Below are positions 1 to 64,000 of a stretch of 64,000 nucleotides of DNA, in pieces. The notes beneath the pieces are model-generated. The model did no database searches. It saw only the letters and a list, made by a program, of their open reading frames with translations, and had not been told where the DNA came from. Made by a program: the position numbers and the translations under genes. This stretch comes from Candidatus Daviesbacteria bacterium. GTDB lineage: Bacteria > Patescibacteriota > Microgenomatia > Daviesbacterales > UBA10151. The stretch spans positions 602,763 through 666,762 of the forward strand of contig JACPDA010000004.1 in the NCBI GenBank assembly GCA_016184225.1. The letters run 5' to 3'. Within the stretch, counting starts at the first letter, position 1, and each line of letters starts with the position of its first letter.

Positions 1-33
1 GTGAAAGTATCCGAGCCTAAAAACGGAGAAAAA

Positions 34-972
34 ATGCAAACTCTCCGCCATGGCAAAATTACCTGGGTAGATGTTAGAGACCCCAGCCGGCGGGAAATTA
101 GCCGGTTAGCTGAGCAGTTTCCCTTCCATCCTCTGCACCTTGAAGACTGTGTTTCCAAAGGCCAGTTTCCCAAAATCGAGCAAAACGATGAGGATAAATA
201 CCTATTTTTCTTATTCCGCCTGCCGCGTTTCCACCCGCGGGAAGGCACAATCACTATCAGTCAAATTTGTTTCTTTTTAGGGCAAAATTACCTTGTTACC
301 ATCCACGAAGATACCAGCGATACAATTGCCGGTATATTTACGGATTGCAGAGAAAATGTAGAACAGTGCAAGGCGTACATCAATAGATCTTCATCCCACC
401 TTTTATATACAATAATTGAAAAACTGACAGACGACCTTTCTCCGATTTTGCAAAATATCTTACAGGAAGTGGACGAAACAGAGGATATTGTCTTTGACGA
501 TAAAGTTTCCGGGGTTTTTAAAGTAGGCCAGCTCAGGCGGAAAATTGTCAGTTTAAGGAGAATAATAGGGCCTTTAAGAATACTTCTTGAGGATATAGAA
601 GACAGGATTAATAAATTCAGCCGCAGTAATTTAACGGTTTATTTCGTGGATATCACCCACCGGATTGATAAGGCCTGGGAAACATTGGAGGAAGCCAGGG
701 AAACGGTTGACATTTATAAAGATGCCGACTTTATAGCCAGTACGGAAAAAACAAACCGGATTTTGGCTGTTCTGACTTTAATTTTTACCCTGTCAATCCC
801 CGCTACGGTTCTCGGGACATTTTATGGGATGAATGTCTTTCTCCCGGGTGGTTTAGAAGCAGGACCTTTGACTTTTTGGGGAAAATACACAACCCTAATT
901 TTGATTCTTATTGTTGCAGCCATACCTGCCCTTTTAATGGTATGGTTTTTTAGAAGAAAAGGTTGGTTTTGA
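34..972 (+). CDS. corA: CorA-family Mg2+/Co2+ transporter
   Basis: YGMNV (GMN) signature followed by two C-terminal hydrophobic helices. ATG at 34 has GGAG 6 nt upstream. Frame is open from position 1, so the start is uncertain. Confidence 0.7.
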   Translation: MQTLRHGKITWVDVRDPSRREISRLAEQFPFHPLHLEDCVSKGQFPKIEQNDEDKYLFFLFRLPRFHPREGTITISQICFFLGQNYLVTIHEDTSDTIAGIFTDCRENVEQCKAYINRSSSHLLYTIIEKLTDDLSPILQNILQEVDETEDIVFDDKVSGVFKVGQLRRKIVSLRRIIGPLRILLEDIEDRINKFSRSNLTVYFVDITHRIDKAWETLEEARETVDIYKDADFIASTEKTNRILAVLTLIFTLSIPATVLGTFYGMNVFLPGGLEAGPLTFWGKYTTLILILIVAAIPALLMVWFFRRKGWF

Positions 973-1083
973 GGGTAATTTGGGGGGTTGACCAATCTTT
1001 TTTTTGGTGAGACAATAATCTTGAAATCTCTAAAACCAAACAAAGAGCAGGTTAAGAGGTTTTTTTGATGGGAGACTTCTATC

Positions 1084-1467
1084 ATGGCTAGCAACATTAA
1101 AAGATATGGGCCGTTACTTTTTTTAATCATTCATCCCGCCCTTTTGGCCTCGGTTTTTGCCCTTTGGTTTTTAAGGTTTATTAGTGAGCAACTTGCGCTC
1201 CTTTTAATTGGAGCAGTTTCCTTAGAGGCAATTTATATTGCCTCTTTTATTTGGGTGAAATTAACCCGGGCAACCCGTGGTTTAAGAGAGATGGAAAAAG
1301 AGATAGCGGATATGAAGGAAGATGCGGTGGATCTGGCCCGGGTGCAGCGGGAGCTTATTTATGCCGGTCATCAAATTAAGACCCTCCAGATGGACCTGGA
1401 TAGCTTAAAAAGGGGCAATGGTATCAAGCTATCCGGGAACGGCCACCACAGACGCGTTCATATTTAG
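1084..1467 (+). CDS. hypothetical membrane protein with C-terminal coiled coil
   Basis: ORF with two hydrophobic N-terminal segments and a charged, heptad-like C-terminus. No recognised family. Confidence 0.3.
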   Translation: MASNIKRYGPLLFLIIHPALLASVFALWFLRFISEQLALLLIGAVSLEAIYIASFIWVKLTRATRGLREMEKEIADMKEDAVDLARVQRELIYAGHQIKTLQMDLDSLKRGNGIKLSGNGHHRRVHI

Positions 1468-1471
1468 GATT

Positions 1472-1816
1472 TTAGGTTTGAGGGGAAGGTTCCGGAGCCG
1501 GTCTTGTGGAATACCTACTGATGATAGATCGTGCTTCCTGTTCTGCTGGCGTTCCTATTAAACTCTGGTAAAGGCGTGCGACTATGGTTTGTTTTAGAAG
1601 TCTCTTATAATCTAAACTAGCTTCTTTAGTCATTGTAACTTTCTTAAATTCCTGGGTTTTCCAAAAACCTATGCGGACCATTTGTGTGGTTTCTTCTGTC
1701 CAGATTAATGGGGTGCTAATAGGTTTTTGAAGGGCGGCTTCAAGCTGGTTTAAGACGCGCTCCTGTTCTTTGGATTCTTTTCTGTTTAACATAGTGAGGT
1801 CGATTTTCTTGAACAA
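1472..1816 (-). CDS. hypothetical protein
   Basis: 114-aa ORF with no recognisable motif. Confidence 0.25.
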   Translation of the reverse strand: MFKKIDLTMLNRKESKEQERVLNQLEAALQKPISTPLIWTEETTQMVRIGFWKTQEFKKVTMTKEASLDYKRLLKQTIVARLYQSLIGTPAEQEARSIISRYSTRPAPEPSPQT

Positions 1817-1867
1817 ACATTATATCAGTGGATGCAAGAGGGAATTCTCTGAATTATTCCTGTCTGA

Positions 1868-1883
1868 CCCCGATTTAATCGGG
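1868..1883. repeat. CCCCGATTTAATCGGG palindrome, copy 1 (opposite orientation)
   Basis: Intergenic, flanked by CTGAC and ACTGAC. Confidence 0.65.
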
Positions 1884-2013
1884 ACTGACGGTCTAAACTC
1901 AGAATTTGCTTATCTATTTGGGCTAAAAAATGCATAGTAAAGTACAATAACTTCTTTGGACTAGTTTTAACTATGAGACATTGACAAATAGTCCAATTTC
2001 TGGTTTAATATAC

Positions 2014-2787
2014 TCACTTACCCCGTATGTTTACCATACGGGGCTTTTTTATGCTTATTATTCTTAATTGCCTCGGCAATTTTCTGTCTGATTTAAATCT
2101 ATTTGAGAAATTAAGTACAAATGCTTTATCTGCTTTATATGCCATTTCTAACGAAAATCTGTTAGGAAGAAAAATAGCATGAGTTGGGATTTTAAGCATT
2201 GTGACTATTTCCAGAGGATAAATAAGATCAGCATCACCGGTCATAATTACAATCTGATTACAGTTGCCAAGGAAAATATCTTTAACAATATCAACTGATA
2301 AGTGCACATCTACGCCTTTTTCTTTTCCAGAAGTAGGTGAGCGATGACCTCGGTAAAACTCAACCCCTTTAGTATTTCTCACTTCCCGATAAAACAATGC
2401 TTCTGCAGCAATTAGCTTTTTCCTGTCCTCAGTTAATTTTGTTCTGTTTTTCTGATTCATGTAGGAGGCGTAGAAAAAGATACTATCCACTGGAACTGAC
2501 TTTTTGATTTCTTGGATAAGGAAACTAAATGAAAGATGTTTATTCGGCCCAAATAACTCATTCTGTCCTGCAAATAAATTGGTGCCATCAATATAAAGAT
2601 TAGTTTTCTTCTTGGTATTCTTGGATTTTGAATCTTTTTTCTGAATCTGATCTAAGATCATTTTATCTGTGATGTTTAAACCGTGACTTTTGGCAATTGA
2701 TAAAATGGCACCATGCATCTCGTCCTCTGAAACAGGAGTGTAACCTAATTCACTTTTGGGGTCATCAAGGTAATAATAGCTAGACAT
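2014..2787 (-). CDS. NYN-domain (LabA-like) protein
   Basis: N-terminal YIDGTNLF and IVIMTGDADLIYPLE acidic motifs typical of NYN/LabA PIN-like domains. Confidence 0.5.
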   Translation of the reverse strand: MSSYYYLDDPKSELGYTPVSEDEMHGAILSIAKSHGLNITDKMILDQIQKKDSKSKNTKKKTNLYIDGTNLFAGQNELFGPNKHLSFSFLIQEIKKSVPVDSIFFYASYMNQKNRTKLTEDRKKLIAAEALFYREVRNTKGVEFYRGHRSPTSGKEKGVDVHLSVDIVKDIFLGNCNQIVIMTGDADLIYPLEIVTMLKIPTHAIFLPNRFSLEMAYKADKAFVLNFSNRFKSDRKLPRQLRIISIKKPRMVNIRGK

Positions 2788-2827
2788 GAATTTATTCTAG
2801 CACTTATCGGAAGAAAATATGTCTTCT

Positions 2828-3727
2828 TTATTTATATGATGAAAAAATCGATTTAAAGAATCTACTAAAAGGGTTATTGTCAATTTGTGTTTCTTCTTGT
2901 TTAATCCTTTCCTCCGGACTACCAGAATCTAACAGTCCTTTGTTTGGAACTTGTAATTCCACAGACTTTGATGCTGCTTCGGGATCAGTAATCCTGGTGG
3001 CACTAAGTGGAGAGGGACCGACACAAGAAATATCATCTCCTTTGCTAGTACTGCAAGCTTGAACACCAATATTGACATCATCAAAAGCGCTAATTTCTAC
3101 GGATGCTTCCTGATCTTGGGTTAATCTTAGTAATTGAGCATTTCCATTACTATTAAATTGAGAGATCTTGAATAATTTTGTACCAAAGGGTTTATTGGAT
3201 TTTATGTAAATAGTTCTTGTCAACCCACCTTCATATCGTTGATGTGTTATTTGCGGATATACATTGCCCATAGGAGGAAAGGGTATTCCAAGATCGACTA
3301 CTTTTCTAATTAAACTAATAACACTAAGGAGAAGGTTATTGTTATATGAGAGTAGAACTACTTGGGATTTATGTTCTTGTCCACCTGCTAATTGAATATC
3401 AAGTAAAACTTCTCTATTAACAGTGACGTAGGAAGTGACATTTATATACGCAATTCCATTATTATCTGTAATATTTTTTGCAGGCTCAATGGAATCTAAA
3501 GGCTGGGGATCTCCTTGAAAACTAGCATTTACAAAACATTGTTTACAAGGAACTCCTCTATCTGTATTCCCAACAATTTTTATCGTATATGTTTGTCCTG
3601 GATTCAAAGGTCCGTTTGGTTGTAATTCATACGATAATGGTTGCTGTTGTGCATATGTTTGTCCAGAACCTAGGAATAGTGCTATAAACAAAACTATCAA
3701 TACTTGATATAAATTAAGTTTTTTCAT
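2828..3727 (-). CDS. secreted hypothetical protein (signal peptide)
   Basis: N-terminal MKKLNLYQVLIVLFIALFLGSGQTYA signal-like segment. Rest of the protein is beta-rich in composition. Confidence 0.45.
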   Translation of the reverse strand: MKKLNLYQVLIVLFIALFLGSGQTYAQQQPLSYELQPNGPLNPGQTYTIKIVGNTDRGVPCKQCFVNASFQGDPQPLDSIEPAKNITDNNGIAYINVTSYVTVNREVLLDIQLAGGQEHKSQVVLLSYNNNLLLSVISLIRKVVDLGIPFPPMGNVYPQITHQRYEGGLTRTIYIKSNKPFGTKLFKISQFNSNGNAQLLRLTQDQEASVEISAFDDVNIGVQACSTSKGDDISCVGPSPLSATRITDPEAASKSVELQVPNKGLLDSGSPEERIKQEETQIDNNPFSRFFKSIFSSYK

Positions 3728-3772
3728 ACTAGTCTAACTATATACCTACCAATTTTAACAATTGTTAACTTG

Positions 3773-3845
3773 TGATCCGGCTGGGACTCGGACCCAGAAC
3801 CAATGCCTTAAGAGGGCACTGCTCTACCAGTTGAGCTACCGGACC
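3773..3845 (-). tRNA. tRNA-Lys (anticodon CTT)
   Basis: Cloverleaf folded by hand: acceptor GGTCCGG/CCGGATC, D-stem GCTC/GAGC, anticodon stem GTGCC/GGCAT with loop CTCTTAA, T-stem CTGGG/CCCAG with TCCGAGT loop. Confidence 0.85.
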
Positions 3846-3877
3846 GCTGCCTTATATTCTAACAAGTTTAGACACAG

Positions 3878-3906
3878 TTGTCATTTTGAGCTTAAAATGG
3901 TATGAT
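3878..3906 (+). promoter_or_regulatory. putative sigma70-like promoter of typA (TTGTCA-17-TATGAT)
   Basis: TTGTCA at 3878-3883, 17-nt spacer, TATGAT at 3901-3906. Sits about 55 nt upstream of the typA ATG. Confidence 0.35.
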
Positions 3907-3925
3907 ATGCGCATCTGCTTATGGT

Positions 3926-3947
3926 CCCGCCACAGGCGGGATTTTTT
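3926..3947 (+). promoter_or_regulatory. GC hairpin plus U-run in the typA leader (terminator or attenuator-like)
   Basis: CCCGCC-ACA-GGCGGG stem followed by ATTTTTT, about 20 nt downstream of the putative -10 and 15 nt upstream of the ATG. Confidence 0.4.
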
Positions 3948-3961
3948 AATGACAGAATATT

Positions 3962-5743
3962 ATGACAGACATTAGAAATGTAGCAATTATTGCCCACGTT
4001 GACCACGGCAAAACTACTTTGGTAGATGCCCTGCTCCGCCAATCCAAAACCAAGCTGGGAAAACAATTTACTGAAAGTTCTGAACTGATTATGGACTCCA
4101 ATGATTTGGAAAAAGAGCGGGGGATCACTATTTTCTCCAAAAATGCCTCAGTTAACTGGAACGGCACCAAGATTAATATTATTGATACCCCGGGCCATGC
4201 TGATTTTGGCGGGGAAGTGGAACGGGTCTTAAAAATGGCTGACGGCTGTTTGTTACTGATAGATGCCAAGGAAGGCCCGATGCCGCAAACCAGGTTTGTG
4301 TTGAAAAAAGCCCTGGAAATGGGGCACAAAGTGATTGTGGTAATAAACAAAATTGATAAACCTGATGCGAGAATAACGTATGTTATTAATAAAACTTTTG
4401 ATTTATTCATGGAGCTTGGTGCAGATGAAGAAGCTGCTTATTTCCCGACTATATATTCCTCCGGTAAGAATGGTAAAGCAGGGCTGGGTTCTGATCTTTC
4501 CAGGATGGATGATATAGCCCCTGTTTTTGATGCAATTATGGAACACATTCCCGCACCGGAAGCTTTTACAGACCAACCCTTGCAGGTTTTAATCACCAAT
4601 ACAATTTATGACAATTTTAAGGGCAGGATTGCCACCGGCCGGGTGCACAGCGGCACTATAAAAGCCGGGCAGGAAATTGCCCACATCAGCCGGGACGGAG
4701 TAGTCAAAAAGTTCAGGTTGACATCTCTCCTGGGTTTTGAAGGTTTGGAGCGGGTTGATATAAAAGAAGCCCATGCCGGAGACATTATTGCTCTTTCCGG
4801 GATCCCGGATATTACCATCGGTGAAACTATTGCCGATCCGGTTAACCCGATTGCCCTACCAGTTTTGGACATAGAAGAATCCACTGTCAGGATGCGCTTC
4901 GGGGTTAATACTTCCCCTTTTGCCGGATTGGAGGGTGAGTTTAAAACAGCCAGGCAGATCAGGGAAAGGCTCTATAAAGCAGCTGAGGCAGATGTGGCTT
5001 TAAAAGTAGAGGATGGTGCTTCCGGTGATTTGATAGTCAGCGGTAGGGGAGAGTTGCACCTGGCTATTTTAATCGAGAGGCTGCGCCGGGAAGGCTATGA
5101 ATTTGAAGTTGGGAAACCCCAGGTAATTGAGAAAACAGAAAACGGTAAGTTGATGACACCATATGAGAAAGTAGCTATTGAAGTTCCGGAAGAGTTATCC
5201 GGATCAGTAATGCAAAAAATGGGACTTAGACACGGTGAGCTTCTGGATATGCACACTGAAAATGGCATAGTGTTGTTGGAATTTTTAGTGGCCACTAAAG
5301 AGTTTTTTGGCTACAGGAGCCAGTTTGTCACTGATACTAAAGGTTTGGGTATTATCAGTAGTTCCTTTTTTGAATACAGACAAGACTCTGGCCAACGATT
5401 TGAAAGGGCCCAGGGATCCTTGGTGGTGCATGAGTCAGGTAATACAAAGTTATACGCGTTAATTGGCGCTCAAGACAGGGGAACTTTATTTGTCGGTCCG
5501 GGCCTAAATGTTTATAAGGGTCAGGTAATTGGCATGAGTTCCCGGGGAGATGATATCAGTATTAATGTTTGCAAGGAAAAACAACAAACTAATCATCGCT
5601 CAAGCGGAGAAGGTACCTCAGAACACTTTAATGCTCCCAAGATCATGAGCCTGGAAAATGCCATTGAATACATTGATGATACGGAGTTAGTTGAAGTCAC
5701 CCCCAAAAACATCAGGATCAGAAAGATTGATTTAAACCGCTAA
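3962..5743 (+). CDS. typA: ribosome-associated translational GTPase TypA/BipA
   Basis: G1 motif AHVDHGKTT, DTPGHADF, NKIDK, and the characteristic BipA C-terminal domain. 593 aa. Confidence 0.9.
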   Translation: MTDIRNVAIIAHVDHGKTTLVDALLRQSKTKLGKQFTESSELIMDSNDLEKERGITIFSKNASVNWNGTKINIIDTPGHADFGGEVERVLKMADGCLLLIDAKEGPMPQTRFVLKKALEMGHKVIVVINKIDKPDARITYVINKTFDLFMELGADEEAAYFPTIYSSGKNGKAGLGSDLSRMDDIAPVFDAIMEHIPAPEAFTDQPLQVLITNTIYDNFKGRIATGRVHSGTIKAGQEIAHISRDGVVKKFRLTSLLGFEGLERVDIKEAHAGDIIALSGIPDITIGETIADPVNPIALPVLDIEESTVRMRFGVNTSPFAGLEGEFKTARQIRERLYKAAEADVALKVEDGASGDLIVSGRGELHLAILIERLRREGYEFEVGKPQVIEKTENGKLMTPYEKVAIEVPEELSGSVMQKMGLRHGELLDMHTENGIVLLEFLVATKEFFGYRSQFVTDTKGLGIISSSFFEYRQDSGQRFERAQGSLVVHESGNTKLYALIGAQDRGTLFVGPGLNVYKGQVIGMSSRGDDISINVCKEKQQTNHRSSGEGTSEHFNAPKIMSLENAIEYIDDTELVEVTPKNIRIRKIDLNR

Positions 5744-5748
5744 AGAAT

Positions 5749-5973
5749 TCAGTCTTTTTCTACCTCTTCTGCTACTCCTATTTCTCCCGGATGTTCTTCA
5801 TCCTGGTCTTCATATAACCCGGCCTTGTGTGCCGCATCCAGGGTATTATCATCCGATTCCGGGTCTGGCGTAGAACCGCTTATGCTTTGTTCACCGGTTT
5901 TAATATCCTCATCCAGGGCTTCACTGTGCTTCTGGTCATCAGGTATAATTTTGTGTATTTTATTCTTTGTCAT
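5749..5973 (-). CDS. small acidic hypothetical protein
   Basis: 74-aa D/E-rich ORF. No family recognised. Confidence 0.3.
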   Translation of the reverse strand: MTKNKIHKIIPDDQKHSEALDEDIKTGEQSISGSTPDPESDDNTLDAAHKAGLYEDQDEEHPGEIGVAEEVEKD

Positions 5974-6097
5974 AGTTACCGCTACTGGGGTTTGCAGACA
6001 GATTATACCGGTTATACAGGGAAGAAGAAAGAGCCGTAATAAATATCACTGAAAATAAATGACTCTTAGTGTAAAAATAGATCATTAGGGAAAGGGG

Positions 6098-6322
6098 GTG
6101 AGAATTTTGCAAAATATAAAAGGAGCTATTGATCATCTTAAAACACACCAGACATACCCTGCTACCAAGGAAGACCTGGTGAAAGAGTGCAATGAACTAG
6201 CGGATTTCTCGGAAGATGATAAATCATGGTTTATGAAGACTCTTCCGGAGGGAACATATAATTCAGCAGATGATGTGATGGGAGCACTTGGGCTACATCA
6301 AGCTCAAGGTATGGCTATGTAG
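6098..6322 (+). CDS. DUF2795-family small protein
   Basis: YPATKEDLV and LPEGTYNSADDV motifs typical of DUF2795. AAGGGGG Shine-Dalgarno overlaps the GTG start; an alternative TTG lies at 6107. Confidence 0.55.
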   Translation: MRILQNIKGAIDHLKTHQTYPATKEDLVKECNELADFSEDDKSWFMKTLPEGTYNSADDVMGALGLHQAQGMAM

Positions 6323-6342
6323 AGAAGAAGCAAGGGTTCAGG

Positions 6343-6415
6343 CGCCCCTGGAAGGAATTGCACCCTCGACCCTTTCGTCCGAAGCGAAATGCTCTATCTA
6401 CTGAGCTACAGGGGC
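6343..6415 (-). tRNA. tRNA-Arg (anticodon TCG)
   Basis: Acceptor GCCCCTG/CAGGGGC, D-stem GCTC/GAGC, anticodon stem TTTCG/CGAAA with loop CTTCGGA. Confidence 0.85.
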
Positions 6416-7251
6416 ATGAGAGTATATTCTATCACTTTAAGGAGTTGCAGTGCCCCATATAAACCGCTGTCTTGATAAAGTGTAGCTTTGACTATTTCCG
6501 GAGCCTGCGGGAAAATTGTCAAGTATTCTTTAAGATAGAGTTGGACTTTTTCCAAAGGGAGAGATGCGGAAACACTGCCACCTAAGATTACGATGTCCGG
6601 GGACCAGTGAACAATTGTATTATTTAACCCTATTGCCAGATATTTTGAGATTTTATCCCAGATTGCCGGATCAGTTATATCTTCACCTTTTTGGTGATAC
6701 AGCATTGGAAAATATGTACCACTTACATATGCTTCCAGATGCCCCTTGCCGCCGCAATTACAAAGATTACCGTCAGCCACAATTATTTGATGCCCGGGTT
6801 CAAACCCTAGGCTGTTTTTGTCTATTTTTTGATCGACAATTCTGACTCCGCCTACACCAGTACCTATCCCAAGATAGGCTACAATGCTTTTTCCCCTCCC
6901 TGCCCCTTTGGTGGCTTCACCTAGTCCTACTAAGGCAGTGTCATTTTCTAGATGTACCACTACATTATAAGCTTTCTTAAGTTCTGTTTTTAGAGGTTTT
7001 TCAATCCAGTTAGGGAGTTGGGCGCTTGCTACCTGCATGGATTTCTCTTTATCCAAAGGTCCGGGTACACCACCTGCTACACCGGTGATTTTTTCTCCGC
7101 CCGACAACTCATCAGCAGTTTGTTTTAATACCAGGATGCCTTGGTTAAAATCTTGTGGAGTAGGAACGATTTTAGACTTTGTGATAGTTTCTCCGTCGTC
7201 TGAAACCCCTATCCGCATATTTGTCCCGCCGATATCAAACAAAAGAAGCAT
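6406..7251 (-). CDS. ROK-family glucokinase
   Basis: N-terminal LLFDIGGTNMRIG ATPase motif and the CNCGGKGHLE zinc motif of ROK sugar kinases. The stop codon lies inside the 5' end of tRNA-Arg. Confidence 0.75.
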   Translation of the reverse strand: MLLLFDIGGTNMRIGVSDDGETITKSKIVPTPQDFNQGILVLKQTADELSGGEKITGVAGGVPGPLDKEKSMQVASAQLPNWIEKPLKTELKKAYNVVVHLENDTALVGLGEATKGAGRGKSIVAYLGIGTGVGGVRIVDQKIDKNSLGFEPGHQIIVADGNLCNCGGKGHLEAYVSGTYFPMLYHQKGEDITDPAIWDKISKYLAIGLNNTIVHWSPDIVILGGSVSASLPLEKVQLYLKEYLTIFPQAPEIVKATLYQDSGLYGALQLLKVIEYTLMPL

Positions 7252-7360
7252 AATACCAGTTTACACACACTTTAGTTTTTTGTATAGTGCAGGCTTTCAC
7301 TATTTGACCCCAGGGTAGTAAAAGATGTATTATAAGCAACAATAGCTGCCTCAAGAATCA

Positions 7361-8605
7361 ATGAACAACCCCTTTAAAGTAGCACTTACCAACCTTGAGA
7401 TGGCCGGAAAAGCAGGCGGCATCAAGCAGGAAATAATCAACCTTTTATCTGTCCCCCAACGACAAATAGAAACCAATATTCCCTTAAAGCTTGATTCCGG
7501 AGAAATTAAACTGGTCAGGGGGTATCGGGTCCAATACAATAACTGGCGCGGTCCTTACAAAGGCGGATTAAGATACCACCCCGAGGTAGATTTAGATGAG
7601 GTGAAAGCTTTGGCATTTTGGATGACGATCAAGAATGCGGTGATCAATGTTCCTTTCGGAGGCGCTAAGGGGGGAATTGAAATTGATCCCAAGAAGCTGT
7701 CCCAAAAAGAGCTGGAACGGTTAACCCGAACTTTTGCCAGGAAACTGGCCCCTAATGTCGGCCCCAATGTAGATGTACCTGCCCCTGACGTAAATACCAA
7801 TTCCCAAACTATGGACTGGTTTGCCTCCGAATTCTCAAAAGTGATCGGGAAAAGCACGCCGGCTGTGGTAACGGGAAAATCAATTCCAAACGGAGGCTCG
7901 GAAGGCCGGATCGAGGCAACCGGTTTAGGCGGATTTTTTGTTCTGGAAGAGCTGGTTAAAAAACTGAAGCTAAAAACCCCCCTGAGGGTAGCTGTGCAGG
8001 GTTTTGGAAATGTCGGCTACCATATTGCCAAACTGCTTCAAGAAGCGGGATACAGGGTGGTTGCCTTATCTGATTCAAAAGGCGGCATCTATAATAAAGA
8101 CGGGCAGGGGTTTGACGTCGAGGATGTTAAAAATTATAAAGAAAAGAACGGCTCAATTTCGGAATACAGGCCTTCAAAAAATACAGTCAAAATAGCCAAT
8201 AAAGGAATGCCGCTGCTGCAGGTTGATATTTTTATCCCGGCAGCGCTGGAAAATGTCTTAACAGAAGAAAATGCGCCGCACATTAGTGCAAAGGTTATCC
8301 TGGAGATGGCTAATGGCCCGACAACTGATAAGGCCGACCAAATTCTGGATAAAAGAAAAATTTTGGTAGTACCGGATGTTTTAGCCAATGCCGGAGGAGT
8401 GACTGTCTCTTATTATGAATGGTATCAGAATATGAAAAACCAAATGTGGTCCAAAAAACAAGTTAATGCAAAACTTAAAAAAGCTATGGTCAACTCATTT
8501 GAGGAAATTTGGGAAATCTGCCGGACAAAAAAAATTTCCCTCCGGCTCGCTGCTTACATTTTGGCTTTACAAAGACTGTCCAAGGAAGCAACCCTTCTGT
8601 CCTAA
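7361..8605 (+). CDS. gdhA: Glu/Leu/Phe/Val dehydrogenase (glutamate dehydrogenase)
   Basis: GGAKGG catalytic-region motif and a C-terminal NAD(P)-binding GFGNVG. Confidence 0.85.
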   Translation: MNNPFKVALTNLEMAGKAGGIKQEIINLLSVPQRQIETNIPLKLDSGEIKLVRGYRVQYNNWRGPYKGGLRYHPEVDLDEVKALAFWMTIKNAVINVPFGGAKGGIEIDPKKLSQKELERLTRTFARKLAPNVGPNVDVPAPDVNTNSQTMDWFASEFSKVIGKSTPAVVTGKSIPNGGSEGRIEATGLGGFFVLEELVKKLKLKTPLRVAVQGFGNVGYHIAKLLQEAGYRVVALSDSKGGIYNKDGQGFDVEDVKNYKEKNGSISEYRPSKNTVKIANKGMPLLQVDIFIPAALENVLTEENAPHISAKVILEMANGPTTDKADQILDKRKILVVPDVLANAGGVTVSYYEWYQNMKNQMWSKKQVNAKLKKAMVNSFEEIWEICRTKKISLRLAAYILALQRLSKEATLLS

Positions 8606-8610
8606 ATTCC

Positions 8611-10446
8611 ATGAAGATTGATAAATTAAGCAAATTGGCAAAATTGTTAAGGTATTATATCCTGGTGTCTTCTTCCAGAGCCGGTTCAGGGCATCCGACT
8701 TCATCCTTGTCAGCTGTAGAGTTAATGGGGACACTGCTTTTTGGGGGCTTTTTTAGGTTTGACCTGAAAAACAAAAATAACCCCCTTAATGACCGGTTAA
8801 TCTTTTCCAAAGGCCATGCCTCTCCCCTTTATTATTCCCTTTTCACGGCGGCAGGTGCCATTACCAAAGCAGAACTCATGACTCTCCGGAAATTCGGCAG
8901 CAGATTAGAAGGCCACCCGACCATGGAATTTCCTTACACAGAGGTGCCAACAGGTTCCTTAGGCCAGGGTTTGTCAGCCGGTTTAGGCATGGCTTTGGTC
9001 AGCAAATACCTGGATAAAAGTAATTTCCGGACTTTTGTGCTCTTGGGGGATTCTGAAATGGCAGAAGGGTCTGTCTGGGAAGCTATACAGATAGCTGCTT
9101 TTTACAAGCTGGATAATTTAGTGGCCATCCTGGACGTAAACAGACTGGGACAAAGCCGGGAAACCATGCTCGGCCATGATGTTTCAAGCTACAAAAAAAA
9201 GCTGGAAGCCTTTGATTGGGAAGCAATTGTTATTGACGGCAATGACCTAAAACAGGTGACGGCGGCTTTTGAGAAAGCCTTAAAAGTGAAGGGTAAGCCG
9301 GTAATGATTATTGCCAAAACCTTTAAAGGCAGTGGTATATCATTTTTGGAAAATAAGGAAAACTGGCACGGCAAAGCCCTGGGTGAAAAGGATCTGAGTC
9401 TGGCATTGGGAGAATTGGGCCCGATAAATAAAAAGCTGCGCGGAAAAATTAATTTGCCCCGAAAGGCAGCTCTGAAAAAACAACCTGTCACCTATAACCT
9501 GAAACCTGTAACCTATTCCTTGGGCGAAACCATTGCCACCAGAAAAGCTTATGGTAATGCCCTAATTAGGCTGTTTCCCAAATACCCTGATATGGTAGTC
9601 CTGGACGGGGAAACCAGCAATTCTACTTACTCGGAATTTTTTGCCAAGGCGTATCCTGAGCATTTTTTTGAGATGTTTATTGCCGAACAAAACATGACCG
9701 GGGTGGCTCTTGGCCTGGCCAGGCTGGGTAAAATTCCCTTTATTTCCACTTTTGCCGCCTTTTTTACCAGAGCATATGATCAGATCAGAATGGCCCAATA
9801 TGCTGATACCAATATCAAGTTTTGCGGATCCCATGCCGGAGTATCTATCGGTGAGGACGGTTCCTCCCAAATGGGATTGGAGGATATCGGAATGTTCCGA
9901 TCGCTTTTGGGGAGCGTGGTGTTATACCCTGCTGATGCTGTATCCTGCGAAAAGCTGACTGAGGAAGCTATCAAGCATAAAGGAGTGGTTTATTTGAGAA
10001 CCACCAGGAAAGAAACACCGACTCTTTATAAAGCCAATGAAAAATTCCCCATAGGAGGCAGCAAGGTGGTTCGCAAAAGTAAGTCAGATCAGGTGACAGT
10101 GGTAGGGGCCGGCATTACGCTGCATGAAGCCTTAAAAGCCTATGACCTACTGAAAGCTAAAGGTATCTCCATCCGGGTCATTGATTTGTATTCTGTTGCC
10201 CCACTGGATTTAAAAACTTTAAAGCAGGCTGCTAAGGAAACAATGGCTGTTATTACTGTTGAAGATCATCATGCGGCAGGGGGAATAGGGGAAGCTGTGG
10301 CAGCTGCGCTGTCAGGAACAGGAAAGCCGGTACACATTATGGCAGTTACCAAAATGCCGCATAGCGGCAAGCCGGATGAGCTGCTGGAATATGAAGGTAT
10401 CTCTGCATCAGCTATTTACTCTAAAGTAAAAAAAGTGATAGTGTAA
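8611..10446 (+). CDS. tkt: transketolase
   Basis: Thiamine-diphosphate motifs (SSRAGSGHPTSSLS, GDSEMAEG) and pyrimidine-binding and C-terminal domains. ATG at 8611 follows the gdh stop directly; the longer ORF from 8509 overlaps gdh. Confidence 0.85.
   Translation: MKIDKLSKLAKLLRYYILVSSSRAGSGHPTSSLSAVELMGTLLFGGFFRFDLKNKNNPLNDRLIFSKGHASPLYYSLFTAAGAITKAELMTLRKFGSRLEGHPTMEFPYTEVPTGSLGQGLSAGLGMALVSKYLDKSNFRTFVLLGDSEMAEGSVWEAIQIAAFYKLDNLVAILDVNRLGQSRETMLGHDVSSYKKKLEAFDWEAIVIDGNDLKQVTAAFEKALKVKGKPVMIIAKTFKGSGISFLENKENWHGKALGEKDLSLALGELGPINKKLRGKINLPRKAALKKQPVTYNLKPVTYSLGETIATRKAYGNALIRLFPKYPDMVVLDGETSNSTYSEFFAKAYPEHFFEMFIAEQNMTGVALGLARLGKIPFISTFAAFFTRAYDQIRMAQYADTNIKFCGSHAGVSIGEDGSSQMGLEDIGMFRSLLGSVVLYPADAVSCEKLTEEAIKHKGVVYLRTTRKETPTLYKANEKFPIGGSKVVRKSKSDQVTVVGAGITLHEALKAYDLLKAKGISIRVIDLYSVAPLDLKTLKQAAKETMAVITVEDHHAAGGIGEAVAAALSGTGKPVHIMAVTKMPHSGKPDELLEYEGISASAIYSKVKKVIV
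9484..9518 (+). repeat. 5 tandem heptamers CCTGTAA-like, in frame in tkt
   Basis: cctgtca cctataa cctgaaa cctgtaa cctattc. Encodes the tandem 7-aa repeat QPVTYNL KPVTYSL. Confidence 0.7.
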
Positions 10447-10451
10447 TTTGC

Positions 10452-11321
10452 ATGCGTCCGGCTAACTTAAAAACCAAAATCTTTTTAGACTCCGGGGACG
10501 TCAATGAAACCAAAGAAATTATCAGTGCCTTAGGATTCCTGGACGGTCAGACTACTAATCCTACTTTAATTGCCAAAAATCCTGATGCCCAAAAGCGATT
10601 GGCAGAAGGTAATAAATTCTCAGCTGAGGAGATCATGAGCTTTTATAAATCAGTGGTCAGTGAAGTCTCAAACCTAATTCCGGAAGGCTCAGTTTCCGTT
10701 GAAGTTTATGCTGATAAAACATCTACGGCAGATGATCTGTTTGAGCAGGGTAGGGAAATGTTCCGCTGGATACCTAATGCCCACATTAAATACCCCATCA
10801 CTAAAACCGGGTTGGAAGCTGCCAGCCGTTCAGCAACTGAGGGTATGAGAGTAAACATGACACTGTGTTTTGCTCAGGAGCAGGCAGCTGCGATTTATGC
10901 CGCAACCTATGGGGCTAAAAAGGGCGGGGTGTTTGTATCTCCTTTTGTCGGCCGGCTGGATGATAAAGGCTTAAACGGTATGGATTTGATCAAAAACATT
11001 ACTATAATGTATGGCGCCGGAGATGGACATGCTCAAGTGCTTGCCGCTAGCATACGCAATCTGGATCACTTATTATATTGTCTTCAGCTTAAATGCGATC
11101 TTATTACAGCGCCCTTTAAGGTTTTAAAAGAATGGGCCGAAACAGGCATGAAAATGCCCGGGAATGATTATATTTACCCATCGCATAGTCTTGCACCGAT
11201 TGAATATCAGGAAATAAACCTGGACAAACCCTGGCAGGAATACAATATTACCCATGAAATGACTGATGCCGGAATTGACCGCTTTGCCGCTGATTGGAAT
11301 AGCCTGATTAAAGCTCAATAA
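10452..11321 (+). CDS. tal: transaldolase / fructose-6-phosphate aldolase family
   Basis: IFLDSGD start, Schiff-base lysine region and TIM-barrel pattern of short transaldolases. Confidence 0.75.
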   Translation: MRPANLKTKIFLDSGDVNETKEIISALGFLDGQTTNPTLIAKNPDAQKRLAEGNKFSAEEIMSFYKSVVSEVSNLIPEGSVSVEVYADKTSTADDLFEQGREMFRWIPNAHIKYPITKTGLEAASRSATEGMRVNMTLCFAQEQAAAIYAATYGAKKGGVFVSPFVGRLDDKGLNGMDLIKNITIMYGAGDGHAQVLAASIRNLDHLLYCLQLKCDLITAPFKVLKEWAETGMKMPGNDYIYPSHSLAPIEYQEINLDKPWQEYNITHEMTDAGIDRFAADWNSLIKAQ

Positions 11322-12033
11322 CTAGGTTATCATCTGCAGCTACCGCATCGGGGAATATTTTTTTTGCTTCATTTTCTGCCCACTTTCTTTTTTCCGGATC
11401 GGTATATTTAGATGCATCAAAATGGGTCAGGATCAACTTTTTCACGCCGGCTTCCTTTGCCAAAGTTGCAGCCAGTGGCGGGTCAACATGTCCCCAGTTA
11501 TCTGATACTTCCATATATGAACATTCGTGAATCAATATATCGGCATTTTGAGCAAGCAGCCTGGAATTGTCACAAATTCCGGTATCGCCGGAATAAGCAA
11601 TTACTTTTCCCTCTAATGTTACCCTGAAACCATGGTTTTCGTTATTATGACGCATCTTCAGTATTTCTACAGGAAACCCAACTTCATGCTTTCCTTCTTC
11701 AAGCTCATGGATTGCAATTTTAATATCAGGGTTTGTATAGGGAGCATTCACCAATGTTTCAAGATCCTTTCTTCTTCCTTTAGCTATGTAAATATTAATA
11801 GGTTGAACGAACTTAAATTTTGATAGCATATGCAGTCCTGAAATATGATCTAAATGGAAATGAGATATAAAAAGTGAAATGGGTTTATCTTCTTTAATAA
11901 ATTGATCAATTTTATAAAATCCGTTTCCTGCATCAAAAATCACGTATCCTTCCTGACTGTCAATTAAAATGCAGGGTGTGTTACCGGTGGAAGTTGTATA
12001 CCAGCCATTTGTTCCCAGAAAATAGATTTTCAT
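11308..12033 (-). CDS. MBL-fold metallo-hydrolase
   Basis: HFHLDHISG (HxHxDH) metallo-beta-lactamase motif. Confidence 0.65.
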   Translation of the reverse strand: MKIYFLGTNGWYTTSTGNTPCILIDSQEGYVIFDAGNGFYKIDQFIKEDKPISLFISHFHLDHISGLHMLSKFKFVQPINIYIAKGRRKDLETLVNAPYTNPDIKIAIHELEEGKHEVGFPVEILKMRHNNENHGFRVTLEGKVIAYSGDTGICDNSRLLAQNADILIHECSYMEVSDNWGHVDPPLAATLAKEAGVKKLILTHFDASKYTDPEKRKWAENEAKKIFPDAVAADDNLVIEL

Positions 12034-12085
12034 AGTTTGAAACAGTTACAAAATACCATTTTTTTTATCCTTAGTCTATGGTAGT

Positions 12086-12532
12086 ATGATAAACGTGTCT
12101 GATTCCTCACAGTTTGATAAATCCAAGTTTACTAACCTGCCGTATATAAAAAAAGTAGAAAAACCCTGGGGATATGAATTGCATTGGGTACCGGAAGACA
12201 GGCCTTATATGGGGAAGATTGAACATCTTAATGCCGGGGCCAGGATATCCTTGCAACTACACGATAAAAAGCAGGAAAGCTGGTTTTTAATGAATGGGCA
12301 GGCTAAGGTTATTTGGGAAAATTCAGCAGGGGAATTGATTGAAACAATTATGGAGCCGGGACAAGGTTATAGCTTAGAAATTGGCCAGAAGCATCGGCTG
12401 GCCGGCATTACTGATTGTGATATTATAGAAGTCTCCACTCCGGAGATGGGAACCACAGAAAGGCTGGAAGATGATTACAGCCGGCCTGATGAAACACCGG
12501 AACAGAGAAAAAAAGAACGGGGAGAAAATTAG
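12086..12532 (+). CDS. cupin-domain protein (mannose-6-phosphate isomerase type II C-terminal-like)
   Basis: ISLQLHDKKQESWFLMNG resembles the PMI type II cupin motif ISLQ.HHHR.EHW. Confidence 0.5.
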   Translation: MINVSDSSQFDKSKFTNLPYIKKVEKPWGYELHWVPEDRPYMGKIEHLNAGARISLQLHDKKQESWFLMNGQAKVIWENSAGELIETIMEPGQGYSLEIGQKHRLAGITDCDIIEVSTPEMGTTERLEDDYSRPDETPEQRKKERGEN

Positions 12533-12535
12533 ATT

Positions 12536-13144
12536 ATGTTAAAGCCATATGCTCCGAGACTCCATGAAATGATGAAGGAGGTGCTGATGTATCCCGATGC
12601 TCCCGGCCCGGAAATTCACTACTACATGATCCGTGGCGGTAAGGATAAAACTAATATTACTGTTTGGGAAACGGGCACTGTAGGTGGGGAATATATTAAG
12701 ACCTATGGTCATTATCATGTGGGACAACTTGATGAAACGTATCACCTGGCCGCAGGAGAAGGAATTGTCGTATTGCAAAAAAGAAAACTGGATTCAAACG
12801 GGAATCCGGTTGATGATGAAATAGAATCATTTTATGCTATCCCAGTTAAACCAGGGGATAGTATATTTATTCCTTCCGGCACAGGCCATTTGGTAGTAAA
12901 TACCGGAAAAGCCTGGATGGTGACATATGATGACAGCCCGGTAAACTTTGAAGAGGTTGACCCGGTTTCTTTACCCGGCCATGCTGATTATGAAGCTGTT
13001 AAAAAGATGCATGGTTTTGCATATTATGTGGTAGAAAAAGACGGCAAACCAGAATTGGTTAAAAATGAAAAATATAAAGTAGTCCCGGAGCCGCAGTGGC
13101 TTACCCCCTCCGAATACGCCCAAAAGCTAGGCCTAGGAAGGTAA
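12536..13144 (+). CDS. pgiA: cupin-type phosphoglucose isomerase (archaeal-type cPGI)
   Basis: TYGHYH, ETYHLAAGEG, KPGDSIFIPSGTGHLVVNTG, GHADY and C-terminal KVVPEPQW align with Pyrococcus/Thermococcus cupin PGI (TKGHFH, EPGTVVYVPPYWAHRTVN, GHDY, KVVDNPRW). Confidence 0.7.
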   Translation: MLKPYAPRLHEMMKEVLMYPDAPGPEIHYYMIRGGKDKTNITVWETGTVGGEYIKTYGHYHVGQLDETYHLAAGEGIVVLQKRKLDSNGNPVDDEIESFYAIPVKPGDSIFIPSGTGHLVVNTGKAWMVTYDDSPVNFEEVDPVSLPGHADYEAVKKMHGFAYYVVEKDGKPELVKNEKYKVVPEPQWLTPSEYAQKLGLGR

Positions 13145-13156
13145 AACTGAAGGATT

Positions 13157-13192
13157 ATACCGGATCGCAAAGCTATTCCGATCCCGGATCGG
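13157..13192. terminator. hairpin between convergent pgiA and gmk
   Basis: CCGGATCG followed by an 11-nt loop then CGATCCCGG. No strong U-run on either strand. Confidence 0.3.
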
Positions 13193-13204
13193 GGGATTCT
13201 TAGC

Positions 13205-13786
13205 CTAAACGGAATGACCGGGACGTATGATCTGGATAATTTTGTTAATTGTTTGATTTAACTGCCCAGGTACATTTTTAACCACAAAGTCGTAACTATC
13301 TTTATATTCTTCCCACAGCTTTTGATCTTCCGACATCCTTTTATTGATATCTTCCTGACTGAAACCTCTTTTTCGGAGTCTTTCCAGGACCACTGAGTCA
13401 TCAACAGTCAAGTAGATAACCAACACTCGTGAATCAATTAGTTCCCTAATCTTACCGGCCCTGGATGGGTCTATTTTCCAGATTAGATCCTGATTAGCAT
13501 CCATTAGTTGGGTTTTCTCCGTGCCGTAGAAATTGCCCCCGTATTCTACGTACTCGATAAAATTACCTCTCTCAATTTTTTGTTTAAAATCCTCCCTGGA
13601 GATAAAAAAGTAATCAACCCCGCTTTGTTCACCGTCTCTTGGAGGTCGAGAGGTAGTTGTCACCACCTTTTTAAAACCAGGCAGCAGGGACAGTAGTTTT
13701 GAAATGACAGTATCTTTGCCTGAAGCTGTTTTTCCGGTAAGAATAATGAGCATAGAATAATTAATCACGGGATGTATTTTTATCAA
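13205..13786 (-). CDS. gmk: guanylate kinase
   Basis: P-loop ILTGKTASGKDT, TTRPPRDGE and DYFFIS motifs. The true start is probably the internal M (MLIILTG) at 13753. Confidence 0.75.
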   Translation of the reverse strand: MIKIHPVINYSMLIILTGKTASGKDTVISKLLSLLPGFKKVVTTTSRPPRDGEQSGVDYFFISREDFKQKIERGNFIEYVEYGGNFYGTEKTQLMDANQDLIWKIDPSRAGKIRELIDSRVLVIYLTVDDSVVLERLRKRGFSQEDINKRMSEDQKLWEEYKDSYDFVVKNVPGQLNQTINKIIQIIRPGHSV

Positions 13787-14132
13787 GGGCGATCAGCTTT
13801 TCAAGGGAAAAATTTTTGTAAATGATTTTACGATGTTGGCTTGGAACTGTTAACCCATGGATAATTCCACCCAGCAGTATTCCTTTGGTAACAATATAAT
13901 CTACTATTCCCAATGAAATAAAAAAAGACAATCCCAATATAATAGAAAAGGAGACCCAGTGATGCAAATGTATCACCCTGCCAAATATTTTAAACCGAAG
14001 AACCGGAAAAATTTGGACTCTGCCAGTTTTAATGTTGGGCATCTTCCTCCTGATGCGGGCTGTCGGGTGAGTGGTGACTCTAAGCGTTAAATATCCAAGG
14101 GCCGTGGCCGGTATAAGAGATAGATATTCCAT
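13761..14132 (-). CDS. hypothetical small membrane protein
   Basis: 123-aa ORF with two hydrophobic helices. Overlaps the gmk N-terminal extension, so it may be spurious. Confidence 0.3.
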   Translation of the reverse strand: MEYLSLIPATALGYLTLRVTTHPTARIRRKMPNIKTGRVQIFPVLRFKIFGRVIHLHHWVSFSIILGLSFFISLGIVDYIVTKGILLGGIIHGLTVPSQHRKIIYKNFSLEKLIALDKNTSRD

Positions 14133-14222
14133 ATAATATGAACCTATTTTATTCTATTAGAACCTATCTACAAATGCAAATTACCCTATTTCTAGGCTGG
14201 CTTGTAGTGGTATAATATAAGT

Positions 14223-14459
14223 ATGATTAATCAGGAAACCTTGAATACTTTGCTGATCGTAGGATTTCTAGTTATCACTGTTTGTATTGCCTTCGTCGCT
14301 TATTACCTGGTAAAAACCCTAAAATCTATTATAAATCTTACTGAATCTCTGGCGGAAACCTCCGATAATATAAAAGAAAAATTACAAATGAAGTTTTTGG
14401 CAGCAATTCCTGCCCTTTTGGTAGCCTTAGTTGGTAGATTTATAAAAAGAAGGAGGTGA
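14223..14459 (+). CDS. small membrane protein
   Basis: 78-aa ORF with a single TM helix and a basic C-terminus. Confidence 0.35.
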   Translation: MINQETLNTLLIVGFLVITVCIAFVAYYLVKTLKSIINLTESLAETSDNIKEKLQMKFLAAIPALLVALVGRFIKRRR

Positions 14460-14463
14460 TTTT

Positions 14464-14718
14464 ATGGCTAATGAGAAAAAAGGCTTAAATCCCTTGGCAA
14501 CAGGTGTGGCCGGGGCTATTATTGGAGCGGCGGCTGCCGCTGCGGCAATAGCGCTGTCAGATGAGAAAAACAGAAAAAAAGTTGAAGGTGTTTTAGGAAG
14601 CCTGCAAAAACAAGGAGATAGCGTCTTAAAGGAAATTACTAAAAAGGCAATGGAGCTCAAAGACGCGGTGGGTAAGAATGCCAGGGGAGTTAGAAAATTA
14701 AGCGGCAAAAAGAAGTAA
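14464..14718 (+). CDS. YtxH-like small stress protein (glycine-zipper TM plus coiled coil)
   Basis: GAIIGAAAAAAAIALS glycine-zipper helix followed by a charged helical tail. AGGAGG Shine-Dalgarno upstream. Confidence 0.4.
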   Translation: MANEKKGLNPLATGVAGAIIGAAAAAAAIALSDEKNRKKVEGVLGSLQKQGDSVLKEITKKAMELKDAVGKNARGVRKLSGKKK

Positions 14719-15714
14719 AGTGGCTCGGATTAATTCATCCAGGGATTTGGTTTTCATTAATCTTTCCCGGTTTTCGGATGCGTTGCTGTAGTTGTTGATA
14801 TAACATTTAACAAACTTTTTCATCAGTTCAAAATGTTTGCTGTCACCCCAAGTCTTTTTAAAAAGATTGAGGTGATTAATTAGTAAATCTACTCTTTGTT
14901 GTGGGGTAACCTTTTCAATATCAACAGCGTCGTTAAACAGCCAGATATTGTTAAAGATTCCCCGGCCAATCATCACTCCGTCAATGCCGTATTTTTTACA
15001 CTTATCACTGGCTTCTTTGCGGCTTTTTACATCCCCGTTGCCTATGATTAAGGCTTTGGATTTAAGCTTGTTGCGGATTTCCACTGCTTTGCTGATTTCT
15101 TCCCAATGAGCCGGGACTTTGGACATCTCCCGGGTTGTCCGAAGGTGTAAAATTAAAGCTGAAATAGGAGTTTGGAGCAGGGTAGTTACCCAGTTCTCAG
15201 TGTCCAAACTACCAAAGCCAATCCTGGTTTTAACGCTAACAGGAAGATTATTGGCTCCCCTGATGGTGGCTTCAATAATTTCTGTGGCCAGCTCAGGGTT
15301 TTTAATTAAGGCAGCACAAGCCCCTTTTTTAATGGTATTTCTGTCCGGACAGCCCATATTGATATCAATACCGTCAAATTTCATTTTCTGAAGCATTTGA
15401 GCCACCTGATAGAATTTCTCCGGATCAGTTCCCCAAATTTGGGCTACAATCGGCCGCTCTACTTCTGTAAACTTTAAAGATCGTAAAATTTTCTCGTGAC
15501 CCGAAGAGAGCAGGGCATCAACCGGCACAAATTCGGTGAAGAACACATGAGGTTTACCCCGCCCGCTACGCAAGCCAGCTTGCTGGCGTTGCGGGCAGGC
15601 CACAGACACCACAATTTGTCTAAAGACAGTATCAGTGACTCCTTCCATAGGAGCCAGGATAAAAATAGGTTTTTGTAACTTCCCCCAAAAATTCATTGTT
15701 AAATTATACAGCAA
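14698..15714 (-). CDS. dus: tRNA-dihydrouridine synthase
   Basis: LAPMEGVTDTVFR, the catalytic Cys region (INMGCP) and TIM-barrel Dus pattern. Confidence 0.8.
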   Translation of the reverse strand: MLYNLTMNFWGKLQKPIFILAPMEGVTDTVFRQIVVSVACPQRQQAGLRSGRGKPHVFFTEFVPVDALLSSGHEKILRSLKFTEVERPIVAQIWGTDPEKFYQVAQMLQKMKFDGIDINMGCPDRNTIKKGACAALIKNPELATEIIEATIRGANNLPVSVKTRIGFGSLDTENWVTTLLQTPISALILHLRTTREMSKVPAHWEEISKAVEIRNKLKSKALIIGNGDVKSRKEASDKCKKYGIDGVMIGRGIFNNIWLFNDAVDIEKVTPQQRVDLLINHLNLFKKTWGDSKHFELMKKFVKCYINNYSNASENRERLMKTKSLDELIRATLLLFAA

Positions 15715-15930
15715 CCTATAGCGATTTGCTTTTCTTAAGGAGATGTGTTAGACTAATAGCAGTTGATTTAGAATTTGAGCTATCGGATATTTTTTCTTCA
15801 TTGATTAGATCTTCTTAAGTAGCTCCCTACTAATTTACAAATATTAGTTTTTTCTTTTTCAATTTATTTTATTGTTCTTCTTCATCCTTTTTTTAAATCG
15901 TGATGAAGGAGAACTCATTTTTAAAATTAT

Positions 15931-17205
15931 ATGTACAACGGAAACAGGTATAAAAGACGGACATCAATCCGCAGAAGCGGCTTTAATGGTGGATTCGGAA
16001 GACCCTCTTCAAGAGGTAGATTCAGCAATTCCAGGAGTTTTTCAGGAAGCAGAGGCGGTCAGAGAAGAAGCCAGCCCCGATTAAATCGGAGCCAGCTGGA
16101 AGGTGCAAACATTAATATGTTTATCCGCAAAGCTGCTGAAATTGTTGCAGAAGAATCTCAGGAGGAAATACAAAACTTCGAAGGCTTTAATCTACACGCT
16201 GCATTAAAACAAAATATTTCCGGCCTCGATTACACAAAACCTACTCCTGTCCAATCTCAATCAATAGGACCTATTTTAGAAGGCCGGGACGTTATCGGAC
16301 TAGCCTCTACCGGTACAGGTAAAACAGCGGCTTTTCTAATTCCCCTGATTCAAAAAATCTTCCTGAATAGAAACCAAAAAGCCTTAATTATTGTTCCAAC
16401 CAGGGAGCTGGCTTTACAGATCAATGAAGAATTTCGGGCTTTAAGCCGGAATATGAATCTTTATTCAGCATTTATAATCGGCGGGACAAGTATGTATAGG
16501 CAAATTCAGGATTTAAGGCGGCACCCGCATTTAGTAATTGCTACACCGGGACGTTTAAAAGACCTGATTGAGCGGAAAAACATATATTTGGAAGATTATT
16601 CCCACATTGTCCTGGATGAAGTGGATTTAATGGTAGATATCGGGTTTGTTAATGATGTGAAATTTTTTGTTTCCTTAATGCCGAAGATAAGACAATCCCT
16701 TTTCTTTTCTGCCACAATTTCACCTAGAATCCAGGATATTCTGCGTAGCTTTGTAACCAATCCTGTAACCGTGTCTGTCAAAAAACAAGATACTTCTGAA
16801 AATGTTGACCAAGACGTTATCAGGGTAGCAAGCTCTGATAAAAAAATTGACCAGTTGCATGATCTGCTGATCAAGGACGGTTTTGACAAGGTCTTGATAT
16901 TCGGCAGGACCAAGCATGGAATTGAAAAACTTAATCGGGAGCTGGAATTCCGGGGTTTTAAAGTGGGGGCAATTCACGGCAATAAAAGGCAAAGCCAAAG
17001 GCAGCGGGTGCTGGCGAGTTTTAAACAAAATCAAATACAGGTCCTTTTGGCCACAGATGTGGCTTCCCGGGGTTTAGACATAGATAATGTTACTCATGTT
17101 ATCAACTACGATCTTCCTCAAACTTATGATGATTATATTCACAGAATAGGCAGAACAGGCAGAGCCGGCAAAACAGGCTTTGCGCTAACTTTCGTCAACA
17201 ATTAA
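15931..17205 (+). CDS. DEAD-box ATP-dependent RNA helicase with N-terminal RGG/RS-rich extension
   Basis: Q motif, TGTGKT, PTRELA, DEVD, SAT and HRIGRTGRAG. About 65 aa of Arg/Gly/Ser-rich N-terminal tail. Confidence 0.85.
   Translation: MYNGNRYKRRTSIRRSGFNGGFGRPSSRGRFSNSRSFSGSRGGQRRSQPRLNRSQLEGANINMFIRKAAEIVAEESQEEIQNFEGFNLHAALKQNISGLDYTKPTPVQSQSIGPILEGRDVIGLASTGTGKTAAFLIPLIQKIFLNRNQKALIIVPTRELALQINEEFRALSRNMNLYSAFIIGGTSMYRQIQDLRRHPHLVIATPGRLKDLIERKNIYLEDYSHIVLDEVDLMVDIGFVNDVKFFVSLMPKIRQSLFFSATISPRIQDILRSFVTNPVTVSVKKQDTSENVDQDVIRVASSDKKIDQLHDLLIKDGFDKVLIFGRTKHGIEKLNRELEFRGFKVGAIHGNKRQSQRQRVLASFKQNQIQVLLATDVASRGLDIDNVTHVINYDLPQTYDDYIHRIGRTGRAGKTGFALTFVNN
16075..16089. repeat. CCCCGATTAAATCGG palindrome, copy 2 of 5
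   Basis: Exact family member, in frame in the helicase N-terminal tail (encodes PRLNRS). Confidence 0.7.
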
Positions 17206-17213
17206 CTCTTCGT

Positions 17214-17693
17214 TTGTGTTATACTAAGCCAGTGCAAACCTCCTCCTTCTATGCAAGCGGATTCCTTTATAGCCTTAAAACTCACCAAATTCTCTTATTA
17301 AAACCCCAACAAACAGATAGCGCTGACTCTTTATGGTCCACTCTTGGAGGGGAAAGTGGTGAAGGGGAAGAAGCAGAAGTAACTTTCCAAAGGATTGTAA
17401 GCGAGTTATTGGATGTAAACCTTAAAACAAAAGATATTTATCCGGTCTATGATTATTTTCATGATACAAAGGATAAAATTAATTTTGTATTTTATGCTGA
17501 GGTGAAGAATTCTAAGGTATTTAACAACCATAATGATGATACTTTCTCGTGGGTGGCTTTTCATGAAGTATCTAAGCTCCCATTTACCACCCATTCTAAA
17601 CAGGATGTGATAGTTGGGGAGCGGGTTATCAATGCCAAATGGCGGGATGATGAAGCCAGAAAATTAGAATCCTTTCCTGAAACTACACTTTAA
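17214..17693 (+). CDS. hypothetical protein, possibly a degenerate Nudix fold
   Basis: GGESGEGEEAEVTFQRIVSELL resembles the Nudix box but lacks the REx2EE glutamates. Confidence 0.3.
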   Translation: MCYTKPVQTSSFYASGFLYSLKTHQILLLKPQQTDSADSLWSTLGGESGEGEEAEVTFQRIVSELLDVNLKTKDIYPVYDYFHDTKDKINFVFYAEVKNSKVFNNHNDDTFSWVAFHEVSKLPFTTHSKQDVIVGERVINAKWRDDEARKLESFPETTL

Positions 17694-17894
17694 AAGACCT
17701 AAGCTATGCTAAAATACTTCTGTGATAATTACAAAAGAGGTATTAGAATTTAGCTTCAAAATACGTTGGGGTGGTGTACCGTACGATGTTCGGACTTATT
17801 TTAGCCTCTGTCAACCCAAAGAATTAGAAATATATAGACATGTGTTTGGTTTAATGTAGTAGTATCTAAAATTTGTGTTATATTAGAATCAAAT

Positions 17895-18476
17895 ATGACA
17901 GAAGTAAAAGGAGGTGAGGGAGAAAAACCAAGGACTGATTTACAGGAATCCTTACATGTAACGTATCTGCCTGGATTCTCAACAGTAGGACATGGAACCT
18001 GGCTTGAGACTGCAAAAGAATCTCTTAAAACAGGTGTCCAGGCAAAAGTACCATTTATAGATACCACAGCAATTCCTTTATTTGATACGACAAAACCATA
18101 CGAAGCACAAATTGATGATGTTATTAAGTTACTTTCTGAATGGCCTCATTACAATTTACCGGCTATATCAATTATTATGCTTCCAAACCCGGATCCGGAT
18201 GAACCTGGAGGACACAGATACTTTGATGGATATTTTGAAGAACTACAAGGGGAAGACACGGGATACAATAACAGGTATGTAATTCCAGCTAGATATGTTA
18301 GGGGATACTTTGATGTGCAACAAAAGTTATTTGTAGAAAACCCTGATTTTAATCCGATAAAAAAGTCATACCCTCATCAAGCAAATATACCAATTAAGCC
18401 TAAAGCTCAAAAAGCAAATATTAGAGGATCTGAAGTGATAAGCATGAATCAATCTTCTGATGAAGATGTTTGGTAA
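17895..18476 (+). CDS. hypothetical protein
   Basis: 193-aa ORF with an AGGAGG Shine-Dalgarno. No recognised family. Confidence 0.35.
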   Translation: MTEVKGGEGEKPRTDLQESLHVTYLPGFSTVGHGTWLETAKESLKTGVQAKVPFIDTTAIPLFDTTKPYEAQIDDVIKLLSEWPHYNLPAISIIMLPNPDPDEPGGHRYFDGYFEELQGEDTGYNNRYVIPARYVRGYFDVQQKLFVENPDFNPIKKSYPHQANIPIKPKAQKANIRGSEVISMNQSSDEDVW

Positions 18477-18489
18477 TTTAGTATCCGTT

Positions 18490-18565
18490 TGGGGTGGCTG
18501 AGGGGAGTTGAACCCCCCACATTCTGTTCCACAAACAGACGCTCTACCGCTGAGCTACAGCCACC
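18490..18565 (-). tRNA. tRNA-His (anticodon GTG) with genome-encoded G-1 and CCA
   Basis: Acceptor GTGGCTG/CAGCCAC preceded by an extra 5' G, anticodon stem TCTGT/ACAGA with loop TTGTGGA. CCA is encoded. Confidence 0.85.
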
Positions 18566-18623
18566 ATAGACTCAAAGTCTACCACATACAGCTTTCGCTC
18601 ACAAATACATATTACTTCGTACT

Positions 18624-19298
18624 TTAGCCTTCCACACCGGGTGTGGAATCGTAAACGTCATCCAGTTGGTGATGCTTAAGTATTTCTAGCTCCATTCCAT
18701 AATCCACCTGAGCTATTACGAATTTTTCGTAGTCTTTTGAATTTTTAAATAACCCCAAAACTATATCTGGAACACATATTATTGGTTTTATTAAATATTC
18801 CTGATAAGAAGACCAAGGGTATTTGTCTATACTTTTAATTAGTTTAGAAACTACCGGATTTAGATGGATATACCGGGATACGTGTACTAATTGTTCATCA
18901 TTTTCAATCCTAACGGCCTTAAACCTATTTTGCCATAACGGACCAACCCGGTTATATTTAGTATTGAAATACTTAGAATAACTATTACAAAACTGCTGAA
19001 TAAAACGACTAGCCCCATTATCTTGTAATTGCCTGATCAAGAAGTGAAAATGGTTGGGCATAAGGCAATATCCGATAATTTCAACATATTTCTTGTCGGA
19101 AATTGGTTTTGAAAAATTTAATTTTGCTTTGCTAAAAAAAGAGAACTTGGGCTTCTTGCCGGAAAACTGATAATAGTAAAATGTTTTTCTGAAACGGTCA
19201 TAATCTCTTGGCTGAAGAAAAATATCTCGCTTTTCACTTCCTCTGTTAAAAAGGTGGTAAATCTCTCCTGTTATAATTGGTGATGTTCTTCCGGGCAT
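18624..19298 (-). CDS. tnpA: IS200/RAYT-like Y1 tyrosine transposase
   Basis: YCLMPNHFHFLI HuH motif and the downstream catalytic Tyr region (VSRYIHLNPV). Paralog of the 43244..43915 gene. The true start is probably M53 (MPGRTSPIITGEIYHLFNRG); the longer ORF to 19454 runs through the terminal hairpin. Confidence 0.7.
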   Translation of the reverse strand: MPGRTSPIITGEIYHLFNRGSEKRDIFLQPRDYDRFRKTFYYYQFSGKKPKFSFFSKAKLNFSKPISDKKYVEIIGYCLMPNHFHFLIRQLQDNGASRFIQQFCNSYSKYFNTKYNRVGPLWQNRFKAVRIENDEQLVHVSRYIHLNPVVSKLIKSIDKYPWSSYQEYLIKPIICVPDIVLGLFKNSKDYEKFVIAQVDYGMELEILKHHQLDDVYDSTPGVEG

Positions 19299-19345
19299 AT
19301 CTTCTACTTTAGCTTTCCACACCCGAGGTGTCAACCTATGGCCCT
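18628..19345 (-). mobile_element. IS200-like insertion sequence (about 720 bp, single Y1 transposase, subterminal hairpins)
   Basis: Hairpin TTCCACAC-CGG-GTGTGGAA at 18630-18648 and TTCCACACCCGAGGTGTCAACCT at 19315-19340, in the same orientation, flank tnpA. The size matches IS200. Confidence 0.5.
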
Positions 19346-19346
19346 C

Positions 19347-19368
19347 TAAAAAAGCCCCTTGCGGGGCT
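19347..19368 (-). terminator. rho-independent terminator after the GH5-like gene
   Basis: Minus strand reads AGCCCC-GCAA-GGGGCT followed by TTTTTT. Confidence 0.55.
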
Positions 19369-19512
19369 TCCTTAGAGAACCTGTCAATATCGGTCTTGCG
19401 ACTGATAAAGAAACTTTTTGTCTTACGACTGAAGTTTTTAACAGGTTTAATCACTTTACATCAGCGAATATACTCTGTCAACTGGGACAAAACGGATCAA
19501 AATATAGCAAAA

Positions 19513-21378
19513 TTACTGGGAAAAGGGCAGCAGTTTCCAGAATTCAGCGGGGTGTAGGATAGCTGAAAGCAGATCAGGTTGCAATGTTCCAAAATCCAGA
19601 TCATTAACTCCTGTATAAACTTTTTGGTTTAAGGTTTTAGGTTTATAGAAAGGCTTTTCCAGGGAAAATTCAAAGGGATAATCAGGTAACAGATACCTGG
19701 CTTCTATCTCGCCGGAGATCCCTTGCTTATTTAAAGTAATGCTTTGTGCGCTTTCCCCGCTTACCCCCTTAACCTTCAGAGTGTAAGTACCTGTAAAGTC
19801 CCTCTTCCACCCCAGCGCGCCTATAATTTTTAAGATGACTGGTGATTTCACTTCAGTTGTAAAACGTAGCGGTTTGGATTCAAATTGTTTGCCCCCTATA
19901 AATAAATTTAAGGAGACTTCGTATGTTCCGCTTTCCGGGGCTTTTAATTTCAGGTTAAAAGTATGCTCTCCTCCCGGTTCTATTTTTTTGTCTTTTGGCA
20001 AGCTGACACTATCAATCCCCAGTTCACGGCCGCCTGCAAGGGGAACCAATTTTACCTGTTCTGCATCATTCCAAATGGATTGGCCCGTGTTTTTAAAAGT
20101 TAAGGAAATTATATAGGTTTCTCCCATTACTATAGAACTATATATTTCACCTTTTGTCAGACTTGCCTTTGTTTCCTGGAGCGGTTCTCCGGCCACCTTT
20201 GGCAAATCCATTATTGTTTGATACATGGAATAATACTCCGGATACTGAACACCTAAAATCCTGATATCGGGTAGTTTTTCCTTTTGTTTCTCTCCGGTTA
20301 TTTTCTTAAAAGAGAAATGATCAAAAGGAGCCTCCTGATAGCTTAGTAAGAAAGGGGTGACTGCAACAATTCTGTCAAGATTCCAGGCATTTTCAAAGGC
20401 TTTTTGCAAATTCACAGATACAGTATCAGCATCAGGTAATTTCGGATCGTAGTTAATTCCTTCCGCATGTTTCCAGCCGGTTTCGGTAATAAATATGGGT
20501 AGCTTTTTATTGACCCCAAGATTTTTGAGCTGCTCCATCTCCCAGACATAAGTCCTGACGGTTCCGCGGCCACTGGCATCAGGTGACCCGGCAAATTCCG
20601 GATTAGGATAAGAGTGTGATGTCCAACCGTCCAGCTTTTCGAAAATACCAGGCACGGCTTCCTCCATTAACCTCATAAAAGTGACCTGATCTTCGTACTT
20701 AGGCGCCTTCGGAGGAGCAGAGGCATCAAAACCGCCGTTGAGTACAAAAAAGTCTCTATTTTTGTTTTTTAGCGCTGTAATAGTCCGATCCAGCACTTTT
20801 GCATAATCTTTAGCGTCAACATTATTTCCCCATTCGCTGGCATGATTGGGTTCGTTATAAACAATTACATAACGGTTTTTAGTGGGCCAGATTAAGGCAT
20901 CTAAAAAATCAGCCCAAGCCTCCTCTTCCCCCTCGTAAGGCCTTTTCCAGTAGTTACCTTCCGGTTGGGTAGCTAACCTAACAATGGGGATTAAGTGCCG
21001 GCGGCGCAGGTCATTAAAAAACTCCTGCCATTTATTATGATCTCTGTCCTTACTCTCGACCAAAACTGTAATGTAGCCCCAGTCGCCGTGAGTATTAACG
21101 AGTGAAGCGGCAGGTGAAGATTCGTCGGGAGTAGCCTGGAGGATGTGAATACCGAAGCGGTTGTTCGGGACAGAAAGAGGATCGGTAATGGCATAGGTAG
21201 GGAACAGGGTACAGGGGACAGTGAACAGGAAAAACAAGAGCGCAATAATACTGTAACCTGTAACCTTCAACCTGTAACCTCTCTCTTGACCTTTGGGTTT
21301 ATTTCGGGTAATAATGGATATTATGTTAGAAATAGAGGAACCTATTAATGTTTGGGTCTTTTTTAAAAGTAACCTCAT
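19513..21378 (-). CDS. secreted glycoside hydrolase, GH5-like (beta/alpha)8 with C-terminal Ig-like region
   Basis: N-terminal TM/signal. VIVYNEPNH (NEP acid/base) and FITETGW (nucleophile Glu) motifs typical of GH5-type clan GH-A. Beta-rich C-terminus. Confidence 0.5.
   Translation of the reverse strand: MRLLLKKTQTLIGSSISNIISIITRNKPKGQERGYRLKVTGYSIIALLFFLFTVPCTLFPTYAITDPLSVPNNRFGIHILQATPDESSPAASLVNTHGDWGYITVLVESKDRDHNKWQEFFNDLRRRHLIPIVRLATQPEGNYWKRPYEGEEEAWADFLDALIWPTKNRYVIVYNEPNHASEWGNNVDAKDYAKVLDRTITALKNKNRDFFVLNGGFDASAPPKAPKYEDQVTFMRLMEEAVPGIFEKLDGWTSHSYPNPEFAGSPDASGRGTVRTYVWEMEQLKNLGVNKKLPIFITETGWKHAEGINYDPKLPDADTVSVNLQKAFENAWNLDRIVAVTPFLLSYQEAPFDHFSFKKITGEKQKEKLPDIRILGVQYPEYYSMYQTIMDLPKVAGEPLQETKASLTKGEIYSSIVMGETYIISLTFKNTGQSIWNDAEQVKLVPLAGGRELGIDSVSLPKDKKIEPGGEHTFNLKLKAPESGTYEVSLNLFIGGKQFESKPLRFTTEVKSPVILKIIGALGWKRDFTGTYTLKVKGVSGESAQSITLNKQGISGEIEARYLLPDYPFEFSLEKPFYKPKTLNQKVYTGVNDLDFGTLQPDLLSAILHPAEFWKLLPFSQ
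21251..21285. repeat. CCTGTAA heptamer array (4-5 units), in frame in the GH5-like gene N-terminus
   Basis: ctgtaac ctgtaac cttcaac ctgtaac. Same unit and DNA orientation as the tkt array but read on the opposite coding strand (GYRLKVTGYS). Confidence 0.7.
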
Positions 21379-21560
21379 ACAGCCTTACTCCTTTTTCTGG
21401 CACGGTAGAGAAATTAAAATAGATAAAATCAATTTAGTCCACACTTCCCGAAACGGTTCTTCGCTATTTTACCATTTTTCCGTAATGTCGGGAGGAAACT
21501 TTTACAGATTGAGGCTTGACACTAATAGAATGCGTTGGATACTGGAGGCAGTTGAAGAGG

Positions 21561-21635
21561 GATAGCTATCAGTCATCAGTCTTCAGCTCTCAGACTAAAA
21601 ATAAATCTGACGACTGAAAGCTGACAGCTGACGAC
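21561..21635 (+). repeat. bipartite heptad-repeat element A (TATCAGY x4, A-rich spacer, TGACGAC x4), ending 4 nt before the dinB ATG
   Basis: tatcagt catcagt cttcagc tctcagac + taaaaataaa + tctgacgac tgaaagc tgacagc tgacgac. Shares tcagtcttcagct with the copy inside gatD. Confidence 0.65.
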
Positions 21636-21639
21636 TACT

Positions 21640-23097
21640 ATGCGAAGCATACTACATATTGACTTCAATTCTTATTTTGCTTCTGTTGAACAACAGGCAA
21701 ATCCCCGGCTGCGGGGTAAACCAATTGGTGTTACAGGTGGGGATAGGATGCACAGGACAGTTTTGGGTGCAGCTTCAATAGAAGCCAAAAGGTTTGGTGT
21801 TAAAACCGGGATGCAGATTTGGGAAGCCAGGAAGCTTTGTCCACAAATTATCCTGGTGCCAGGAGATTCGGATAAGTATTTGGAGATAACTAAACGCTTT
21901 TTAAGTATTTTAAAAGACTACAGCCCTGCCCGCATTGCTTCGTCCACCAGTAACGCTTCGCGTAACGATGCGGACTGGCAAAGCGATGCAGGCGGGCCAT
22001 ATTTGGAGGTTTTTTCTATTGATGAATGTTTTTTAGAATTGGTGAATACTTCAGTCGGCAGCCCCGCTCTCTTGCTCGCTAACGCAAGCGTCCTGCGGTC
22101 CGATATGGATCGGACCTCGGATACGCTCGTCTTCGACTCGTCTAGAGCTTGCTGCGTTCGGAGGCAGCCTCCTTCTGCTACAGAGATTGCTTTTGATATT
22201 AAAAGTAGAATCCGGACTGAAATAGGCGAATACATTACCTGTTCTATTGGCATCTCTTACAATAAACTGATGGCCAAACTGGCTGGATCTTTACAAAAGC
22301 CTGATGGTCTGGTAATCATTCCCAACCAGGAAGAGGCGATTAAAGTTTTAGACAAAATAGAACTGGATGAAATTTGCGGCATCGGGCCAAGGATTAAGAA
22401 AAGGTTAAACAACTTAGGAGTATTTAATTTTTACCAGCTAAGGCAAGTTCCTTTAGAAAGCTTACTGGCTGCCTTTAAAAGCTATGGTCAGATCCTTTAT
22501 AACATGGCCAGGGGTATTGACCATTCACCTGTAGTGCCTTTTTACCAAAAAGAAGAAGTAAAAAGTATCGGTCACAGACATACTATAGATCATGATACTG
22601 CCGACCCAAAAGAGATAAAACAAATTCTACTCAAACTGTCTGAGATGGTAGCCAGAAGACTCAGGGCTAAAAGATTGGTTGGCAAAACCATCCATTGCTG
22701 GTATCGGGAAGCATTCTACTCCCGATTCCACCTGGAAGGTGAAAAAATGCAGCTACACCTTCCAGGTGAGTTTAATGGTAACAGCATGCAAATGACTATT
22801 CTCTATACCAATGATGGTTTGGATATCTTTAAAGCTGCCTGGAAAATTTTTCATCAGATCTGGAATACGGAAAAAATTAGGATGGTTGGTATCTCCATCT
22901 CCAACCTTAAACCCCAAACCCCGCAAAATTTAAGTTTTTTGCCTGAAGAGCAAAGAAAAGAGATAATCACCAAAGCTTTGGATAAAATTAATGACAGATA
23001 CGGTGAATTTACCCTGCAACGCGGCATCCTGCTTCAATCTGCTTCCATCAAAAGAAAGCCCAACCCCTTCCTAGCTGACAGAAGATTCAGACTTTAG
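21640..23097 (+). CDS. dinB: DNA polymerase IV (Y-family) with two GC-rich in-frame insertions
   Basis: ILHIDFNSYFASVEQ, FSIDECFLEL, SIGISYNKLMAKLA and C-terminal little-finger motifs. 485 aa, against about 350-400 typical. Confidence 0.8.
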   Translation: MRSILHIDFNSYFASVEQQANPRLRGKPIGVTGGDRMHRTVLGAASIEAKRFGVKTGMQIWEARKLCPQIILVPGDSDKYLEITKRFLSILKDYSPARIASSTSNASRNDADWQSDAGGPYLEVFSIDECFLELVNTSVGSPALLLANASVLRSDMDRTSDTLVFDSSRACCVRRQPPSATEIAFDIKSRIRTEIGEYITCSIGISYNKLMAKLAGSLQKPDGLVIIPNQEEAIKVLDKIELDEICGIGPRIKKRLNNLGVFNFYQLRQVPLESLLAAFKSYGQILYNMARGIDHSPVVPFYQKEEVKSIGHRHTIDHDTADPKEIKQILLKLSEMVARRLRAKRLVGKTIHCWYREAFYSRFHLEGEKMQLHLPGEFNGNSMQMTILYTNDGLDIFKAAWKIFHQIWNTEKIRMVGISISNLKPQTPQNLSFLPEEQRKEIITKALDKINDRYGEFTLQRGILLQSASIKRKPNPFLADRRFRL

Positions 23098-23114
23098 TGT
23101 GATATCATTAAACC

Positions 23115-24065
23115 ATGAGAATTATTGTTACCGGCGGAGCCGGATTTTTAGGTTCACACCTTTGCGACAAGTTAATTGAAAGAGGAGACCAGGTAATTGC
23201 CATAGACAACTTGTTAACCGGCAGTCCAAACAATATAGCCCATTTGCAAAACAGCCCTGACTTCCAGTTTATAGAAGCTGATGCTAACGCAGCTTTGCCC
23301 GAGGATCTGGATTTTGATCAACTTTACCACTTAGCTTCCCCTGCCTCCCCTAATAAAAATAACGCTCAAAGCTATATGGCTTTGCCTTTTGAAACCATGC
23401 AGGTAAATTCCTTTGGAACCTGGAGTCTGTGTGAAGAAGCCCTTGCCCGGGGGGCTAAGTTTCTATTTGCTTCTACCTCTGAAACTTACGGTGACCCCCT
23501 GGAACACCCTCAAAAAGAAAGCTATCGGGGCAATGTTTCTACCACCGGCCCCAGGTCTGTTTATGATGAATCCAAAAGATTCGGCGAAACTATCACTTCT
23601 GCTTTTATCCGCCATCAAAGGTTGGACGGCAAGATGGTCCGGATTTTTAACACCTATGGACCCAGGATGTCTTCTGACGGCAGGGTGGTGATTGAATTTG
23701 TTCGGGCAGCCCTACAAAATAAGCGCTTCCCTGTATTTGGTGACGGCAAACAAACCAGATCTTTCTGCTATGTGTCTGACTTGGTAGACGGGATCATAAC
23801 CGTTATGGATAAGGGTGAGAAAGGTGAGGTATACAACCTGGGAAACCCCAAAGAATTTACAATTTTGGAACTGGCTGAGGTTGTAAAAAAGCTAACAGGG
23901 GCGAATTCGGAAGCTGAATTTGTGGAGAACTTGCCGGAGGATGACCCGGCCCGGCGCTGCCCAGATATTACTAAAGCCAGAGGATTGGGCTGGGAGCCTA
24001 AAATAGGGCTGGAAGAGGGTTTAAAGAAATTAATTGTACATCTGCAAACAATGAAGACACCCTAG
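23115..24065 (+). CDS. NAD-dependent epimerase/dehydratase, UDP-glucuronate decarboxylase (UXS)-like
   Basis: TGGAGFLGSHL Rossmann motif, YDESKR (YxxxK) and extended-SDR layout similar to UXS/ArnA-type decarboxylases. Confidence 0.7.
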   Translation: MRIIVTGGAGFLGSHLCDKLIERGDQVIAIDNLLTGSPNNIAHLQNSPDFQFIEADANAALPEDLDFDQLYHLASPASPNKNNAQSYMALPFETMQVNSFGTWSLCEEALARGAKFLFASTSETYGDPLEHPQKESYRGNVSTTGPRSVYDESKRFGETITSAFIRHQRLDGKMVRIFNTYGPRMSSDGRVVIEFVRAALQNKRFPVFGDGKQTRSFCYVSDLVDGIITVMDKGEKGEVYNLGNPKEFTILELAEVVKKLTGANSEAEFVENLPEDDPARRCPDITKARGLGWEPKIGLEEGLKKLIVHLQTMKTP

Positions 24066-24189
24066 GTGACTGCCTAATCCACCCCCCAGGTGAATTTTGC
24101 TAAATAGATCTCAAATTGATAGAATACTCACAGTTGCACATTGACATCTGAACTGGCAAATAATGTATACTAATTGCATAGGTCTTAAT

Positions 24190-24909
24190 ATGAGAGTTAG
24201 GTTAAATGAAAGAATATTGGCACGGCAACTGAGGGAACAAGGACTCAGTTTTAGTGAAATCATGCAAAAAATTCCAAATCTTTCTAAAGGTACTCTTAAT
24301 GGATGGCTTAAAGGGGTTGAGTTATCTGAAAACCAAAAACAGAGATTATTTGCAAGGATTAAGGATGGAGCCACAAAAGGACGGCTTAAGGGAGCTTTTA
24401 CGAATCATCAAAGGAGGATGGAGATTACTTTTGAGATTATTAATAGTGCTAAGAAGGAAGTTGTAGAAAGAATTATGAATCCCCTTTTTACAATGGGAGT
24501 TATGCTTTATTGGGCAGAGGGGGATAAGTCTCAGGAACGGGTTGGTTTTACAAACGCTGACCCCACTATGATTCAGTTCATAATGAAATGGTTTAGGGAA
24601 GTTTGTGGAACGAGTGAAGAGAAGTTTAGGGTCGCCTTAAGTATTATGACTTTACACGACAAAAACGCATCAGAGAAATTTTGGTCAGAAATTACCGGAA
24701 TACCCTTAAGTAGGTTTAATAAAACACGGATTAAACAAACACTTCTAAGGGGTAAAAGAAACCCCTCTTATATGGGGACGTGTAGAATAGTTATTTCTGA
24801 TAAGAATTTATTCAGGAAGATAATGGGCTGGAAGATGGGAATTATAGAAAACTTTAAAATATTTGCCCCCGTGGCTCAACGGATAGAGCAAGTGAATTCT
24901 AATCACTAG
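24190..24909 (+). CDS. HTH-domain hypothetical protein (possible LAGLIDADG-like motif LYWAEGDKS)
   Basis: ILARQLREQGLSFSEIMQKI helix-turn-helix. The longer ORF starts at 24163 but a TTGACA-17-TGTATACT promoter overlaps that ATG, so M10 at 24190 is more likely. The 3' end runs into tRNA-Arg. Confidence 0.4.
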   Translation: MRVRLNERILARQLREQGLSFSEIMQKIPNLSKGTLNGWLKGVELSENQKQRLFARIKDGATKGRLKGAFTNHQRRMEITFEIINSAKKEVVERIMNPLFTMGVMLYWAEGDKSQERVGFTNADPTMIQFIMKWFREVCGTSEEKFRVALSIMTLHDKNASEKFWSEITGIPLSRFNKTRIKQTLLRGKRNPSYMGTCRIVISDKNLFRKIMGWKMGIIENFKIFAPVAQRIEQVNSNH

Positions 24910-24937
24910 GTTGGGGGTTCGAATCCCTCCGGGGGCG
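24865..24937 (+). tRNA. tRNA-Arg (anticodon TCT)
   Basis: Acceptor GCCCCCG/CGGGGGC, D-stem GCTC/GAGC, anticodon stem AGTGA/TCACT with loop ATTCTAA, T-arm GGGGGTTCGAATCCCTC. Confidence 0.8.
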
Positions 24938-24939
24938 CA
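24923..24939 (+). repeat. 17-bp direct repeat copy 1 (ATCCCTCCGGGGGCGCA, the tRNA-Arg 3' end)
   Basis: Identical 17-mer recurs at 25538-25554. Confidence 0.75.
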
Positions 24940-25047
24940 CTACAAAAGGTTGGACTTGGAAATGAGTAACCACCTAGCGAAGCGGGGTTCGCTCTCCGCC
25001 GTAGGCGGAGCTTACTTGTTAAGATCCTTCCAGGCGCGCAGCGAAAT

Positions 25048-25398
25048 TTGATTCCTATGAAACCTGAGAAAATTATAGATGAAGCATGCATAGGTGATAT
25101 AGAGCAGGGTACCGTACCCTTACCTACCAAGAATTCGAAAAAACCTTTGATTATGGCAGTTGAGTTTGAGGAAACAATTGAAACTCCGGATCAACTATTC
25201 AAAGGCTTTAAGAGACTTCGGTTAACGGAATGGTTTAAAAGGCTAAAATCAAACAAGCAAAGAGTAGTTCCGTTAATGCCGCATAAAAAAAGTACTTTGT
25301 TGGTTATAGGAATTGGTACGGTTTTTGCAATTGGTATGGCGTACAAAGGCTATAGAAATTACAAGGATAAGCATAATCCGCAAAAAAAACTAAAATAA
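25048..25398 (+). CDS. hypothetical protein with C-terminal TM helix
   Basis: 116-aa ORF inside the repeat-bounded islet. Single hydrophobic helix near the C-terminus. Confidence 0.35.
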   Translation: MIPMKPEKIIDEACIGDIEQGTVPLPTKNSKKPLIMAVEFEETIETPDQLFKGFKRLRLTEWFKRLKSNKQRVVPLMPHKKSTLLVIGIGTVFAIGMAYKGYRNYKDKHNPQKKLK

Positions 25399-25485
25399 TC
25401 CCACAAGTTTACCGTCTTTATCAATATCAACCCTTTTCCCTGCAGGAGAAGAGGGAAAAACCCGGTATAGTCCGCATTTCACCCA
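25395..25485 (-). pseudogene. duplicated 3' fragment of fhs (formate-THF ligase)
   Basis: About 90 nt roughly 85% identical to 26262-26350, the last codons of fhs. Frame is disrupted. Confidence 0.5.
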
Positions 25486-25504
25486 TCTAAAGTCCTGATT
25501 ACAT

Positions 25505-25527
25505 GATTACACCCTTGGGGTGTAATC
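25505..25527. repeat. REP-like hairpin GATTACACCC-TTG-GGGTGTAATC
   Basis: Same family as 31978-32000 and 35808-35834. Confidence 0.7.
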
Positions 25528-25537
25528 CTAGCATTTG

Positions 25538-25554
25538 ATCCCTCCGGGGGCGCA
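25538..25554 (+). repeat. 17-bp direct repeat copy 2 (ATCCCTCCGGGGGCGCA)
   Basis: Exact repeat of the tRNA-Arg 3' end, 615 bp downstream. attL/attR-like. Confidence 0.7.
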
Positions 25555-25573
25555 GATTTTGGGTTCTAAGAAA

Positions 25574-25617
25574 GGGTGTCAACCTAATACACCCTCCGGG
25601 TGTAAAGCTGTAAAGCT
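25574..25617. repeat. REP-like element GGGTGTCAACCTAATACACCCTCCGGGTGTAAAGCTGTAAAGCT
   Basis: Near-identical to the right end of the IS200-like element at 43949-43985. Confidence 0.7.
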
Positions 25618-25636
25618 ACATCAGCCGATCTTATAT

Positions 25637-25975
25637 TTACCTGTATTGGGTCCTCCACGGATAAAGCTTGATCCAGGCTGCCAGTATTGTGGCCAGGCCT
25701 ATTATCACTAAAGCCCATAAAGCAGAGGCGAGAGTACTAAAGCCCAGTGCAAAAGGAGCCAGCACCGCCCCCACACCCGCTGCGCCGATTACCCAGTATT
25801 CCCATCTTTCCTTATCTGCCGCAATTCCCTCAAGGATAGAAGCCACGATCAAAACTGCCCCCACAATTAGGCTAGCCCAAAGGGCAGCTGAATTAGTGCT
25901 ATAACCAAACATGTATGGAGAAACTATTGATATTAACCCCAGAAATCCGGTTAATAAATACATACCGTTTTTCAC
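25637..25975 (-). CDS. small membrane protein with internal duplication (SPW-repeat-like)
   Basis: Two similar halves, each with a pair of TM helices (VSPYMFGYS and LAPFALGFS). Confidence 0.4.
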   Translation of the reverse strand: MKNGMYLLTGFLGLISIVSPYMFGYSTNSAALWASLIVGAVLIVASILEGIAADKERWEYWVIGAAGVGAVLAPFALGFSTLASALWALVIIGLATILAAWIKLYPWRTQYR

Positions 25976-26255
25976 CTCCTGCTTGCTTGACTAAACCTTA
26001 ACCCTTTGGCAGGAATTTTTCAGTGAGATGCATTACATTGTAACCAAGATTACTGAAAAGATACCTTTTTAGATATATAAATGAAACTATGAAGAAAGTT
26101 ATTAAAGAATCAATCAGGAATTCCATATTCGGGGCATTATTTACCCTCTGGACAGCTCCTATAGATGACCCAAAAATGGATATATCGCGGGTTAAAAAAC
26201 AGCATAGGATGACCAGTAATTGGTTTCCTAATGATTTAATTATCGGCCACAGACC

Positions 26256-27944
26256 CTAAAAAAGTCCCACAATTTTACCGTTTGAATCAATATCCACCTT
26301 CTCGCCGGCAGGAGAAGAGGGAAGCCCCGGCATAGTCCGCATCTCACCCAAAAGGGGATAGAGAAAGCCTGCACCGGCGGAAAGGCGCACATCCCGGATC
26401 GGAACCGTAAAACCCCTTGGCCTGCCCTTTAGGTTTTTATCATGGGAAAGCGACTCATGGGTCTTGGCCATGCAGATAGGCAAATCAGCATAACCCATTT
26501 CCGTGTACACCCTGATTGCCTTCTCAGCAGCCGGCAGGTAGGTTACCCCATCTGCCCCATAAATCTTTTTGGCGATGGTTTCTATTTTTTCCTTGATCGG
26601 CAGATCCAAGGGATAGAGGAATTTAAAATGGCTGGGCTTTTCGCAGGCTTTTACCACAGCTTTGGCCATTTCAATCCCGCCGCTACCGCCTTTGGCGTGA
26701 ATATCGCTGACACAAGCCGACACGGCGCCTGCTTTAAGGGATACTTCTTTAATAAGTTTGATTTCGGCATCAGTATCAGAAGCAAAGCGGTTGATGGCTA
26801 CCACCACCGGTACCCCGAAATAGCGCATGTTTTCAATCTGCTTTTCCAGGTTTTCCGAACCTTTCTTGACTGCTTTCAGGTTTTCTTTAGTCAGTCCCGG
26901 GTCCAACGGCTTTCCGGCTATCACCTTAAATCTTCCGCTGTGCATTTTCAAGGCCCGGACGGTAGCAACGATTACTACTGCATCAGGAACTAAACCGCTG
27001 GCCCGGCACTTGATATCCATAAACTTTTCCGCCCCTAAATCAGCCCCGAAGCCGCTTTCTGTCACCACAAAATCTGCCAGCTTTAAGGCAATTTTATCTG
27101 CCAGGATCGAGCTGTTGCCGTGGGCAATGTTGGCAAAAGGGCCGCAGTGGACAAAGGCCGGGGTATTTTCCAAAGTCTGCATCAGGTTCGGCTTAATGGC
27201 ATCTTTTAATAGTACAGTCATTGCACCTGCCACTTTTAAATCTTCCGCTGTCACCGGCTGCCCGTCCCTAGTGGTAGCCACTACCATCTTCCCCAGGCGC
27301 TCTCGCAGGTCTTTTAACCCGGAAGTTAAAGCCAGGATAGCCATTACCTCCGATGCCACAGTAATGTCATATCCGGTTTCCCGAAGCATGCCCTCTTTGT
27401 TTAAACCGATGATGATGTGACGAAGGGCCCTGTCAGACACATCTACCACCCTGCGGAAGCTAACCGCCTGCGGGTCAATATTTAGCTTGTTGCCGTGAAA
27501 GATATGGTTGTCAATAAAGGCGGCCAAAAGATTGTGGGCCAGCCCTATGGCATGGATATCGCCTGTTAGGTGCAGGTTAAAGTCCTCCATGGGGACGATC
27601 TGGGAATAACCGCCTCCGGCAGCTCCGCCTTTGATGCCAAAGACCGGGCCTAAAGACGGCTGGCGGATACAAATAATGGCTCTTTTGCCGATTTTTTTCA
27701 AAGCCTGGCCTAAGCCAACTGTGGTAGTGGTCTTGCCTTCTCCCAGCGGGGTGGGGGTGATGGCCGTCACATCAATATATTTGCCGTTTGGCCTCCCTTT
27801 TAACCTTTTTAAAACATCCAGGGAAACTTTTGCTTTGTATTTGCCGTAAACTTCTATTTCCTCATCCAGTAATCCCGCTTCGGCGGCTACGGCGGTAATT
27901 GGTTTGAGCTTACTTGCCTGGGCTATTTTAAGGTCACTTAACAT
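26256..27944 (-). CDS. fhs: formate--tetrahydrofolate ligase
   Basis: [15 protein letters not shown]-loop, [14 protein letters not shown], and full-length collinearity at 562 aa. Confidence 0.9.
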
Positions 27945-27983
27945 AAGGCCTAAGTATATCAGTTCATGGCAACCTCCGCTTGA

Positions 27984-28000
27984 CCCCGATTAAATCGGGG
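27984..28000. repeat. CCCCGATTAAATCGGGG palindrome, copy 3
   Basis: Intergenic, flanked by TGAC and TTGAC. Confidence 0.7.
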
Positions 28001-28037
28001 TTGACATAATAAGCTACCTTTGATAAAGTAGAAAATA

Positions 28038-28751
28038 ATGTCCCAGTCTCTTGTTAGAAAAGCCTCCGCAGTTTTAGTTGGTTTATCAATCCTGGCTACC
28101 GGTATTTCCCCGGCCATCGCCCTGGATTCAACTGCCTCAGCCCCGATTAAATCGGGACCGGCAGTCAGGCCTGTCCTTAAAAAAGAAGCCACACAAAAAA
28201 TAGAGACCCGCCGGGAAGACGTGGAAGCTAAAGTAGCAGCAGCCAGGGACAAAATAGCCTCTCGGGCAGCCGCCTTAAAGACCAGGCTGCAGGCTTTCAA
28301 GGATCAGAAAAAAGCCCAAATAACGGAAAGGGTCAATACCAATCTAAACAATATCAACCAAAGCCAGACAACTAAGATGCAAAAACACCTGGATAAAATG
28401 TCTGAGATTCTAAATAAGCTGGAAGCCAGGGTAAACCAAAATAAGCCGGATATAAAAGACCCGGCTAAAGCAGAGGAGGCAATAGCTTCTGCCAGGGCCA
28501 CCATTGCTACAGCTTCTGCTGCCGTCTCCGCCCAAGCCTTAAAGGATTACACCATCTCAGTCAGCTCGGAGAGCAGGGTCAGGCTGGATGCCAAGCTGCA
28601 AAGGGATAAGATGCACACAGACCTTCGGACCGTCAGGAAAGCTGTTATAGATGCAAAGCAGGCAGTGGCAAATGCAATAAGGGTTGCCAAATCAGGTAAA
28701 GTTGAGATTCCTGGAATAGGGAAGGAGGGAACCGAAAGTGGACAACAGTAA
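28038..28751 (+). CDS. secreted coiled-coil protein
   Basis: Signal-like N-terminus (AVLVGLSILATGISPAIA) followed by a long helical, K/A/E-rich region. Contains palindrome copy 4 at 28141-28156. Confidence 0.4.
   Translation: MSQSLVRKASAVLVGLSILATGISPAIALDSTASAPIKSGPAVRPVLKKEATQKIETRREDVEAKVAAARDKIASRAAALKTRLQAFKDQKKAQITERVNTNLNNINQSQTTKMQKHLDKMSEILNKLEARVNQNKPDIKDPAKAEEAIASARATIATASAAVSAQALKDYTISVSSESRVRLDAKLQRDKMHTDLRTVRKAVIDAKQAVANAIRVAKSGKVEIPGIGKEGTESGQQ
28141..28156. repeat. CCCCGATTAAATCGGG palindrome, copy 4
   Basis: Inside the 28038..28751 CDS, in a different reading frame (encodes APIKSG). Confidence 0.65.
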
Positions 28752-29073
28752 CCCGGCGCCACAGACTCCTACAGCAAATACGCCCCCAGAGCCATCAATA
28801 CCAACACCTATCGTACCGGAAGAATCCAACAATATGGTTGTGTGGCTGGTAGTAGGGTTGGTGGGAATAATTGTCATTGTCGGGGTTATATATTTTCTCC
28901 TAAGCAGTCGCCAGGCAGCTATAAATACGTCAAAAACTGAACAGCCGGTAGTCCAGGTTAGCCCGGAGCCGCCTGATACAGTTGATGCTCTGGAAAGAGA
29001 CCTAAATGCCTTAGAAGTATCAGATTCAGACAGTGATTTTACTTCAATAGATCAAGACCTGGAACAGCTTTAG
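28738..29073 (+). CDS. Pro-rich single-TM hypothetical protein
   Basis: Pro/Thr-rich N-terminus, one TM helix, acidic C-terminus. Confidence 0.3.
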   Translation: MDNSNPAPQTPTANTPPEPSIPTPIVPEESNNMVVWLVVGLVGIIVIVGVIYFLLSSRQAAINTSKTEQPVVQVSPEPPDTVDALERDLNALEVSDSDSDFTSIDQDLEQL

Positions 29074-29115
29074 GAGCTGACCCGGTGATATTACTTTACA
29101 TACTACAAAGCTGTG

Positions 29116-29187
29116 AGCGGGATAGGGGACTCGAACCCCTGACATCCTGCTTGGAAAGCAGACGTTCTACCACTGAACTAATCCCGC
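29116..29187 (-). tRNA. tRNA-Gly (anticodon TCC)
   Basis: Acceptor GCGGGAT/ATCCCGC, D-stem GTTC/GAAC, anticodon stem TCTGC/GCAGG with loop TTTCCAA. Confidence 0.85.
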
Positions 29188-29212
29188 TAGATAATGGGAT
29201 TATATCAGAATA

Positions 29213-29953
29213 TCAGAGGATTTCGTAACTGAGGGTTACTACAACTTTGATCTCTGAGGAGCCGGGCTCTATTGAAGTATCCGGCTTTTCACCACCTCCG
29301 GGGGCAGCCATGGCCCGAAGCAGTATAGGCTCTGGCCCGCCGCCAAAGTTTTCCGAATAGTTTACCAACCTACCCAGTCTAAACCCGGCAATTTTAGCAG
29401 CATTTTCAGCCTTTTTTTTGGCTGTCTCTACGGCCTTTTGCCTGGCTTCATTTTCAACTTTAGCCTTATCATCTACATCAAAACTGATACTGCCAACCAG
29501 ATTAGCCCCATTGGCAGTAGCCTCATCAATAACCTGGTTTACCAGGTCAATTTTGCGGACTTTGATTGAGAGGTTAGTAGAAGCAGAGTAACCGGTAATC
29601 CGCTGTGTCGGCCCCTGAAAATCATAATTGGGATTGATTTGGTAATTTTGTGTCTGGATATCCTTTTGCTCTACACCAAGCTTTTTAATGGCTTCTGCCA
29701 CCTTATTTATGGCAGCATTAATTTGATCCTGGGCAGCCTTAACTGTAGATCCCTGGGCTTGGATGCCAACATTCAAAGTAGCTATATCCGGTTTTGCAGC
29801 CACAAACCCTTCACCGGTTACATTAAAAGTATCGGTTTTGGTAGTGGTAACACTAGTTACAGAAAAAGGTATCGGCCCTGCTATTTTTGTGTAAGCAAAC
29901 AATAAAAAGAAGAAAATAAGTATTGGAGCAGCTACTGTGGCAATTGTTCTCAT
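29213..29953 (-). CDS. SIMPL/DUF541-family periplasmic protein
   Basis: N-terminal TM/signal, then the TGEGFVAAKPDIATLNVGIQAQG pattern typical of SIMPL (26-kDa periplasmic immunogenic protein) domains. Confidence 0.5.
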   Translation of the reverse strand: MRTIATVAAPILIFFFLLFAYTKIAGPIPFSVTSVTTTKTDTFNVTGEGFVAAKPDIATLNVGIQAQGSTVKAAQDQINAAINKVAEAIKKLGVEQKDIQTQNYQINPNYDFQGPTQRITGYSASTNLSIKVRKIDLVNQVIDEATANGANLVGSISFDVDDKAKVENEARQKAVETAKKKAENAAKIAGFRLGRLVNYSENFGGGPEPILLRAMAAPGGGEKPDTSIEPGSSEIKVVVTLSYEIL

Positions 29954-29972
29954 ATTGTTATTGTATATGCAT

Positions 29973-30012
29973 CCCCCAAAAAGTACAACCAGGCTTCTAA
30001 CCTGGCTGTACT
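29973..30012 (-). terminator. rho-independent terminator after the 30035..30676 gene
   Basis: Minus strand: 12-bp stem AGTACAGCCAGG/CCTGGTTGTACT with a 6-nt loop, followed by TTTTTGGGGG. Confidence 0.55.
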
Positions 30013-30034
30013 TTAACCTTTTCCGTCTAATTTC

Positions 30035-30676
30035 CTAAATCAGACTCTGGAAGAAGGTTATGATTTGATCAAGCAAGCCGCTCAGGGAAGCCCCTGACAC
30101 GCTTACCTCACCTTCATCTTCTACTTCAAGCCCGTCTGCTTTTATCTCCCGAGCTAGCAGGGCTCCGTCATCAGCGACGATCCCCTCAACCTTAATCATC
30201 TCTCCCACCTCAATAGTCCCTTCCTGCTCAAAATTGGCTACCAGGTCAGGATTAATGGTGATAGTTTGACCGCCAATAGTTACGCTCCCGCCGGTAAAGG
30301 TGGAAACTGTCCCGGTGATTTCAAAGGTGTTGCCTTCGATTTCAAAGTTGGGAAGAAGTTCTTCTTCCTCGCCAGCCCTGACTTCAATCCGGACGCGCTC
30401 TCCATCCCGCGACTCAATGCGGAACCTGCTGACATCCTCAGGTAAACTTAAGGAGTTAACCAAGTTCATGGCATCCTCTATGGTTACTCCCTCGCCTCTT
30501 AATTCTACCCTGACGCGGTTTTCGCCGGGTTCGTCATCACCGGTCCTTACCTCCACTCTGACCCGGTCGTCCCCGTCTCCGCCTGACCCACTGCTTCCCC
30601 CCTTAGCCAGGGCGATTCCAGCAGAAGTGGTCAAGACTAATAGAACCGCTACCAAAACTGTAAATACTTTGTTCAT
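30035..30676 (-). CDS. secreted repeat protein
   Basis: Signal peptide, then repeated RVRVEVR/RIEVRAGEEE segments. Confidence 0.4.
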   Translation of the reverse strand: MNKVFTVLVAVLLVLTTSAGIALAKGGSSGSGGDGDDRVRVEVRTGDDEPGENRVRVELRGEGVTIEDAMNLVNSLSLPEDVSRFRIESRDGERVRIEVRAGEEEELLPNFEIEGNTFEITGTVSTFTGGSVTIGGQTITINPDLVANFEQEGTIEVGEMIKVEGIVADDGALLAREIKADGLEVEDEGEVSVSGASLSGLLDQIITFFQSLI

Positions 30677-30800
30677 TTCTTCTCACCTCCTTCTATAACT
30701 CCAGTACAAAATATACAACGGAAAAAGGGGGAAGTTGTTACAAATTCTTATTTAGGACGTATCATATATGGAAGAGTTATAAAGAGTTATAATATGTGGT

Positions 30801-31340
30801 GTGTCCGACGACTTAGAACAAGTAATAAAAAAAGCAAAAGGAGGGGATAAAGATGCCTTTGGAAAGCTTTATGAACAGTTTCGGAAACGGATTTTCCGTT
30901 ATATTTATTACCTTACTTATGATAGGGATCTGGGAGAGGACCTTACCCAGCTTACTTTTCTCAAAGCCTGGGTGGCCTTACCTAAATTTTCATCCCAGAA
31001 GGGGACACTGCAAGCATATCTTTATTCAATTGCCAGGAATCTGGTTATTGATTACAAAAGGCGCAGAAAGGAGGTCTCTTTGGAAAACATAGCCGAGCCT
31101 GCCTATACTACTAACTTTGAAGATAACTTGATTAGGGAGGAAAATGTAAAAATGGTCCAAACTTTGCTTGCCGGACTGGACGGGGAAGAAAAACAATTGG
31201 TAATTTTTCGTTATTTTGAAGAACTTCACTTTGGTGAAATTGCTCATATTTTACACAAGAAGGAAGGTGCAATCAGGGTCAGGCTACACCGGATTTTGCA
31301 AAAGCTTAAAGAAAGGGTAAAGGATAAATATGGATATTGA
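30801..31340 (+). CDS. ECF (sigma-70 family) RNA polymerase sigma factor
   Basis: Region 2 (FRKRIFRYIYYLT, DLTQLTFLKAW) and region 4 HTH (ELHFGEIAHIL). GTG start. Confidence 0.75.
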   Translation: MSDDLEQVIKKAKGGDKDAFGKLYEQFRKRIFRYIYYLTYDRDLGEDLTQLTFLKAWVALPKFSSQKGTLQAYLYSIARNLVIDYKRRRKEVSLENIAEPAYTTNFEDNLIREENVKMVQTLLAGLDGEEKQLVIFRYFEELHFGEIAHILHKKEGAIRVRLHRILQKLKERVKDKYGY

Positions 31341-31953
31341 AAAAAAATTAAAAGATTTTAAAAGGATTTATCAGGCTACTGAGCCGTCAGGACACTTTTT
31401 AGAACACGGATGGCAGGATCTGCAGGATAAAAAGAGGCAGCTGGAGCTAATTGGGGCAAAGCGGAGCCTTTTTTACCTCCGGCCTTTTGCCACGGCTACT
31501 TTAATGGTGTTTATTCTGGCAGGAGTGTTGGGCGGGGTGGTCCGGGCTTCACAAAACTCGCTGCCAGGAGAGGTGCTTTACCCGGTCAAAAGGATTTCGG
31601 AGGAGGTTGCATCAACAGTTTCAGGTAATAAACTAATCAAGGTGGAGGGCCGAGCCAATGATATTGTGGAGCTTAGTAGGAAAGGGAGAAATTCAAAAAG
31701 GATCCAAAAAGCAGTTGGGGAATATAAAACAGCGGTTGCTGAAGCAAGCCGCTCGGGTAAAAACATCCAGAAAATCGAGAAGACGTTAGAAGACCAGGAA
31801 AAAGAGTTTGAAAGTGTTAAAAAAGGACCCCAGGAAGAAGAAATTAATGAGGCAATAGAAATCAGCAGATCCGGGCGGGATGAGCAGAGGCAAGATGAAG
31901 AGGATAAAGTTGAGGAAGAGGACCGTTCAGGATCAGATTCAGGAGAAAAATAA
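31330..31953 (+). CDS. membrane-anchored DUF5667-like protein, putative anti-sigma partner
   Basis: Overlaps the sigma gene by 11 nt. One TM helix, then SLPGEVLYPVKR followed by a charged helical tail. Confidence 0.4.
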   Translation: MDIEKKLKDFKRIYQATEPSGHFLEHGWQDLQDKKRQLELIGAKRSLFYLRPFATATLMVFILAGVLGGVVRASQNSLPGEVLYPVKRISEEVASTVSGNKLIKVEGRANDIVELSRKGRNSKRIQKAVGEYKTAVAEASRSGKNIQKIEKTLEDQEKEFESVKKGPQEEEINEAIEISRSGRDEQRQDEEDKVEEEDRSGSDSGEK

Positions 31954-31977
31954 TGTCGAACAGGAGCGATAACCTCC

Positions 31978-32000
31978 GATTACACCCCAGGGGTGTAATC
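31978..32000. repeat. REP-like hairpin GATTACACCC-CAG-GGGTGTAATC
   Basis: Same family as 25505-25527, about 12 nt from the tRNA-Pro 3' end. Confidence 0.7.
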
Positions 32001-32011
32001 AAGACTTTATG

Positions 32012-32083
32012 TCGGGGACCAGGGAATTGAACCCTGTGCTTCTCGCTCCCAAAGCGAGCGTTCTACCGATGAACTAGTCCCCG
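32012..32083 (-). tRNA. tRNA-Pro (anticodon TGG)
   Basis: Acceptor CGGGGAC/GTCCCCG, D-stem GTTC/GAAC, anticodon stem CTCGC/GCGAG with loop TTTGGGA. Confidence 0.85.
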
Positions 32084-32088
32084 TAAAG

Positions 32089-32170
32089 TGCTGGTGAAGG
32101 GAGTCGAACCCTTATGCCTTTTGGGCACTCGCTCTTAAGGCGAGCGTGTATGCCATTCCACCACACCAGC
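32089..32170 (-). tRNA. tRNA-Leu (anticodon TAA)
   Basis: Type II tRNA: acceptor GCTGGTG/CACCAGC, anticodon stem CTCGC/GCGAG with loop CTTAAGA, long variable arm TGCCCAAAAGGCAT. Confidence 0.8.
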
Positions 32171-32282
32171 ATCCAAGCTATTGTATCAAAAAAGTATTGA
32201 TACTTCGAGTACCCTCAGTATCAATGGTGAGTCAAATCGAACCATTGACATTTTAAATAAGGTGGATTATTCTGACAATCTC

Positions 32283-32951
32283 ATGTCAAACACAAAGAAA
32301 AAAATATTCTTTTTAGCACTTTTCTCTATAATCGGTTTTTTAAGCCTTCAGATCCCTTTTAATAAAATAGCCGGTTCAAATGTATCTTTTACCCTGTTTG
32401 ATTTCTTTGGCCCCATTGCAGGAGCTTTCTTGGGGCCAGTCTTCGGAATAGCTTCGGTGTTGGGAGTAGAACTGATTAATTTATGGATCAAAAATGCGCC
32501 GCTTACCACCGGCTCTATAATCAGGTTATTCCCAACCCTGTTTGCAGTGTTGTATTTTGCTCTGGCTTCCAAAAAAACATTTCAGGGCAGGTGGATACTG
32601 GCAGTTCCCATTCTCTGTATCCTGGCATTTATAGCTCACCCGATCGGCAGGCAGGTTTTCTATTATGCACTAATGTTTTGGACTATTCCGGTATTCGCAT
32701 ATCTTAAAAAGGATAACCTTTTTATAAGGGGGTTAGGGGCAACTTTTACGGCCCATGCTGTTGGCGGAGCAGCCTGGATTTGGGCATTTAATCTGCCTGC
32801 AGCAATCTGGACTGGACTTATCCCGACAGTGATAGCCGAAAGACTACTATTCGCAACAGGCATAGCCGCATCTTACATTGTACTCAAGCATACTCTTGAC
32901 TTACTGACTTCTAAAAAGATCCTGCCGAAGCTGGATTTCATTTCTTCTTGA
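32283..32951 (+). CDS. polytopic membrane protein (ECF S-component-like?)
   Basis: Six predicted TM helices. ATG at 32283; the longer ORF starts at 32181, next to the tRNA. Confidence 0.4.
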   Translation: MSNTKKKIFFLALFSIIGFLSLQIPFNKIAGSNVSFTLFDFFGPIAGAFLGPVFGIASVLGVELINLWIKNAPLTTGSIIRLFPTLFAVLYFALASKKTFQGRWILAVPILCILAFIAHPIGRQVFYYALMFWTIPVFAYLKKDNLFIRGLGATFTAHAVGGAAWIWAFNLPAAIWTGLIPTVIAERLLFATGIAASYIVLKHTLDLLTSKKILPKLDFISS

Positions 32952-33592
32952 TGCTTTATCCAAATCTTAAATTCCCAAAACGAACAGACAGGCCCTTTTT
33001 TTACACTAATTTTGTTTCCACTGTTGACGGTAAGGTTCAAGTTTTAGAAAACACTATGGATTACTGGCCAATAGGGAGCAAGACCGATTACAAGGTCATG
33101 CTGGAGCTACGGGCATACGCCGATTGCCTTATCCATGGTAAAAATTTAGCTAAGGAATTTGGTGAAATTACCCTAAATAGCTTAAATAAAAATTCTTTTA
33201 AAAAGATGCGGCAGAAGCTAGGAAAGGATCCCATCCTGCCATACTTTATCTTATCCGGCAAGCCTGAAACATTAGAAAAGTCCCTAGGTGCCAAGCTAAT
33301 CCACCTCCCAGGTGGGAATCTGCAAGAATTGGTCAAACTTCTCCAGGAAAAAAAGTACAAACATATTTTAGTAGAAGGGGGACCAACACTACTGGGCTCC
33401 TTCTTAAAAGAAAACCTCATTGATGAAATATTTTTAACAATTGCCCCAAAAATATTTGGCAGCACTAGGGGAATAACATTAACCCTGGTTGAAGGCTATT
33501 TATTCCCCAAAAATGCCACTAAAAACCTAAGCCTTCTATCAATAAAAAAGCTCAGTTCCGAAATTTACTTACGTTACAAAGTAAGAAAGTAA
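32948..33592 (+). CDS. RibD C-terminal / dihydrofolate-reductase-family protein
   Basis: FFYTNFVSTVDGKV, ILVEGGPTLLGSFL and DEIFLTIAPKIFG pattern of the DHFR-like reductase domain. Confidence 0.55.
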   Translation: MMLYPNLKFPKRTDRPFFYTNFVSTVDGKVQVLENTMDYWPIGSKTDYKVMLELRAYADCLIHGKNLAKEFGEITLNSLNKNSFKKMRQKLGKDPILPYFILSGKPETLEKSLGAKLIHLPGGNLQELVKLLQEKKYKHILVEGGPTLLGSFLKENLIDEIFLTIAPKIFGSTRGITLTLVEGYLFPKNATKNLSLLSIKKLSSEIYLRYKVRK

Positions 33593-33616
33593 TTTAATAT
33601 ACGGAAAAATTTTTTC

Positions 33617-33877
33617 TTAGCGGTCTTCTCGAGGACGAGCAATGTTGACAACGATCTTTCGACCTTCAACATCTGTTCCATTTAAGTTTTTGACTGCATT
33701 TTGAGCTTCTTCATCAGAAGACATCTCAACAAAACCAAAACCTCTGGATCTTCCTGTTTCTCGATCTTTAACCACTTGTGCGCTGACAACAGTACCTGCT
33801 TGAGCAAAAAGCTGAGCAAGTCCGGCATCATCAATAGCCCAAGGTAAAGAACCTACGAACAATTTTCTGTTATTCAA
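33617..33877 (-). CDS. RRM-type RNA-binding protein
   Basis: RNP-2 LFVGSL and RNP-1 RGFGFVEM motifs. 86 aa. Confidence 0.75.
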   Translation of the reverse strand: MNNRKLFVGSLPWAIDDAGLAQLFAQAGTVVSAQVVKDRETGRSRGFGFVEMSSDEEAQNAVKNLNGTDVEGRKIVVNIARPREDR

Positions 33878-34080
33878 AAAAATTCACCTCCTTCTTTTAA
33901 GATTTCTGTGGAGGTGAATTACGATAAATTCGCTAAATACACTCTACTCACCCCTAAATTATCCCATATCAATTACAAAATAGCAAATACCCCAAAATAA
34001 TCGCGCAAGAATTACGCAATAAATCGCGCAAGCTACCTTTTGCAAAGCAAAAGGCAAGGTTCCGAGCGAAGCGAGGGTTC

Positions 34081-35139
34081 TTATCGCGCAAGGGAGTAAT
34101 ACGAACTGGGGCCTTTGCCTTTTAATTTAAGCAGTCCCTTATCCGATAAATTCTTTAGCTTTAACTGGGCAGTCCTTTTGGCTACCTTTAAGATATCTGC
34201 CACATCATCTGAGGTAATCCTGCCGGTCGTGGTTAAAAAATCCATAATTTGGATTTCATCCCGGTCCAAAAAGATCTGCTCGCTTTTCCTGCTGACTTTG
34301 CCAAATCCTATTGATTGGATCTGCTCCAGCACCTTTCTGGCTTCCACCAAAAACCCTGTGGTGAAATATTCCAACCAGCTGGTAAAATCCATATCTTCCT
34401 GGTAAGTTTTTCCCTGGGCCCTGTTTTCCGCATTGTAATAAGACATTCTATCCTGATTGTAATAGTTCTCCAGCACCAGAATTTTCCGAAAATCCCAACC
34501 GTCACGGTAAAGCTGAAACTGGGTCAGCAGTCTGGCCACCCGGCCGTTGCCGTCTGTAAAAGGGTGGATGGTGACAAACTGCAGGTGCAGGATCCCGGCC
34601 CTGATAATAGGGTGGACATTGATTTTTTTTGAAGCTTTAAGCCAGGCTATTAAATCCTCCGCCATTTTTTTAATTTCAGAAGCAGGCGGGGCTTTAAACC
34701 TTAACATTTCCCGACCATCTCCTAAATCATCCAGGACATAAACATCGGCAGGCCTAAACCGACCCACCTTCTCTTGTTCTATCAACCCGTCAATAACAGC
34801 TTTATGTAATTTTAGAATCTCAATCAACGTTATATCACCTTTTGTCTTTGCCATGCTGCCAATCAGCTTCAGGGCTTTATAATAATTTTCCACCTCCAGA
34901 ATATCCTTTTGGGTAGCCCTGACAGCTTTTCCCTCTAAGACCTTCCCTACCTCAAATTCGGCTAATTTATTCCCTTCAATAGAAGTAGAGGTGTGGGCCA
35001 TCCGGAGAATGGCCTGGCGTCGAAGCTGCGCTTCGTTCAAAGGCAAAACGCGTGATCTTTCAACCGCGGCTTTTATCTCGGCAATCTCAGCAATCCGGGA
35101 AAGAATGGTAGATGTAATGTTATATCGGGGTTCCAACAT
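34081..35139 (-). CDS. Fic-family protein (AMPylator-type) with N-terminal inhibitory motif and C-terminal wHTH
   Basis: HPFTDGNGRVARLL Fic motif. TSTSIEGN, an (S/T)xxxE(G/N) inhibitory-helix-like motif, lies N-terminal to it. Confidence 0.8.
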   Translation of the reverse strand: MLEPRYNITSTILSRIAEIAEIKAAVERSRVLPLNEAQLRRQAILRMAHTSTSIEGNKLAEFEVGKVLEGKAVRATQKDILEVENYYKALKLIGSMAKTKGDITLIEILKLHKAVIDGLIEQEKVGRFRPADVYVLDDLGDGREMLRFKAPPASEIKKMAEDLIAWLKASKKINVHPIIRAGILHLQFVTIHPFTDGNGRVARLLTQFQLYRDGWDFRKILVLENYYNQDRMSYYNAENRAQGKTYQEDMDFTSWLEYFTTGFLVEARKVLEQIQSIGFGKVSRKSEQIFLDRDEIQIMDFLTTTGRITSDDVADILKVAKRTAQLKLKNLSDKGLLKLKGKGPSSYYSLAR

Positions 35140-35246
35140 AATCTAAATTATACCACAAAATCACGCAATAATCGCGCATACTATCGCGCACCCATTCGAC
35201 TCGCTTCGCTCGCTCAGGGTAAATTAACCTATGGTAAAATCATAAA

Positions 35247-36935
35247 ATGTGGGTAAAAATACTCCTTTTATTTTTTGTTTTTTCTTTCCTTTTCCGGACT
35301 GATGATTCATTTAACCAGGACCTAGGCAGGCATCTTAAACTGGGGGAAATTATCCTCCAAACTAAAAATATTCCCCTGACTAACCTTTTCTCCTATACCT
35401 ATCCGGATTACCCATTTATTAACAGCCACTGGTTATTTGAAGTTCTAGTTTATCTGGGCCGGCAGACAATTGGCCTACCGGCACTACTTTTTTTAAAAGT
35501 AGCCATTATTTTACTGGCTGTCTGGCTGGTTTTAAAAACTATACCCAAAAACCAATATTTGCTTTTACCTGTGGGTTTTCTTTTTCTGCATACCTTAAGG
35601 GAGCGGCCGGACCTTAGACCGGAAGTCCTAAGTTTTCTCTTTACCGGGCTGACTGTTTATATTTTAAGTAAATTTGATCAGGCAAAAAGCAAGCTAATCT
35701 TTTTTTTGCCGGTTATCCAACTCGTCTGGGTCAATAGCCATATCTATTTTATGTTAGGCTTGTTTCTACAGGCTATTTATCTGATCCACCTGGGGTACCA
35801 ATACTCACGATTACACCCCAAGGGTGTAAAGCTGAAAATGCTGGGGATAATTTTCTTATTATCGGTTACAGCCAGTTTAATCAATCCCAGCGGCCTCAAA
35901 GGCTTCCTAAACCCCCTGACTTTTAATCAAAACTACGGCTATACCATTGTGGAAAACCAGACCATGTTTCTTTTGGAAAGCATTAACTTCCGGGACCCTA
36001 ATTTTTTGTTTGTCAAGATTGCCATAGCCATTATTTTACTTTCAGTTTTTGTAGCCCTATTCAAGAAAGGATTAACAATAAAGAATCTGGGTCTGGCCGG
36101 TCTAGGCATGGCGTTGGCTTTAATGAATGTCAGGAGCTTTCCTTATTTGGCTTTAATCTCACTTCCGCCGGTGCTGGAAAATTTTGGAACTTTCCGTTCC
36201 GCCGGCCTGCCTAAAATGCTGATTTGGGTGACAGTACCGCTGCTGCTTTTGGAAAGCTTTTTTTACCTAAACGGGGATTATTATAAATATACCGGCAGCG
36301 CGACCAGGCCGCTGCTTCAATTTGAAGAAAATGGTAAAGGCGCCCTGGATTTTGTTTTAAGAAATAATTTGCCCCAGCCGATTTTTAATAATTTTGACAT
36401 CGGCAGTTACATTACCTACCGGGGGTGGCCTGCCTCGCCGCAAGGCGGGCCAAAATACCGGATCTTTGTGGACGGCAGGCCAGGGGAGTACCCTAAGGAA
36501 TTTTTTCAGCAAATTTATATCCCTGCCCAATATGAGCCGCAGAAATTTGCCGAACTTGACCAAAAATTCGGATTTAAAACCATTATTTTTTCGATAACCG
36601 ACCAGACCCCCTGGGGACAGGCATTTTTGGCCTCAATAGTTAAAAACCCTCAGTGGAAAACAGTGTACCTGGATCACTTTATAATAGTGCTTATAAAAAG
36701 TGAGCTAGCCCTGCAGGACGAGGCCCGGGAGCCTATTAACCTGGCCAAGTTGAATCCGGCTGATTATAACCTTGACTTTTACCTACAATATCTCAGGTTA
36801 TCATTGTTTCTAGCCCAGGTGGGCTATCCGGAAGCAGCCCAAAAATTTGCCAGGGCCGGGTTGCTACTTTTCCCCCAAAGCCCGCTTGGAAATGCCCTGT
36901 TCGGAATTGAAGTCAGGAATAATTACTTCTGGTGA
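35247..36935 (+). CDS. large polytopic membrane protein (GT-C-like glycosyltransferase?)
   Basis: At least 10 TM helices and a C-terminal TPR-like soluble domain. Contains an in-frame REP-like hairpin at 35808-35834. Confidence 0.35.
   Translation: MWVKILLLFFVFSFLFRTDDSFNQDLGRHLKLGEIILQTKNIPLTNLFSYTYPDYPFINSHWLFEVLVYLGRQTIGLPALLFLKVAIILLAVWLVLKTIPKNQYLLLPVGFLFLHTLRERPDLRPEVLSFLFTGLTVYILSKFDQAKSKLIFFLPVIQLVWVNSHIYFMLGLFLQAIYLIHLGYQYSRLHPKGVKLKMLGIIFLLSVTASLINPSGLKGFLNPLTFNQNYGYTIVENQTMFLLESINFRDPNFLFVKIAIAIILLSVFVALFKKGLTIKNLGLAGLGMALALMNVRSFPYLALISLPPVLENFGTFRSAGLPKMLIWVTVPLLLLESFFYLNGDYYKYTGSATRPLLQFEENGKGALDFVLRNNLPQPIFNNFDIGSYITYRGWPASPQGGPKYRIFVDGRPGEYPKEFFQQIYIPAQYEPQKFAELDQKFGFKTIIFSITDQTPWGQAFLASIVKNPQWKTVYLDHFIIVLIKSELALQDEAREPINLAKLNPADYNLDFYLQYLRLSLFLAQVGYPEAAQKFARAGLLLFPQSPLGNALFGIEVRNNYFW
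35808..35834. repeat. REP-like hairpin CGATTACACCCCAAGGGTGTAAAGCTG inside a CDS
   Basis: Family member in frame, encoding SRLHPKGVKL. Confidence 0.65.
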
Positions 36936-36940
36936 TATTC

Positions 36941-36992
36941 CCTACGGTGTGTGGGTATCCCACACCAGGGGTGGGTTAGGTTGACACCGTAC
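36941..36992. repeat. REP-like element in reverse orientation between convergent genes
   Basis: GTGTGGGTATCCCACAC hairpin plus GGTGGGTTAGGTTGACACC, the reverse complement of GGTGTCAACCTAA. Confidence 0.6.
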
Positions 36993-36995
36993 TTC

Positions 36996-37913
36996 TCAAA
37001 CTAGAGCTTTCCTGGATTTTAGGAAGAAATAACCTACCACTATGGACGTTACTACCGGGGAAACCCAGAAGGGAACCTCCCAGCCAAAGCTATCCAAAAG
37101 CATAATGGCCCCCAGGAAAAAGATGGAATACATGGCGCCGTTTTTAAGAAAGATATAACGCTTGATCCTATCTATACTTGAAACAGTTAACTGCCTAACA
37201 ACCAACGCGCCTATACCGTTCCCCAACAAAATTAAGGGCACAGACAGGGTAAAAGCAAAAGCCCCCACCACCCCGTCTACGGAAAAGGTGGCATCGATTA
37301 CTTCCAGGTACAAAATCTTGCTCATGTCAGATAGGCTGGAACCCCCTTTGTGAAGCATCTGTTCCTCAGCCTGCCTGGCATTTTCCTTAAACCCGTGGGT
37401 GATAAAAAAGGCAGTTGAACCAACCACTGCTCCAAAAGCCATCAACGGGTCTTTTTGTATCGCCAGCCAAACAATGACTGCCAAAATTATGGAAATCACC
37501 GCATAAAACCAGACACCCTGCCGCTGGAAAAAACGCTCACCCCGCAGGCCAAAATTTTTCGGTTCCAAAAACAGCCAGTGGAAAAATAAAAAGACTAAAA
37601 AAATGCCTCCTCCGGACAGCAGGATATGCTTGGAGCTTTCAATCGCCTCTGCCACAGCCGGATCAGAACTTAAGGCGGCTGTAAAAGAACCAATCGGCCC
37701 TAAGCCTGGATTAACCCCCCAAACTATGGCCCAAGGTAGCGCTCCCCGAAGCAGGAAAACCGCAATCAACAGTCCCCAGAGCAAAAACCACCTTCTGGCC
37801 CGCCGGGACATGGTCGAAAGGACTTCGGCATTAATAACCGCATTATCAATAGAAGAGACTGTTTCAAAAAGGATTAAGCCTGAAACTATTATTAGGATTG
37901 ATAAAATATCCAT
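36996..37913 (-). CDS. TerC/DUF475-family integral membrane protein
   Basis: FETVSSIDNAVINAEVL motif and multi-TM layout. Confidence 0.5.
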   Translation of the reverse strand: MDILSILIIVSGLILFETVSSIDNAVINAEVLSTMSRRARRWFLLWGLLIAVFLLRGALPWAIVWGVNPGLGPIGSFTAALSSDPAVAEAIESSKHILLSGGGIFLVFLFFHWLFLEPKNFGLRGERFFQRQGVWFYAVISIILAVIVWLAIQKDPLMAFGAVVGSTAFFITHGFKENARQAEEQMLHKGGSSLSDMSKILYLEVIDATFSVDGVVGAFAFTLSVPLILLGNGIGALVVRQLTVSSIDRIKRYIFLKNGAMYSIFFLGAIMLLDSFGWEVPFWVSPVVTSIVVGYFFLKSRKALV

Positions 37914-37956
37914 ATTTAATTAAAATACATTAGTACAATTTAAGCTACAACACAAC

Positions 37957-39243
37957 ATGTCCAAAATCGTAACCCAAAAATTATCAGGTAAGTTACTCGT
38001 CCTGGTAATAGTTTTTGCCATCGGTTTAGGTCTTGGCCGGGAATATTCCACTAGAAATTCCGCTATACAACAAACTGAAAAAGATACCCCCAAAGTTTTT
38101 GTCTCGGAAATCTATGACAAAATTAAGGAGAATTATTGGAACAATATCTCGGACGGCGAGCTGCTGGACCTTTTTAAAATATCCATGGATAAAAATGGAG
38201 GCAATGTTGCTGTGGCAAAATTTGAAAATAAGGATAAATTCCTGGCAGCTGTGGATAAAATAACAGCAGGCATGAACGAGGAGCAAAAAAATAGATTCAT
38301 TATCACTGTTGCCGGTTCTGTTATAAGCTCTTTGGCTCCTGCCGGAAGATCCGGGTTATATACCCAAAAACAAGAAGAGCAGCTTAAAAATACCGTTTCG
38401 AACATTAATCCGGAGAAGGATTTATACAAGGATCTGGGACTTGCCAAAGGAGCCTCCGGCGCTGCTGTTGCCGAAGCTTATCAAAAGAAAGCGGCGGAAC
38501 TGTCCTTAGATAAATCACCTGAGGCAAAAGAAAAACTTAAAACGATCACTTATGCAAAAGATACGCTAACCCAAAAGGATACCAAGGAGAGATATGATAC
38601 AAACCAGGTTGAGCCTACCCTTTTTAACAAAGTTATAGCACCCGGGATTTTGTATGTCCAGTTTAAGAAATTCTCTCCCACCTCTTTAGATGAATTCCAA
38701 AAGGCCTTCGAGTCCTACAAGGATAATCCGGGTTTAAATGCTTTAATTTTTGACCTGAGGGGTAATATCGGCGGCGCCATAGATGCCACAGCATACTTTT
38801 TGGGTTTTTTCTTAGGTAAGGGTCAATATGCCTTTGATTTCTACCACAAGGGGGAATACCTACCGTTTAAAACAGCCACTGACAAGCTACCCAGCCTGAC
38901 CAAATATAAACAAGTGGTGGTATTGGTAGACCAGAATTCCCAATCCTCTGCCGAGATGATGGCGGCTGCCTTAAAAAAATACCATGTAGGTGTAGTTGTG
39001 GGTGTTCCCACTAAAGGCTGGGGGACAGTGGAACGGGTTTTTCCCCTTGTAACCCAAATCAGTAAGAAGGAAAAATATTCCATATTTTTGGTCCATTCCA
39101 TAACTTTGCGGGATGATAACTTACCCATTGAAGGCAGGGGAGTGGATCCGGATGTTAAAATTACAGACTCAAATTGGACTACTCAACTACTCTTGTATTT
39201 CAATAACCCAACTTTAGTCGAAACCGTCAAATCAGTACTGTAA
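37957..39243 (+). CDS. S41-family C-terminal processing peptidase-like protein with an internal degenerate J-domain-like segment
   Basis: VVLVDQNSQSSAEMMAAALKK..GVPTKGWG matches the S41 Ser/Lys catalytic block. DLYKDLGLAKGAS..AYQKKAAELSLDKSPEAKEKL..YD resembles a J-domain without HPD. Confidence 0.55.
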   Translation: MSKIVTQKLSGKLLVLVIVFAIGLGLGREYSTRNSAIQQTEKDTPKVFVSEIYDKIKENYWNNISDGELLDLFKISMDKNGGNVAVAKFENKDKFLAAVDKITAGMNEEQKNRFIITVAGSVISSLAPAGRSGLYTQKQEEQLKNTVSNINPEKDLYKDLGLAKGASGAAVAEAYQKKAAELSLDKSPEAKEKLKTITYAKDTLTQKDTKERYDTNQVEPTLFNKVIAPGILYVQFKKFSPTSLDEFQKAFESYKDNPGLNALIFDLRGNIGGAIDATAYFLGFFLGKGQYAFDFYHKGEYLPFKTATDKLPSLTKYKQVVVLVDQNSQSSAEMMAAALKKYHVGVVVGVPTKGWGTVERVFPLVTQISKKEKYSIFLVHSITLRDDNLPIEGRGVDPDVKITDSNWTTQLLLYFNNPTLVETVKSVL

Positions 39244-39264
39244 AAAGGGGTATAATTAGCACCT

Positions 39265-40413
39265 ATGTCTCTAAAGTTAGCCGGTGTTATCCTAGGAATT
39301 ATTGTTTTAATCGGGGCAGCGCTTACCCTTTCCGGCAGGTTTAATCCTCAAAATCCCTCTGAAAACGGGACGGTTTGCACACAGGATGTCGAGCTTTGCC
39401 CGGATGGATCATATGTCGGAAGAGTTCCCCCTGATTGTAAATTTGCACAGTGCCCCAAAGAAAACAATTCTGCCCGCTTTTCCGTAGTAGCGGAAAATCT
39501 GGAAATTCCCTGGGCTTTGGCTTTCCTGCCGGACGACAGGATGCTGGTGACTGAAAGACCGGGCAGGGTCCGAATGGTTGACCAAAATGGAAACATTACA
39601 CTAATTGCAACCATTACCTCTGTAAAACACATCGGTGAGGGTGGGCTTTTGGGAATAGCTGTTCATCCGGATTTTGAGAAAAATAGATTTATCTACCTTT
39701 ACTATACATTTTCCGGCAGCGGAGATAACAGTTTAAACAGAGTGGCGAGGTATAAAATGGAAAACGATCAGTTGGTTCGGGAGCAGATTATTGTCAACAA
39801 CATTCCCGGTGCTTCAAACCATAACGGAGGCAGAATAAAATTCGGGCCGGACAGACTGTTGTATATTACTACCGGAGATGCAGGGAACCCTTCCCAGGCT
39901 CAGGATAAAAATTCTTTGGCAGGGAAAATTTTAAGGGTCACGCATGAAGGGAAGGTGGAGGTTTACTCATACGGGCATAGAAACCCTCAGGGTTTGGCTT
40001 GGGATAGTTCTGGCAGACTTTGGGCCACTGAGCATGGGCCGTCGACTAAAGATGAACTTAATGCAATTGAGATAGGAAAAAATTATGGCTGGCCAACTAT
40101 TCAGGGAGATGAAAAAAGAGATGGTTTAGAAACTCCGGTGATAAATTCCGGCTCCGGTACCTGGGCTCCGGCAGGGGCAGCGTTTTTGAATGGAAAAATC
40201 TATTTTGGGGCCTTAAGGGGTGAGGTACTTTTTCAATATGACATCTCCACGGGAACTCTGAAAGAACAATTTAAAGGACAGTTTGGAAGAATTCGTGACG
40301 TAGTTTTGGGCCCGGATAATTTCCTCTATATTACCACCAGCAACCGTGACGGCAGGGGAGCGGTTCAGGCGGGAGACGATAAAATCATCAGAATCGATCC
40401 TCAAAAAATATGA
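39265..40413 (+). CDS. PQQ-dependent sugar dehydrogenase (soluble glucose/sorbosone dehydrogenase family)
   Basis: PWALAFLPDDRMLVTERPGRV, LLGIAVHPDF and repeated beta-propeller blades typical of GSDH. Confidence 0.55.
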   Translation: MSLKLAGVILGIIVLIGAALTLSGRFNPQNPSENGTVCTQDVELCPDGSYVGRVPPDCKFAQCPKENNSARFSVVAENLEIPWALAFLPDDRMLVTERPGRVRMVDQNGNITLIATITSVKHIGEGGLLGIAVHPDFEKNRFIYLYYTFSGSGDNSLNRVARYKMENDQLVREQIIVNNIPGASNHNGGRIKFGPDRLLYITTGDAGNPSQAQDKNSLAGKILRVTHEGKVEVYSYGHRNPQGLAWDSSGRLWATEHGPSTKDELNAIEIGKNYGWPTIQGDEKRDGLETPVINSGSGTWAPAGAAFLNGKIYFGALRGEVLFQYDISTGTLKEQFKGQFGRIRDVVLGPDNFLYITTSNRDGRGAVQAGDDKIIRIDPQKI

Positions 40414-41453
40414 CTTTCAGCAAAAAGCTAATCATTGGTTCAGTGATATTTTTAGCTTTAGTGGTTTTGGGGATAGTGTTTGTCAGAACTTCTGGTAATA
40501 GCCCCTCTCTGGCAAACCCTGGGAATGTTGATAAATCGCCACAGCAAACGGAAACTCATCCCCTGCAAATTGCTGAGATGAGGAAAAAGGAATATCCGGG
40601 CAGTGAAATCACTATTGAAAAGGAGCTTGGATTCGGGAGTAACTACAAACAATACCTTGCATCGTATAGATCCGAGGGTTTAAAAGTTTATGCGCTTTTG
40701 ACTGTACCCCAGGAGGACCTGCCGAGTGGCGGGTGGCCGGTGATTATATTTAACCATGGTTATATCCCCCCGGCGCAGTATTCAACAACAGGGCGGTACA
40801 ATGCGTACACCGATGCTTTTTCCCGAAACGGTTATATTGTTTTTAAGCCGGACTACCGTGGGCATGGGGATTCGGAAGGCAATCCCGAAGGGGCATATTA
40901 TTCAACTGCTTACACCACAGATGTACTAAATGCAGTTGCCTCTGTCAAAAAATACCCCAGTGTAAATCCGGACAAGATCGGCATGTGGGGACACTCAATG
41001 GGAGGAAGTATCACTTTGCGTTCGATGGTAGTGACCAAGGATATTAAAGCCGGGGTGATTTGGGCCGGGGTGGTAGCATCATACGAGGATATGATAAAAA
41101 ACTGGAGAAGAGCCAGACCATTTATGCTATCCGAAAGCGAACGGGCTTTCAGAAGGCCTGGCAGGCAGGCGCTAATTGATACGTACGGAGACCCTGACAA
41201 AAATCCGCAATTTTGGCAGTCAATTTCACCGATTGCTTTTGTTAAAGATATTTCCGGACCCTTACAACTTCACCACGGGACTTCGGATCAGGAGGTGCCA
41301 TTACTTTTTAGTGAAAGGTTAAATGAGGCTGTGAAAGCTGCAGGGCAAAGTGTGGAGTTTTTTACTTACGAAGGTGATGACCATAACCTGTCCGGAAATT
41401 TATCTTTAGCCTTAAACCGCTCAGTGGAATTTTTTGATAAATATCTCAAATAG
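40410..41453 (+). CDS. alpha/beta hydrolase (S9/dienelactone hydrolase-like)
   Basis: GHSMGG nucleophile elbow, with Asp/His downstream. Confidence 0.55.
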   Translation: MTFSKKLIIGSVIFLALVVLGIVFVRTSGNSPSLANPGNVDKSPQQTETHPLQIAEMRKKEYPGSEITIEKELGFGSNYKQYLASYRSEGLKVYALLTVPQEDLPSGGWPVIIFNHGYIPPAQYSTTGRYNAYTDAFSRNGYIVFKPDYRGHGDSEGNPEGAYYSTAYTTDVLNAVASVKKYPSVNPDKIGMWGHSMGGSITLRSMVVTKDIKAGVIWAGVVASYEDMIKNWRRARPFMLSESERAFRRPGRQALIDTYGDPDKNPQFWQSISPIAFVKDISGPLQLHHGTSDQEVPLLFSERLNEAVKAAGQSVEFFTYEGDDHNLSGNLSLALNRSVEFFDKYLK

Positions 41454-41491
41454 GAATAGCTAATTTATACTATCCGTAGTATATTATTTCC

Positions 41492-43156
41492 GTGAGAAAG
41501 ACTACATTAATCCTAGGCTTAATTATTTTAATTTCCGCTTTTCTTCGCTTTTATCAGATTGACAAAAATCCCCGGGCCATGTACGGAGACAGCTTAACCG
41601 GAGTTTATGATGCATATTCAATCCTAAAAACCGGCCATGACCAAAAAGGAAATTTCCTGCCTCTGGTTTTTTCGCTGGGTGGAGGCAGGCCAGGGGGTTA
41701 TATCTATGCCAGCGCCCCTTTCGTGGCCATATTTGGCCCCAATGCCCTGGCATCCCGAATGGTTTCAGTGTTATCCGGCATAGGCATAGTCATTCTGCTT
41801 TACCTACTGGGCAAGAAGCTGCTTTCCGAAAAGGCTGGCCTGGCCATAGCTGGAGTAGCTGCCATAAACCCCTGGGAGCTTAGTTTAAGCAGGGGGCCAT
41901 TTGAAAGTCATTTTGCTTTATTTTTAACCTTACTGGGAGTATATTCCTTTTCCCGGGGTTTCAAAAACAATTTTTGGTTTATCCTGTTCGGTCTGTCTTT
42001 TGGACTGGCTTCCCAAACATATTCAACATACCGGCTGACAATCCCGTTACTGACTGCCTTATTGTTATTTTTTTATCTTCCCACATCCGATGTGGGAACA
42101 CGTTTTAAGGTTATGAATTACCTGAAAAAACCTGTCCTTTTTGTCTCTATAATTTTTATACTGGTTTCTACGCTTTTAAGCGTTTACTCAACAGTCAGCC
42201 GGGGGAGCGAGGACAGGTTCGGTATTATTAATATCTTCCAGAACCAGGATATCCGCACTGCCATTTCCCAAAAAATAAGGAATGAAAGATCGCTTGACAG
42301 TCTGCCCCCGGCTATTTCAAACCCTCTCCATACCCCTCATCTGGAACTGGCTGGTATTGTGGCTCTAAATTACATTCAAAATTTCCTGCCGGACTTTCTG
42401 TTTTTGCATGGAGACGGCCAGGTCAGACACAACCCGGCTGAGATGGGAGGATTTTTCTGGGTAGATATCCTCTTTTTAATCATCGGGTTGGTTTACCTAT
42501 ATAAATCAGATAAAAAATTGTTGGCATATCTTTTCGGATGGATTCTTATTGCCCCCAGTGCTACCGGCCTGGTGGGCGGGCCGCACGCTTTAAGAAGCTC
42601 ACTGCTTCTGCCTCCGCTTTTGATCTTAACAGGCATCGGCCTCTCTAGATTATTAAGTATTAAAAACAAGTTCTCCCCGGTAATCATTGCATTACTGGCT
42701 ACTTTATTTTTAATCCAGTTTGTTTATCTTGTGGACAGGTTTTACTTTGTGGCCCCCCAAAAAAATGCCCGCTTTTGGTCTTATCCGGCAAAAGAGGCAG
42801 TAACTTTAGCTTTAAAAAACCAGCAAAAATTTGATTACATAATCTTATCCAATGACATAGATAATATGGAGTTTGCATATCCGGCTTATGCAAAATTGGA
42901 CCCGATCCTGGTCATCAGGCAAAACCAACATCCTGCCACATTAGGGGAGTTTAAATTCTTTAAGTATGATAATGTTTATATCGGCTCACTCCCTAATACC
43001 CGGGTAGCAGAGTTTATTAAGAATCTGCCGGGTTCGGTTTTGTATATCGGCTCTGACAAAGAACAGCAATTTTTAGAAAATTACAGTCTCATCAGGGGTT
43101 TTGATACCTTACCGGATTTGGTAGTTACGGCCACCAAGGTCGAGCCGGAACTATAG
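41492..43156 (+). CDS. GT39/GT83-like membrane glycosyltransferase (ArnT/PMT family)
   Basis: N-terminal YGDSLTGVYDAYS loop motif and polytopic layout. Confidence 0.5.
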   Translation: MRKTTLILGLIILISAFLRFYQIDKNPRAMYGDSLTGVYDAYSILKTGHDQKGNFLPLVFSLGGGRPGGYIYASAPFVAIFGPNALASRMVSVLSGIGIVILLYLLGKKLLSEKAGLAIAGVAAINPWELSLSRGPFESHFALFLTLLGVYSFSRGFKNNFWFILFGLSFGLASQTYSTYRLTIPLLTALLLFFYLPTSDVGTRFKVMNYLKKPVLFVSIIFILVSTLLSVYSTVSRGSEDRFGIINIFQNQDIRTAISQKIRNERSLDSLPPAISNPLHTPHLELAGIVALNYIQNFLPDFLFLHGDGQVRHNPAEMGGFFWVDILFLIIGLVYLYKSDKKLLAYLFGWILIAPSATGLVGGPHALRSSLLLPPLLILTGIGLSRLLSIKNKFSPVIIALLATLFLIQFVYLVDRFYFVAPQKNARFWSYPAKEAVTLALKNQQKFDYIILSNDIDNMEFAYPAYAKLDPILVIRQNQHPATLGEFKFFKYDNVYIGSLPNTRVAEFIKNLPGSVLYIGSDKEQQFLENYSLIRGFDTLPDLVVTATKVEPEL

Positions 43157-43186
43157 TAGAATTCTTATCCCGTGAAGTCTTAATTT

Positions 43187-43995
43187 AGGTTTACACCCGG
43201 AGGGTGGTATAGCTTTACACCTGTTCTTTCATTCATTAAAATATCATTCAAAAGTTAGATGCTTGATAGCTTCCAACTGTTTCCCATAGTCTATTTGATT
43301 ATTAACAAATTCCTGATAGGCTTTTATTGTTTTGAACATGCTCAAAATTAAATCTGTCTGCGATATTTCCAGGTTGGATAAAGATAAATATTCCGGATAG
43401 GATGACCACTGATAACTCTCCAGCTTATCATCCGGTATCACACCGGAAGCCACCGGGTTTAGGTGGATGTACCTGGAGACATGAACCAGCTGCTCATCAC
43501 TTTCAATATGAACCGCCTTAAAAACACCCTCAAATAAGGGCCCTGTTCTTTCATATTTGGTATTAAAATATTTAGTATAAGCGTTTGTAATATTGGAGAT
43601 AAAAGAGGAGATCCCTTTATCTGTGTTTTGTTTAAGCATAAAATGGAAATGGTTGGGCATCAGGCAGTAACTTAGGATATCTACCGCTCTTTCACTCTTA
43701 TAAAGAGCAGCCAGTAACTTCTCTCTGATCTCTTCAGGTTGCTGGATAACCTGGGAAAACCTGACCGGGATATCCTTGTGCCTATAGAATTTGACCAGCT
43801 TCTGCATCCTTTCAAATTCTCTTTTTTCCGTAAATGTAGTCCTTCTTTCTATTCCTCTATTAAATATATGATAGATCTCGCCCTCTCGAAACACCAACTT
43901 TCTAAGTGTGGCCATAAATATATCTTAAACATAATAGAGAAAGGGTGTCAACCTAAAACACCCGGAGGGTGTATGGGTGGGTGTATGGGTAATAG
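43187..43995 (-). mobile_element. IS200-like insertion sequence (about 810 bp) with subterminal hairpins
   Basis: TTTACACCCGGAGGGTGGTA at 43191-43210 and GGGTGTCAACCTAAAACACCCGGAGGGTGTATGG at 43949-43982 flank a single Y1 transposase gene in the same orientation. Confidence 0.55.
43244..43915 (-). CDS. tnpA: IS200/RAYT-like Y1 tyrosine transposase
   Basis: YCLMPNHFHFML HuH motif and the downstream catalytic Tyr region (VSRYIHLNPV). Strong similarity to the 18624..19298 paralog. Confidence 0.75.
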   Translation of the reverse strand: MATLRKLVFREGEIYHIFNRGIERRTTFTEKREFERMQKLVKFYRHKDIPVRFSQVIQQPEEIREKLLAALYKSERAVDILSYCLMPNHFHFMLKQNTDKGISSFISNITNAYTKYFNTKYERTGPLFEGVFKAVHIESDEQLVHVSRYIHLNPVASGVIPDDKLESYQWSSYPEYLSLSNLEISQTDLILSMFKTIKAYQEFVNNQIDYGKQLEAIKHLTFE

Positions 43996-44089
43996 TAATA
44001 ATTCAGAAAACAGCATTTACAATTCAGGCTTTTTAGCTAAAATTAATAAGGACTGGAAAAAGGGGGAAGTCTATGATAAGTTAGGATGC

Positions 44090-44293
44090 ATGAAACGAGC
44101 TGTTTACCTCGGATTTTTAATTCTTTTATTTCCCAAACCGGCACATGCTTATCTTGATCCCGGAACTGGCAGCTATCTTCTGCAGATTTTAGCGGCCGGC
44201 CTGCTATCCTCTCTTTTTTTCTTTAGGAACAGGGGGAGAAGACTAAAAAACTTAATTCTAAAAATATTCGGAAAGGACAAAAAGGAATCTTGA
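44090..44293 (+). CDS. small membrane protein (AYLDPGTGSYLLQ motif)
   Basis: In-frame ATG at 44090 lies downstream of the IS. The longer ORF from 43739 overlaps tnpA antisense and is probably spurious. Confidence 0.35.
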   Translation: MKRAVYLGFLILLFPKPAHAYLDPGTGSYLLQILAAGLLSSLFFFRNRGRRLKNLILKIFGKDKKES

Positions 44294-45666
44294 CAAAGCC
44301 TCTTGACTCATCTTTCCGTGACCCCAGCGGATATATTTTTACCCAAGGTGAGACTATCTTCCGCCAAATTAACAAAAGCTACCAACAAAATTATGACCTG
44401 CTGATGAAATCCGGCCTCTACGGCAAGCTTGTTTCTCTGGGTTACCTGATAGAACACCGGGAAATACGTTCACCGGAAAATTCCCCGCCGGCATACAAAA
44501 TTATCCAACCTCAAAAAATCCCTTTTATCTCTTATCCATATGAGTGGTGTTTCAGTATGCTGAAAGATGCAGCAGTTCTTACTTTGACTATTCAGAAACT
44601 GGCTATGGAATATGGTTTAAGCTTAAAAGATGCCAGCGCATTTAATATCCAATTTTTGAAGGGAAAACCAATACTCATTGACACGCTGTCTTTTGAAAAA
44701 TATGCAGAAGGAAAACCCTGGATAGCTTACAGGCAATTTGTAGAGCATTTTCTAGGGCCTTTAGCTTTAATGTCTATGAAGGATATCCGGCTAAGCCGGC
44801 TGACCTCTTTATTTATTGACGGCATTCCGGTTGATTTGGCTTCCCGTTTATTACCGTTCCGTTCCAAGCTCAAACTTTCGTTATTGCTGCACATCCATGC
44901 CCACTCAACCGGGCAAAAAAAATTCTCCGAAAGAAAAATAACCGGGCAGGAGTTAAAAAGTTTTTCCAGAAGGTCTTTTCTGGGACTGATTGATAATCTG
45001 GAAAGCGGGGTAGCGGGATTATCCTGGAACCCCAAAGGCACCCAGTGGGCCGGCTATTACAAAGAAAACGGCCACAATTATACAGACTCCACCTTTAAGC
45101 AAAAAGCGGAGGTTATCAGAAAATTTGTCAAACTGACTGCGCCTAAAACTGTCTGGGATATGGGGGCAAATACCGGCTACTTTAGCAGGGTGGCAGGAGA
45201 GACCGGGGCCTTGGTAATAGCTTTGGATGCAGATTACGGCGCCCTGGAAAAAAATTACCTGGAAACAGTTAAAAATAATGAGAAAAATATCCTGCCTTTG
45301 TTTTTGGATCTTACAAATCCGACCCCTGCCATAGGCTGGGCAAATACTGAGCGGCTGTCGATTCTAAACAGGGGACCGGCTGATCTGATTTTAGCTTTAG
45401 CGCTGCTGCACCATCTGGCAATTTCCAAAAATATTCCCTTGAAAAACATCGCTTCACTGTTTTCTCAACTCACTAACCACTTGGTAATAGAATTCGTGCC
45501 CAAAGAAGATTCCCAGGTGAAAAGGCTGCTGTTAAACAGGGAGGATATTTTTCCGGATTATAATAAAGACGGGTTTGAAAAAGCATTTAAGGATTTTTTC
45601 CAAATCAAAAAAGCCATACCGCTGCGCCAGAGCCAAAGGATAATTTACCTAATGGAGAAGAGATAG
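44290..45666 (+). CDS. protein with C-terminal class I SAM-dependent methyltransferase domain
   Basis: VWDMGANTGYFS (motif I) and LDADYGAL. N-terminal 230 aa unassigned. TTG start overlapping the previous stop. Confidence 0.45.
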   Translation: MTKPLDSSFRDPSGYIFTQGETIFRQINKSYQQNYDLLMKSGLYGKLVSLGYLIEHREIRSPENSPPAYKIIQPQKIPFISYPYEWCFSMLKDAAVLTLTIQKLAMEYGLSLKDASAFNIQFLKGKPILIDTLSFEKYAEGKPWIAYRQFVEHFLGPLALMSMKDIRLSRLTSLFIDGIPVDLASRLLPFRSKLKLSLLLHIHAHSTGQKKFSERKITGQELKSFSRRSFLGLIDNLESGVAGLSWNPKGTQWAGYYKENGHNYTDSTFKQKAEVIRKFVKLTAPKTVWDMGANTGYFSRVAGETGALVIALDADYGALEKNYLETVKNNEKNILPLFLDLTNPTPAIGWANTERLSILNRGPADLILALALLHHLAISKNIPLKNIASLFSQLTNHLVIEFVPKEDSQVKRLLLNREDIFPDYNKDGFEKAFKDFFQIKKAIPLRQSQRIIYLMEKR

Positions 45667-47223
45667 GTGAAAAAATATATATATTTGCACCCCTTTTTGT
45701 TTGCCGTCTATCCGGCCCTGTTTTTATATGCCCAAAACCAAAACCTCTTTCGGGAGAATGTCTTAGCCCTTCCTCTATTGCTGTCTTTGACTCTTACCGG
45801 AATCATCTATTCCTTAAGTCTTTTGATTCTCAAAGAAAAAAACATATCAGCTTTGATTTGCTTAGCTTTCATTTTTATTTTCTTCTCTTACAGCAGGATC
45901 AAGGAGTTTTTTAAGGAAATCCAACACCCTGACCAGGTTATCATTGCCGGTATTTTCCTGTTTTTAATAATCCTTATCTACTTCCTCCTCCGGTACAAAA
46001 ACCTATTAAAAACAATAAATAAAGCTCTGAGCTTCTTTTCCCTGATCCTTTTGAGCCTGGCTATCATCAGTATTGCCTCTTTTGAAGTTAAGTCAGGACG
46101 GATACTTTTAAGCCTGGGTAGTACGGGCAATAATCCGGAGACCTCACAATCCGCGCGCCGGACTCCTGATATCTATTACTTTGTCCTGGATCGGTATGCC
46201 GGTGAGAAAACTCTGAAACAGTATGGATTTGATAACAGTAGTTTTTATGAGTTTCTAGCGCGCAGTGGTTTCTATATAGCAACAGATTCTACCTCAAATT
46301 ATCCTAAAACTTTTCTCTCACTCGGCTCAACGCTGAATATGGAATACTTAAACTACCTGACGGAGAAAACCAACGGCGGCGGCACCTCGGATGAATCATT
46401 TGTCACGCCGCTGGTAGCGAATAATAAAATTATCAAGTTTTTAAAGAAAAAAGGCTATTCCTATATCCATGTCGGCTCAGGCTGGGATCCGACCCGGTCA
46501 AATAAAAACGCCGAAGTCAATTTTGTAATGACCGGCGGCAGGTACCTGTTTAAGGATGAATTTTTAAGCGGCTTTCTGCAGACTACCTTAGCTGCCCCGA
46601 TACTGAAAAAAATCTACCCTGACCCTACCGCTGTTTCACAAAACCCTAAAAATAACGACCACCGGAGCAGGGTTTTATACGAGTTTGAAGCGCTTAATCA
46701 AATTCCGGAAATACCAGGGCCAAAATTTGTTTTCGCCCATATCCTGGCACCCCATGACCCTTATGTTTTAGGGGAGTATTGCGAGGGCCTGTCTGAAAAA
46801 GTGGTCGCCAAAAGAGGATGGATTGAGAATTACCTAAACCAGCTGCGGTGCACTAATCAAAAAACTATGGCAGCCATTGAAAAAATTTTGGCCCATTCCA
46901 GGTCAAAACCCGTTATTATTATCCAAGCTGATGAGGGCCCAATGCCTATGAAATACCCTGTTCCGTTTGACCTGGCCTGGAAGAAAGCAAGCGATGACAC
47001 ATTAAGAGAAAAATTCCCCATACTTAATGCCTACCTGCTACCCGGCCTTAAGGATAACCCGGTATATCCGTCTATCACTCCTGTAAATTCCTTTAGGATA
47101 GTATTTAATGCTTACTTTGATACCAGCTACCTCTTACTGCCGGATAAAAATTATGTTTTTGAGGATAAGGATAGCTATTATAAATTTATTGATGTCACGG
47201 AAAGATTAAAGACCAGTCAATGA
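45667..47223 (+). CDS. membrane-anchored alkaline-phosphatase-superfamily (LtaS/sulfatase-like) protein
   Basis: Four to five N-terminal TM helices followed by a large extracytoplasmic domain. Assignment is weak. Confidence 0.3.
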   Translation: MKKYIYLHPFLFAVYPALFLYAQNQNLFRENVLALPLLLSLTLTGIIYSLSLLILKEKNISALICLAFIFIFFSYSRIKEFFKEIQHPDQVIIAGIFLFLIILIYFLLRYKNLLKTINKALSFFSLILLSLAIISIASFEVKSGRILLSLGSTGNNPETSQSARRTPDIYYFVLDRYAGEKTLKQYGFDNSSFYEFLARSGFYIATDSTSNYPKTFLSLGSTLNMEYLNYLTEKTNGGGTSDESFVTPLVANNKIIKFLKKKGYSYIHVGSGWDPTRSNKNAEVNFVMTGGRYLFKDEFLSGFLQTTLAAPILKKIYPDPTAVSQNPKNNDHRSRVLYEFEALNQIPEIPGPKFVFAHILAPHDPYVLGEYCEGLSEKVVAKRGWIENYLNQLRCTNQKTMAAIEKILAHSRSKPVIIIQADEGPMPMKYPVPFDLAWKKASDDTLREKFPILNAYLLPGLKDNPVYPSITPVNSFRIVFNAYFDTSYLLLPDKNYVFEDKDSYYKFIDVTERLKTSQ

Positions 47224-48140
47224 TAACCAGGCTCCAGAGAAGACAAAGAAGAAGGTTTACCCGCTTGGTGTTGCTAGTTTTAGGAATAGCTGCTGTTTCC
47301 TATTTGGCCTTTAACTTTTTTTCCGGAAGCGATAGCAAAAATCCTGTAAAACAAGGTATTTTTTCCGGGCAATCAAAAAATCTTTCCTTAAAAGACACTG
47401 TTAAAAATTCCTTAAAGGAAACTAAAGGTACTTACAGTGTGGTTATTTTAAATCTAAAAACCGGGGAGTCCTACTCTTACAATGAACATCAGAGTTTTGA
47501 AGCAGGCAGCCTGTATAAACTTTGGGTGATGGCAACAGTCTATAGACAGATCCAGGAAGGAAAAATATCGGGTGATGAAACTTTGACCGGAGACATAGCT
47601 TCCTTAAATAAAAAATTTAACATTGCCTCAGATTCAGCAGAGTTTACGCAGGGAGAAATTTCTTTGACAGTAAAAAGCGCCTTAAACCAGATGATCACCA
47701 TTTCCCACAATTATGCTGCCTTAATGCTGACTGAAAGGATAAAATTATCTTCGGTGGCAGCTTTCTTAAAGAAAAACGGGTTTGGGGAGTCTGCGGTAGG
47801 AACCGGCGGCGACTCCCCTAAATCCACGGCCTCTGATATCGGCCTTTTTTATGAAAAGCTCTACAAAGGGGAACTGGCCGGCGAGCAGTACACCTTGGAG
47901 ATGATTGAACTACTAAAAAACCAGCAGCTGGATGAAGGCTTACCAAAATATTTGCCCGCCGGTATAAAGGTGGCAAACAAAACAGGGGATATTGGCTGGT
48001 TTAAACATGACGGCGGAATAGTTTTTTCGGAAAGAGGGGATTATATACTGGTGGTAATGTCGGAAAGCAATTCCCCGGGCGGAGCCCAGGAGAAAATAGC
48101 TGAAATTTCAAAAGCAGTATATGAATATTTTAATAAATGA
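47220..48140 (+). CDS. class A beta-lactamase-like serine hydrolase
   Basis: SLYK (SxxK), ISHN (SxN) and NKTGD (KTG) motifs at the expected spacing. Confidence 0.5.
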   Translation: MITRLQRRQRRRFTRLVLLVLGIAAVSYLAFNFFSGSDSKNPVKQGIFSGQSKNLSLKDTVKNSLKETKGTYSVVILNLKTGESYSYNEHQSFEAGSLYKLWVMATVYRQIQEGKISGDETLTGDIASLNKKFNIASDSAEFTQGEISLTVKSALNQMITISHNYAALMLTERIKLSSVAAFLKKNGFGESAVGTGGDSPKSTASDIGLFYEKLYKGELAGEQYTLEMIELLKNQQLDEGLPKYLPAGIKVANKTGDIGWFKHDGGIVFSERGDYILVVMSESNSPGGAQEKIAEISKAVYEYFNK

Positions 48141-48182
48141 GGCTTGACTAATAAATGGCTATAAGTTAAAAACGATCATACA

Positions 48183-48716
48183 GTGGTTGAAAAAGTAATT
48201 TACATCAATGATAATTGTCATACGGGCCAACTGCGTGATGCCTCTCATGAATTATTACAGAAAATTTCGTATATTGTAGGCAACTGTAAGGATAATCTTC
48301 AACAGATAGATCCTTCGCTTTCTTCTTTAGTTCCCCCTTTAAAAATAAAGACCGCCCTCTCTTCTGTCAGCTTATCCCCTAGGACTAAGGATTCCTGGAA
48401 TAAGTATGAGAATTGGGTCGTAAAATTAATGGTCTTGGCAGGCGTCATGAGTTATCCACATCGGGCAAATGTAAGAATTCATGAAGTCCTGCAACCAATA
48501 CCATTTCCCCAGACATTTACGGAGGCAGTAGCTTTTTTGGATGAAAACCAATTCAGGGTAAGAGGCTTACTATCTGATGGATTACGAAGATTAGATAGTC
48601 TTAGATGGACTGCTTATGCTTACACCGAAAGCAGGGTCTTAAGAGAAGTTCTATTTGATGGGGTCTGCCTTGCCCCACCTGACAAGAGATTTCTGGTACT
48701 CAGAGAAGCTAAGTAG
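48183..48716 (+). CDS. hypothetical protein
   Basis: 177-aa ORF with no recognised family. Confidence 0.3.
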   Translation: MVEKVIYINDNCHTGQLRDASHELLQKISYIVGNCKDNLQQIDPSLSSLVPPLKIKTALSSVSLSPRTKDSWNKYENWVVKLMVLAGVMSYPHRANVRIHEVLQPIPFPQTFTEAVAFLDENQFRVRGLLSDGLRRLDSLRWTAYAYTESRVLREVLFDGVCLAPPDKRFLVLREAK

Positions 48717-48735
48717 GGGACGCCTGGGGAAGAAA

Positions 48736-49557
48736 TTACTTAGGATCTTCTTCTAATATTTTATTCTCATAAAGGGAATCTGCTATTTGCTCCGAAAGAA
48801 AAATTATCCCGTTTGGGGAAGGGTGGATAAAGTCGTCTTTGGAAAGGTAAAGCACTTGTCCGTCACCATCTTCAGTCAGGGACTCCTCATAAGCATTAAC
48901 CAGGGGGATATTGTGACTTTTGGCATAATCTATATGATTTTTAATATAAGAAATCCTCTCGCCGACCCAGCGGGCTCTATCCTGATCCGATAAATCCAGG
49001 ACCCCTTTGCCAAAAACAAATTTGTTAGGGGCAATGGTAGCTAAAAAAACTATTTTTGAGCGGGGGTTTTCTTTTTTGATTAAACCCACCACCCGATCCA
49101 GTGTTTCAGTTTGTTTTTTTAAACCCTGCTCCAGGGGTAACTGCGACAGGGGATTGTTCCCAAAAGATTCCAGGATTAAAACTTCAAAAGCTATATCTAA
49201 GATTGGCCGAAATTCCCGGTGGTAAAAAGTTTTTTCCGTCAGCCTTTTTTCCACTGATAAAATATTGGTGGAGCCAAATCCATAGTTTAATACCTCAAAA
49301 GTTTTCCCAGGATAATATTTTTTTAAATTTGCCCTTAGTTCATCACTGTTACCTAACCGCTCGGTCATGGAATCACCAACTAAAACAATAGTAAAATCTT
49401 CCGGGTATTTGACTTTTGTCCTGGTGCCTTCTTTGATGCTGACCGGGGCTTTCTTTTCAACTTTCTTCTCAAGGTTTTTGAAAATCAGTTGGGTCAACAC
49501 GAAGAATGGAATTAAGATAACTAATACCAATACCAACGGGACAAAAAATTTCTTCAT
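48736..49557 (-). CDS. SGNH/GDSL-family hydrolase
   Basis: N-terminal TM then IVLVGDSMTERLG (GDS block I). Confidence 0.5.
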   Translation of the reverse strand: MKKFFVPLVLVLVILIPFFVLTQLIFKNLEKKVEKKAPVSIKEGTRTKVKYPEDFTIVLVGDSMTERLGNSDELRANLKKYYPGKTFEVLNYGFGSTNILSVEKRLTEKTFYHREFRPILDIAFEVLILESFGNNPLSQLPLEQGLKKQTETLDRVVGLIKKENPRSKIVFLATIAPNKFVFGKGVLDLSDQDRARWVGERISYIKNHIDYAKSHNIPLVNAYEESLTEDGDGQVLYLSKDDFIHPSPNGIIFLSEQIADSLYENKILEEDPK

Positions 49558-50006
49558 ACAGCTATGCCAGTATACCAGAAGCCAACCTGGAGATATATCT
49601 TCGGGTTAAGCTGCGGTTATTGAACTGAGTCGAATGGCTCTGCTCAATACATTCAGAACCTATGAATGGACTTATCCCTACCAACCGCTAGATTACAGCT
49701 TCAAATATATGCAGCTTGAGACCTTAACAGCAAAATACAAAGAAAGGCTCAATAATCATGAATTACACCAGGACTTACGCACTTCGTGCCTGAGTGTCAT
49801 TCTGGCTTGTCCAGAATCTGAAGCTAATTTTGAAAACACTGCGTATGTCCTGTTACACCACTAACTTAATGCAGGGTATTTTATGCAGGATATAAGCGGT
49901 CGTATTTTTTAAATTCCCTTCTTACTATCTTCTTTTTGCTACTGCTTTGTCAATTTTTGCGCTTCTTCTTGAAGTTATGGTTATTTTATGAATATACTAA
50001 GTAGCA

Positions 50007-50480
50007 GTGAAAAAACTTTCAAAATTCTTGATTTCAACAATTGGCTGTGAACTGGTAGGGATAGCTGCTACACCTTTTACTATTTCTGCCATTCCAACCT
50101 GGTATCAAACTCTTCAGAAACCTTCATTTTCCCCTCCTAACTGGATCTTTGGGCCTGCCTGGACCATCCTGTATTTTTTAATGGGAGTAGCAGCTTATCT
50201 TGTCTGGATAAAAGGCCTAGAGAAAAGGGGAGTCAAAACAGCTCTTCAGTTTTTCCTGGCCCAGCTGGTATTTAATTTTTTCTGGTCAGTACTGTTTTTT
50301 GGGCTTCATTCTCCAATACTGGGACTAATAGACATACTGATCCTTTGGATCCTGATTTTAATTACCATTATTAAATTCCATAAAATCTCTAAAACTGCCT
50401 CATATCTTTTAATCCCTTATCTTCTCTGGGTCACCTTTGCCACCATCCTTAACTTATCCATAGTCTTACTTAACCCCTAA
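50007..50480 (+). CDS. tspO: TspO/MBR tryptophan-rich sensory protein
   Basis: WYQTLQKPSFSPPNWIFGPAWTILY and five TM helices. Confidence 0.7.
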   Translation: MKKLSKFLISTIGCELVGIAATPFTISAIPTWYQTLQKPSFSPPNWIFGPAWTILYFLMGVAAYLVWIKGLEKRGVKTALQFFLAQLVFNFFWSVLFFGLHSPILGLIDILILWILILITIIKFHKISKTASYLLIPYLLWVTFATILNLSIVLLNP

Positions 50481-50600
50481 ATCCCAGCCTTAATTGTCAT
50501 GGCGCCGTGACAAATTAAAAAATGTATAAGTTTTTCTAATTTCATCAGTAAAATGCTTTAGAAGGTAAAAAATGAAGCAATTTACTGATTTACATACAGG

Positions 50601-50939
50601 TTAAAGTTTTTTTAATAAATCCAATTTACCAATTATCAAAGCTTCTTTTTTAGCTTTTGTCCATTTCTTTAGCTGAAATTCTCTTCTCATAGCTTCAATC
50701 CTTGTTGGGTACTCTTCAGAATAAACAAGATTGAATGATTCAAAGTACTTGATATATTTTGCAGATTTAGTGGTTTTATTTTTATGCTCGATTAGTCTTT
50801 TTTCTAGATTATTTGTTTGTCCAATGTAAAGAGTGTTTGAAGAGGTTCTAAGGATATAAACTGCGTATTTTCCCTTCGATTCACTTCGTGGTTCGATTTC
50901 TCTCACCACTCGTTCACTCAGGGCCTTCGACCTAATCAT
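50601..50939 (-). CDS. GIY-YIG nuclease-family protein
   Basis: YAVYILRTSSNTLYIGQTNNLEKRLIEH contains the GIY..YIG..R..H motif. Confidence 0.7.
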   Translation of the reverse strand: MIRSKALSERVVREIEPRSESKGKYAVYILRTSSNTLYIGQTNNLEKRLIEHKNKTTKSAKYIKYFESFNLVYSEEYPTRIEAMRREFQLKKWTKAKKEALIIGKLDLLKKL

Positions 50940-51010
50940 AATCTAAGTATATTATAGTTATGATGGCCATGGCCCTGAGCGAGGTCAATTTATTGAACTT
51001 AGTCGAAGGG

Positions 51011-51083
51011 CTGCCGGGCTAGGATTCGAACCTAGAAATCATCTGTTCCAAAGACAGAGGTCCTACCATTAGACGACCCGGCA
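51011..51083 (-). tRNA. tRNA-Gln (anticodon TTG)
   Basis: Acceptor TGCCGGG/CCCGGCA, anticodon stem TCTGT/ACAGA with loop CTTTGGA, T-stem CTAGG/CCTAG. Confidence 0.8.
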
Positions 51084-51184
51084 ATTTTAGTTTGGATTAG
51101 TTACGTTATACGCTTCGCTGTCTAGCGTCACGAATCATCCATCACGATCTTATGATCAAATATTTAGATTTTCAAGATATCCTG

Positions 51185-51433
51185 TTATACAGGATACACT
51201 TCTGTACCCGGTTTGGTGGGTTTATCGACCTTTAAGCCAAACGAATCTCCTTTTTTGACAGCATCCACACTCTGGTGTTCCACTTGCAGGCTTTCCACCT
51301 TTTGAACGAACTCGCCGTCGCCTCTTTTAAATTTTACCTCCTGGCCCACCTTTATTCCACCGGACTTCAGATCCACAATAGCCACTCCTAACTTATCATA
51401 GAAATGTACAACTTTACCTATCGGTTTATCCAA
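51185..51433 (-). CDS. small hypothetical protein (beta-barrel-like)
   Basis: 82-aa ORF. Confidence 0.35.
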   Translation of the reverse strand: MDKPIGKVVHFYDKLGVAIVDLKSGGIKVGQEVKFKRGDGEFVQKVESLQVEHQSVDAVKKGDSFGLKVDKPTKPGTEVYPV

Positions 51434-51543
51434 AAATAATCACCCCCAATCAGGACTACCAGCTTATTATACCTTATTGACACTTTTCTTATTTTATGCC
51501 AACAATGGTAGTAGAGTTTTTCTCAAAAGGGGGTGATTAACAC

Positions 51544-51735
51544 ATGGATACAAAAGCTTTAGTAGGATGGATCGTGGTGATTGGTGCAATCAATTGGGGA
51601 TTAGTAGGGCTCTTGAATTTGAATGTTGTAGAGATGATCTTAGGGGCAGGTTCACTGCTTACCAAAGTGGTTTACATAATAGTAGGTCTGGCTGGAGTTT
51701 GGTCGGCTTACATGATGCTTGGAGGAAAAAAGTAA
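51544..51735 (+). CDS. DUF378-family small membrane protein
   Basis: IGAINWGLVGL motif and two TM helices. AAGGGGGTG Shine-Dalgarno 8 nt upstream. Confidence 0.6.
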   Translation: MDTKALVGWIVVIGAINWGLVGLLNLNVVEMILGAGSLLTKVVYIIVGLAGVWSAYMMLGGKK

Positions 51736-51760
51736 TTTCCTTCAAACTGGTAATTATTTT

Positions 51761-51792
51761 AAAATCCGGTCGCAAAACGGCCGGATTTTTTT
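51761..51792 (+). terminator. rho-independent (bidirectional) terminator
   Basis: AAAATCCGGTCG-CAAAA-CGGCCGGATTTTTTT. Confidence 0.65.
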
Positions 51793-51828
51793 GGCATAGA
51801 TAATGTGGTAAAATTTGACTTGTTTTAT

Positions 51829-51901
51829 GCCGCAGTTGCCAACGTGGTCAAGGCGCCTGTCTGAAGAACAGGTTATCTCAGTCCGATTCTGGGCTGCGGC
51901 A
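51829..51901 (+). tRNA. tRNA-Phe (anticodon GAA), atypical 3-bp D-stem
   Basis: Acceptor GCCGCAG/CTGCGGC (perfect), anticodon stem CCTGT/ACAGG with loop CTGAAGA, T-stem CTCAG/CTGGG. Length 73 nt. Confidence 0.6.
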
Positions 51902-51929
51902 CCCGAAGTAGTTTACGAAAACTTCGCTC

Positions 51930-52006
<77 letters not shown>

Positions 52007-52007
52007 T

Positions 52008-52211
52008 CTATTTTCTAAAGAAGTTTAGAATCAGGGTCAGGATTACTGAAGCAATAATGGCTGAAGTAAAGGGAATATAGATCTTGATACCCGGCCTGTC
52101 AATATAAATATCTCCCGGAATCCTGGGAAGACGAGGCATAAAATTAAAAAGAATCCCCAGAATTAAAAATACCACCCCCAGAAGTGAAAATATTTTTCCG
52201 ATGTTTTCCAT
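52008..52211 (-). CDS. DUF2905-family small membrane protein
   Basis: LPRIPGDIYIDRPGIKIYIPFTSAI motif. Immediately downstream of glmS. Confidence 0.5.
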   Translation of the reverse strand: MENIGKIFSLLGVVFLILGILFNFMPRLPRIPGDIYIDRPGIKIYIPFTSAIIASVILTLILNFFRK

Positions 52212-54053
52212 TTATTTTACCGTCACGCTTTTGGCAATGTTTCTGGGTTTGTCCACATTATGGCCTAACTCCACAGCCATGTAATAGGCCAGAAGCTGCA
52301 AGGGGATAATATTCATGATGGCAGAGGTTTCCCCTGTATCCGGCACCGGAATATAATGGTCAAAGCTGGCATGAGGCTTTGAAGAAATACCAATCACTGT
52401 TGCTCCCCTGGCTTTAACCTGGTTAACAGCATTAATTACATCATCCTTGGCCACATCTTCTGAGAGAACTACCACCACCGGAACCCCTTTTTCCATTAAG
52501 GTAATGGCATAATGTTTCAGGTCTCCGGCCGGAATACCGTGGGCATGGATATACGCCCCCTCAATTATTTTAACCATCCCTTCCTTAACAATATTAAGGT
52601 TTTGGTATTTACCCAGCAGAAAAATATGCTGCTTTTTAGCTAACTCTTTAGCCAGCTTCTTGAGCAAATCGTGATTTCTGCCTGAATTTAAATATTGATC
52701 TATTACCTCAGCTAGTTTTTTTAAATTGACTTTACCCTCTTCACTTTTTCCACTTATCACTTTGGCTAACAAATACCCCCAGGCAATTTGAGAAGTAAAA
52801 ACTTTGGTAGACATGACACAAATTTCCGGCCCGGCGTGTGAAGCAAAAGGATAATCAGAAATCCTACCCATGGTAGAGCCCGGCATATTCACATAAGAGG
52901 CAATTTTTAAGTCCTTTTTCCTGGCAATTTCCAAAACTTCCAACACATCTGCAGTTTCCCCGGACTGGGAAGGAGCAATCATCAGATCATCCTTAGTCAA
53001 AAGTTCATAATACTCATAAATATCTGCCCCAATCACACTTTCTGCCTTAATTTTACCAAATACCCGGAGGTAAAAAGCAATCTGGGATGCGGCAATGCCG
53101 GCTGTACCTGAGCCGATTGTATAAACATTTTCAGCTTTTTTAAGTTGCTTAACAAAATCTTCGTATAATTTGTAATCCTGATTTACCACCTGGCTGACCA
53201 CATAAGGGCTCTCAAAGATTTCTTTCAGCATAAAGTGGTCATAGCCTTCCTTATCCACCTTGCTGCTTTTAAGATTAATCCTTTCGGAACGGCAGAGTAA
53301 GGGTTTGTTGGATCTAATGTCCACCAGGTCAAGCTTGCCATTGTAACTTACCATTTGTCCGTTATCTAAAACAACCACCTTTTTAACGTATGGGGCAAAA
53401 GACAAAGTGTCGGAAGAAAGAAAAACTTCCCCGTCGTTTATTCCGATTACCAAAGGGGATCCGTTCCTGGCAGCCATAATTTGGCCGTCCTTAGCCAAAA
53501 CAATAATGGTATTTCTGCCTTCCAACTCCAAAAAAGCTGCCCTAATAGCCTCTTTCAACCTCTCACCACCTGGAAGGCGGGCTTTGTTCCGTAGGACGTT
53601 CTCTCCTTCCAGGTGAACTAATTTCTCTTCTATTAATCTGACAATGACTTCCGTATCTGTTTCCGACTCAAATTTATAGCCTTTTTTCAGCAAGTCTTTT
53701 TTAAGCTCCTGGTAGTTTTCTACAATACCGTTTTGAGCCAGGGCAAAACTTTTATCAGTAGAAAAGTGGGGATGGGCATTGATTTCGGAGATGCCGCCGT
53801 GAGTAGCCCAGCGGGTGTGACCGATACCAGTTGAAGAGTGATGAGTGTTAAGTGAGAAGTGGGAAGTCAAATCACCTATAGCACCAATACGCTTTTCTAA
53901 TTTTATCCCAGACTTTGCACTTTGCCCTTTGCACTCTTCACTTATTATGGCAATACCCCAGGAATCATAACCCCGGTATTCCAGCCTTTTTAAGCCTTCC
54001 AGGATCACTTCAGGGGCATTTTTCGGGCCGGAGTAACCAAAGATGCCGCACAT
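52212..54053 (-). CDS. glmS: glutamine--fructose-6-phosphate aminotransferase
   Basis: MCGIFGY N-terminal nucleophile, two SIS domains, C-terminal VTVK-like tail. 613 aa. Confidence 0.9.
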   Translation of the reverse strand: MCGIFGYSGPKNAPEVILEGLKRLEYRGYDSWGIAIISEECKGQSAKSGIKLEKRIGAIGDLTSHFSLNTHHSSTGIGHTRWATHGGISEINAHPHFSTDKSFALAQNGIVENYQELKKDLLKKGYKFESETDTEVIVRLIEEKLVHLEGENVLRNKARLPGGERLKEAIRAAFLELEGRNTIIVLAKDGQIMAARNGSPLVIGINDGEVFLSSDTLSFAPYVKKVVVLDNGQMVSYNGKLDLVDIRSNKPLLCRSERINLKSSKVDKEGYDHFMLKEIFESPYVVSQVVNQDYKLYEDFVKQLKKAENVYTIGSGTAGIAASQIAFYLRVFGKIKAESVIGADIYEYYELLTKDDLMIAPSQSGETADVLEVLEIARKKDLKIASYVNMPGSTMGRISDYPFASHAGPEICVMSTKVFTSQIAWGYLLAKVISGKSEEGKVNLKKLAEVIDQYLNSGRNHDLLKKLAKELAKKQHIFLLGKYQNLNIVKEGMVKIIEGAYIHAHGIPAGDLKHYAITLMEKGVPVVVVLSEDVAKDDVINAVNQVKARGATVIGISSKPHASFDHYIPVPDTGETSAIMNIIPLQLLAYYMAVELGHNVDKPRNIAKSVTVK

Positions 54054-54062
54054 ATTAAAGGA

Positions 54063-54908
54063 TTATATCATGGGTGAAGCCAATAAGTTTGCTCCATCTG
54101 TAGGACCCCACCTACTCCTAATCTTCATCAGATTACCTCCCTTACAAAGCTCATAAGTCCTATAACCTAGTTCCTCTAGTAAGGATAGACAATCCTCAGT
54201 TTTCTGACCATCTTTTCTTCCGAAATTACCCGCCTCAAAAATAACCTCTACTTTATGACGTTTTAAAGTCTGAACTGATCCGGCAAGAATTGCCCGTTCG
54301 GAATTTTCCGCATCAATCTTAACTATATTGGGAACAATTCCTGTCTCAGATACAAACTGATCCAGTGTAGTCGTCTGGACTTGGACTTGCCGACTCCTAG
54401 GAGACCTATGCCAACGGGGATTTCCCAAAGTATTTATATCTGAATGTTTCCAACCAAAATCTCGCATTTGGACAACCCCGACAGAATCTGACAATGCTAT
54501 CTGCTGCGGCTCAGTATTCCAGCGCCGGCTATTCACCTCCAGGATTTGAAATGTAGCCGGGCTAGGTTCGAAAGAAATAACTCTTCCCTTATCACCGACT
54601 GCCTCTTTCAAAAAGGCAGTTTTTATCCCGAAGTGGGCACCGACATCAAAAGCCACCATACCCGGAGCAACAGTCTGATAAATATAATCCGTAATCTCCG
54701 GATCAAAATCTCCTTTTAAATAAGCCCAAGCTGCCACCGGAGACGGTAGAACCATTCTAGCCTGATAGCCATTATTAAGCACTATCTCTTTTTCAACAGG
54801 TAGGTTCAGGACGTAACGCAAAAGAATTTCTGCAACCTTTACAGGTTGTCTGGTCATTTCTTCCCACAAAACTTGTCTAAATCTAACTATTGGTTCAACT
54901 TCCGACAT
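54063..54908 (-). CDS. FkbM-family methyltransferase
   Basis: FDVGAHFG SAM-binding motif and FkbM-like layout. Confidence 0.5.
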   Translation of the reverse strand: MSEVEPIVRFRQVLWEEMTRQPVKVAEILLRYVLNLPVEKEIVLNNGYQARMVLPSPVAAWAYLKGDFDPEITDYIYQTVAPGMVAFDVGAHFGIKTAFLKEAVGDKGRVISFEPSPATFQILEVNSRRWNTEPQQIALSDSVGVVQMRDFGWKHSDINTLGNPRWHRSPRSRQVQVQTTTLDQFVSETGIVPNIVKIDAENSERAILAGSVQTLKRHKVEVIFEAGNFGRKDGQKTEDCLSLLEELGYRTYELCKGGNLMKIRSRWGPTDGANLLASPMI

Positions 54909-54970
54909 TTAGCCCTTTCCAATAGATATATTATACCTTATAGTCTTATCAAAGAGCAAGTCATTCTTTA

Positions 54971-55046
54971 TGGTGGGCAGTGAGGGATTCGGACCCCCGA
55001 CATCTACAGTGTAAATGTAGCGCTCTACCAACTGAGCTAACTGCCC
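54971..55046 (-). tRNA. tRNA-Val (anticodon TAC), CCA encoded
   Basis: Acceptor GGGCAGT/ACTGCCC, D-stem GCTC/GAGC, anticodon stem CTACA/TGTAG with loop TTTACAC. Confidence 0.85.
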
Positions 55047-55229
55047 GCTTGCTAATTATATACTCTCTTTGCTCTCATAGCGAGAACTTCCAACCCCTGG
55101 TGTTGAATAGCTTCCAACCTCAGGATTTTCCAATAGGACATACTCTTACTCCTACTCCAAAAAACAGCCGATCATAATCTTCAGATTCAGTTTGCTCAGT
55201 TTCCGACTAAGTGGTAAAATTGAGCCGCG

Positions 55230-56681
55230 ATGGAGAATGAACCATCTGTCATCCGTCCCAATAAAATTAATTGGCCGGACCACGTCACACCCCAACATCT
55301 ATTAAGAATGGTGGAACTCTGCAATCTCAAAAACACCCGGGTGGTGGTGGCCGACGAGATCGAAACGGAAGGGTTGGTTTTACGAGGTGCAATTGAACAA
55401 AGATTTGGCAGCCAAGATTATCAGTTGCCGATGGTTAATGCCTATGCGCGGATTGGACAAGAGATCCGTCATGCCGATGATGGTTTGAGGGTTTGGCAAA
55501 GAGAACTGGGACGGGGAAATTTTATTCCTATCAATACCACAAGACAAAGATATCTCCGTTTACTCCTCAATGATCCTAAAGGTTTTGAATTTTTAAAGAG
55601 ATCCATTCTGGAAAAAAGTGATAACGGAGAACTTTCGCTTTCCGAAATTGAAGGTTTTGCCGCCGGCGCCCGCAGGTACTGTCAATTTTATGAGGTTTTA
55701 ATTGCTGCCGGGGTTAAGCCAAAGGAGTTAGAAGAAAGAAGATTTTACCCGCAAATAGCCGGCGGGGCAAGGCCGCTTTTGCATCGCCGTGAGGATATCC
55801 CGAAGGAAGGAGAATATACCGTAGTTGAAGAAATCGTTAAAGACGGAATTTTGGTAGACGAACGTGGTTATTATCATGTTTTTTGGGGTAAAAGTCATTA
55901 TTATTTTCAAGATTTTCAAGCGGTTCTTTACAATCATGATCGGGTAATTGAGAATTTGCAGGGCACCTTAATCACAGTTCAAAATGACGTCCACAGGGTT
56001 TTGGAAATTGAGGGTGAAATTCCTCAGGTGATTCGCTTTGCTCACCGCCTTTCTTTCATTTCGGCCGGCTTGCGTAACGTCAGTTTACATTCTCCGCAAA
56101 CCCGCCGACAGCTTTTAGGAGAATTAAGTCAACTTAAAGACGAGATTGGTCAGGTACGAAATGAGCTTAAAAAGCAAGGCAGGGATAAAATTTTGGCAGC
56201 ACTTGCGTCTGCAAAACCGGAAGCGGCCAGACAACAAGTTCAGCAATCAGCCAGGGATTTTCTGGAGAGAGCCTCTGATGCCGCCGCCAAACTTGAGGGA
56301 GCGGTTCAGAGAGAAGAAATACTTCTTAGAAAGCGGAATAGATGGGAAGAAAGGATTGAAGATAGTTTTCGAATTTTGGGAAACTATTTATGGCAACTTG
56401 AAGAAAGGAAACATCCGACACCCCGGTGGCTTAATAGTTTGAGCTTACAAACTGCCGCCGGGCCGAAAAATATTTTGGCGGACCTGCAGGGGATTCCCGG
56501 TCAACCCTATAAAGGCCGAATGGAACAGCCGGAAATCAGACGTTTAGCGGAAATCCCTGATGTAATTGCAAGAAATGATTTTTTATCCGCTAAAAGAATC
56601 TTAAACGAGGCAATTTTAATGTTGAGCCGCGTTGTAAAAGAAAAAGCCGAAAGAGAGCGCGCGGCAGAAAATACCTCTTAA
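55230..56681 (+). CDS. hypothetical 483-aa protein, compositionally GC-richer than its surroundings
   Basis: Long ORF with no recognisable motif and a coiled-coil-like C-terminal third. Lies next to tRNA-Val. Confidence 0.4.
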   Translation: MENEPSVIRPNKINWPDHVTPQHLLRMVELCNLKNTRVVVADEIETEGLVLRGAIEQRFGSQDYQLPMVNAYARIGQEIRHADDGLRVWQRELGRGNFIPINTTRQRYLRLLLNDPKGFEFLKRSILEKSDNGELSLSEIEGFAAGARRYCQFYEVLIAAGVKPKELEERRFYPQIAGGARPLLHRREDIPKEGEYTVVEEIVKDGILVDERGYYHVFWGKSHYYFQDFQAVLYNHDRVIENLQGTLITVQNDVHRVLEIEGEIPQVIRFAHRLSFISAGLRNVSLHSPQTRRQLLGELSQLKDEIGQVRNELKKQGRDKILAALASAKPEAARQQVQQSARDFLERASDAAAKLEGAVQREEILLRKRNRWEERIEDSFRILGNYLWQLEERKHPTPRWLNSLSLQTAAGPKNILADLQGIPGQPYKGRMEQPEIRRLAEIPDVIARNDFLSAKRILNEAILMLSRVVKEKAERERAAENTS

Positions 56682-56735
56682 TTAGACAGTAATCCTTCTT
56701 GACTTCCAACTTAAAGTATTCTAAATTTAGAGAAT

Positions 56736-56996
56736 ATGGCAAGTAACAGGGAACGGTTAGTTGTTACACCGGGACAGGAACCACAATGTGAGGGATGCCC
56801 GCACAAGCTTAAAGATAGATCTAAAAACGATGGTTATTCTTGTAAAAAAGTCCTTATAACACCATTTGGAGCTGTGCTCTTCAGTCCAAAAATGACTGAG
56901 GATGCCAGCGGCTCACTTGTCTGTAACGGCTACAGACCAAGCTTATCAACACTCATAAATAATTGGGTTGGTAGGGCCTCGAGCCGACTAACCTAG
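56736..56996 (+). CDS. small Cys-containing hypothetical protein
   Basis: 86-aa ORF containing CEGCPHK..C..C. Confidence 0.3.
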   Translation: MASNRERLVVTPGQEPQCEGCPHKLKDRSKNDGYSCKKVLITPFGAVLFSPKMTEDASGSLVCNGYRPSLSTLINNWVGRASSRLT

Positions 56997-57782
56997 CATT
57001 TTTGCCATTAGCTTTACTGTTGATTTGTCTCCAGCAAGGACATCATATTTACGATTATGATCTAAAGCTAAATTTTGTATTCCATTACCCATGCTACTGA
57101 TTACTAATCCTCCAGCCCCGCTTATCAAAGCGTAGATTGCGCCTACCTCTTCACTTTTTATAGCAATTCCACCCATAGCAGCAGCTGAATTTCCCAAAAC
57201 ATAAATCAAAGAAGATACGAGCGCACCTTGATTTTTCACAAAAAGACGGCTCCCGACAGATCTATATTTTTCATACCCTTTAGCATATGTCTCTAAATAT
57301 ACTGGAGTTTTTTGGTCCAGCTCCCAGTTGTTTCTAAGTTGTACTTTGTTGCCATTTTCATCAGTTGTTTGTCCATTGTCAAAAAGATAGAGCCTATTGG
57401 TTGTATATTCTATTGCGCCCGCCGCAACAACATCTTTAAGCCGCGGTTTGGAGCCATGGTAAAATGCAATAAGAGAGCCAAAGGGAAGAAGCCCCTGTCC
57501 AAGTATATAATTATCACTCCCGTCCAGCGGGTCAAAAGTAACCAAGAAGTCGGGTTTTGGATGCGGTTTAACTATTCCAATTTCTTCAGAGTAAACCCAG
57601 ACAGGCAGCTTATTTCTCCTGATATATTCTAAAAAAGCTATTTCAATCTTTACATCCATTTCTATGGTGCGATCCCCTTTGGTATTTGTTGTACCTGTTT
57701 CATTAACCAGAAATGGATTTTTTCTCACGGTTTGGCGTCCAATATTGAGCATTTGAGCTGTATGTTGTGTTAGTTCATGCAT
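56988..57782 (-). CDS. inositol monophosphatase / FBPase-family protein
   Basis: YSEEIG and FDPLDGSDNY metal-binding motifs. Confidence 0.55.
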   Translation of the reverse strand: MHELTQHTAQMLNIGRQTVRKNPFLVNETGTTNTKGDRTIEMDVKIEIAFLEYIRRNKLPVWVYSEEIGIVKPHPKPDFLVTFDPLDGSDNYILGQGLLPFGSLIAFYHGSKPRLKDVVAAGAIEYTTNRLYLFDNGQTTDENGNKVQLRNNWELDQKTPVYLETYAKGYEKYRSVGSRLFVKNQGALVSSLIYVLGNSAAAMGGIAIKSEEVGAIYALISGAGGLVISSMGNGIQNLALDHNRKYDVLAGDKSTVKLMAKMLG

Positions 57783-57794
57783 GCAGTAATTATA

Positions 57795-58580
57795 CTAGGT
57801 TTTGCCTGTACCGCCGAGACTTTGTCCGTAAGAGCCTGCTTTTAAGGCTGCAATACCGCCCTGTTCATTTTCCAAAGTTCTTTTGTATCCTTCTGAACCG
57901 TGATATCTACTTAAAACTTGTTCCCATTGGGCAGTTCGGCCTTTCCTTCTGGCAATATCACCGATCACATCTTCCGCAGCCAGGAAGTTTACTTGTATTA
58001 TAGCGAACCGATCAGTCTCGCTAATAATTTTTTCGTAAAATGCTCGACAGCGGGGTAATCGGATTTCCAGACCAACGAAGGTTGCACTTGTACAGCCAAA
58101 CTGCAAGGCTGTTTCCAGTCCGTTACGAATATCATCCTCGGTAACTCTGCTTTGTTCTATAAGAACTTGCGGTGATTTTACTTGTGACTGCAGCCTGTCA
58201 TTAAAAACCTGCTGCATCACTCTTCCCTCTGAAATTATCGGGTCAGCCGCAGCTTTCTCCAAATATCCTGCCCTGCCTCCGCAATGAACTATTACTTTTG
58301 GTGTTTCACCTCTTGCTTCCAGTTGTTTATACACCTCAGCTGTGGCAGCAGTGGTAAGCATACCTCCACCTACGATGGCACTTTCTGTATCAGAACCAAC
58401 AGGTTCTCTCCTGGCTGTCCTGATAAACCTGCGGAAACCATTTGTGCTTTCTCCTAACTCTTCAACCGTTTGAAGGAGCCTTGTAAGATACCATTTACCG
58501 TTTGCCCCCTGTTCAATGCTGTGACCGAATTGAATCAGGCACTGGGTGGGCGGAATTCTTAAACTTTCGATATGCGCCAT
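57795..58580 (-). CDS. hypothetical protein (DUF218/YdcF-like?)
   Basis: VIVHCGGRAGYL segment. Weak assignment. Confidence 0.3.
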   Translation of the reverse strand: MAHIESLRIPPTQCLIQFGHSIEQGANGKWYLTRLLQTVEELGESTNGFRRFIRTARREPVGSDTESAIVGGGMLTTAATAEVYKQLEARGETPKVIVHCGGRAGYLEKAAADPIISEGRVMQQVFNDRLQSQVKSPQVLIEQSRVTEDDIRNGLETALQFGCTSATFVGLEIRLPRCRAFYEKIISETDRFAIIQVNFLAAEDVIGDIARRKGRTAQWEQVLSRYHGSEGYKRTLENEQGGIAALKAGSYGQSLGGTGKT

Positions 58581-58638
58581 TTCGGCTCAGCATTATACAA
58601 AATATTGTACAGATAGGCAAATCAGTCCTGTTGCAAAG

Positions 58639-58721
58639 TGCGGACGAGAGGAGTTGAACCTCCACACCATTTCTGGCACAGCCACCTCAAGGCTGCGTGT
58701 CTACCATTCCACCACGTCCGC
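58639..58721 (-). tRNA. tRNA-Leu (anticodon GAG)
   Basis: Type II: acceptor GCGGACG/CGTCCGC, anticodon stem CAGCC/GGCTG with loop TTGAGGT, long variable arm. Confidence 0.8.
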
Positions 58722-58723
58722 AT

Positions 58724-58809
58724 TGGTGCCGAAGAGAGGAGTTGAACCTCCACCCCATTGCTGGGACAGCGCTCTGAACGCTGCGTGTCTACCATTCCAC
58801 CACTTCGGC
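58724..58809 (-). tRNA. tRNA-Leu (anticodon CAG), CCA encoded
   Basis: Type II: acceptor GCCGAAG/CTTCGGC, anticodon stem CAGCG/CGCTG with loop TTCAGAG. 2 nt from the neighbouring tRNA-Leu. Confidence 0.8.
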
Positions 58810-58870
58810 TAAAGAACATGCATATTTTAACACCAATTCTCTTTTGCAGGTAGTGTATAATATCCACTAA

Positions 58871-59890
58871 ATGGCAAACGGCAGGAAATATCCATACCAA
58901 CAAAAAATAGTCACCTTTGGTGGCGGAACCGGCCATTTTTCTCTACTCCGCGGCTTAGTTGAGTTAAACCAACCAGAACTGATCAGTGCTATTGTCGGCA
59001 CCTGGGATTCTGGCGGTTCTTCCGGAAGGCTTCGGACAGAACTGGGAGTGTTACCTCCCGGAGATATCAGGCAATGCCTGCTGGCTCTAATGGAGGACCC
59101 AAAACAGCGCCAAGTGGCCCAGAAACTTTTCGACGATAGGCTGGCGGATATTGACGGCCCACTCAAAGGACACAGCCTGGGCAATTTAATCTCAGCCAGA
59201 CTGGAACATATTTATAAAGGCGCAGACAGAGGAGTGGAGGCGGAACGCTTACTTTTTAGGATCAGGGCCAGGGTTTTACCTGTGAGCATATCAGAACTTA
59301 ATCTGATGGCTAAACTGGAAGGCGGGGAAGAGCTGGAAGGTGAAACAAATATCGATCTCCGAGGTGAAAAGAAAGGTTATAATTCTAAAAAGAAAATCAC
59401 CAGAATTTATTTTGAAACAAATGCCGACCCTAATCCGGAAGTCATCCAAGCGGCAGTGACGGCCGAAAAAATAGTTTTCTCCATGGGCGATTTATACACG
59501 AGCGTCCTGCCACATCTTTTGGTAGCAGGAGTGAAAGAGGCAATTGAGGGGTCAAAAGCAAAAGTGATCTTGATCCTAAATTTGATGACCAAAATGGGGG
59601 AAACTGATAATTTTAAAGCTTCTGATTATTTAAAAAGCTTCTCATATTATTTGGGAGACAAAAACAGGATAGATGTGATGATCGCTAATTCCAACGGGCT
59701 GGACAGCGAAATTTTAAAAGTCTATAAAAAGGATAAGCAACAACCGGTAGAAGTAGACCATGCTGAATGTAAAAAAATTGCCCCGGGTATAAAGATCATT
59801 GAAAAACCGCTGGCTGTTTACCATATCCGGGAGCACCTCTTCCGCCATGATCCAGAAGAGCTGGCAAAAACCATCTTGGAACTAAGTTAG
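58871..59890 (+). CDS. YvcK/CofD-family (gluconeogenesis factor, UPF0052) protein
   Basis: IVTFGGGTGHFSLLRGL N-terminal motif and CofD-like fold pattern. Confidence 0.65.
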   Translation: MANGRKYPYQQKIVTFGGGTGHFSLLRGLVELNQPELISAIVGTWDSGGSSGRLRTELGVLPPGDIRQCLLALMEDPKQRQVAQKLFDDRLADIDGPLKGHSLGNLISARLEHIYKGADRGVEAERLLFRIRARVLPVSISELNLMAKLEGGEELEGETNIDLRGEKKGYNSKKKITRIYFETNADPNPEVIQAAVTAEKIVFSMGDLYTSVLPHLLVAGVKEAIEGSKAKVILILNLMTKMGETDNFKASDYLKSFSYYLGDKNRIDVMIANSNGLDSEILKVYKKDKQQPVEVDHAECKKIAPGIKIIEKPLAVYHIREHLFRHDPEELAKTILELS

Positions 59891-59979
59891 CCTCAAACCG
59901 GTTGACTACGTTCAGTTTACATGAACGTAGTTGACAAATTCCGTTTTTTAGTGGTACTGTCATTGCAGAAAAAAAGCAG

Positions 59980-60570
59980 ATGGACACTGTCAATAAACAA
60001 GCCAGTATATGGTTTGTGGCTGCCTGGTTTGCAACAGCCACAACTACCCTAATATTTTCCCTTACCCTCAGCTTTTATCTAGCCAACCCAAAACTCTTAC
60101 AGCCCACTGTCCAAAGCTTTAAGCTATATGCAGCCTTACCTCAAACCGAAAGTTTAATCTCAGATGAAATAAGCCATGCTGACGGAAGGGCTAAAATAAT
60201 TGAGAATTTTTTTAAAACCTACAAGTCTCCCCTTAGCGCTCAAAGCGAAACTTTTATCCTGGTTGCAGACAAATATGAACTGGATTATAGACTGCTTCCC
60301 GCTATTGCTATGCAGGAATCAAACGGAGGCAAAAAGGTGATAAAAAATTCCTACAACCCTTTCGGATATGGAATTTATGGAGAAATGGTTGTTAAATTTA
60401 GTTCATGGGAAGGTGCGATTGAACGGGTAGGCAAGGCTTTAAGGGAAGATTATCTAAATAAGGGTCTAAAAAATCCCACCCAAATGATGGCCAAATACAC
60501 TCCTCCTTCTCTTTCCAAAGGCGGAGCCTGGGCCAAAGGTGTAAACACCTTCATGGAAGAACTGCGCTAG
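59980..60570 (+). CDS. lysozyme-like/SLT-domain protein
   Basis: LLPAIAMQESNGG motif and a signal/TM N-terminus. Tandem paralog follows. Confidence 0.4.
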   Translation: MDTVNKQASIWFVAAWFATATTTLIFSLTLSFYLANPKLLQPTVQSFKLYAALPQTESLISDEISHADGRAKIIENFFKTYKSPLSAQSETFILVADKYELDYRLLPAIAMQESNGGKKVIKNSYNPFGYGIYGEMVVKFSSWEGAIERVGKALREDYLNKGLKNPTQMMAKYTPPSLSKGGAWAKGVNTFMEELR

Positions 60571-60571
60571 T

Positions 60572-61267
60572 TTGACATCGCCTCCTATTTCTGCTATACT
60601 ATCGGGCTTAAGGCCTGTACCCTCTGGTACAGGTTTTTTTATGAAAAAGAAAATTACAATTTTTCTTTTGGTAATCTTGCTGCTAAATTTTCCATCTTTT
60701 TCCCTTACGGAGAAAACCCAAGCAGAAGAGTTGGTAGTGGAAAATTCCCAGTTTAACCTGGTTGAAGCGAAAAAGTTAGACCGCAGGGCAGAAATACTTT
60801 CCAGTTATCTTGCTAAATTTGATTCACCTTTGCAATACCATGCTCAGGATTTTATTGATGCTGCAGAAACTTATCAACTGGACTGGAAAATGCTGCCGGC
60901 AATTGCCGGAGTAGAATCCACCTTTGGAAAACAAATCCCCGGCGGGTATAATGGTTGGGGTTGGGGTGTTTATGGAACCCAGGCTATTTATTTTACCTCC
61001 TGGAGAGATGCCATATTTACCATATCCAAAGGACTGAGGGAAGGCTATTTGGACAAGGGCTTAAATGACCCATATTCCATGAACAGGGTTTATGCCGCTT
61101 CCCCTCATTGGGGAGGAAAGGTAAGCTATTTCATGCAGGATTTGGAAAATTTTGCTGACAAATTTGAACTGAATAAGCAACAAACTACTTCCGTAGGTAA
61201 GGCTCCCAGTATAGCTGCTATTTCAGGCCAGCCCCGATTAGATCGGGGCCAGTTAGCCTTAAGATAA
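60572..61267 (+). CDS. lysozyme-like/SLT-domain protein (paralog)
   Basis: MLPAIAGVESTFG motif. The C-terminal tail contains palindrome copy 5. Confidence 0.4.
   Translation: MTSPPISAILSGLRPVPSGTGFFMKKKITIFLLVILLLNFPSFSLTEKTQAEELVVENSQFNLVEAKKLDRRAEILSSYLAKFDSPLQYHAQDFIDAAETYQLDWKMLPAIAGVESTFGKQIPGGYNGWGWGVYGTQAIYFTSWRDAIFTISKGLREGYLDKGLNDPYSMNRVYAASPHWGGKVSYFMQDLENFADKFELNKQQTTSVGKAPSIAAISGQPRLDRGQLALR
61232..61248. repeat. CCCCGATTAGATCGGGG palindrome, copy 5 (one variant base)
   Basis: In frame in the C-terminal tail (QPRLDRGQ). Flanks CAGCCCCGATTA.ATCGG.GCCAG match copy 2. Confidence 0.65.
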
Positions 61268-61269
61268 GA

Positions 61270-62595
61270 ATGGGGTATAATTTCTCCATGCGTTTACTCT
61301 TTGCAATTCTGTTAGGCAAGTTGATTACCTATCTGACAAGGATTCTCAAAATCGGTGGTGGTTCTGCTGCGCCCGGTTTATATGCCTTAAAAATATACCC
61401 TTCCCTGGTTGAAAAGTTAAGCAAACGTATCCCCAAAAGTGTGGTCATCACCGGCACCAATGGTAAAACCACCACTGCCAAAATGCTGGCCCATTTTGCT
61501 ACAGCTTCCGGATTAAAAGTAATAAGAAACCACACCGGTTCAAACTTGGAAAGGGGAATAGCCTCTACATTGATCCACGGTGTGAGCCTATCCCACCCCT
61601 GGGGTGGGATGAATAGACACCTCGGGATTTGGGAGTTGGATGAAGCGGCTTTTAATGCGGTTGCGCCTAAGCTAAGCCCGGATGTGATTGTCTTTTTGAA
61701 TGTCTTCCGGGACCAGCTGGACCGCTACGGGGAGATCAATACTGTTCTCAAGAACTGGCAGGAAACACTAAAAAAGATCCCTTCCGGCACCAAAGTTTTA
61801 GTAAATGGTGACGATGCTAATATTTTGAGACTGGCCACTAGTTTTAGAGGTAAAGTCCAAAAATTTGGGGTTAAGGATTATAAGATTGTAGGGGAGGGCA
61901 TTGTCCACAAAAAAGAACAAGAAAACCTCGATTTCGAAGCTAAAGATGTCAAATTAGATGGCTTGAACAGTTCCAGTTTTATTCTCCAAACTACCAACTA
62001 CCAACTACCAACTACCTTACCATTACCAGGCATTTACCACATTTATGATTCTCTGGCAGCCTTTGCCTGCGCATTTAATCTGGGGTTACCAGTCAACCAA
62101 TTCACTAATTCTCTGATTCACTATACACCTGCTTTCGGCAGAGTAGAAAAATTAGGCTTTGGGTATATTTTCCTGATCAAAAACCCGGCCGGAGCTACCC
62201 AGGTTTTTGAAACTATAGCCCCCAACTTAAAACCCACTGATACTCTGCTTTTGGCTTTAAATGACAACATAGCAGATGGAACCGACGTATCCTGGATCTG
62301 GGATGCGAATTTTGAAGTACTTCAAAATTCGTCCCGAGCGAAGTCGAGGGACCTCAAATTATATGTTTCAGGCTCAAGAGCCTATGAACTGGCTGCCAGG
62401 CTCAAATATGCCGGTTTTGATCCTAAAAATATTACCGTGGACCCGAACCTTAAAAATGCTTTCAGACAGGCTAGAAGGAATCTAAAAGGGCAGTTATTCA
62501 TCCTGCCTACCTATACAGCTATGCTGGAATTGCAGTCTATTTTAGCCAAATCTGGTATTAAGAAACATTATTGGGAGGAGGAAGATAGAGTCTAG
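61270..62595 (+). CDS. murT: lipid II isoglutaminyl synthase subunit MurT (Mur-ligase-like)
   Basis: VVITGTNGKTTT Mur-ligase P-loop and C-terminal DUF1727-like domain. Immediately followed by gatD. Confidence 0.8.
   Translation: MGYNFSMRLLFAILLGKLITYLTRILKIGGGSAAPGLYALKIYPSLVEKLSKRIPKSVVITGTNGKTTTAKMLAHFATASGLKVIRNHTGSNLERGIASTLIHGVSLSHPWGGMNRHLGIWELDEAAFNAVAPKLSPDVIVFLNVFRDQLDRYGEINTVLKNWQETLKKIPSGTKVLVNGDDANILRLATSFRGKVQKFGVKDYKIVGEGIVHKKEQENLDFEAKDVKLDGLNSSSFILQTTNYQLPTTLPLPGIYHIYDSLAAFACAFNLGLPVNQFTNSLIHYTPAFGRVEKLGFGYIFLIKNPAGATQVFETIAPNLKPTDTLLLALNDNIADGTDVSWIWDANFEVLQNSSRAKSRDLKLYVSGSRAYELAARLKYAGFDPKNITVDPNLKNAFRQARRNLKGQLFILPTYTAMLELQSILAKSGIKKHYWEEEDRV
61991..62018 (+). repeat. CTACCAA heptamer array (3 exact units plus degenerate units), in frame in murT
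   Basis: ctaccaa ctaccaa ctaccaa ctacctt, encoding TTNYQLPTTLP. Confidence 0.65.
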
Positions 62596-62660
62596 TCGCT
62601 AGAATCTAGAGTCTGGAAATTCAAAATCTAGACTCTTGACTCTCGACTCTAGTCACTAAC
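62587..62660 (+). repeat. bipartite heptad-repeat element B (AGAGTCT x4, A-rich spacer, AGACTCT x4), ending at the gatD ATG
   Basis: agagtct agtcgct agaatct agagtct + ggaaattcaaaat + ctagact cttgact ctcgact ctagtca ctaac ATG. The two arms are reverse complements. Confidence 0.65.
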
Positions 62661-63446
62661 ATGAAGCTGACCATTGGCTATCTATATGGGGATTTGATGA
62701 ATATCTACGGAGACACCGGCAATATTATTGCCCTGAAGAAACGGGCCGAGTGGCGGGGAATAGAAGTTGAAATTAAAAATATCTCTATCGGAGATAAGTT
62801 GAAAAAGGGTGAGGTGGATATTTTCTTTTTTGGAGGAGGACAGGACCAAGCTCAGGAGTTGGTATCAGCAGACTTACTTAAATCCGGTAAAGGAAAACTC
62901 ATCAAACAAGAAGTTGAAAGGGGAATGCCGCTGCTGGCTATTTGTGGAGGTTATCAGCTATTGGGCGATTACTACAGACCACATAAGGGACCTAAACTGC
63001 CCGGAATTAGCATGTTTCCGGCCTATACTTTAGCAAGTTTCGACAGGATGATCGGCAATATTGTTATTCAGTCTTCAGCTATCAGCTATCAGCTATCAGA
63101 CAGAAAACAAAAAAAGTCTGACGACCGACGACTGACGACTGACGACTTTCTTGTCGGTTTTGAAAACCATTCCGGAAAAACATACCTTAAAAAGGGTGCA
63201 AATCCTTTAGGTTTGGTTTCCAAGGGCTGGGGGAATAATGGCAAGGACAAAACAGAAGGCTGCATCTATAAAAATGCCATTGGCTGCTATATGCACGGCT
63301 CACTTTTACCCAAAAACCCTAAGCTGGCAGACTGGCTTCTTAAAAAAGCTTTAGAAACAAAATATGGTAAGGAAATTTTACTGGAGCCTTTGGATGATAC
63401 CTTAGAACTCCAAGCTCACGGAGTAGCTGTCAAAAAATTTGGTTAG
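62661..63446 (+). CDS. gatD: glutamine amidotransferase GatD (CobB/CobQ-like, partner of MurT) with about 26-aa insertion
   Basis: YGDLMNIYGDTGN start, catalytic Cys in AICGGYQLLG and His in MHGSLL. The insertion SSAISYQLSDRKQKKSDDRRLTTDDF is encoded by heptad element C. Confidence 0.8.
   Translation: MKLTIGYLYGDLMNIYGDTGNIIALKKRAEWRGIEVEIKNISIGDKLKKGEVDIFFFGGGQDQAQELVSADLLKSGKGKLIKQEVERGMPLLAICGGYQLLGDYYRPHKGPKLPGISMFPAYTLASFDRMIGNIVIQSSAISYQLSDRKQKKSDDRRLTTDDFLVGFENHSGKTYLKKGANPLGLVSKGWGNNGKDKTEGCIYKNAIGCYMHGSLLPKNPKLADWLLKKALETKYGKEILLEPLDDTLELQAHGVAVKKFG
63069..63146 (+). repeat. bipartite heptad-repeat element C (CAGCTAT x4, A-rich spacer, TGACGAC x4), in frame inside gatD
   Basis: cagtcttcagctatcagctatcagctatcagac + agaaaacaaaaaaa + gtctgacgaccgacgactgacgactgacgac. 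Shares tcagtcttcagct with element A. Confidence 0.65.
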
Positions 63447-63469
63447 TTTACCCTGAATTTTTCGAAGGG

Positions 63470-63550
63470 TGCCGGGAAGAGGATTTGAACCTCCATGCCT
63501 TGCGGCACGGCGTCCTAAACGCCGCGTGTATACCATTTCACCATCCCGGC
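63470..63550 (-). tRNA. tRNA-Leu (anticodon TAG)
   Basis: Type II: acceptor GCCGGGA/TCCCGGC, anticodon stem CGGCG/CGCCG with loop TTTAGGA, variable arm TGCCGCAAGGCAT. Confidence 0.8.
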
Positions 63551-63575
63551 CTGTAAGAGTATTTTACCAGTTGAT

Positions 63576-63899
63576 TTGACTTATATCCATAAAGTAGTAG
63601 AATATGCTCGCCTAAATATGAGCAGTCCACAAGACCCAATAACTATACAAAAGGAAATTGTTTCTAACTCCAGTCGCCCATTTTCAGGCGGATATCCAGC
63701 AGAACAAGAACATAATTCTGTTGTGAAGGGGGGAACCTTAACTTTCAATACTCCCAGCCTGTCATCTGTAGCTGCTGCTGATCCATTAACAGGGGCACGA
63801 CGCACTCTACAAAAAGAGGCTGATCAAGCAAGAGTTCCAGGCACTCCAAGCCAGGACGAACTATTTTCCCAGGCTACAGGTAAACCTCTGCAAAAATAG
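63576..63899 (+). CDS. hypothetical protein
   Basis: 107-aa ORF with no recognised family. Confidence 0.3.
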   Translation: MTYIHKVVEYARLNMSSPQDPITIQKEIVSNSSRPFSGGYPAEQEHNSVVKGGTLTFNTPSLSSVAAADPLTGARRTLQKEADQARVPGTPSQDELFSQATGKPLQK

Positions 63900-64000
63900 C
63901 TTAAAAGGTGTAAAATTAGCTGTATGAACACCCGAAAAATTTTAGGAGGCATGGGTTTCCTTGATGAGGGAGAATTTGAAAAAGAAACTTCGTCAGCTAT

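Follow-up and report, generated by a model that had tools for sequence, protein, structure and literature searches.

The DNA analysed here, hereafter the window, is a 64-kb stretch of one contig from Candidatus Daviesbacteria (CPR/Patescibacteria). In the part under study, an open reading frame (ORF) runs into an intact tRNA-Arg(UCU) gene, and short copies of the tRNA 3' end and of the fhs 3' end lie between that tRNA and fhs. The features were located as follows; loci of related genomes are denoted by L numbers.

24097-24125, plus strand: promoter-like site for tRNA-Arg, TTGCTA-17-TAGAAT, found by consensus scan
24134-24189, plus strand: leader of the nuclease-like ORF, containing a conserved promoter-like stretch (ACATTGACA.CTGAAC ... 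TATACT)
24190-24909, plus strand: 239-aa ORF with an N-terminal HTH and a LAGLIDADG-like domain, its stop lying 45 nt inside the tRNA
24865-24938, plus strand: tRNA-Arg(UCU), intact (ARAGORN; Rfam, 67.5 bits)
24923-24939, plus strand: 17-mer copy 1, an exact repeat found by the window search
24940-25023, plus strand: tRNA trailer, common to relatives (trailer homologs in L088, at 88% over 34 nt, and in L110)
25024-25040, plus strand: copy 3, an old and decayed stub of the tRNA 3' end, aligning column for column with the L088 and L110 stubs
25057-25398, plus strand: 113-aa ORF with a predicted C-terminal membrane helix, of a rare family of unknown function
25390-25485, minus strand: fhs pseudogene fragment, the last 31 codons and the stop, with one 1-nt insertion that causes a frameshift
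25508-25524, unstranded: REP-like palindrome 1, TACACCCTTGGGGTGTA, found by palindrome scan
25538-25554, plus strand: 17-mer copy 2, 17/17, beginning exactly at the T-loop position TTCGA|AT
25568-25604, unstranded: REP-like unit 2, AGAAAGGGTGTCAACCTAATACACCCTCCGGGTGTA, with another copy at 43937-43973
25637-25975, minus strand: gene for an SPW-repeat membrane protein (Pfam PF03779, E 1.3e-15)
26089-26259, plus strand: conserved 56-aa ORF, convergent with fhs and overlapping its stop; a homologous ORF lies at 3638-3796 of L092
26256-27944, minus strand: fhs (formate-tetrahydrofolate ligase), intact (Pfam PF01268, E 6.8e-267)

The preliminary description of this DNA had proposed a tRNA-Arg(TCT) gene whose 3' end recurs downstream as an exact direct repeat. 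A tRNA-Arg(tct) was indeed called at 24865-24938 on the plus strand, and the 17-mer ATCCCTCCGGGGGCGCA occurred exactly twice in the 64 kb, at 24923-24939 and 25538-25554. Copy 1 spans the last two T-loop bases, the 3' strands of the T-stem and the acceptor stem, the discriminator base, and a further 2 nt. The two copies have no related flanking sequence, with matches at 3/16 bases on the left and 0/8 on the right. With up to two mismatches allowed, the chance expectation in the window was 0.01. With up to three, there were three matches against 0.12 expected, and the sole extra one was a decayed additional tRNA-end copy at 25024-25040 (copy 3, ATCCTTCCAGGCGCGCA), which is absent from the preliminary description and which matched copy 1 at 14/17 positions and the L088-type tRNA end at 15/17. 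Since only the tRNA and its stub copies matched within the window, the scan ruled out a chance or common motif, and the claim that the 17-mer is not a frequent one was upheld. Two exact matches were also found in viral contigs: one lies within a coding region and looks like chance, and the other resembles the 3' part of a tRNA. Variation among strains in the source samples was rejected as well, as five Logan contigs were 100% identical to the window and the lone apparent divergence among them was a Nextera adapter.

The GC-rich double hairpin reported downstream of the tRNA was present, with AGCGAAGCGGGGTTCGCT at 24976-24993 and CTCCGCCGTAGGCGGAG at 24994-25010. Both hairpins belong to the trailer, which also contains half a terminator-like palindrome. 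The trailer gave no Rfam match even at E <= 1 and folded no better than shuffled sequence (z = -0.36); a structured RNA or ribozyme was thus ruled out there. The promoter-like site at 24097-24125 is identical in L086, L090, and L111, where it lies immediately 5' of tRNA-Arg; in the window it is parted from the tRNA by the inserted nuclease-like ORF.

The small ORF had been given as 116 aa, which holds if it starts at a TTG (25048-25398); from the ATG at 25057, the start in the public annotation, it is 113 aa. A word-based search with this ORF returned only the self-match, and an exhaustive search found four relatives. One of them, P0242 (60% identity), sits between the tRNA stub and the SPW gene in L110, where the order is stub, ORF, SPW, and fhs, with neither a second repeat nor an fhs fragment. 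Homology to the ORFs at the same position in L090 and L086 was unsupported: the L090 ORF is pilin-like (T2SSG), and those of L086 are unrelated.

A degraded copy of the fhs 3' end had also been noted, and the alignment confirmed it: 25390-25485 on the minus strand matched 26256-26350 with 82% identity over 96 nt (79/96 identical), at a spacing of 865-866 bp from the resident fhs end. The stop of the fragment overlaps that of the 113-aa ORF. The resident fhs was the best match among all fhs genes compared, the relatives reaching 74-79%, and neither the 120 homologs nor any of the loci examined contained a foreign fhs closer to the fragment. The pattern of its 16 substitutions over codon positions, counted by eye, was too weak to tell drift from selection. 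Further downstream, the SPW gene is patchy, being present in L086, L088, and L110 and missing from L090 and L092. A primordial fhs island with a tRNA stub at its far edge was considered and rejected, as no stub was found between fhs and the 237-aa gene. A scan of a genome collection with fhs returned mainly non-CPR genes, and the lone Patescibacteria match is broken off inside the gene; the long contig of a further relative, P0008, stops 41 bp past fhs.

Stubs of the tRNA-Arg 3' end were identified in four genomes, the window and three relatives. All five start right after TTCGA of the T-loop (TTCGA|ATCC). The sequence to their left bears no relation to the tRNA, and the acceptor part agrees with the resident tRNA at 14-17 of 17-18 positions. 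L088 and L098 additionally carry 5' stubs of tRNA-Arg, located in L088 upstream of the tRNA gene itself and in L098 before the nuclease-like ORF. The tRNA/stub pair of L088 encloses 106 bp without a gene, and the order that follows is stub, SPW, fhs. The pair of L090 holds a GIY-YIG nuclease gene. Three nuclease families thus occur at one tRNA: the GIY-YIG gene in L090, the LAGLIDADG-like ORF in the window, L098, and L111, and a PD-(D/E)XK nuclease in L092 (PDDEXK_5, PF11645, E 5e-31). Among the relatives, the interval from tRNA-Arg to the 237-aa gene varies from 50 bp (L095) to several kb.

The preliminary description had read the DNA between the two exact copies as an islet left by site-specific integration, that is, as a decayed integrated element or a recombination scar. 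Tyrosine integrases that target tRNA genes have a canonical identity block running from the T-loop to just beyond the 3' end. Classical integration would mean that one or more integrase-borne elements entered the T-loop/3' end of tRNA-Arg, that the 17-mers are attL/attR cores, and that the integrase was later lost. The repeat does start in the T-loop, like classical tRNA att sites, and its extent is that of the canonical block; one breakpoint is shared by five stubs, the region 3' of the tRNA is variable among relatives, and GGGGG(Y)GTATT left of the stub in L088 and L090 could be an element arm. As in tyrosine-integrase islands, the tRNA 3' segment is directly repeated and variable genes lie downstream of the tRNA. 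Against this, and as the preliminary description had itself remarked, no integrase domain was found in the ORFs of at least 170 aa at 14-36 kb of the window or in the islet ORFs; none was found in roughly ten related loci either. The first ~85 bp between the repeats (24940-25023), including the first hairpin, are trailer that is homologous in L088 and L110, and the older stub inside is the positional counterpart of the stubs of those two loci. The enclosed DNA is not gained or lost as one unit among the relatives, and the ORF of L110 lies outside its tRNA/stub pair. Moreover, the proximal stub is decayed and the distal one perfect, the reverse of what serial integration predicts; an integrase acting at the 3' end would not leave the 5' stubs of L088 and L098; and the interleaved fhs fragment requires a separate event. 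A discrete integrated element therefore fails on account of the trailer, the old stub, the placement of the L110 ORF, the L088 and L090 pairs, and the missing integrase, and we regard classical integration as unlikely. Of the earlier reading, the tRNA origin and rarity of the 17-mer stood, as did a scar at a variable, tRNA-linked spot; an element bounded by both copies and a decayed integrase-borne island did not.

In our preferred reading, which we consider to have somewhat less than an even chance of being correct, recombination has left a scar here, at a hot spot immediately 3' of tRNA-Arg(UCU), where two versions of one interval were joined by break repair. Two versions of the interval from the tRNA 3' end to the fhs 3' end would now stand in tandem. 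In the left unit, the old stub (25024-25040) would be followed by the 113-aa ORF, as in L110, and then by the displaced fhs end (25390-25485); the right unit would comprise the perfect stub (25538-25554), SPW, the 56-aa ORF, and intact fhs, with the stub-SPW-fhs order of L088. Their junction would be non-homologous and lie between 25486 and 25537. What is observed is the set of copies with a common breakpoint, the synteny, and the nuclease genes with their linkage to tRNA genes; from these, we infer the break-maker and the repair route. First, a double-strand break would have arisen at TTCGA|AT in the T-loop of a tRNA-Arg gene copy, probably caused by a nuclease; a likely agent would be a homing endonuclease targeting tRNA genes, such as the LAGLIDADG-like ORF that abuts the tRNA. 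To mend the break, a version of the locus with another layout would then have been copied, either from a sister copy or from DNA taken up from a relative. The copied tract would have extended across the tRNA, its trailer, the old stub, and the 113-aa ORF, reaching into the fhs 3' end, and would have been closed by end-joining, not by homology, to the 3' stub of the broken tRNA.

Break repair is favoured by the interleaved order (tRNA end, ORF, fhs end, tRNA end, SPW, fhs end), the shared breakpoint of the stubs, the 5' stubs, the three nuclease families at one tRNA, the linkage of the ORF family to tRNA genes, the variable interval up to the 237-aa gene, and the lower G+C of the ORF and the islet. 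The most distal stub from the tRNA is the perfect one, and this argues against it unless the event was recent or the stub was lucky in escaping mutation. A donor in which the 113-aa ORF is followed by fhs without SPW between them was not found among the related genomes. The bases GTATT, common to the L088 and L090 stubs just left of the breakpoint, appear to reflect either shared ancestry or the conserved arm of an element, neither of which is predicted by the break-repair model. The T-arm is identical in nuclease-linked and nuclease-free tRNAs; with the T-loop as target, protection of the carrier allele would be hard to explain. A further point against is that the ORF is assigned to the LAGLIDADG-like family at motif level. 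In the T6SS effector arrays of Vibrio cholerae, sequential displacement reportedly leaves 3' gene stubs as short pseudogenes beside the newcomer, and here too the 3' end of a displaced gene copy would be left as a short stub. Homology-facilitated illegitimate recombination is similar in that homology anchors one side while the other is joined without it; one-sided homology with illegitimate joining is a documented route (PMC3240628). Both kinds of case were established by experiment or population data, whereas the route proposed here is deduced from a single genome compared with a few relatives; at our locus, a nuclease rather than incoming linear DNA may be behind the break.

The interleaved order also fits an internal tandem duplication. 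Here, the interval from the stub to the fhs end of an L110-like ancestor would have been doubled by unequal or illegitimate crossing-over and reciprocal losses would have followed, the left copy losing SPW and the right copy the 113-aa ORF, with no nuclease and no foreign DNA. Divergence is equal in the two pairs concerned (copy 3 against copy 2, 14/17, 82%; the fhs pair, 79/96, 82%), and the fragment is nearer to the resident fhs than to that of any relative compared. However, two tidy deletions are required, one of them leaving the ORF stop over the stop of the fhs fragment, and copy 2 must remain 17/17 while its sister drifts by 3/17. In addition, the acceptor base of copy 3 is of the C70 type found in other lineages instead of the resident G70, and the recurrent stub breakpoint in other genomes is left unexplained. 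We judged such a duplication to be improbable.

The second 17-mer might instead be no scar at all but a functional sequence that selection or gene conversion maintains. It might serve, for example, in termination or processing, or act within the SPW/fhs 3' UTR as antisense to the tRNA 3' end. The stub tracks the resident acceptor in four genomes (17/17, 17/17, 17/18, and 15/17), and copy 2 lies between two REP-like hairpins in a convergent intergenic region. Nevertheless, there is no stub in L086, L092, or the other contexts of the ORF family, the L090 stub is sense-oriented between two same-strand genes, and copy 3 has decayed. A trailer that is not unusually stable and matches no RNA family also speaks against function, and 17 nt of homology is a poor substrate for gene conversion. 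This explanation is very unlikely.

We then characterized the ORF upstream of the tRNA, which, as previously noted, reads 45 nt into the tRNA gene (stop at 24909). It had been called an HTH protein. An N-terminal HTH is present; the protein does not appear to be a plain regulator and seems to belong to a LAGLIDADG-like family tied to tRNA genes. Homologs formed about 150 protein clusters, and those with a named source come from CPR bacteria. The motif LYWAEGxK was invariant in 27 aligned homologs. In a PDB profile search, the seven best matches were all I-DmoI (E 0.04-0.08), with LYWAEGDK of the window aligned to LYVAEGDK of I-DmoI. The AF2 model had a pLDDT of 90; Foldseek matches were weak, with none below E = 0.009, and the predicted strand order deviates from the canonical LAGLIDADG fold. 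No Pfam (including LAGLIDADG_1/2/3), NCBIfam, or PHROG family matched at E <= 0.01, and no GIY-YIG match was obtained. On the motif-level profile match (E about 0.05), we assigned the ORF to an unannotated LAGLIDADG-like family as a putative nuclease.

The linkage of this family with tRNA genes was observed repeatedly. The ORF abuts or overlaps tRNA-Arg(tct) in 7/7 CPR contexts with differing neighbours, and translated tRNA sequence forms the C-terminus in at least 14 of the 27 aligned homologs. The leader stretch is kept 5' of the homologous ORFs in L098, L107, L111, and L112, whose neighbourhoods are otherwise unrelated. Distant viral homologs have a tRNA gene within about 200 bp at 16/16 loci, mostly inside tRNA arrays.

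A precedent is SegB, a free-standing homing endonuclease encoded among the clustered tRNA genes of phage T4; its recognition site includes a conserved T-psi-C stem-loop motif, and the tRNA genes neighbouring SegB are co-inherited with it (PMC2330249). Our locus resembles this case in having a selfish-type nuclease gene beside tRNA genes and stubs that break in the T-loop. The two differ in that SegB is a GIY-YIG enzyme of a phage, whereas the window protein is LAGLIDADG-like with an N-terminal HTH, is encoded on a bacterial chromosome, is tied to one tRNA (Arg-UCU) and overlaps its first bases, and is known from sequence. Although no member of SegB, the window ORF may work in a SegB-like way. 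In CPR rRNA genes, insertion sequences with single-motif LAGLIDADG enzymes are common, occupy fixed sites in stable-RNA genes, and are patchy across lineages (PMC11270868). The window ORF shares with these enzymes and I-DmoI the single motif, the stable-RNA gene site, and the patchy occurrence; in contrast, it stands 5' of an intact tRNA, outside any intron or insertion sequence, and has an extra HTH, a long helix, and weak fold-level similarity.

It is possible, though doubtful, that the ORF and tRNA-Arg(UCU) form a two-gene mobile cassette in which a putative tRNA-gene homing endonuclease cuts the T-loop (TTCGA|AT) and the stubs are its scars. The hints of site-specific cleavage of the gene-less allele are indirect: the gene is present or absent at a fixed site, and the stubs have one breakpoint in common. 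If the cassette reading is true, the nuclease would spread across the CPR with its own copy of the tRNA, and in large phages the tRNA arrays would be shuffled by related enzymes. Repair would have left the stubs of both tRNA ends, the 17-mer among them, and the hot spot so created would gather cargo such as fhs.

The scar alone is ordinary, and the nuclease module linked to the tRNA is the interesting part. One tRNA gene in the genome-reduced CPR serves as a landing pad: nuclease genes of three unrelated families settle there, as does variable cargo that apparently includes fhs. In CPR chromosomes and large phage genomes alike, members of an unannotated LAGLIDADG-like family are physically linked to tRNA genes. 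Should this family consist of homing endonucleases targeting tRNA genes, it would offer a route of gene flux where few mobile elements are recognised, and new long-site nucleases. A direct repeat of a tRNA end without an integrase should not automatically be read as a decayed island.

The REP-like hairpins reported to straddle the second repeat were found as TACACCC-N3-GGGTGTA at 25508 and 25588. They resemble REP/REPIN sequences in being short, GC-rich, over-represented palindromes scattered through intergenic DNA; such sequences account for the hairpins, but not for the copies of the tRNA end and the fhs end. A Y1_Tnp ORF (18624-19454, E 5.6e-12) lies ~6 kb away, with no REP copy flanking it within the window. 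The G+C content of the upstream ORF and the islet is 0.36-0.40, lower than that of the flanks (0.45-0.52). Six REP-like palindromes (four exact and two near) occur in the 64 kb against 0.14 expected, and the units have extended flanks in common.

The 17-nt sequence at the 3′ end of tRNA-Arg(UCU) recurred exactly at one downstream site and nowhere else within the 64 kb, in agreement with the preliminary description; shuffled sequence gave 0.01 matches with up to two mismatches tolerated. The flanks of these two copies showed no relationship. A third tRNA-end copy, absent from that description, matched at 14 of 17 positions and was the sole additional match in the window with three or fewer mismatches. 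The features concerned are as follows.

Features around tRNA-Arg(UCU) (window coordinates)
24190–24909: LAGLIDADG-like ORF
24865–24938: tRNA-Arg(UCU), called by ARAGORN and Rfam
24923–24939: copy 1, ATCCCTCCGGGGGCGCA
24940–25023: trailer, the DNA directly 3′ of the tRNA
24976–24993 and 24994–25010: pair of GC-rich hairpins
25024–25040: copy 3, ATCCTTCCAGGCGCGCA
25390–25485, minus strand: 3′ fragment of the formate-tetrahydrofolate ligase gene (fhs)
25538–25554: copy 2, ATCCCTCCGGGGGCGCA
26256–27944: resident fhs

Displaced fragments of the tRNA-Arg gene end (stubs) are a feature of the lineage. In the related locus L088, the tRNA's own 3′ end was repeated, starting 123 nt past the first copy with no gene between; stubs were located 139 nt away in L110 and 369 nt away in L090, where a GIY-YIG ORF (10275–10538) is enclosed. 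All five stubs, two of them in the window, start at the same base, right after the T-loop TTCGA. Left of this breakpoint, none of the five matched the tRNA. To its right, they closely tracked the acceptor sequence of their own genome's tRNA: tRNA and stub share GGGGGC in the window and GGGCGC in L088 and L110 (15/17 overall in L110), and L090 has TGGGTC in the tRNA versus TGGGCC in the stub. A functional, conserved stub as the explanation of copy 2 is, in our estimate, very improbable. In a three-way alignment, the window trailer corresponded to the trailers in L088 and L110, and copy 3 to their stubs. Therefore, the DNA just within the proposed islet (the DNA between copies 1 and 2) is a trailer common to relatives, not island DNA. 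Copy 3 was equally near tRNA-Arg(TCG) (window 6341–6415, minus strand; 14/17) and tRNA-Arg(UCU), having the bases CCTTCCAGG in common with the 3′ end of the former; since copy 3 positionally matches the relatives' stubs, this likeness is probably a coincidence.

The islet had been taken for a decayed integrated element or a recombination scar. The scar indeed resembles the att repeats of tRNA-borne islands, but it has neither an integrase nor a presence/absence unit exactly at the repeat, two of the properties that define them. The reported lack of an integrase held for the islet, for ORFs of at least 170 aa at 14–36 kb and for the related loci read. Furthermore, 5′ stubs, a product that a 3′-end integrase does not leave, were present in L088 (L093 5565–5586; 22 nt, 57 nt upstream of the tRNA, with ~33 bp between) and in L098 (5694–5740; upstream of the nuclease-like ORF, with a 21-nt D-loop insertion). 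Classical site-specific integration is thus an unlikely origin: the reported feature is a real, ordinary kind of scar, whose cause is probably not the one first proposed. As a separate observation, a viral contig (IMGVR_UViG_3300035679_000007; L132 4171–4210) carries 24 nt identical to the 3′ part of the window tRNA-Arg, GGTTCGAATCCCTCCGGGGGCGCA; ARAGORN called no tRNA there, and the match may represent an att site, a stub or a tRNA of unusual form.

The window's fhs protein is identical to one annotated in a Candidatus Daviesbacteria genome. Logan contigs of the same study matched the window with 100% identity, without any variant of this locus. Related Daviesbacteria, whose fhs proteins are 86–89% identical to that of the window, keep the order DinB-like gene, epimerase, tRNA-Arg(UCU), variable stretch, fhs and a 237-aa gene. 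The variable stretch differed in each genome read.

Content between tRNA-Arg and the 237-aa gene in related loci (SPW, SPW-repeat membrane protein gene)
L095: 50 bp only
L098: HIT-family gene, without fhs
L092: 447 bp, then fhs
L088: SPW, fhs
L090: GIY-YIG gene, pilin-like gene, fhs
L086: histidine kinase, 358-aa gene, SPW, 81-aa ORF, fhs

As fhs was not found in this zone in L095 and L098, the variable zone includes fhs itself, with or without SPW. The nearest non-CPR fhs proteins carry a Chloroflexi label (75–82% identity), suggesting that fhs may be horizontally acquired cargo of a tRNA-Arg hot spot. Independent assemblies tend to stop at this locus (contig ends of L001, L110, L111 and L114), at tRNA base 1, farther inside that gene, or some tens of bases past fhs, which would fit strain-level heterogeneity. 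On the near side, the DinB/IMS-family ORF (21640–23097) encodes 485 aa, compared with 402–447 aa in relatives, and has additional serine- and alanine-rich segments. On the far side, an exact 16-nt palindromic repeat, CCCCGATTAAATCGGG (27984–27999 and 28141–28156), brackets the start of the 237-aa gene, its upstream copy falling within an insertion of 22 bp as compared with other genomes.

Within the islet, the hairpin pair, the small ORF (116 aa with a TTG start, 113 aa with the ATG at 25057) and the fhs fragment were all present as previously described. The fragment comprises the final 31 codons and the stop codon and aligned to the resident fhs end (26256–26350) with 82% identity and a single frameshifting insertion. 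Among all fhs genes compared, the resident gene was its nearest match (relatives, 74–79%), so that the donor was either an earlier state of the same lineage or a relative outside the sample. Internal duplication with reciprocal loss, a rival explanation of the locus, is in our view unlikely. The fragment and the small ORF have overlapping stops, as do the resident fhs and a 56-aa ORF, suggesting that the small ORF and an fhs gene were formerly direct convergent neighbours. The 56-aa ORF (window 26089–26259) is of a conserved kind, 52–56 aa long and convergent with fhs with overlapping stops, which also occurs at L092 3638–3796. The small ORF appeared orphan in a word-based search; an exhaustive search gave a 60% identical homolog in L110, in the order tRNA, trailer, stub, ORF, SPW, fhs. 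L110 lacks both the second stub and the fhs fragment, and hence the repeat does not delimit the ORF as cargo.

Judging from the L110 layout, the window reads as a tandem of two versions of the same interval, with a non-homologous junction between 25486 and 25537: an L110-like left part (stub, ORF) closing with the fhs stub, and an L088-like right part (stub, SPW, fhs).

The genes found at tRNA-Arg are nuclease genes rather than one for an integrase. Besides the GIY-YIG ORF, a PD-(D/E)XK ORF (L092 2869–3285; PF11645, E 5e-31) ends at the first base of tRNA-Arg. The LAGLIDADG-like ORF occurred in the window, L098 and L111, and was absent from L086, L088, L090, L092 and L095. Its unannotated family (window, L098, L107, L108, L109, L112) comprises about 150 protein clusters, of which all with a named source are from CPR bacteria, and has the invariant motif LYWAEGxK; distant relatives lie at viral loci L115–L130. 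Against PDB, I-DmoI alone headed the list for the family profile (E 0.04–0.08), the alignment spanning the LAGLIDADG helix (LYVAEGDK) and the following strand and helix. The AlphaFold model was confident (pLDDT 90), its Foldseek matches were weak, and curated family libraries gave no match; we therefore call the protein LAGLIDADG-like rather than a proven member. The HTH noted earlier in this protein is present, within this LAGLIDADG-like family.

The genomic setting of the family was much clearer than its fold. In 7/7 CPR contexts with otherwise unrelated neighbours, the ORF adjoined a same-strand tRNA-Arg(UCU) at its 5′ end or ran into it, and of 27 aligned homologs at least 14 have translated sequence of this tRNA at their C-terminus. 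Among distant homologs in large viral contigs, mostly inside tRNA gene arrays, a tRNA gene lay within about 200 bp in 16/16. The 45-nt overlap already reported for the window places the stop codon inside the tRNA (24865–24909); many homologs use the anticodon-loop TAA. If ORF and tRNA are transcribed together, cleavage by RNase P would therefore strip the stop codon, leaving a non-stop mRNA.

We tentatively propose, at somewhat less than even confidence, that a putative nuclease made a double-strand break in the T-loop of a tRNA-Arg copy. Its repair would have used a differently arranged version of the locus as the template, the far end of the copied tract being captured without homology; such one-sided homologous plus illegitimate joining has been described previously (PMC3240628). 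Copy 2 would then be the 3′ stub of the broken gene, and the copied tract would end in the fhs fragment. TTCGAA, the T-loop core, is palindromic and has T-stem arms on both sides, which would suit a homodimeric single-motif LAGLIDADG enzyme, and a cut with TCGA overhangs would put the right-hand end exactly at ATCC. This break-repair explanation has weak points: the T-arm does not differ between alleles carrying and lacking the ORF, although carriers would have to escape cutting; GTATT is shared left of the L088 and L090 stubs, which is unpredicted; the perfect stub is the most distal one; and the donor version was not found among the relatives read.

As a further precedent, the homing endonuclease T4 SegB lies within a tRNA cluster and recognises a site that includes the T-psi-C stem-loop motif (PMC2330249). 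The window ORF may be likened to such a free-standing enzyme, although the catalytic fold is different. It is also like the single-motif LAGLIDADG enzymes of CPR rRNA insertions (PMC11270868), but lies outside any intron and is missed by their family models. No account of a LAGLIDADG-like family linked with tRNA-Arg(UCU) or phage tRNA arrays turned up in a literature search of incomplete coverage, which is not proof of novelty. The tRNA-linked nuclease module around the scar is worth experiment.

The label REP-like was apt for the hairpins straddling copy 2: TACACCC-N3-GGGTGTA was found on both sides, and six copies (four exact; window 25508, 25588, 31981, 35812, 43192 and 43957) were present versus 0.14 expected. 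An ORF of 276 aa (18624–19454, minus strand) that adjoins tRNA-His and encodes a Y1 transposase domain of the IS200-like type (PF01797, E 5.6e-12) is a candidate RAYT for these hairpins and is flanked by none of the copies seen in the window. A longer 37-nt unit is common to 25568–25604 and 43937–43973, and the copy at 31981 lies 14 nt past the 3′ end of tRNA-Pro.

Follow-up and report, generated by a model that had tools for sequence, protein, structure and literature searches.

We found that a 64,000-nt stretch of Candidatus Daviesbacteria DNA, which we call the window, probably holds a REPtron/TIRtron-type system made up of two diverged, vertically inherited Y1 genes (A and B), each framed by cognate repeat units, with further units dispersed. 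In RAYT/REP systems, a transposase family has turned into a long-term resident of bacterial genomes, and they are the textbook example of this. To our knowledge, no function has yet been assigned to them, and nearly all work on them has been done in Proteobacteria.

The window comprises positions 602,763 to 666,762 of the forward strand of contig JACPDA010000004.1 (assembly GCA_016184225.1), and the unit census, enrichment values, and copy counts all refer to it. Homolog comparisons cover 86 homologous Patescibacteria loci in the flank-repeat test and 21 homologs in the residue alignment. The host is a groundwater Candidatus Daviesbacteria (Patescibacteria/CPR) with a tiny genome. Feature coordinates are collected in Table 1.

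Table 1. Y1 genes and repeat units of the window (R1, score with covariance model R1; z, fold stability relative to shuffled sequence)
Feature	Position	Strand	Remarks
RAYT/TIRYT-like Y1 HUH-Tyr gene A, 224 aa	18624-19298	-	47% identical to B
Unit downstream of A, ACGATTCCACAC-CCG-GTGTGGAAGGCTAAAGTA	18616-18652	-	overlaps gene A 3' end; direct-repeat score 14.5
Unit upstream of A, TAGGTTG-ACACC-TCG-GGTGT-GGAAAGCTAAAGTAG	19303-19340	-	architecture as in A-type orthologs L022-L024 and L028
In-frame inverted doublet, CACCTGGAAGGTG...CACCTTCCAGGTG (FHLEGEKMQLHLPGE)	22729-22768	+	DinB-like polymerase; REPIN-like
Degenerate solo unit	24058-24098	+	co-directional spacer; R1 17.1 bits, E 3e-4
Solo 10-bp hairpin, GATTACACCC-TTG-GGGTGTAATC	25505-25527		convergent spacer; -9.0 kcal/mol, z -4.4
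Solo composite unit	25568-25617	+	same convergent spacer as 25505-25527; R1 51.5 bits, z -3.5
Solo 10-bp hairpin, GATTACACCC-CAG-GGGTGTAATC	31978-32000		between gene 3' end and tRNA-Pro; z -4.6
In-frame composite unit, GAKLIHLPGGN	33280-33320	+	ORF 32948-33592, RibD_C-like by eye; R1 41 bits
In-frame hairpin unit, SRLHPKGVKL	35808-35834	+	loop of membrane protein, ORF 35247-36935
Solo double-footed unit	36939-36995	-	fills 60-nt convergent spacer; R1 41.6 bits
In-frame hairpin, TTCCCACAT-CCG-ATGTGGGAA	42078-42098	+	PMT_2; weak R1 match, E 0.5
Composite unit downstream of B	43188-43228	-	R1 45.3 bits; inverted relative to upstream unit
Its hairpin, CACCC-GGA-GGGTG	43194-43206
Its box, GGTGTAAAGCTA	43221-43210
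RAYT/TIRYT-like Y1 HUH-Tyr gene B, 223 aa	43244-43915	-	Pfam Y1_Tnp, invariant residues, AF2 model
Composite unit upstream of B	43937-43977	+	R1 49.3 bits
Its box, GGTGTCAACCTAA	43944-43956	+
Its hairpin, ACACCC-GGA-GGGTGT	43958-43972	+
In-frame double-footed unit (HGVSLSHPWGGMNRH)	61572-61628	+	MurT variable loop; R1 38 bits (+), 29.9 bits (-)

Genes A and B fit class-2 Y1 proteins

An earlier note on this DNA, made from the letters alone, had described two tnpA genes carrying the motif YCLMPNHFHF, and both open reading frames are present on the minus strand with that motif. Gene B scored 39.7 bits against Pfam Y1_Tnp (cut-off, 23). The catalytic tyrosine, whose absence on alignment the note had named as grounds for dropping its reading, is intact: H89/H91 and Y149 are invariant in 21 homologs. 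Both proteins carry the class-2 (RAYT/TIRYT) motifs NHFH, YIHLNP, and WSS, with YIHLNP invariant and one motif varying between them (LWQ in A, LFE in B). When the AF2 model of gene B (pLDDT 82) was compared with the PDB using Foldseek, the best match was 4er8_A (E 9e-7, target TM 0.70), the E. coli REP-associated tyrosine transposase TnpA_REP bound to a REP, followed by the IS608 and ISDra2 TnpA proteins (E 1e-4 to 1e-3). The model has a helical C-terminal tail of ~70 aa that ends in a long helix (197-221), and the tails of A and B matched nothing in Pfam even at E <= 10. Against the NCBIfam equivalog REP_Tyr_transpos (NF047646), the two proteins scored 52.1 and 69.7 bits, under the cut-off of 80; no other NCBIfam family matched either protein at E <= 0.01, so no IS200-family transposase model matched. 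PHROGs returned weak matches only, none with an assigned function. A and B fit class-2 TnpA_Y1 HUH/tyrosine single-stranded DNA endonucleases and are, by motif comparison only, closest to subclass 2.1 (Group 1 RAYT).

The start of gene A was set at the ATG at 19298, which agrees with the N termini of its orthologs; the alternative GTG reading frame, extending to 19454, reads through the upstream unit. At the other end, the last seven codons and the stop of gene A fall inside the downstream hairpin unit.

A and B are 47% identical in sequence. Homologs of B form a smooth identity gradient from 83% to 57%, nearly every one of them on a single contig, and no near-identical copies of A or B were found anywhere in the protein database searched. 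For MurT, identity to the nearest relative is 77%, and for B it is 83-84%, which suggests that the Y1 orthologs diverge about as slowly as MurT. Gene B is convergent to a PMT_2 ortholog in the window and in loci L094 (83%) and L089 (75%), and is missing beside PMT_2 in L101. Its 5' neighborhood differs among orthologs, and strict synteny holds on the PMT_2 side only. C-type relatives have a common upstream sequence with ATTCTAGCAAA-like motifs (by eye), which suggests a common neighbor. Judging from these comparisons, genes A and B are old, low-copy, and vertically inherited. Low copy number, diverged paralogs, and vertical inheritance, by which a RAYT/REPtron is recognized, are all found here.

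Composite repeat units frame both Y1 genes

The repeat unit is composite and ~40 nt long. It consists of a 13-nt box (consensus GGTGTCAAGCTAA), the five leading bases of which duplicate the 3' arm of the hairpin, and, after it, a short G+C-rich hairpin, CACCY-N3-RGGTG; the unit consensus is AGAAAGGGTGTCAAGCTAAnC-CACCY-nnn-RGGTGG. This consensus lacks the canonical GT[AG]G guide tetranucleotide that REPs carry at the 5' foot of the hairpin. The two units at gene B are in inverted orientation and have their boxes on the gene side, and the core of the upstream hairpin (CACCC-GGA-GGGTG) lies at 43959-43971. The same-orientation brackets proposed earlier therefore hold at gene A, but at gene B they hold for the loop only, since the composite unit is inverted (43937-43977 on the plus strand, 43188-43228 on the minus strand). 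Similarly, the 13-mer had been said often to come after the hairpin; the 13-mer is there, but on the plus strand it precedes the hairpin at 25575 and 43944, and it overlaps the 3' arm at 19327.

At gene A, the plus-strand reading is ACACC-CGA-GGTGT (19319-19331) for the upstream hairpin and TTCCACAC-CGG-GTGTGGAA (18630-18648) for the downstream one; the downstream unit is a direct repeat of the tail of the upstream unit and folds as DNA at -7.1 kcal/mol (z -3.2). Direct flanking units also occur elsewhere, identical over 42/42 nt in L014 and 33/33 nt in L022. A-type and C-type genes have direct repeats, and B-type genes have inverted units of 36-40 nt. The gene-flanking hairpins are short (5-6 bp), with a stability no better than that of shuffled sequences (z -0.4 to -1.6). 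Because loop orientation is inconsistent among orthologs, it was not used as a strand marker.

The upstream units also contain promoter-like sequences. In the unit upstream of B, TTGACA (43951-43946, minus strand) is followed after 18 nt by TAAGAT, a 10/12 match, with the ATG 7 nt further on. The unit upstream of A has TTGACA at 19334-19329 plus TAAAGT, likewise a 10/12 match. TTGACA lies at -36 to -31 from the ATG, and the -36/-35 position is kept in orthologs. The upstream unit is thus predicted to supply the promoter of the Y1 gene; with the -10-like hexamer ending 7-8 nt before the ATG, this would give a leaderless mRNA.

Across homologous loci, one locus-specific hairpin occurs on both flanks in 76 of the 86, where sharing was defined as an upstream/downstream repeat score higher than in 95% of non-cognate pairs. 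The median flank-repeat score was 20 for cognate pairs versus 8 for non-cognate pairs. Stems vary between loci (CACCC, TAACC, CAACC, ACGATC, and others) but agree within a locus, and stem covariation amounted to 18 double-change cells, a number reached in 0/500 shuffles. Covariance-model matches in related loci gather at the gene flanks. On this sequence comparison, the flanking hairpins qualify as cognate to the Y1 genes, and the repeat covaries with gene lineage. Within 20 kb, most related loci show no copies besides the two at the flanks, so the dispersal is modest and differs from one genome to another.

Further units are dispersed through the window

Hairpins were confirmed at every position for which they had been proposed. 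The family of nine members counted earlier stands as a family, but its size rises to ~14 with the addition of the units at 61572-61628, 33280-33320, 24058-24098, and 42078-42098 and the doublet at 22729-22768. The exact core CACCC-N3-GGGTG was observed 7 times versus 0.02-0.025 expected, CACCY-N3-RGGTG 11 times versus 0.13, and the core with one mismatch 11 times versus 1.2, a count that 0/100 shuffles reached. The 13-mer GGTGTCAACCTAA with <=2 mismatches was observed 8 times versus 1.2 expected. A chance origin of the hairpins was ruled out by these shuffles; the matches at 23148, 4633, 4713, and 55334, all inside genes, were judged to be chance. An Rfam search of the window returned tRNAs only and no unit family, and assignment of the units to a known RNA family was rejected on that basis.

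Approximately 10 units lie beyond the gene flanks as solo copies. Non-genic DNA makes up 12% of the window and holds 8/14 units (P = 7e-5), and five of the six solo intergenic units are at gene 3' ends (four in convergent spacers, one beside tRNA-Pro). The copy at 24058-24098 was outside the R1 training set. In L101, the orthologous spacer is 7 nt long and lacks the unit found at 36939-36995; this filled/empty pair is too diverged to place the junctions or to read from it a target-site tetra- or pentanucleotide, 3' of which IS200/IS605 elements insert without target duplication. Stems of the types CACCC, CACCT, CACAC, and CACAT coexist in the window, so we find no support for concerted evolution of all units in the genome.

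The solo unit at 25568-25605 (hairpin 25588-25604) and the unit upstream of gene B are alike at 32/36 positions, with the loop flipped (TCC versus GGA). This similarity had earlier been taken as a sign of recent mobilization, a reading that our comparisons do not establish: the same stems also occur in other species of Daviesbacteria, and intragenic copies are found at orthologous sites, so the similarity may reflect constraint rather than recent copying. Intragenic copies at orthologous sites, together with heterogeneous stems within the genome, argue for very low current mobility.

Several units lie in frame inside protein genes

The copy at 35808-35834, already noticed as an in-frame unit encoding SRLHPKGVKL, was confirmed. 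It occupies an orthologous site in most Daviesbacteria orthologs but not in a few distant ones; in the L101 ortholog, the stem has undergone a compensatory change from CACCC/GGGTG to CACCT/AGGTG. The MurT unit (fold, -13.5 kcal/mol, z -2.9) occurs at orthologous positions across many Daviesbacteria, with different unit subfamilies at this site in different genomes. The DinB-like doublet, which folds into a stem of 13 bp (-14.5 kcal/mol, z -5.7), forms a 13-aa insertion relative to PDB 7yll. The PMT_2 hairpin inserts 4-7 aa when compared with the PMT_2 orthologs in L101 and L089; it belongs to another stem subfamily, and we assign it to the family tentatively. In-frame copies are insertions relative to homologs, and several fall in surface or inter-helix loops. 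They always read His-(Pro/Leu)-x-Gly (MurT, DinB-like, RibD_C-like, and membrane proteins).

Relation to known systems

The TIRYT/TIRtron system (Di Nocera et al. 2013, PMC3733652) corresponds to subclass 2.1 (PMC6006769) and to Group 1 RAYT (Bertels et al. 2017, PMC5581495). Subclass 2.1 proteins have a median length of 238 aa and the motifs NH[YF]H, W[EQ]/FQ, Y[IV]HLNP, and a proximal SS in the tail (PMC6006769 Table 1). A and B share NH[YF]H, Y[IV]HLNP, W[EQ]/FQ, and the SS tail motif, as well as the length of ~220-240 aa, the low copy number, and the identity between intragenomic copies (47% here, ~49% in TIRYTs). Other likenesses are a repeat family of moderate abundance and, at gene B, flanking inverted repeats of ~36-40 nt that are partly self-complementary and at fixed distances. 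In contrast, the distal HTH-like tail of TIRYTs (Bac_DnaA_C, HTH_23/28) was not detected in A or B, the TIR motif GGGGWSAS is only approximated, by (A)GGGTGTCAAG in gene-proximal position, and the host here belongs to the Patescibacteria. Quentin et al. 2018 reported no REP-like hairpins beside subclass 2.1 genes (PMC6006769), whereas here the flanks of 76/86 loci have a hairpin as their conserved core.

The RAYT/REPtron of E. coli (TnpA_REP, 4ER8; subclasses 2.2 and 2.5) provides the best structural match and shares the Y---NP motif, a single-copy vertical gene, and cognate palindromes that are both flanking and dispersed, mostly at gene 3' ends. There, too, a single genome can house several distinct RAYT/REP pairs, and the inverted doublet at 22729-22768 resembles a REPIN. 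The present system differs in having no GT[AG]G at the foot, where a 13-nt box repeats the 3' arm instead, in proteins that fall below the NCBIfam equivalog cut-off and have an extra C-terminal helical tail, in a predicted promoter inside the unit, and in a copy density much lower than the hundreds of REPs of E. coli and Pseudomonas. The class-2 motifs and the dispersed, partly in-frame REP-like family bear out the "RAYT/REP-like" option that the earlier note had offered as an alternative.

Rickettsia palindromic elements (RPE) are palindromic repeats tolerated in frame in loops of housekeeping proteins. The units described here resemble these, and also intragenic REPs, in being in-frame palindromes in such loops, including those of replication/repair genes (DinB here). 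They differ from RPE in being far shorter (20-57 nt, 7-15 aa), in their fixed frame H-P/L-x-G, in their link to a resident Y1 gene, and in being kept at orthologous sites with compensatory stem change. Intragenic REPs are listed by Di Nocera et al. 2013 (PMC3733652).

The system is thus of a known kind, which does not seem to have been described before in this lineage and protein subclass; no papers on RAYT-like systems in Patescibacteria were found in the literature searched. It would give a clear cognate hairpin to a large clade within subclass 2.1, which is the least understood one and has been described as REP free. The simple anatomy of the unit (box, hairpin, and built-in predicted promoter) suits oligonucleotide biochemistry. 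Host genomes are smaller than 1 Mb, and each retained gene invites a functional explanation. In-frame hairpins at orthologous sites of essential genes form a natural experiment on selection for DNA/RNA structure versus peptide. For annotation, such Y1 genes should not be counted as IS200 or used as markers of recent mobile-element activity in CPR genomes.

Possible mechanism and alternative explanations

By analogy with E. coli TnpA_REP and the TnpA proteins of IS608 and ISDra2, the Y1 protein would bind its cognate hairpin on transiently single-stranded DNA and would cleave and rejoin beside it via an HUH-bound metal and Tyr149. Units might occasionally be copied, deleted, or replaced in trans, with the genes themselves staying put. 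For the A/B system, DNA binding and cleavage, mobilization in trans, and promoter use are inferred only.

A bolder proposal, which we regard as improbable, is that a vertically inherited RAYT-like enzyme across Patescibacteria maintains a few hairpin units that are kept as hairpins in loops of essential proteins (MurT, DinB, PheT) and always read His-Pro/Leu-x-Gly, the same sites being re-occupied by variants across lineages as the HUH enzyme targets and replaces existing units. If true, extremely reduced genomes would thereby possess a built-in source of variation in protein loops, and the view of subclass 2.1 enzymes as lacking hairpin partners would be overturned.

Full domestication, in which the Y1 proteins and fixed host sites are selected in place and immobile (for fork processing, recombination, or regulation), is in our judgment unlikely. 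It would account for the intragenic hairpins at orthologous sites (MurT and the ORF35247 family) with their compensatory stem change, for the 10-bp stem GATTACACCC in other species, and for the vertical inheritance and slow evolution of the genes; a promoter embedded in the unit also suggests autoregulation. However, units have been gained or lost, to judge from the filled/empty spacer and from in-frame insertions in PMT_2 and DinB that are lineage specific; the MurT site holds units of different subfamilies from one genome to the next, related loci differ widely in copy number, and the neighboring genes indicate no host function.

The earlier note had also offered IS200 elements as a reading. 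Stated in full, this explanation has two autonomous IS200/IS605 elements of 0.7-0.8 kb that move by peel-and-paste between LE/RE hairpins, with the solo hairpins as PATE/MITE-like derivatives or excision footprints, and we consider it quite doubtful. Like IS608, ISDra2, and IS200 (subclass 1.1), the genes have the Y1 HUH fold, putatively recognized end hairpins, a direct arrangement at gene A, and a similar size, although the size match, cited in favor of IS200, merely follows from gene length. C-type relatives, like gene A, are bracketed by direct, sometimes identical units (as in L014 and L022), the loops at both ends of B are co-oriented, the 5' neighbors of B orthologs differ, and B is absent beside PMT_2 in L101. 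Yet the Y motif is YIHLNP rather than Y---Q, accompanied by NHFH in a 223-aa protein with a tail and by no IS200-family NCBIfam match (E <= 0.01); the two copies are 47% identical, and near-identical ones were not found in the protein database. The orthologs form a gradient, diverge as slowly as MurT, and keep their position on the PMT_2 side; there is no tnpB; and the composite units around B are inverted and so cannot both be read on one strand. Neither A nor B has the subclass 1.1 signature of DH[VI]H, Y[IV]ENQ, and a ~150-aa core-only protein, and the several near-identical copies and patchy horizontal spread that mark IS200 were not found within the 64-kb window and the homolog clusters. 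Membership in subclass 1.1 was rejected on motifs, copy number, and inheritance.

It is very improbable that the hairpins are ordinary terminators or mRNA stabilizers of the lineage, unrelated to the Y1 genes lying between them: most solo intergenic units are at gene 3' ends, the stems are G+C rich, and REPs elsewhere act on mRNA (PMC3733652), but most units have no T-tract after them, the Y1 gene always has one unit at a set distance on its 5' side, the hairpin changes with Y1 lineage yet agrees on both flanks in 76/86 loci, in-frame copies lie inside genes, and Rfam gave no match.

Within the REPtron/TIRtron-type system that we favor, the 10-bp stem GATTACACCC forms a subfamily of its own that is also found in other Daviesbacteria species. 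When its cognate Y1 gene was sought by a metagenome pattern scan, 6 contigs matched, none adjoining a Y1 gene. The C-type relatives L031 and L039 have the flanks TTTACACCC-TTG-GGGTG, and a third Y1 paralog, cognate to this subfamily, is therefore possible elsewhere in the Daviesbacteria genome.

Class of the two Y1 proteins

The HuH motif claimed for both Y1 genes in the earlier note is present in both ORFs (Table). Their products are 47% identical to each other and pass the Pfam Y1_Tnp cut-off of 23 (47 and 40 bits), and a Candidatus Daviesbacteria protein annotated "transposase" has exactly the gene B sequence. Across 21 aligned homologues, which contain the motifs NHFH, LWQ or LFE, YIHLNP, and WSS, H89, H91, and Y149 were invariant; loss of the catalytic tyrosine had been named in the note as a refuting result. 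Y---NP marks class 2, the RAYT-type proteins (Quentin et al. 2018, Table 1, PMC6006769); subclass 2.1, the counterpart of Bertels' Group 1 and of most TIRYTs described by Di Nocera et al., has NH[YF]H, Y[IV]HLNP, an SS tail motif, and ~238 aa in the same table, and IS200 proper is subclass 1.1, with DH[VI]H, Y---Q, ~150 aa, and near-identical multiple copies. The sole NCBIfam match was REP_Tyr_transpos, under its cut-off (52 and 70 bits versus 80). The AlphaFold model (pLDDT 82) best matched 4er8_A, E. coli TnpA_REP bound to REP (E 9e-7, target TM 0.70), followed by IS608 and ISDra2 TnpA; the C-terminal tail gave no match to an HTH-like family. Of the earlier label IS200/RAYT-like, the RAYT half is borne out by NHFH, YIHLNP, and the TnpA_REP fold match, and the IS200 half is not supported, as neither DH[VI]H nor Y---Q is present.

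Flanking units and their cognate hairpins

All hairpins that the note had listed were found in the window, where the core CACCC-N3-GGGTG occurs 7 times versus 0.02 expected and the relaxed core CACCY-N3-RGGTG 11 times versus 0.13; in an unbiased list of perfect hairpins, family members rank among the longest G+C-rich ones. We aligned the flanks of B-type genes in the window and in nine related loci with four window solo units and obtained the consensus AGAAAGGGTGTCAAGCTAAnC-CACCY-nnn-RGGTGG, in which a short hairpin follows a 13-nt box; the opening bases of the box repeat the hairpin 3' arm. The stem pairs covary (position 30-34, C:G to T:A or the reverse in 8 sequences), with 18 double-change cells and a covariation score reached by 0 of 500 shuffles. 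B-type genes have inverted units with the box adjoining the gene (covariance-model matches upstream on - and downstream on +), and A- and C-type genes have direct units, sometimes identical (42/42 nt in locus L014, 33/33 nt in L022). Gene A takes its final residues, STPGVEG, from the downstream hairpin, and the stop lies just beyond. tRNA-His (18490-18564) directly adjoins this gene's 3' unit.

We compared the flanks of 86 homologous loci, 32 to 77% identical to B and spread over many lineages of Patescibacteria. Upstream and downstream similarity exceeded the 95th percentile of non-cognate pairs in 76 of them (median score, 20 for cognate versus 8 for non-cognate pairs), and the stem is locus-specific (CACCC, TAACC, CAACC, ACGATC, CACACAC, AAGGTC, and others). 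Together, matching flanks and locus-specific stems indicate that the hairpin is a conserved partner co-evolving with this Y1 protein clade, in contrast to the reported lack of REP-like neighbours beside subclass 2.1 genes (PMC6006769).

In genes A and B, TTGACA lies inside the unit at -36 to -31 from the ATG, followed after 17 to 18 nt by a -10-like hexamer ending 7 to 8 nt before the ATG (10/12 matches), and B orthologues repeat this TTGACA position; a unit-driven leaderless transcript of the Y1 genes can reasonably be inferred. An alternative 7-bp hairpin, GGGTGT-N7-ACACCC (43943-43963, minus strand), formed by the main hairpin 3' arm and ACACCC of the TTGACACCC box, overlaps the gene B -35 hexamer and is followed by a T-rich run. 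The 5' arm is partly repeated after TTG in many related loci (e.g., L018, L035, and L044). After the hairpin upstream of gene B lies a tandem GGGTGTATG x2 (43973-43995), overlapped by a 106-aa gene called from ATG 43973; ATG 44089, where MKRAVYLGFLILLFPKPAHA resembles a signal peptide, is more plausibly its start.

Inheritance and genomic position

Homologues of B form a smooth identity series from 83% to 57%, all of ~223 aa and nearly every one on a single contig. Considering that the nearest relative of the housekeeping gene murT is 77% identical, B diverges no faster than MurT. Position is partly conserved: in locus L094 (B 83% identical, PMT_2 77%) and locus L089 (B 75%, PMT_2 70%), B is convergent to the gene orthologous to PMT_2 of the window, from which it is separated by one to a few additional genes; on the 5' side the neighbours differ. 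Locus L101 shares Fic, ORF 35247, TerC, S41, and PMT_2 with the window, and SIMPL directly follows PMT_2 without a Y1 gene (L101 6370-8700 versus window 41492-43915); the B cassette is therefore present in some Daviesbacteria and absent from others at this place. Four C-type relatives have common upstream sequence, close relatives of A retain a 424-aa neighbour within 8 kb, and several loci carry two diverged paralogues. This inheritance pattern is the one described for RAYTs, not insertion sequences.

Dispersed and in-frame copies

The window was scanned with the unit covariance model, filters off; six window units were in its training set, and 24058, 25506, 31977, and 35810 were outside it (Table). 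Non-genic DNA, 12% of the window, holds 8 of 14 units (P = 7e-5), and 5 of 6 solo intergenic units lie at gene 3' ends (four in convergent-gene spacers, one beside tRNA-Pro). The solo hairpin at 31978-32000 adjoins tRNA-Pro (32011-32083). In the sole filled/empty comparison available, the unit at 36939-36995 fills a 60-nt spacer that measures 7 nt in syntenic L101.

Y1 genes, covariance-model matches, and in-frame copies in the window
Feature	Position	Strand	Details
Gene A ORF	18624-19298	-	224 aa, contains YCLMPNHFHF
Gene B ORF	43244-43915	-	223 aa, contains YCLMPNHFHF
Full unit	25568	+
Full unit	43937	+
Full unit	43188	-
Full unit	36955	-
Full unit	33280	+
Full unit	61572	+	Double-footed
Full unit	24058	+	Weak match
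Hairpin only	25506
Hairpin only	31977
Hairpin only	35810
Weaker member	22725/22756
Weaker member	19320
Weaker member	18627
Weaker member	42078
In frame, MurT			HGVSLSHPWGGMNRH; exceeds S. pneumoniae MurT by 5 residues
In frame, ORF 35247			SRLHPKGVKL; compared with orthologues
In frame, RibD_C-like ORF (assigned by eye)			GAKLIHLPGGN
In frame, DinB-like polymerase			Inverted doublet FHLEGEKMQLHLPGE; 13 aa inserted versus 7yll
In frame, PMT_2	42078		Hairpin; 4-7 aa insertion versus orthologues

In-frame copies with the CACCY stem all read CAC-CYN-NNN-GGT-G, or His-(Pro/Leu)-x-Gly; the PMT_2 hairpin, a tentative member, has another stem subfamily and another reading. The DinB-like doublet has a predicted fold with a 13-bp stem (z -5.7). 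Among orthologues, the same MurT site holds different unit variants (in P0190, RLHPKGVKLN from TTTACACCCCAAGGGTGTAAAGCTAAA), and most ORF 35247 orthologues carry R-[LSF]-H-[PLI]-x-G-x-K-L where the window protein has its copy, a peptide that a few distant ones lack. The orthologous L101 hairpin, CACCT-CGA-AGGTG, differs from the window's by a compensatory C:G to T:A change within coding sequence. These orthologue comparisons suggest units that have persisted for a long time, not the recent mobilisation proposed earlier, for which the sole hint is the likeness of solo unit 25568 to the B upstream unit (32/36 positions, loop flipped).

We favour a REPtron/TIRtron-type system of resident class-2 Y1 nucleases and co-evolving hairpin units, some copied elsewhere. 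Three rival readings scored lower: an autonomous IS200-type element, fully domesticated Y1 proteins with fixed sites, and terminator-like hairpins that have nothing to do with the Y1 genes. If E. coli TnpA_REP and IS608/ISDra2 are a guide, the hairpin would be bound by the enzyme on single-stranded DNA, with HUH and Tyr used for cleavage and ligation nearby. In the literature searched, we found no description of RAYT/REP systems in Patescibacteria; one preprint touching on such genes mentions KEGG annotation only. In-frame REPs and TIR-flanked RAYT genes are known from other bacteria.

The 10-bp hairpin GATTACACCC-CAA-GGGTGTAATC also lies within a pheT-like gene of another Daviesbacteria genome (L093 19472-19494) and, in frame (...GLHPKGVIV...), in a Mur-ligase-like ORF of metagenome contigs (L098 4869-4891, L099 8121-8143), at a site different from that in the window's MurT. 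The DinB-like ORF (21640-23097) has ~65 extra residues (21931-22180) around the conserved SIDE(C)FL motif versus PDB DinB 7yll, in G+C-rich DNA with imperfect palindromes (21925-21978 and 22097-22116), and may contain a second, unrelated in-frame repeat family; its peptide "...ASRND..." resembles the "...APRND" inserts of MurT orthologues. Daviesbacteria MurT proteins (orthologues of 61270-62595) have four or five hypervariable sites (alignment columns 101-125, 250-270, 319-347, and 400-450) with short, often palindrome-like peptides that are unlike among close relatives (TTNYQLPTT, LIINHKSLIIN, NPTSHRTPTSEV, and SLRAPAKQS...APRND), and in-frame repeat insertion may be general in these genomes.
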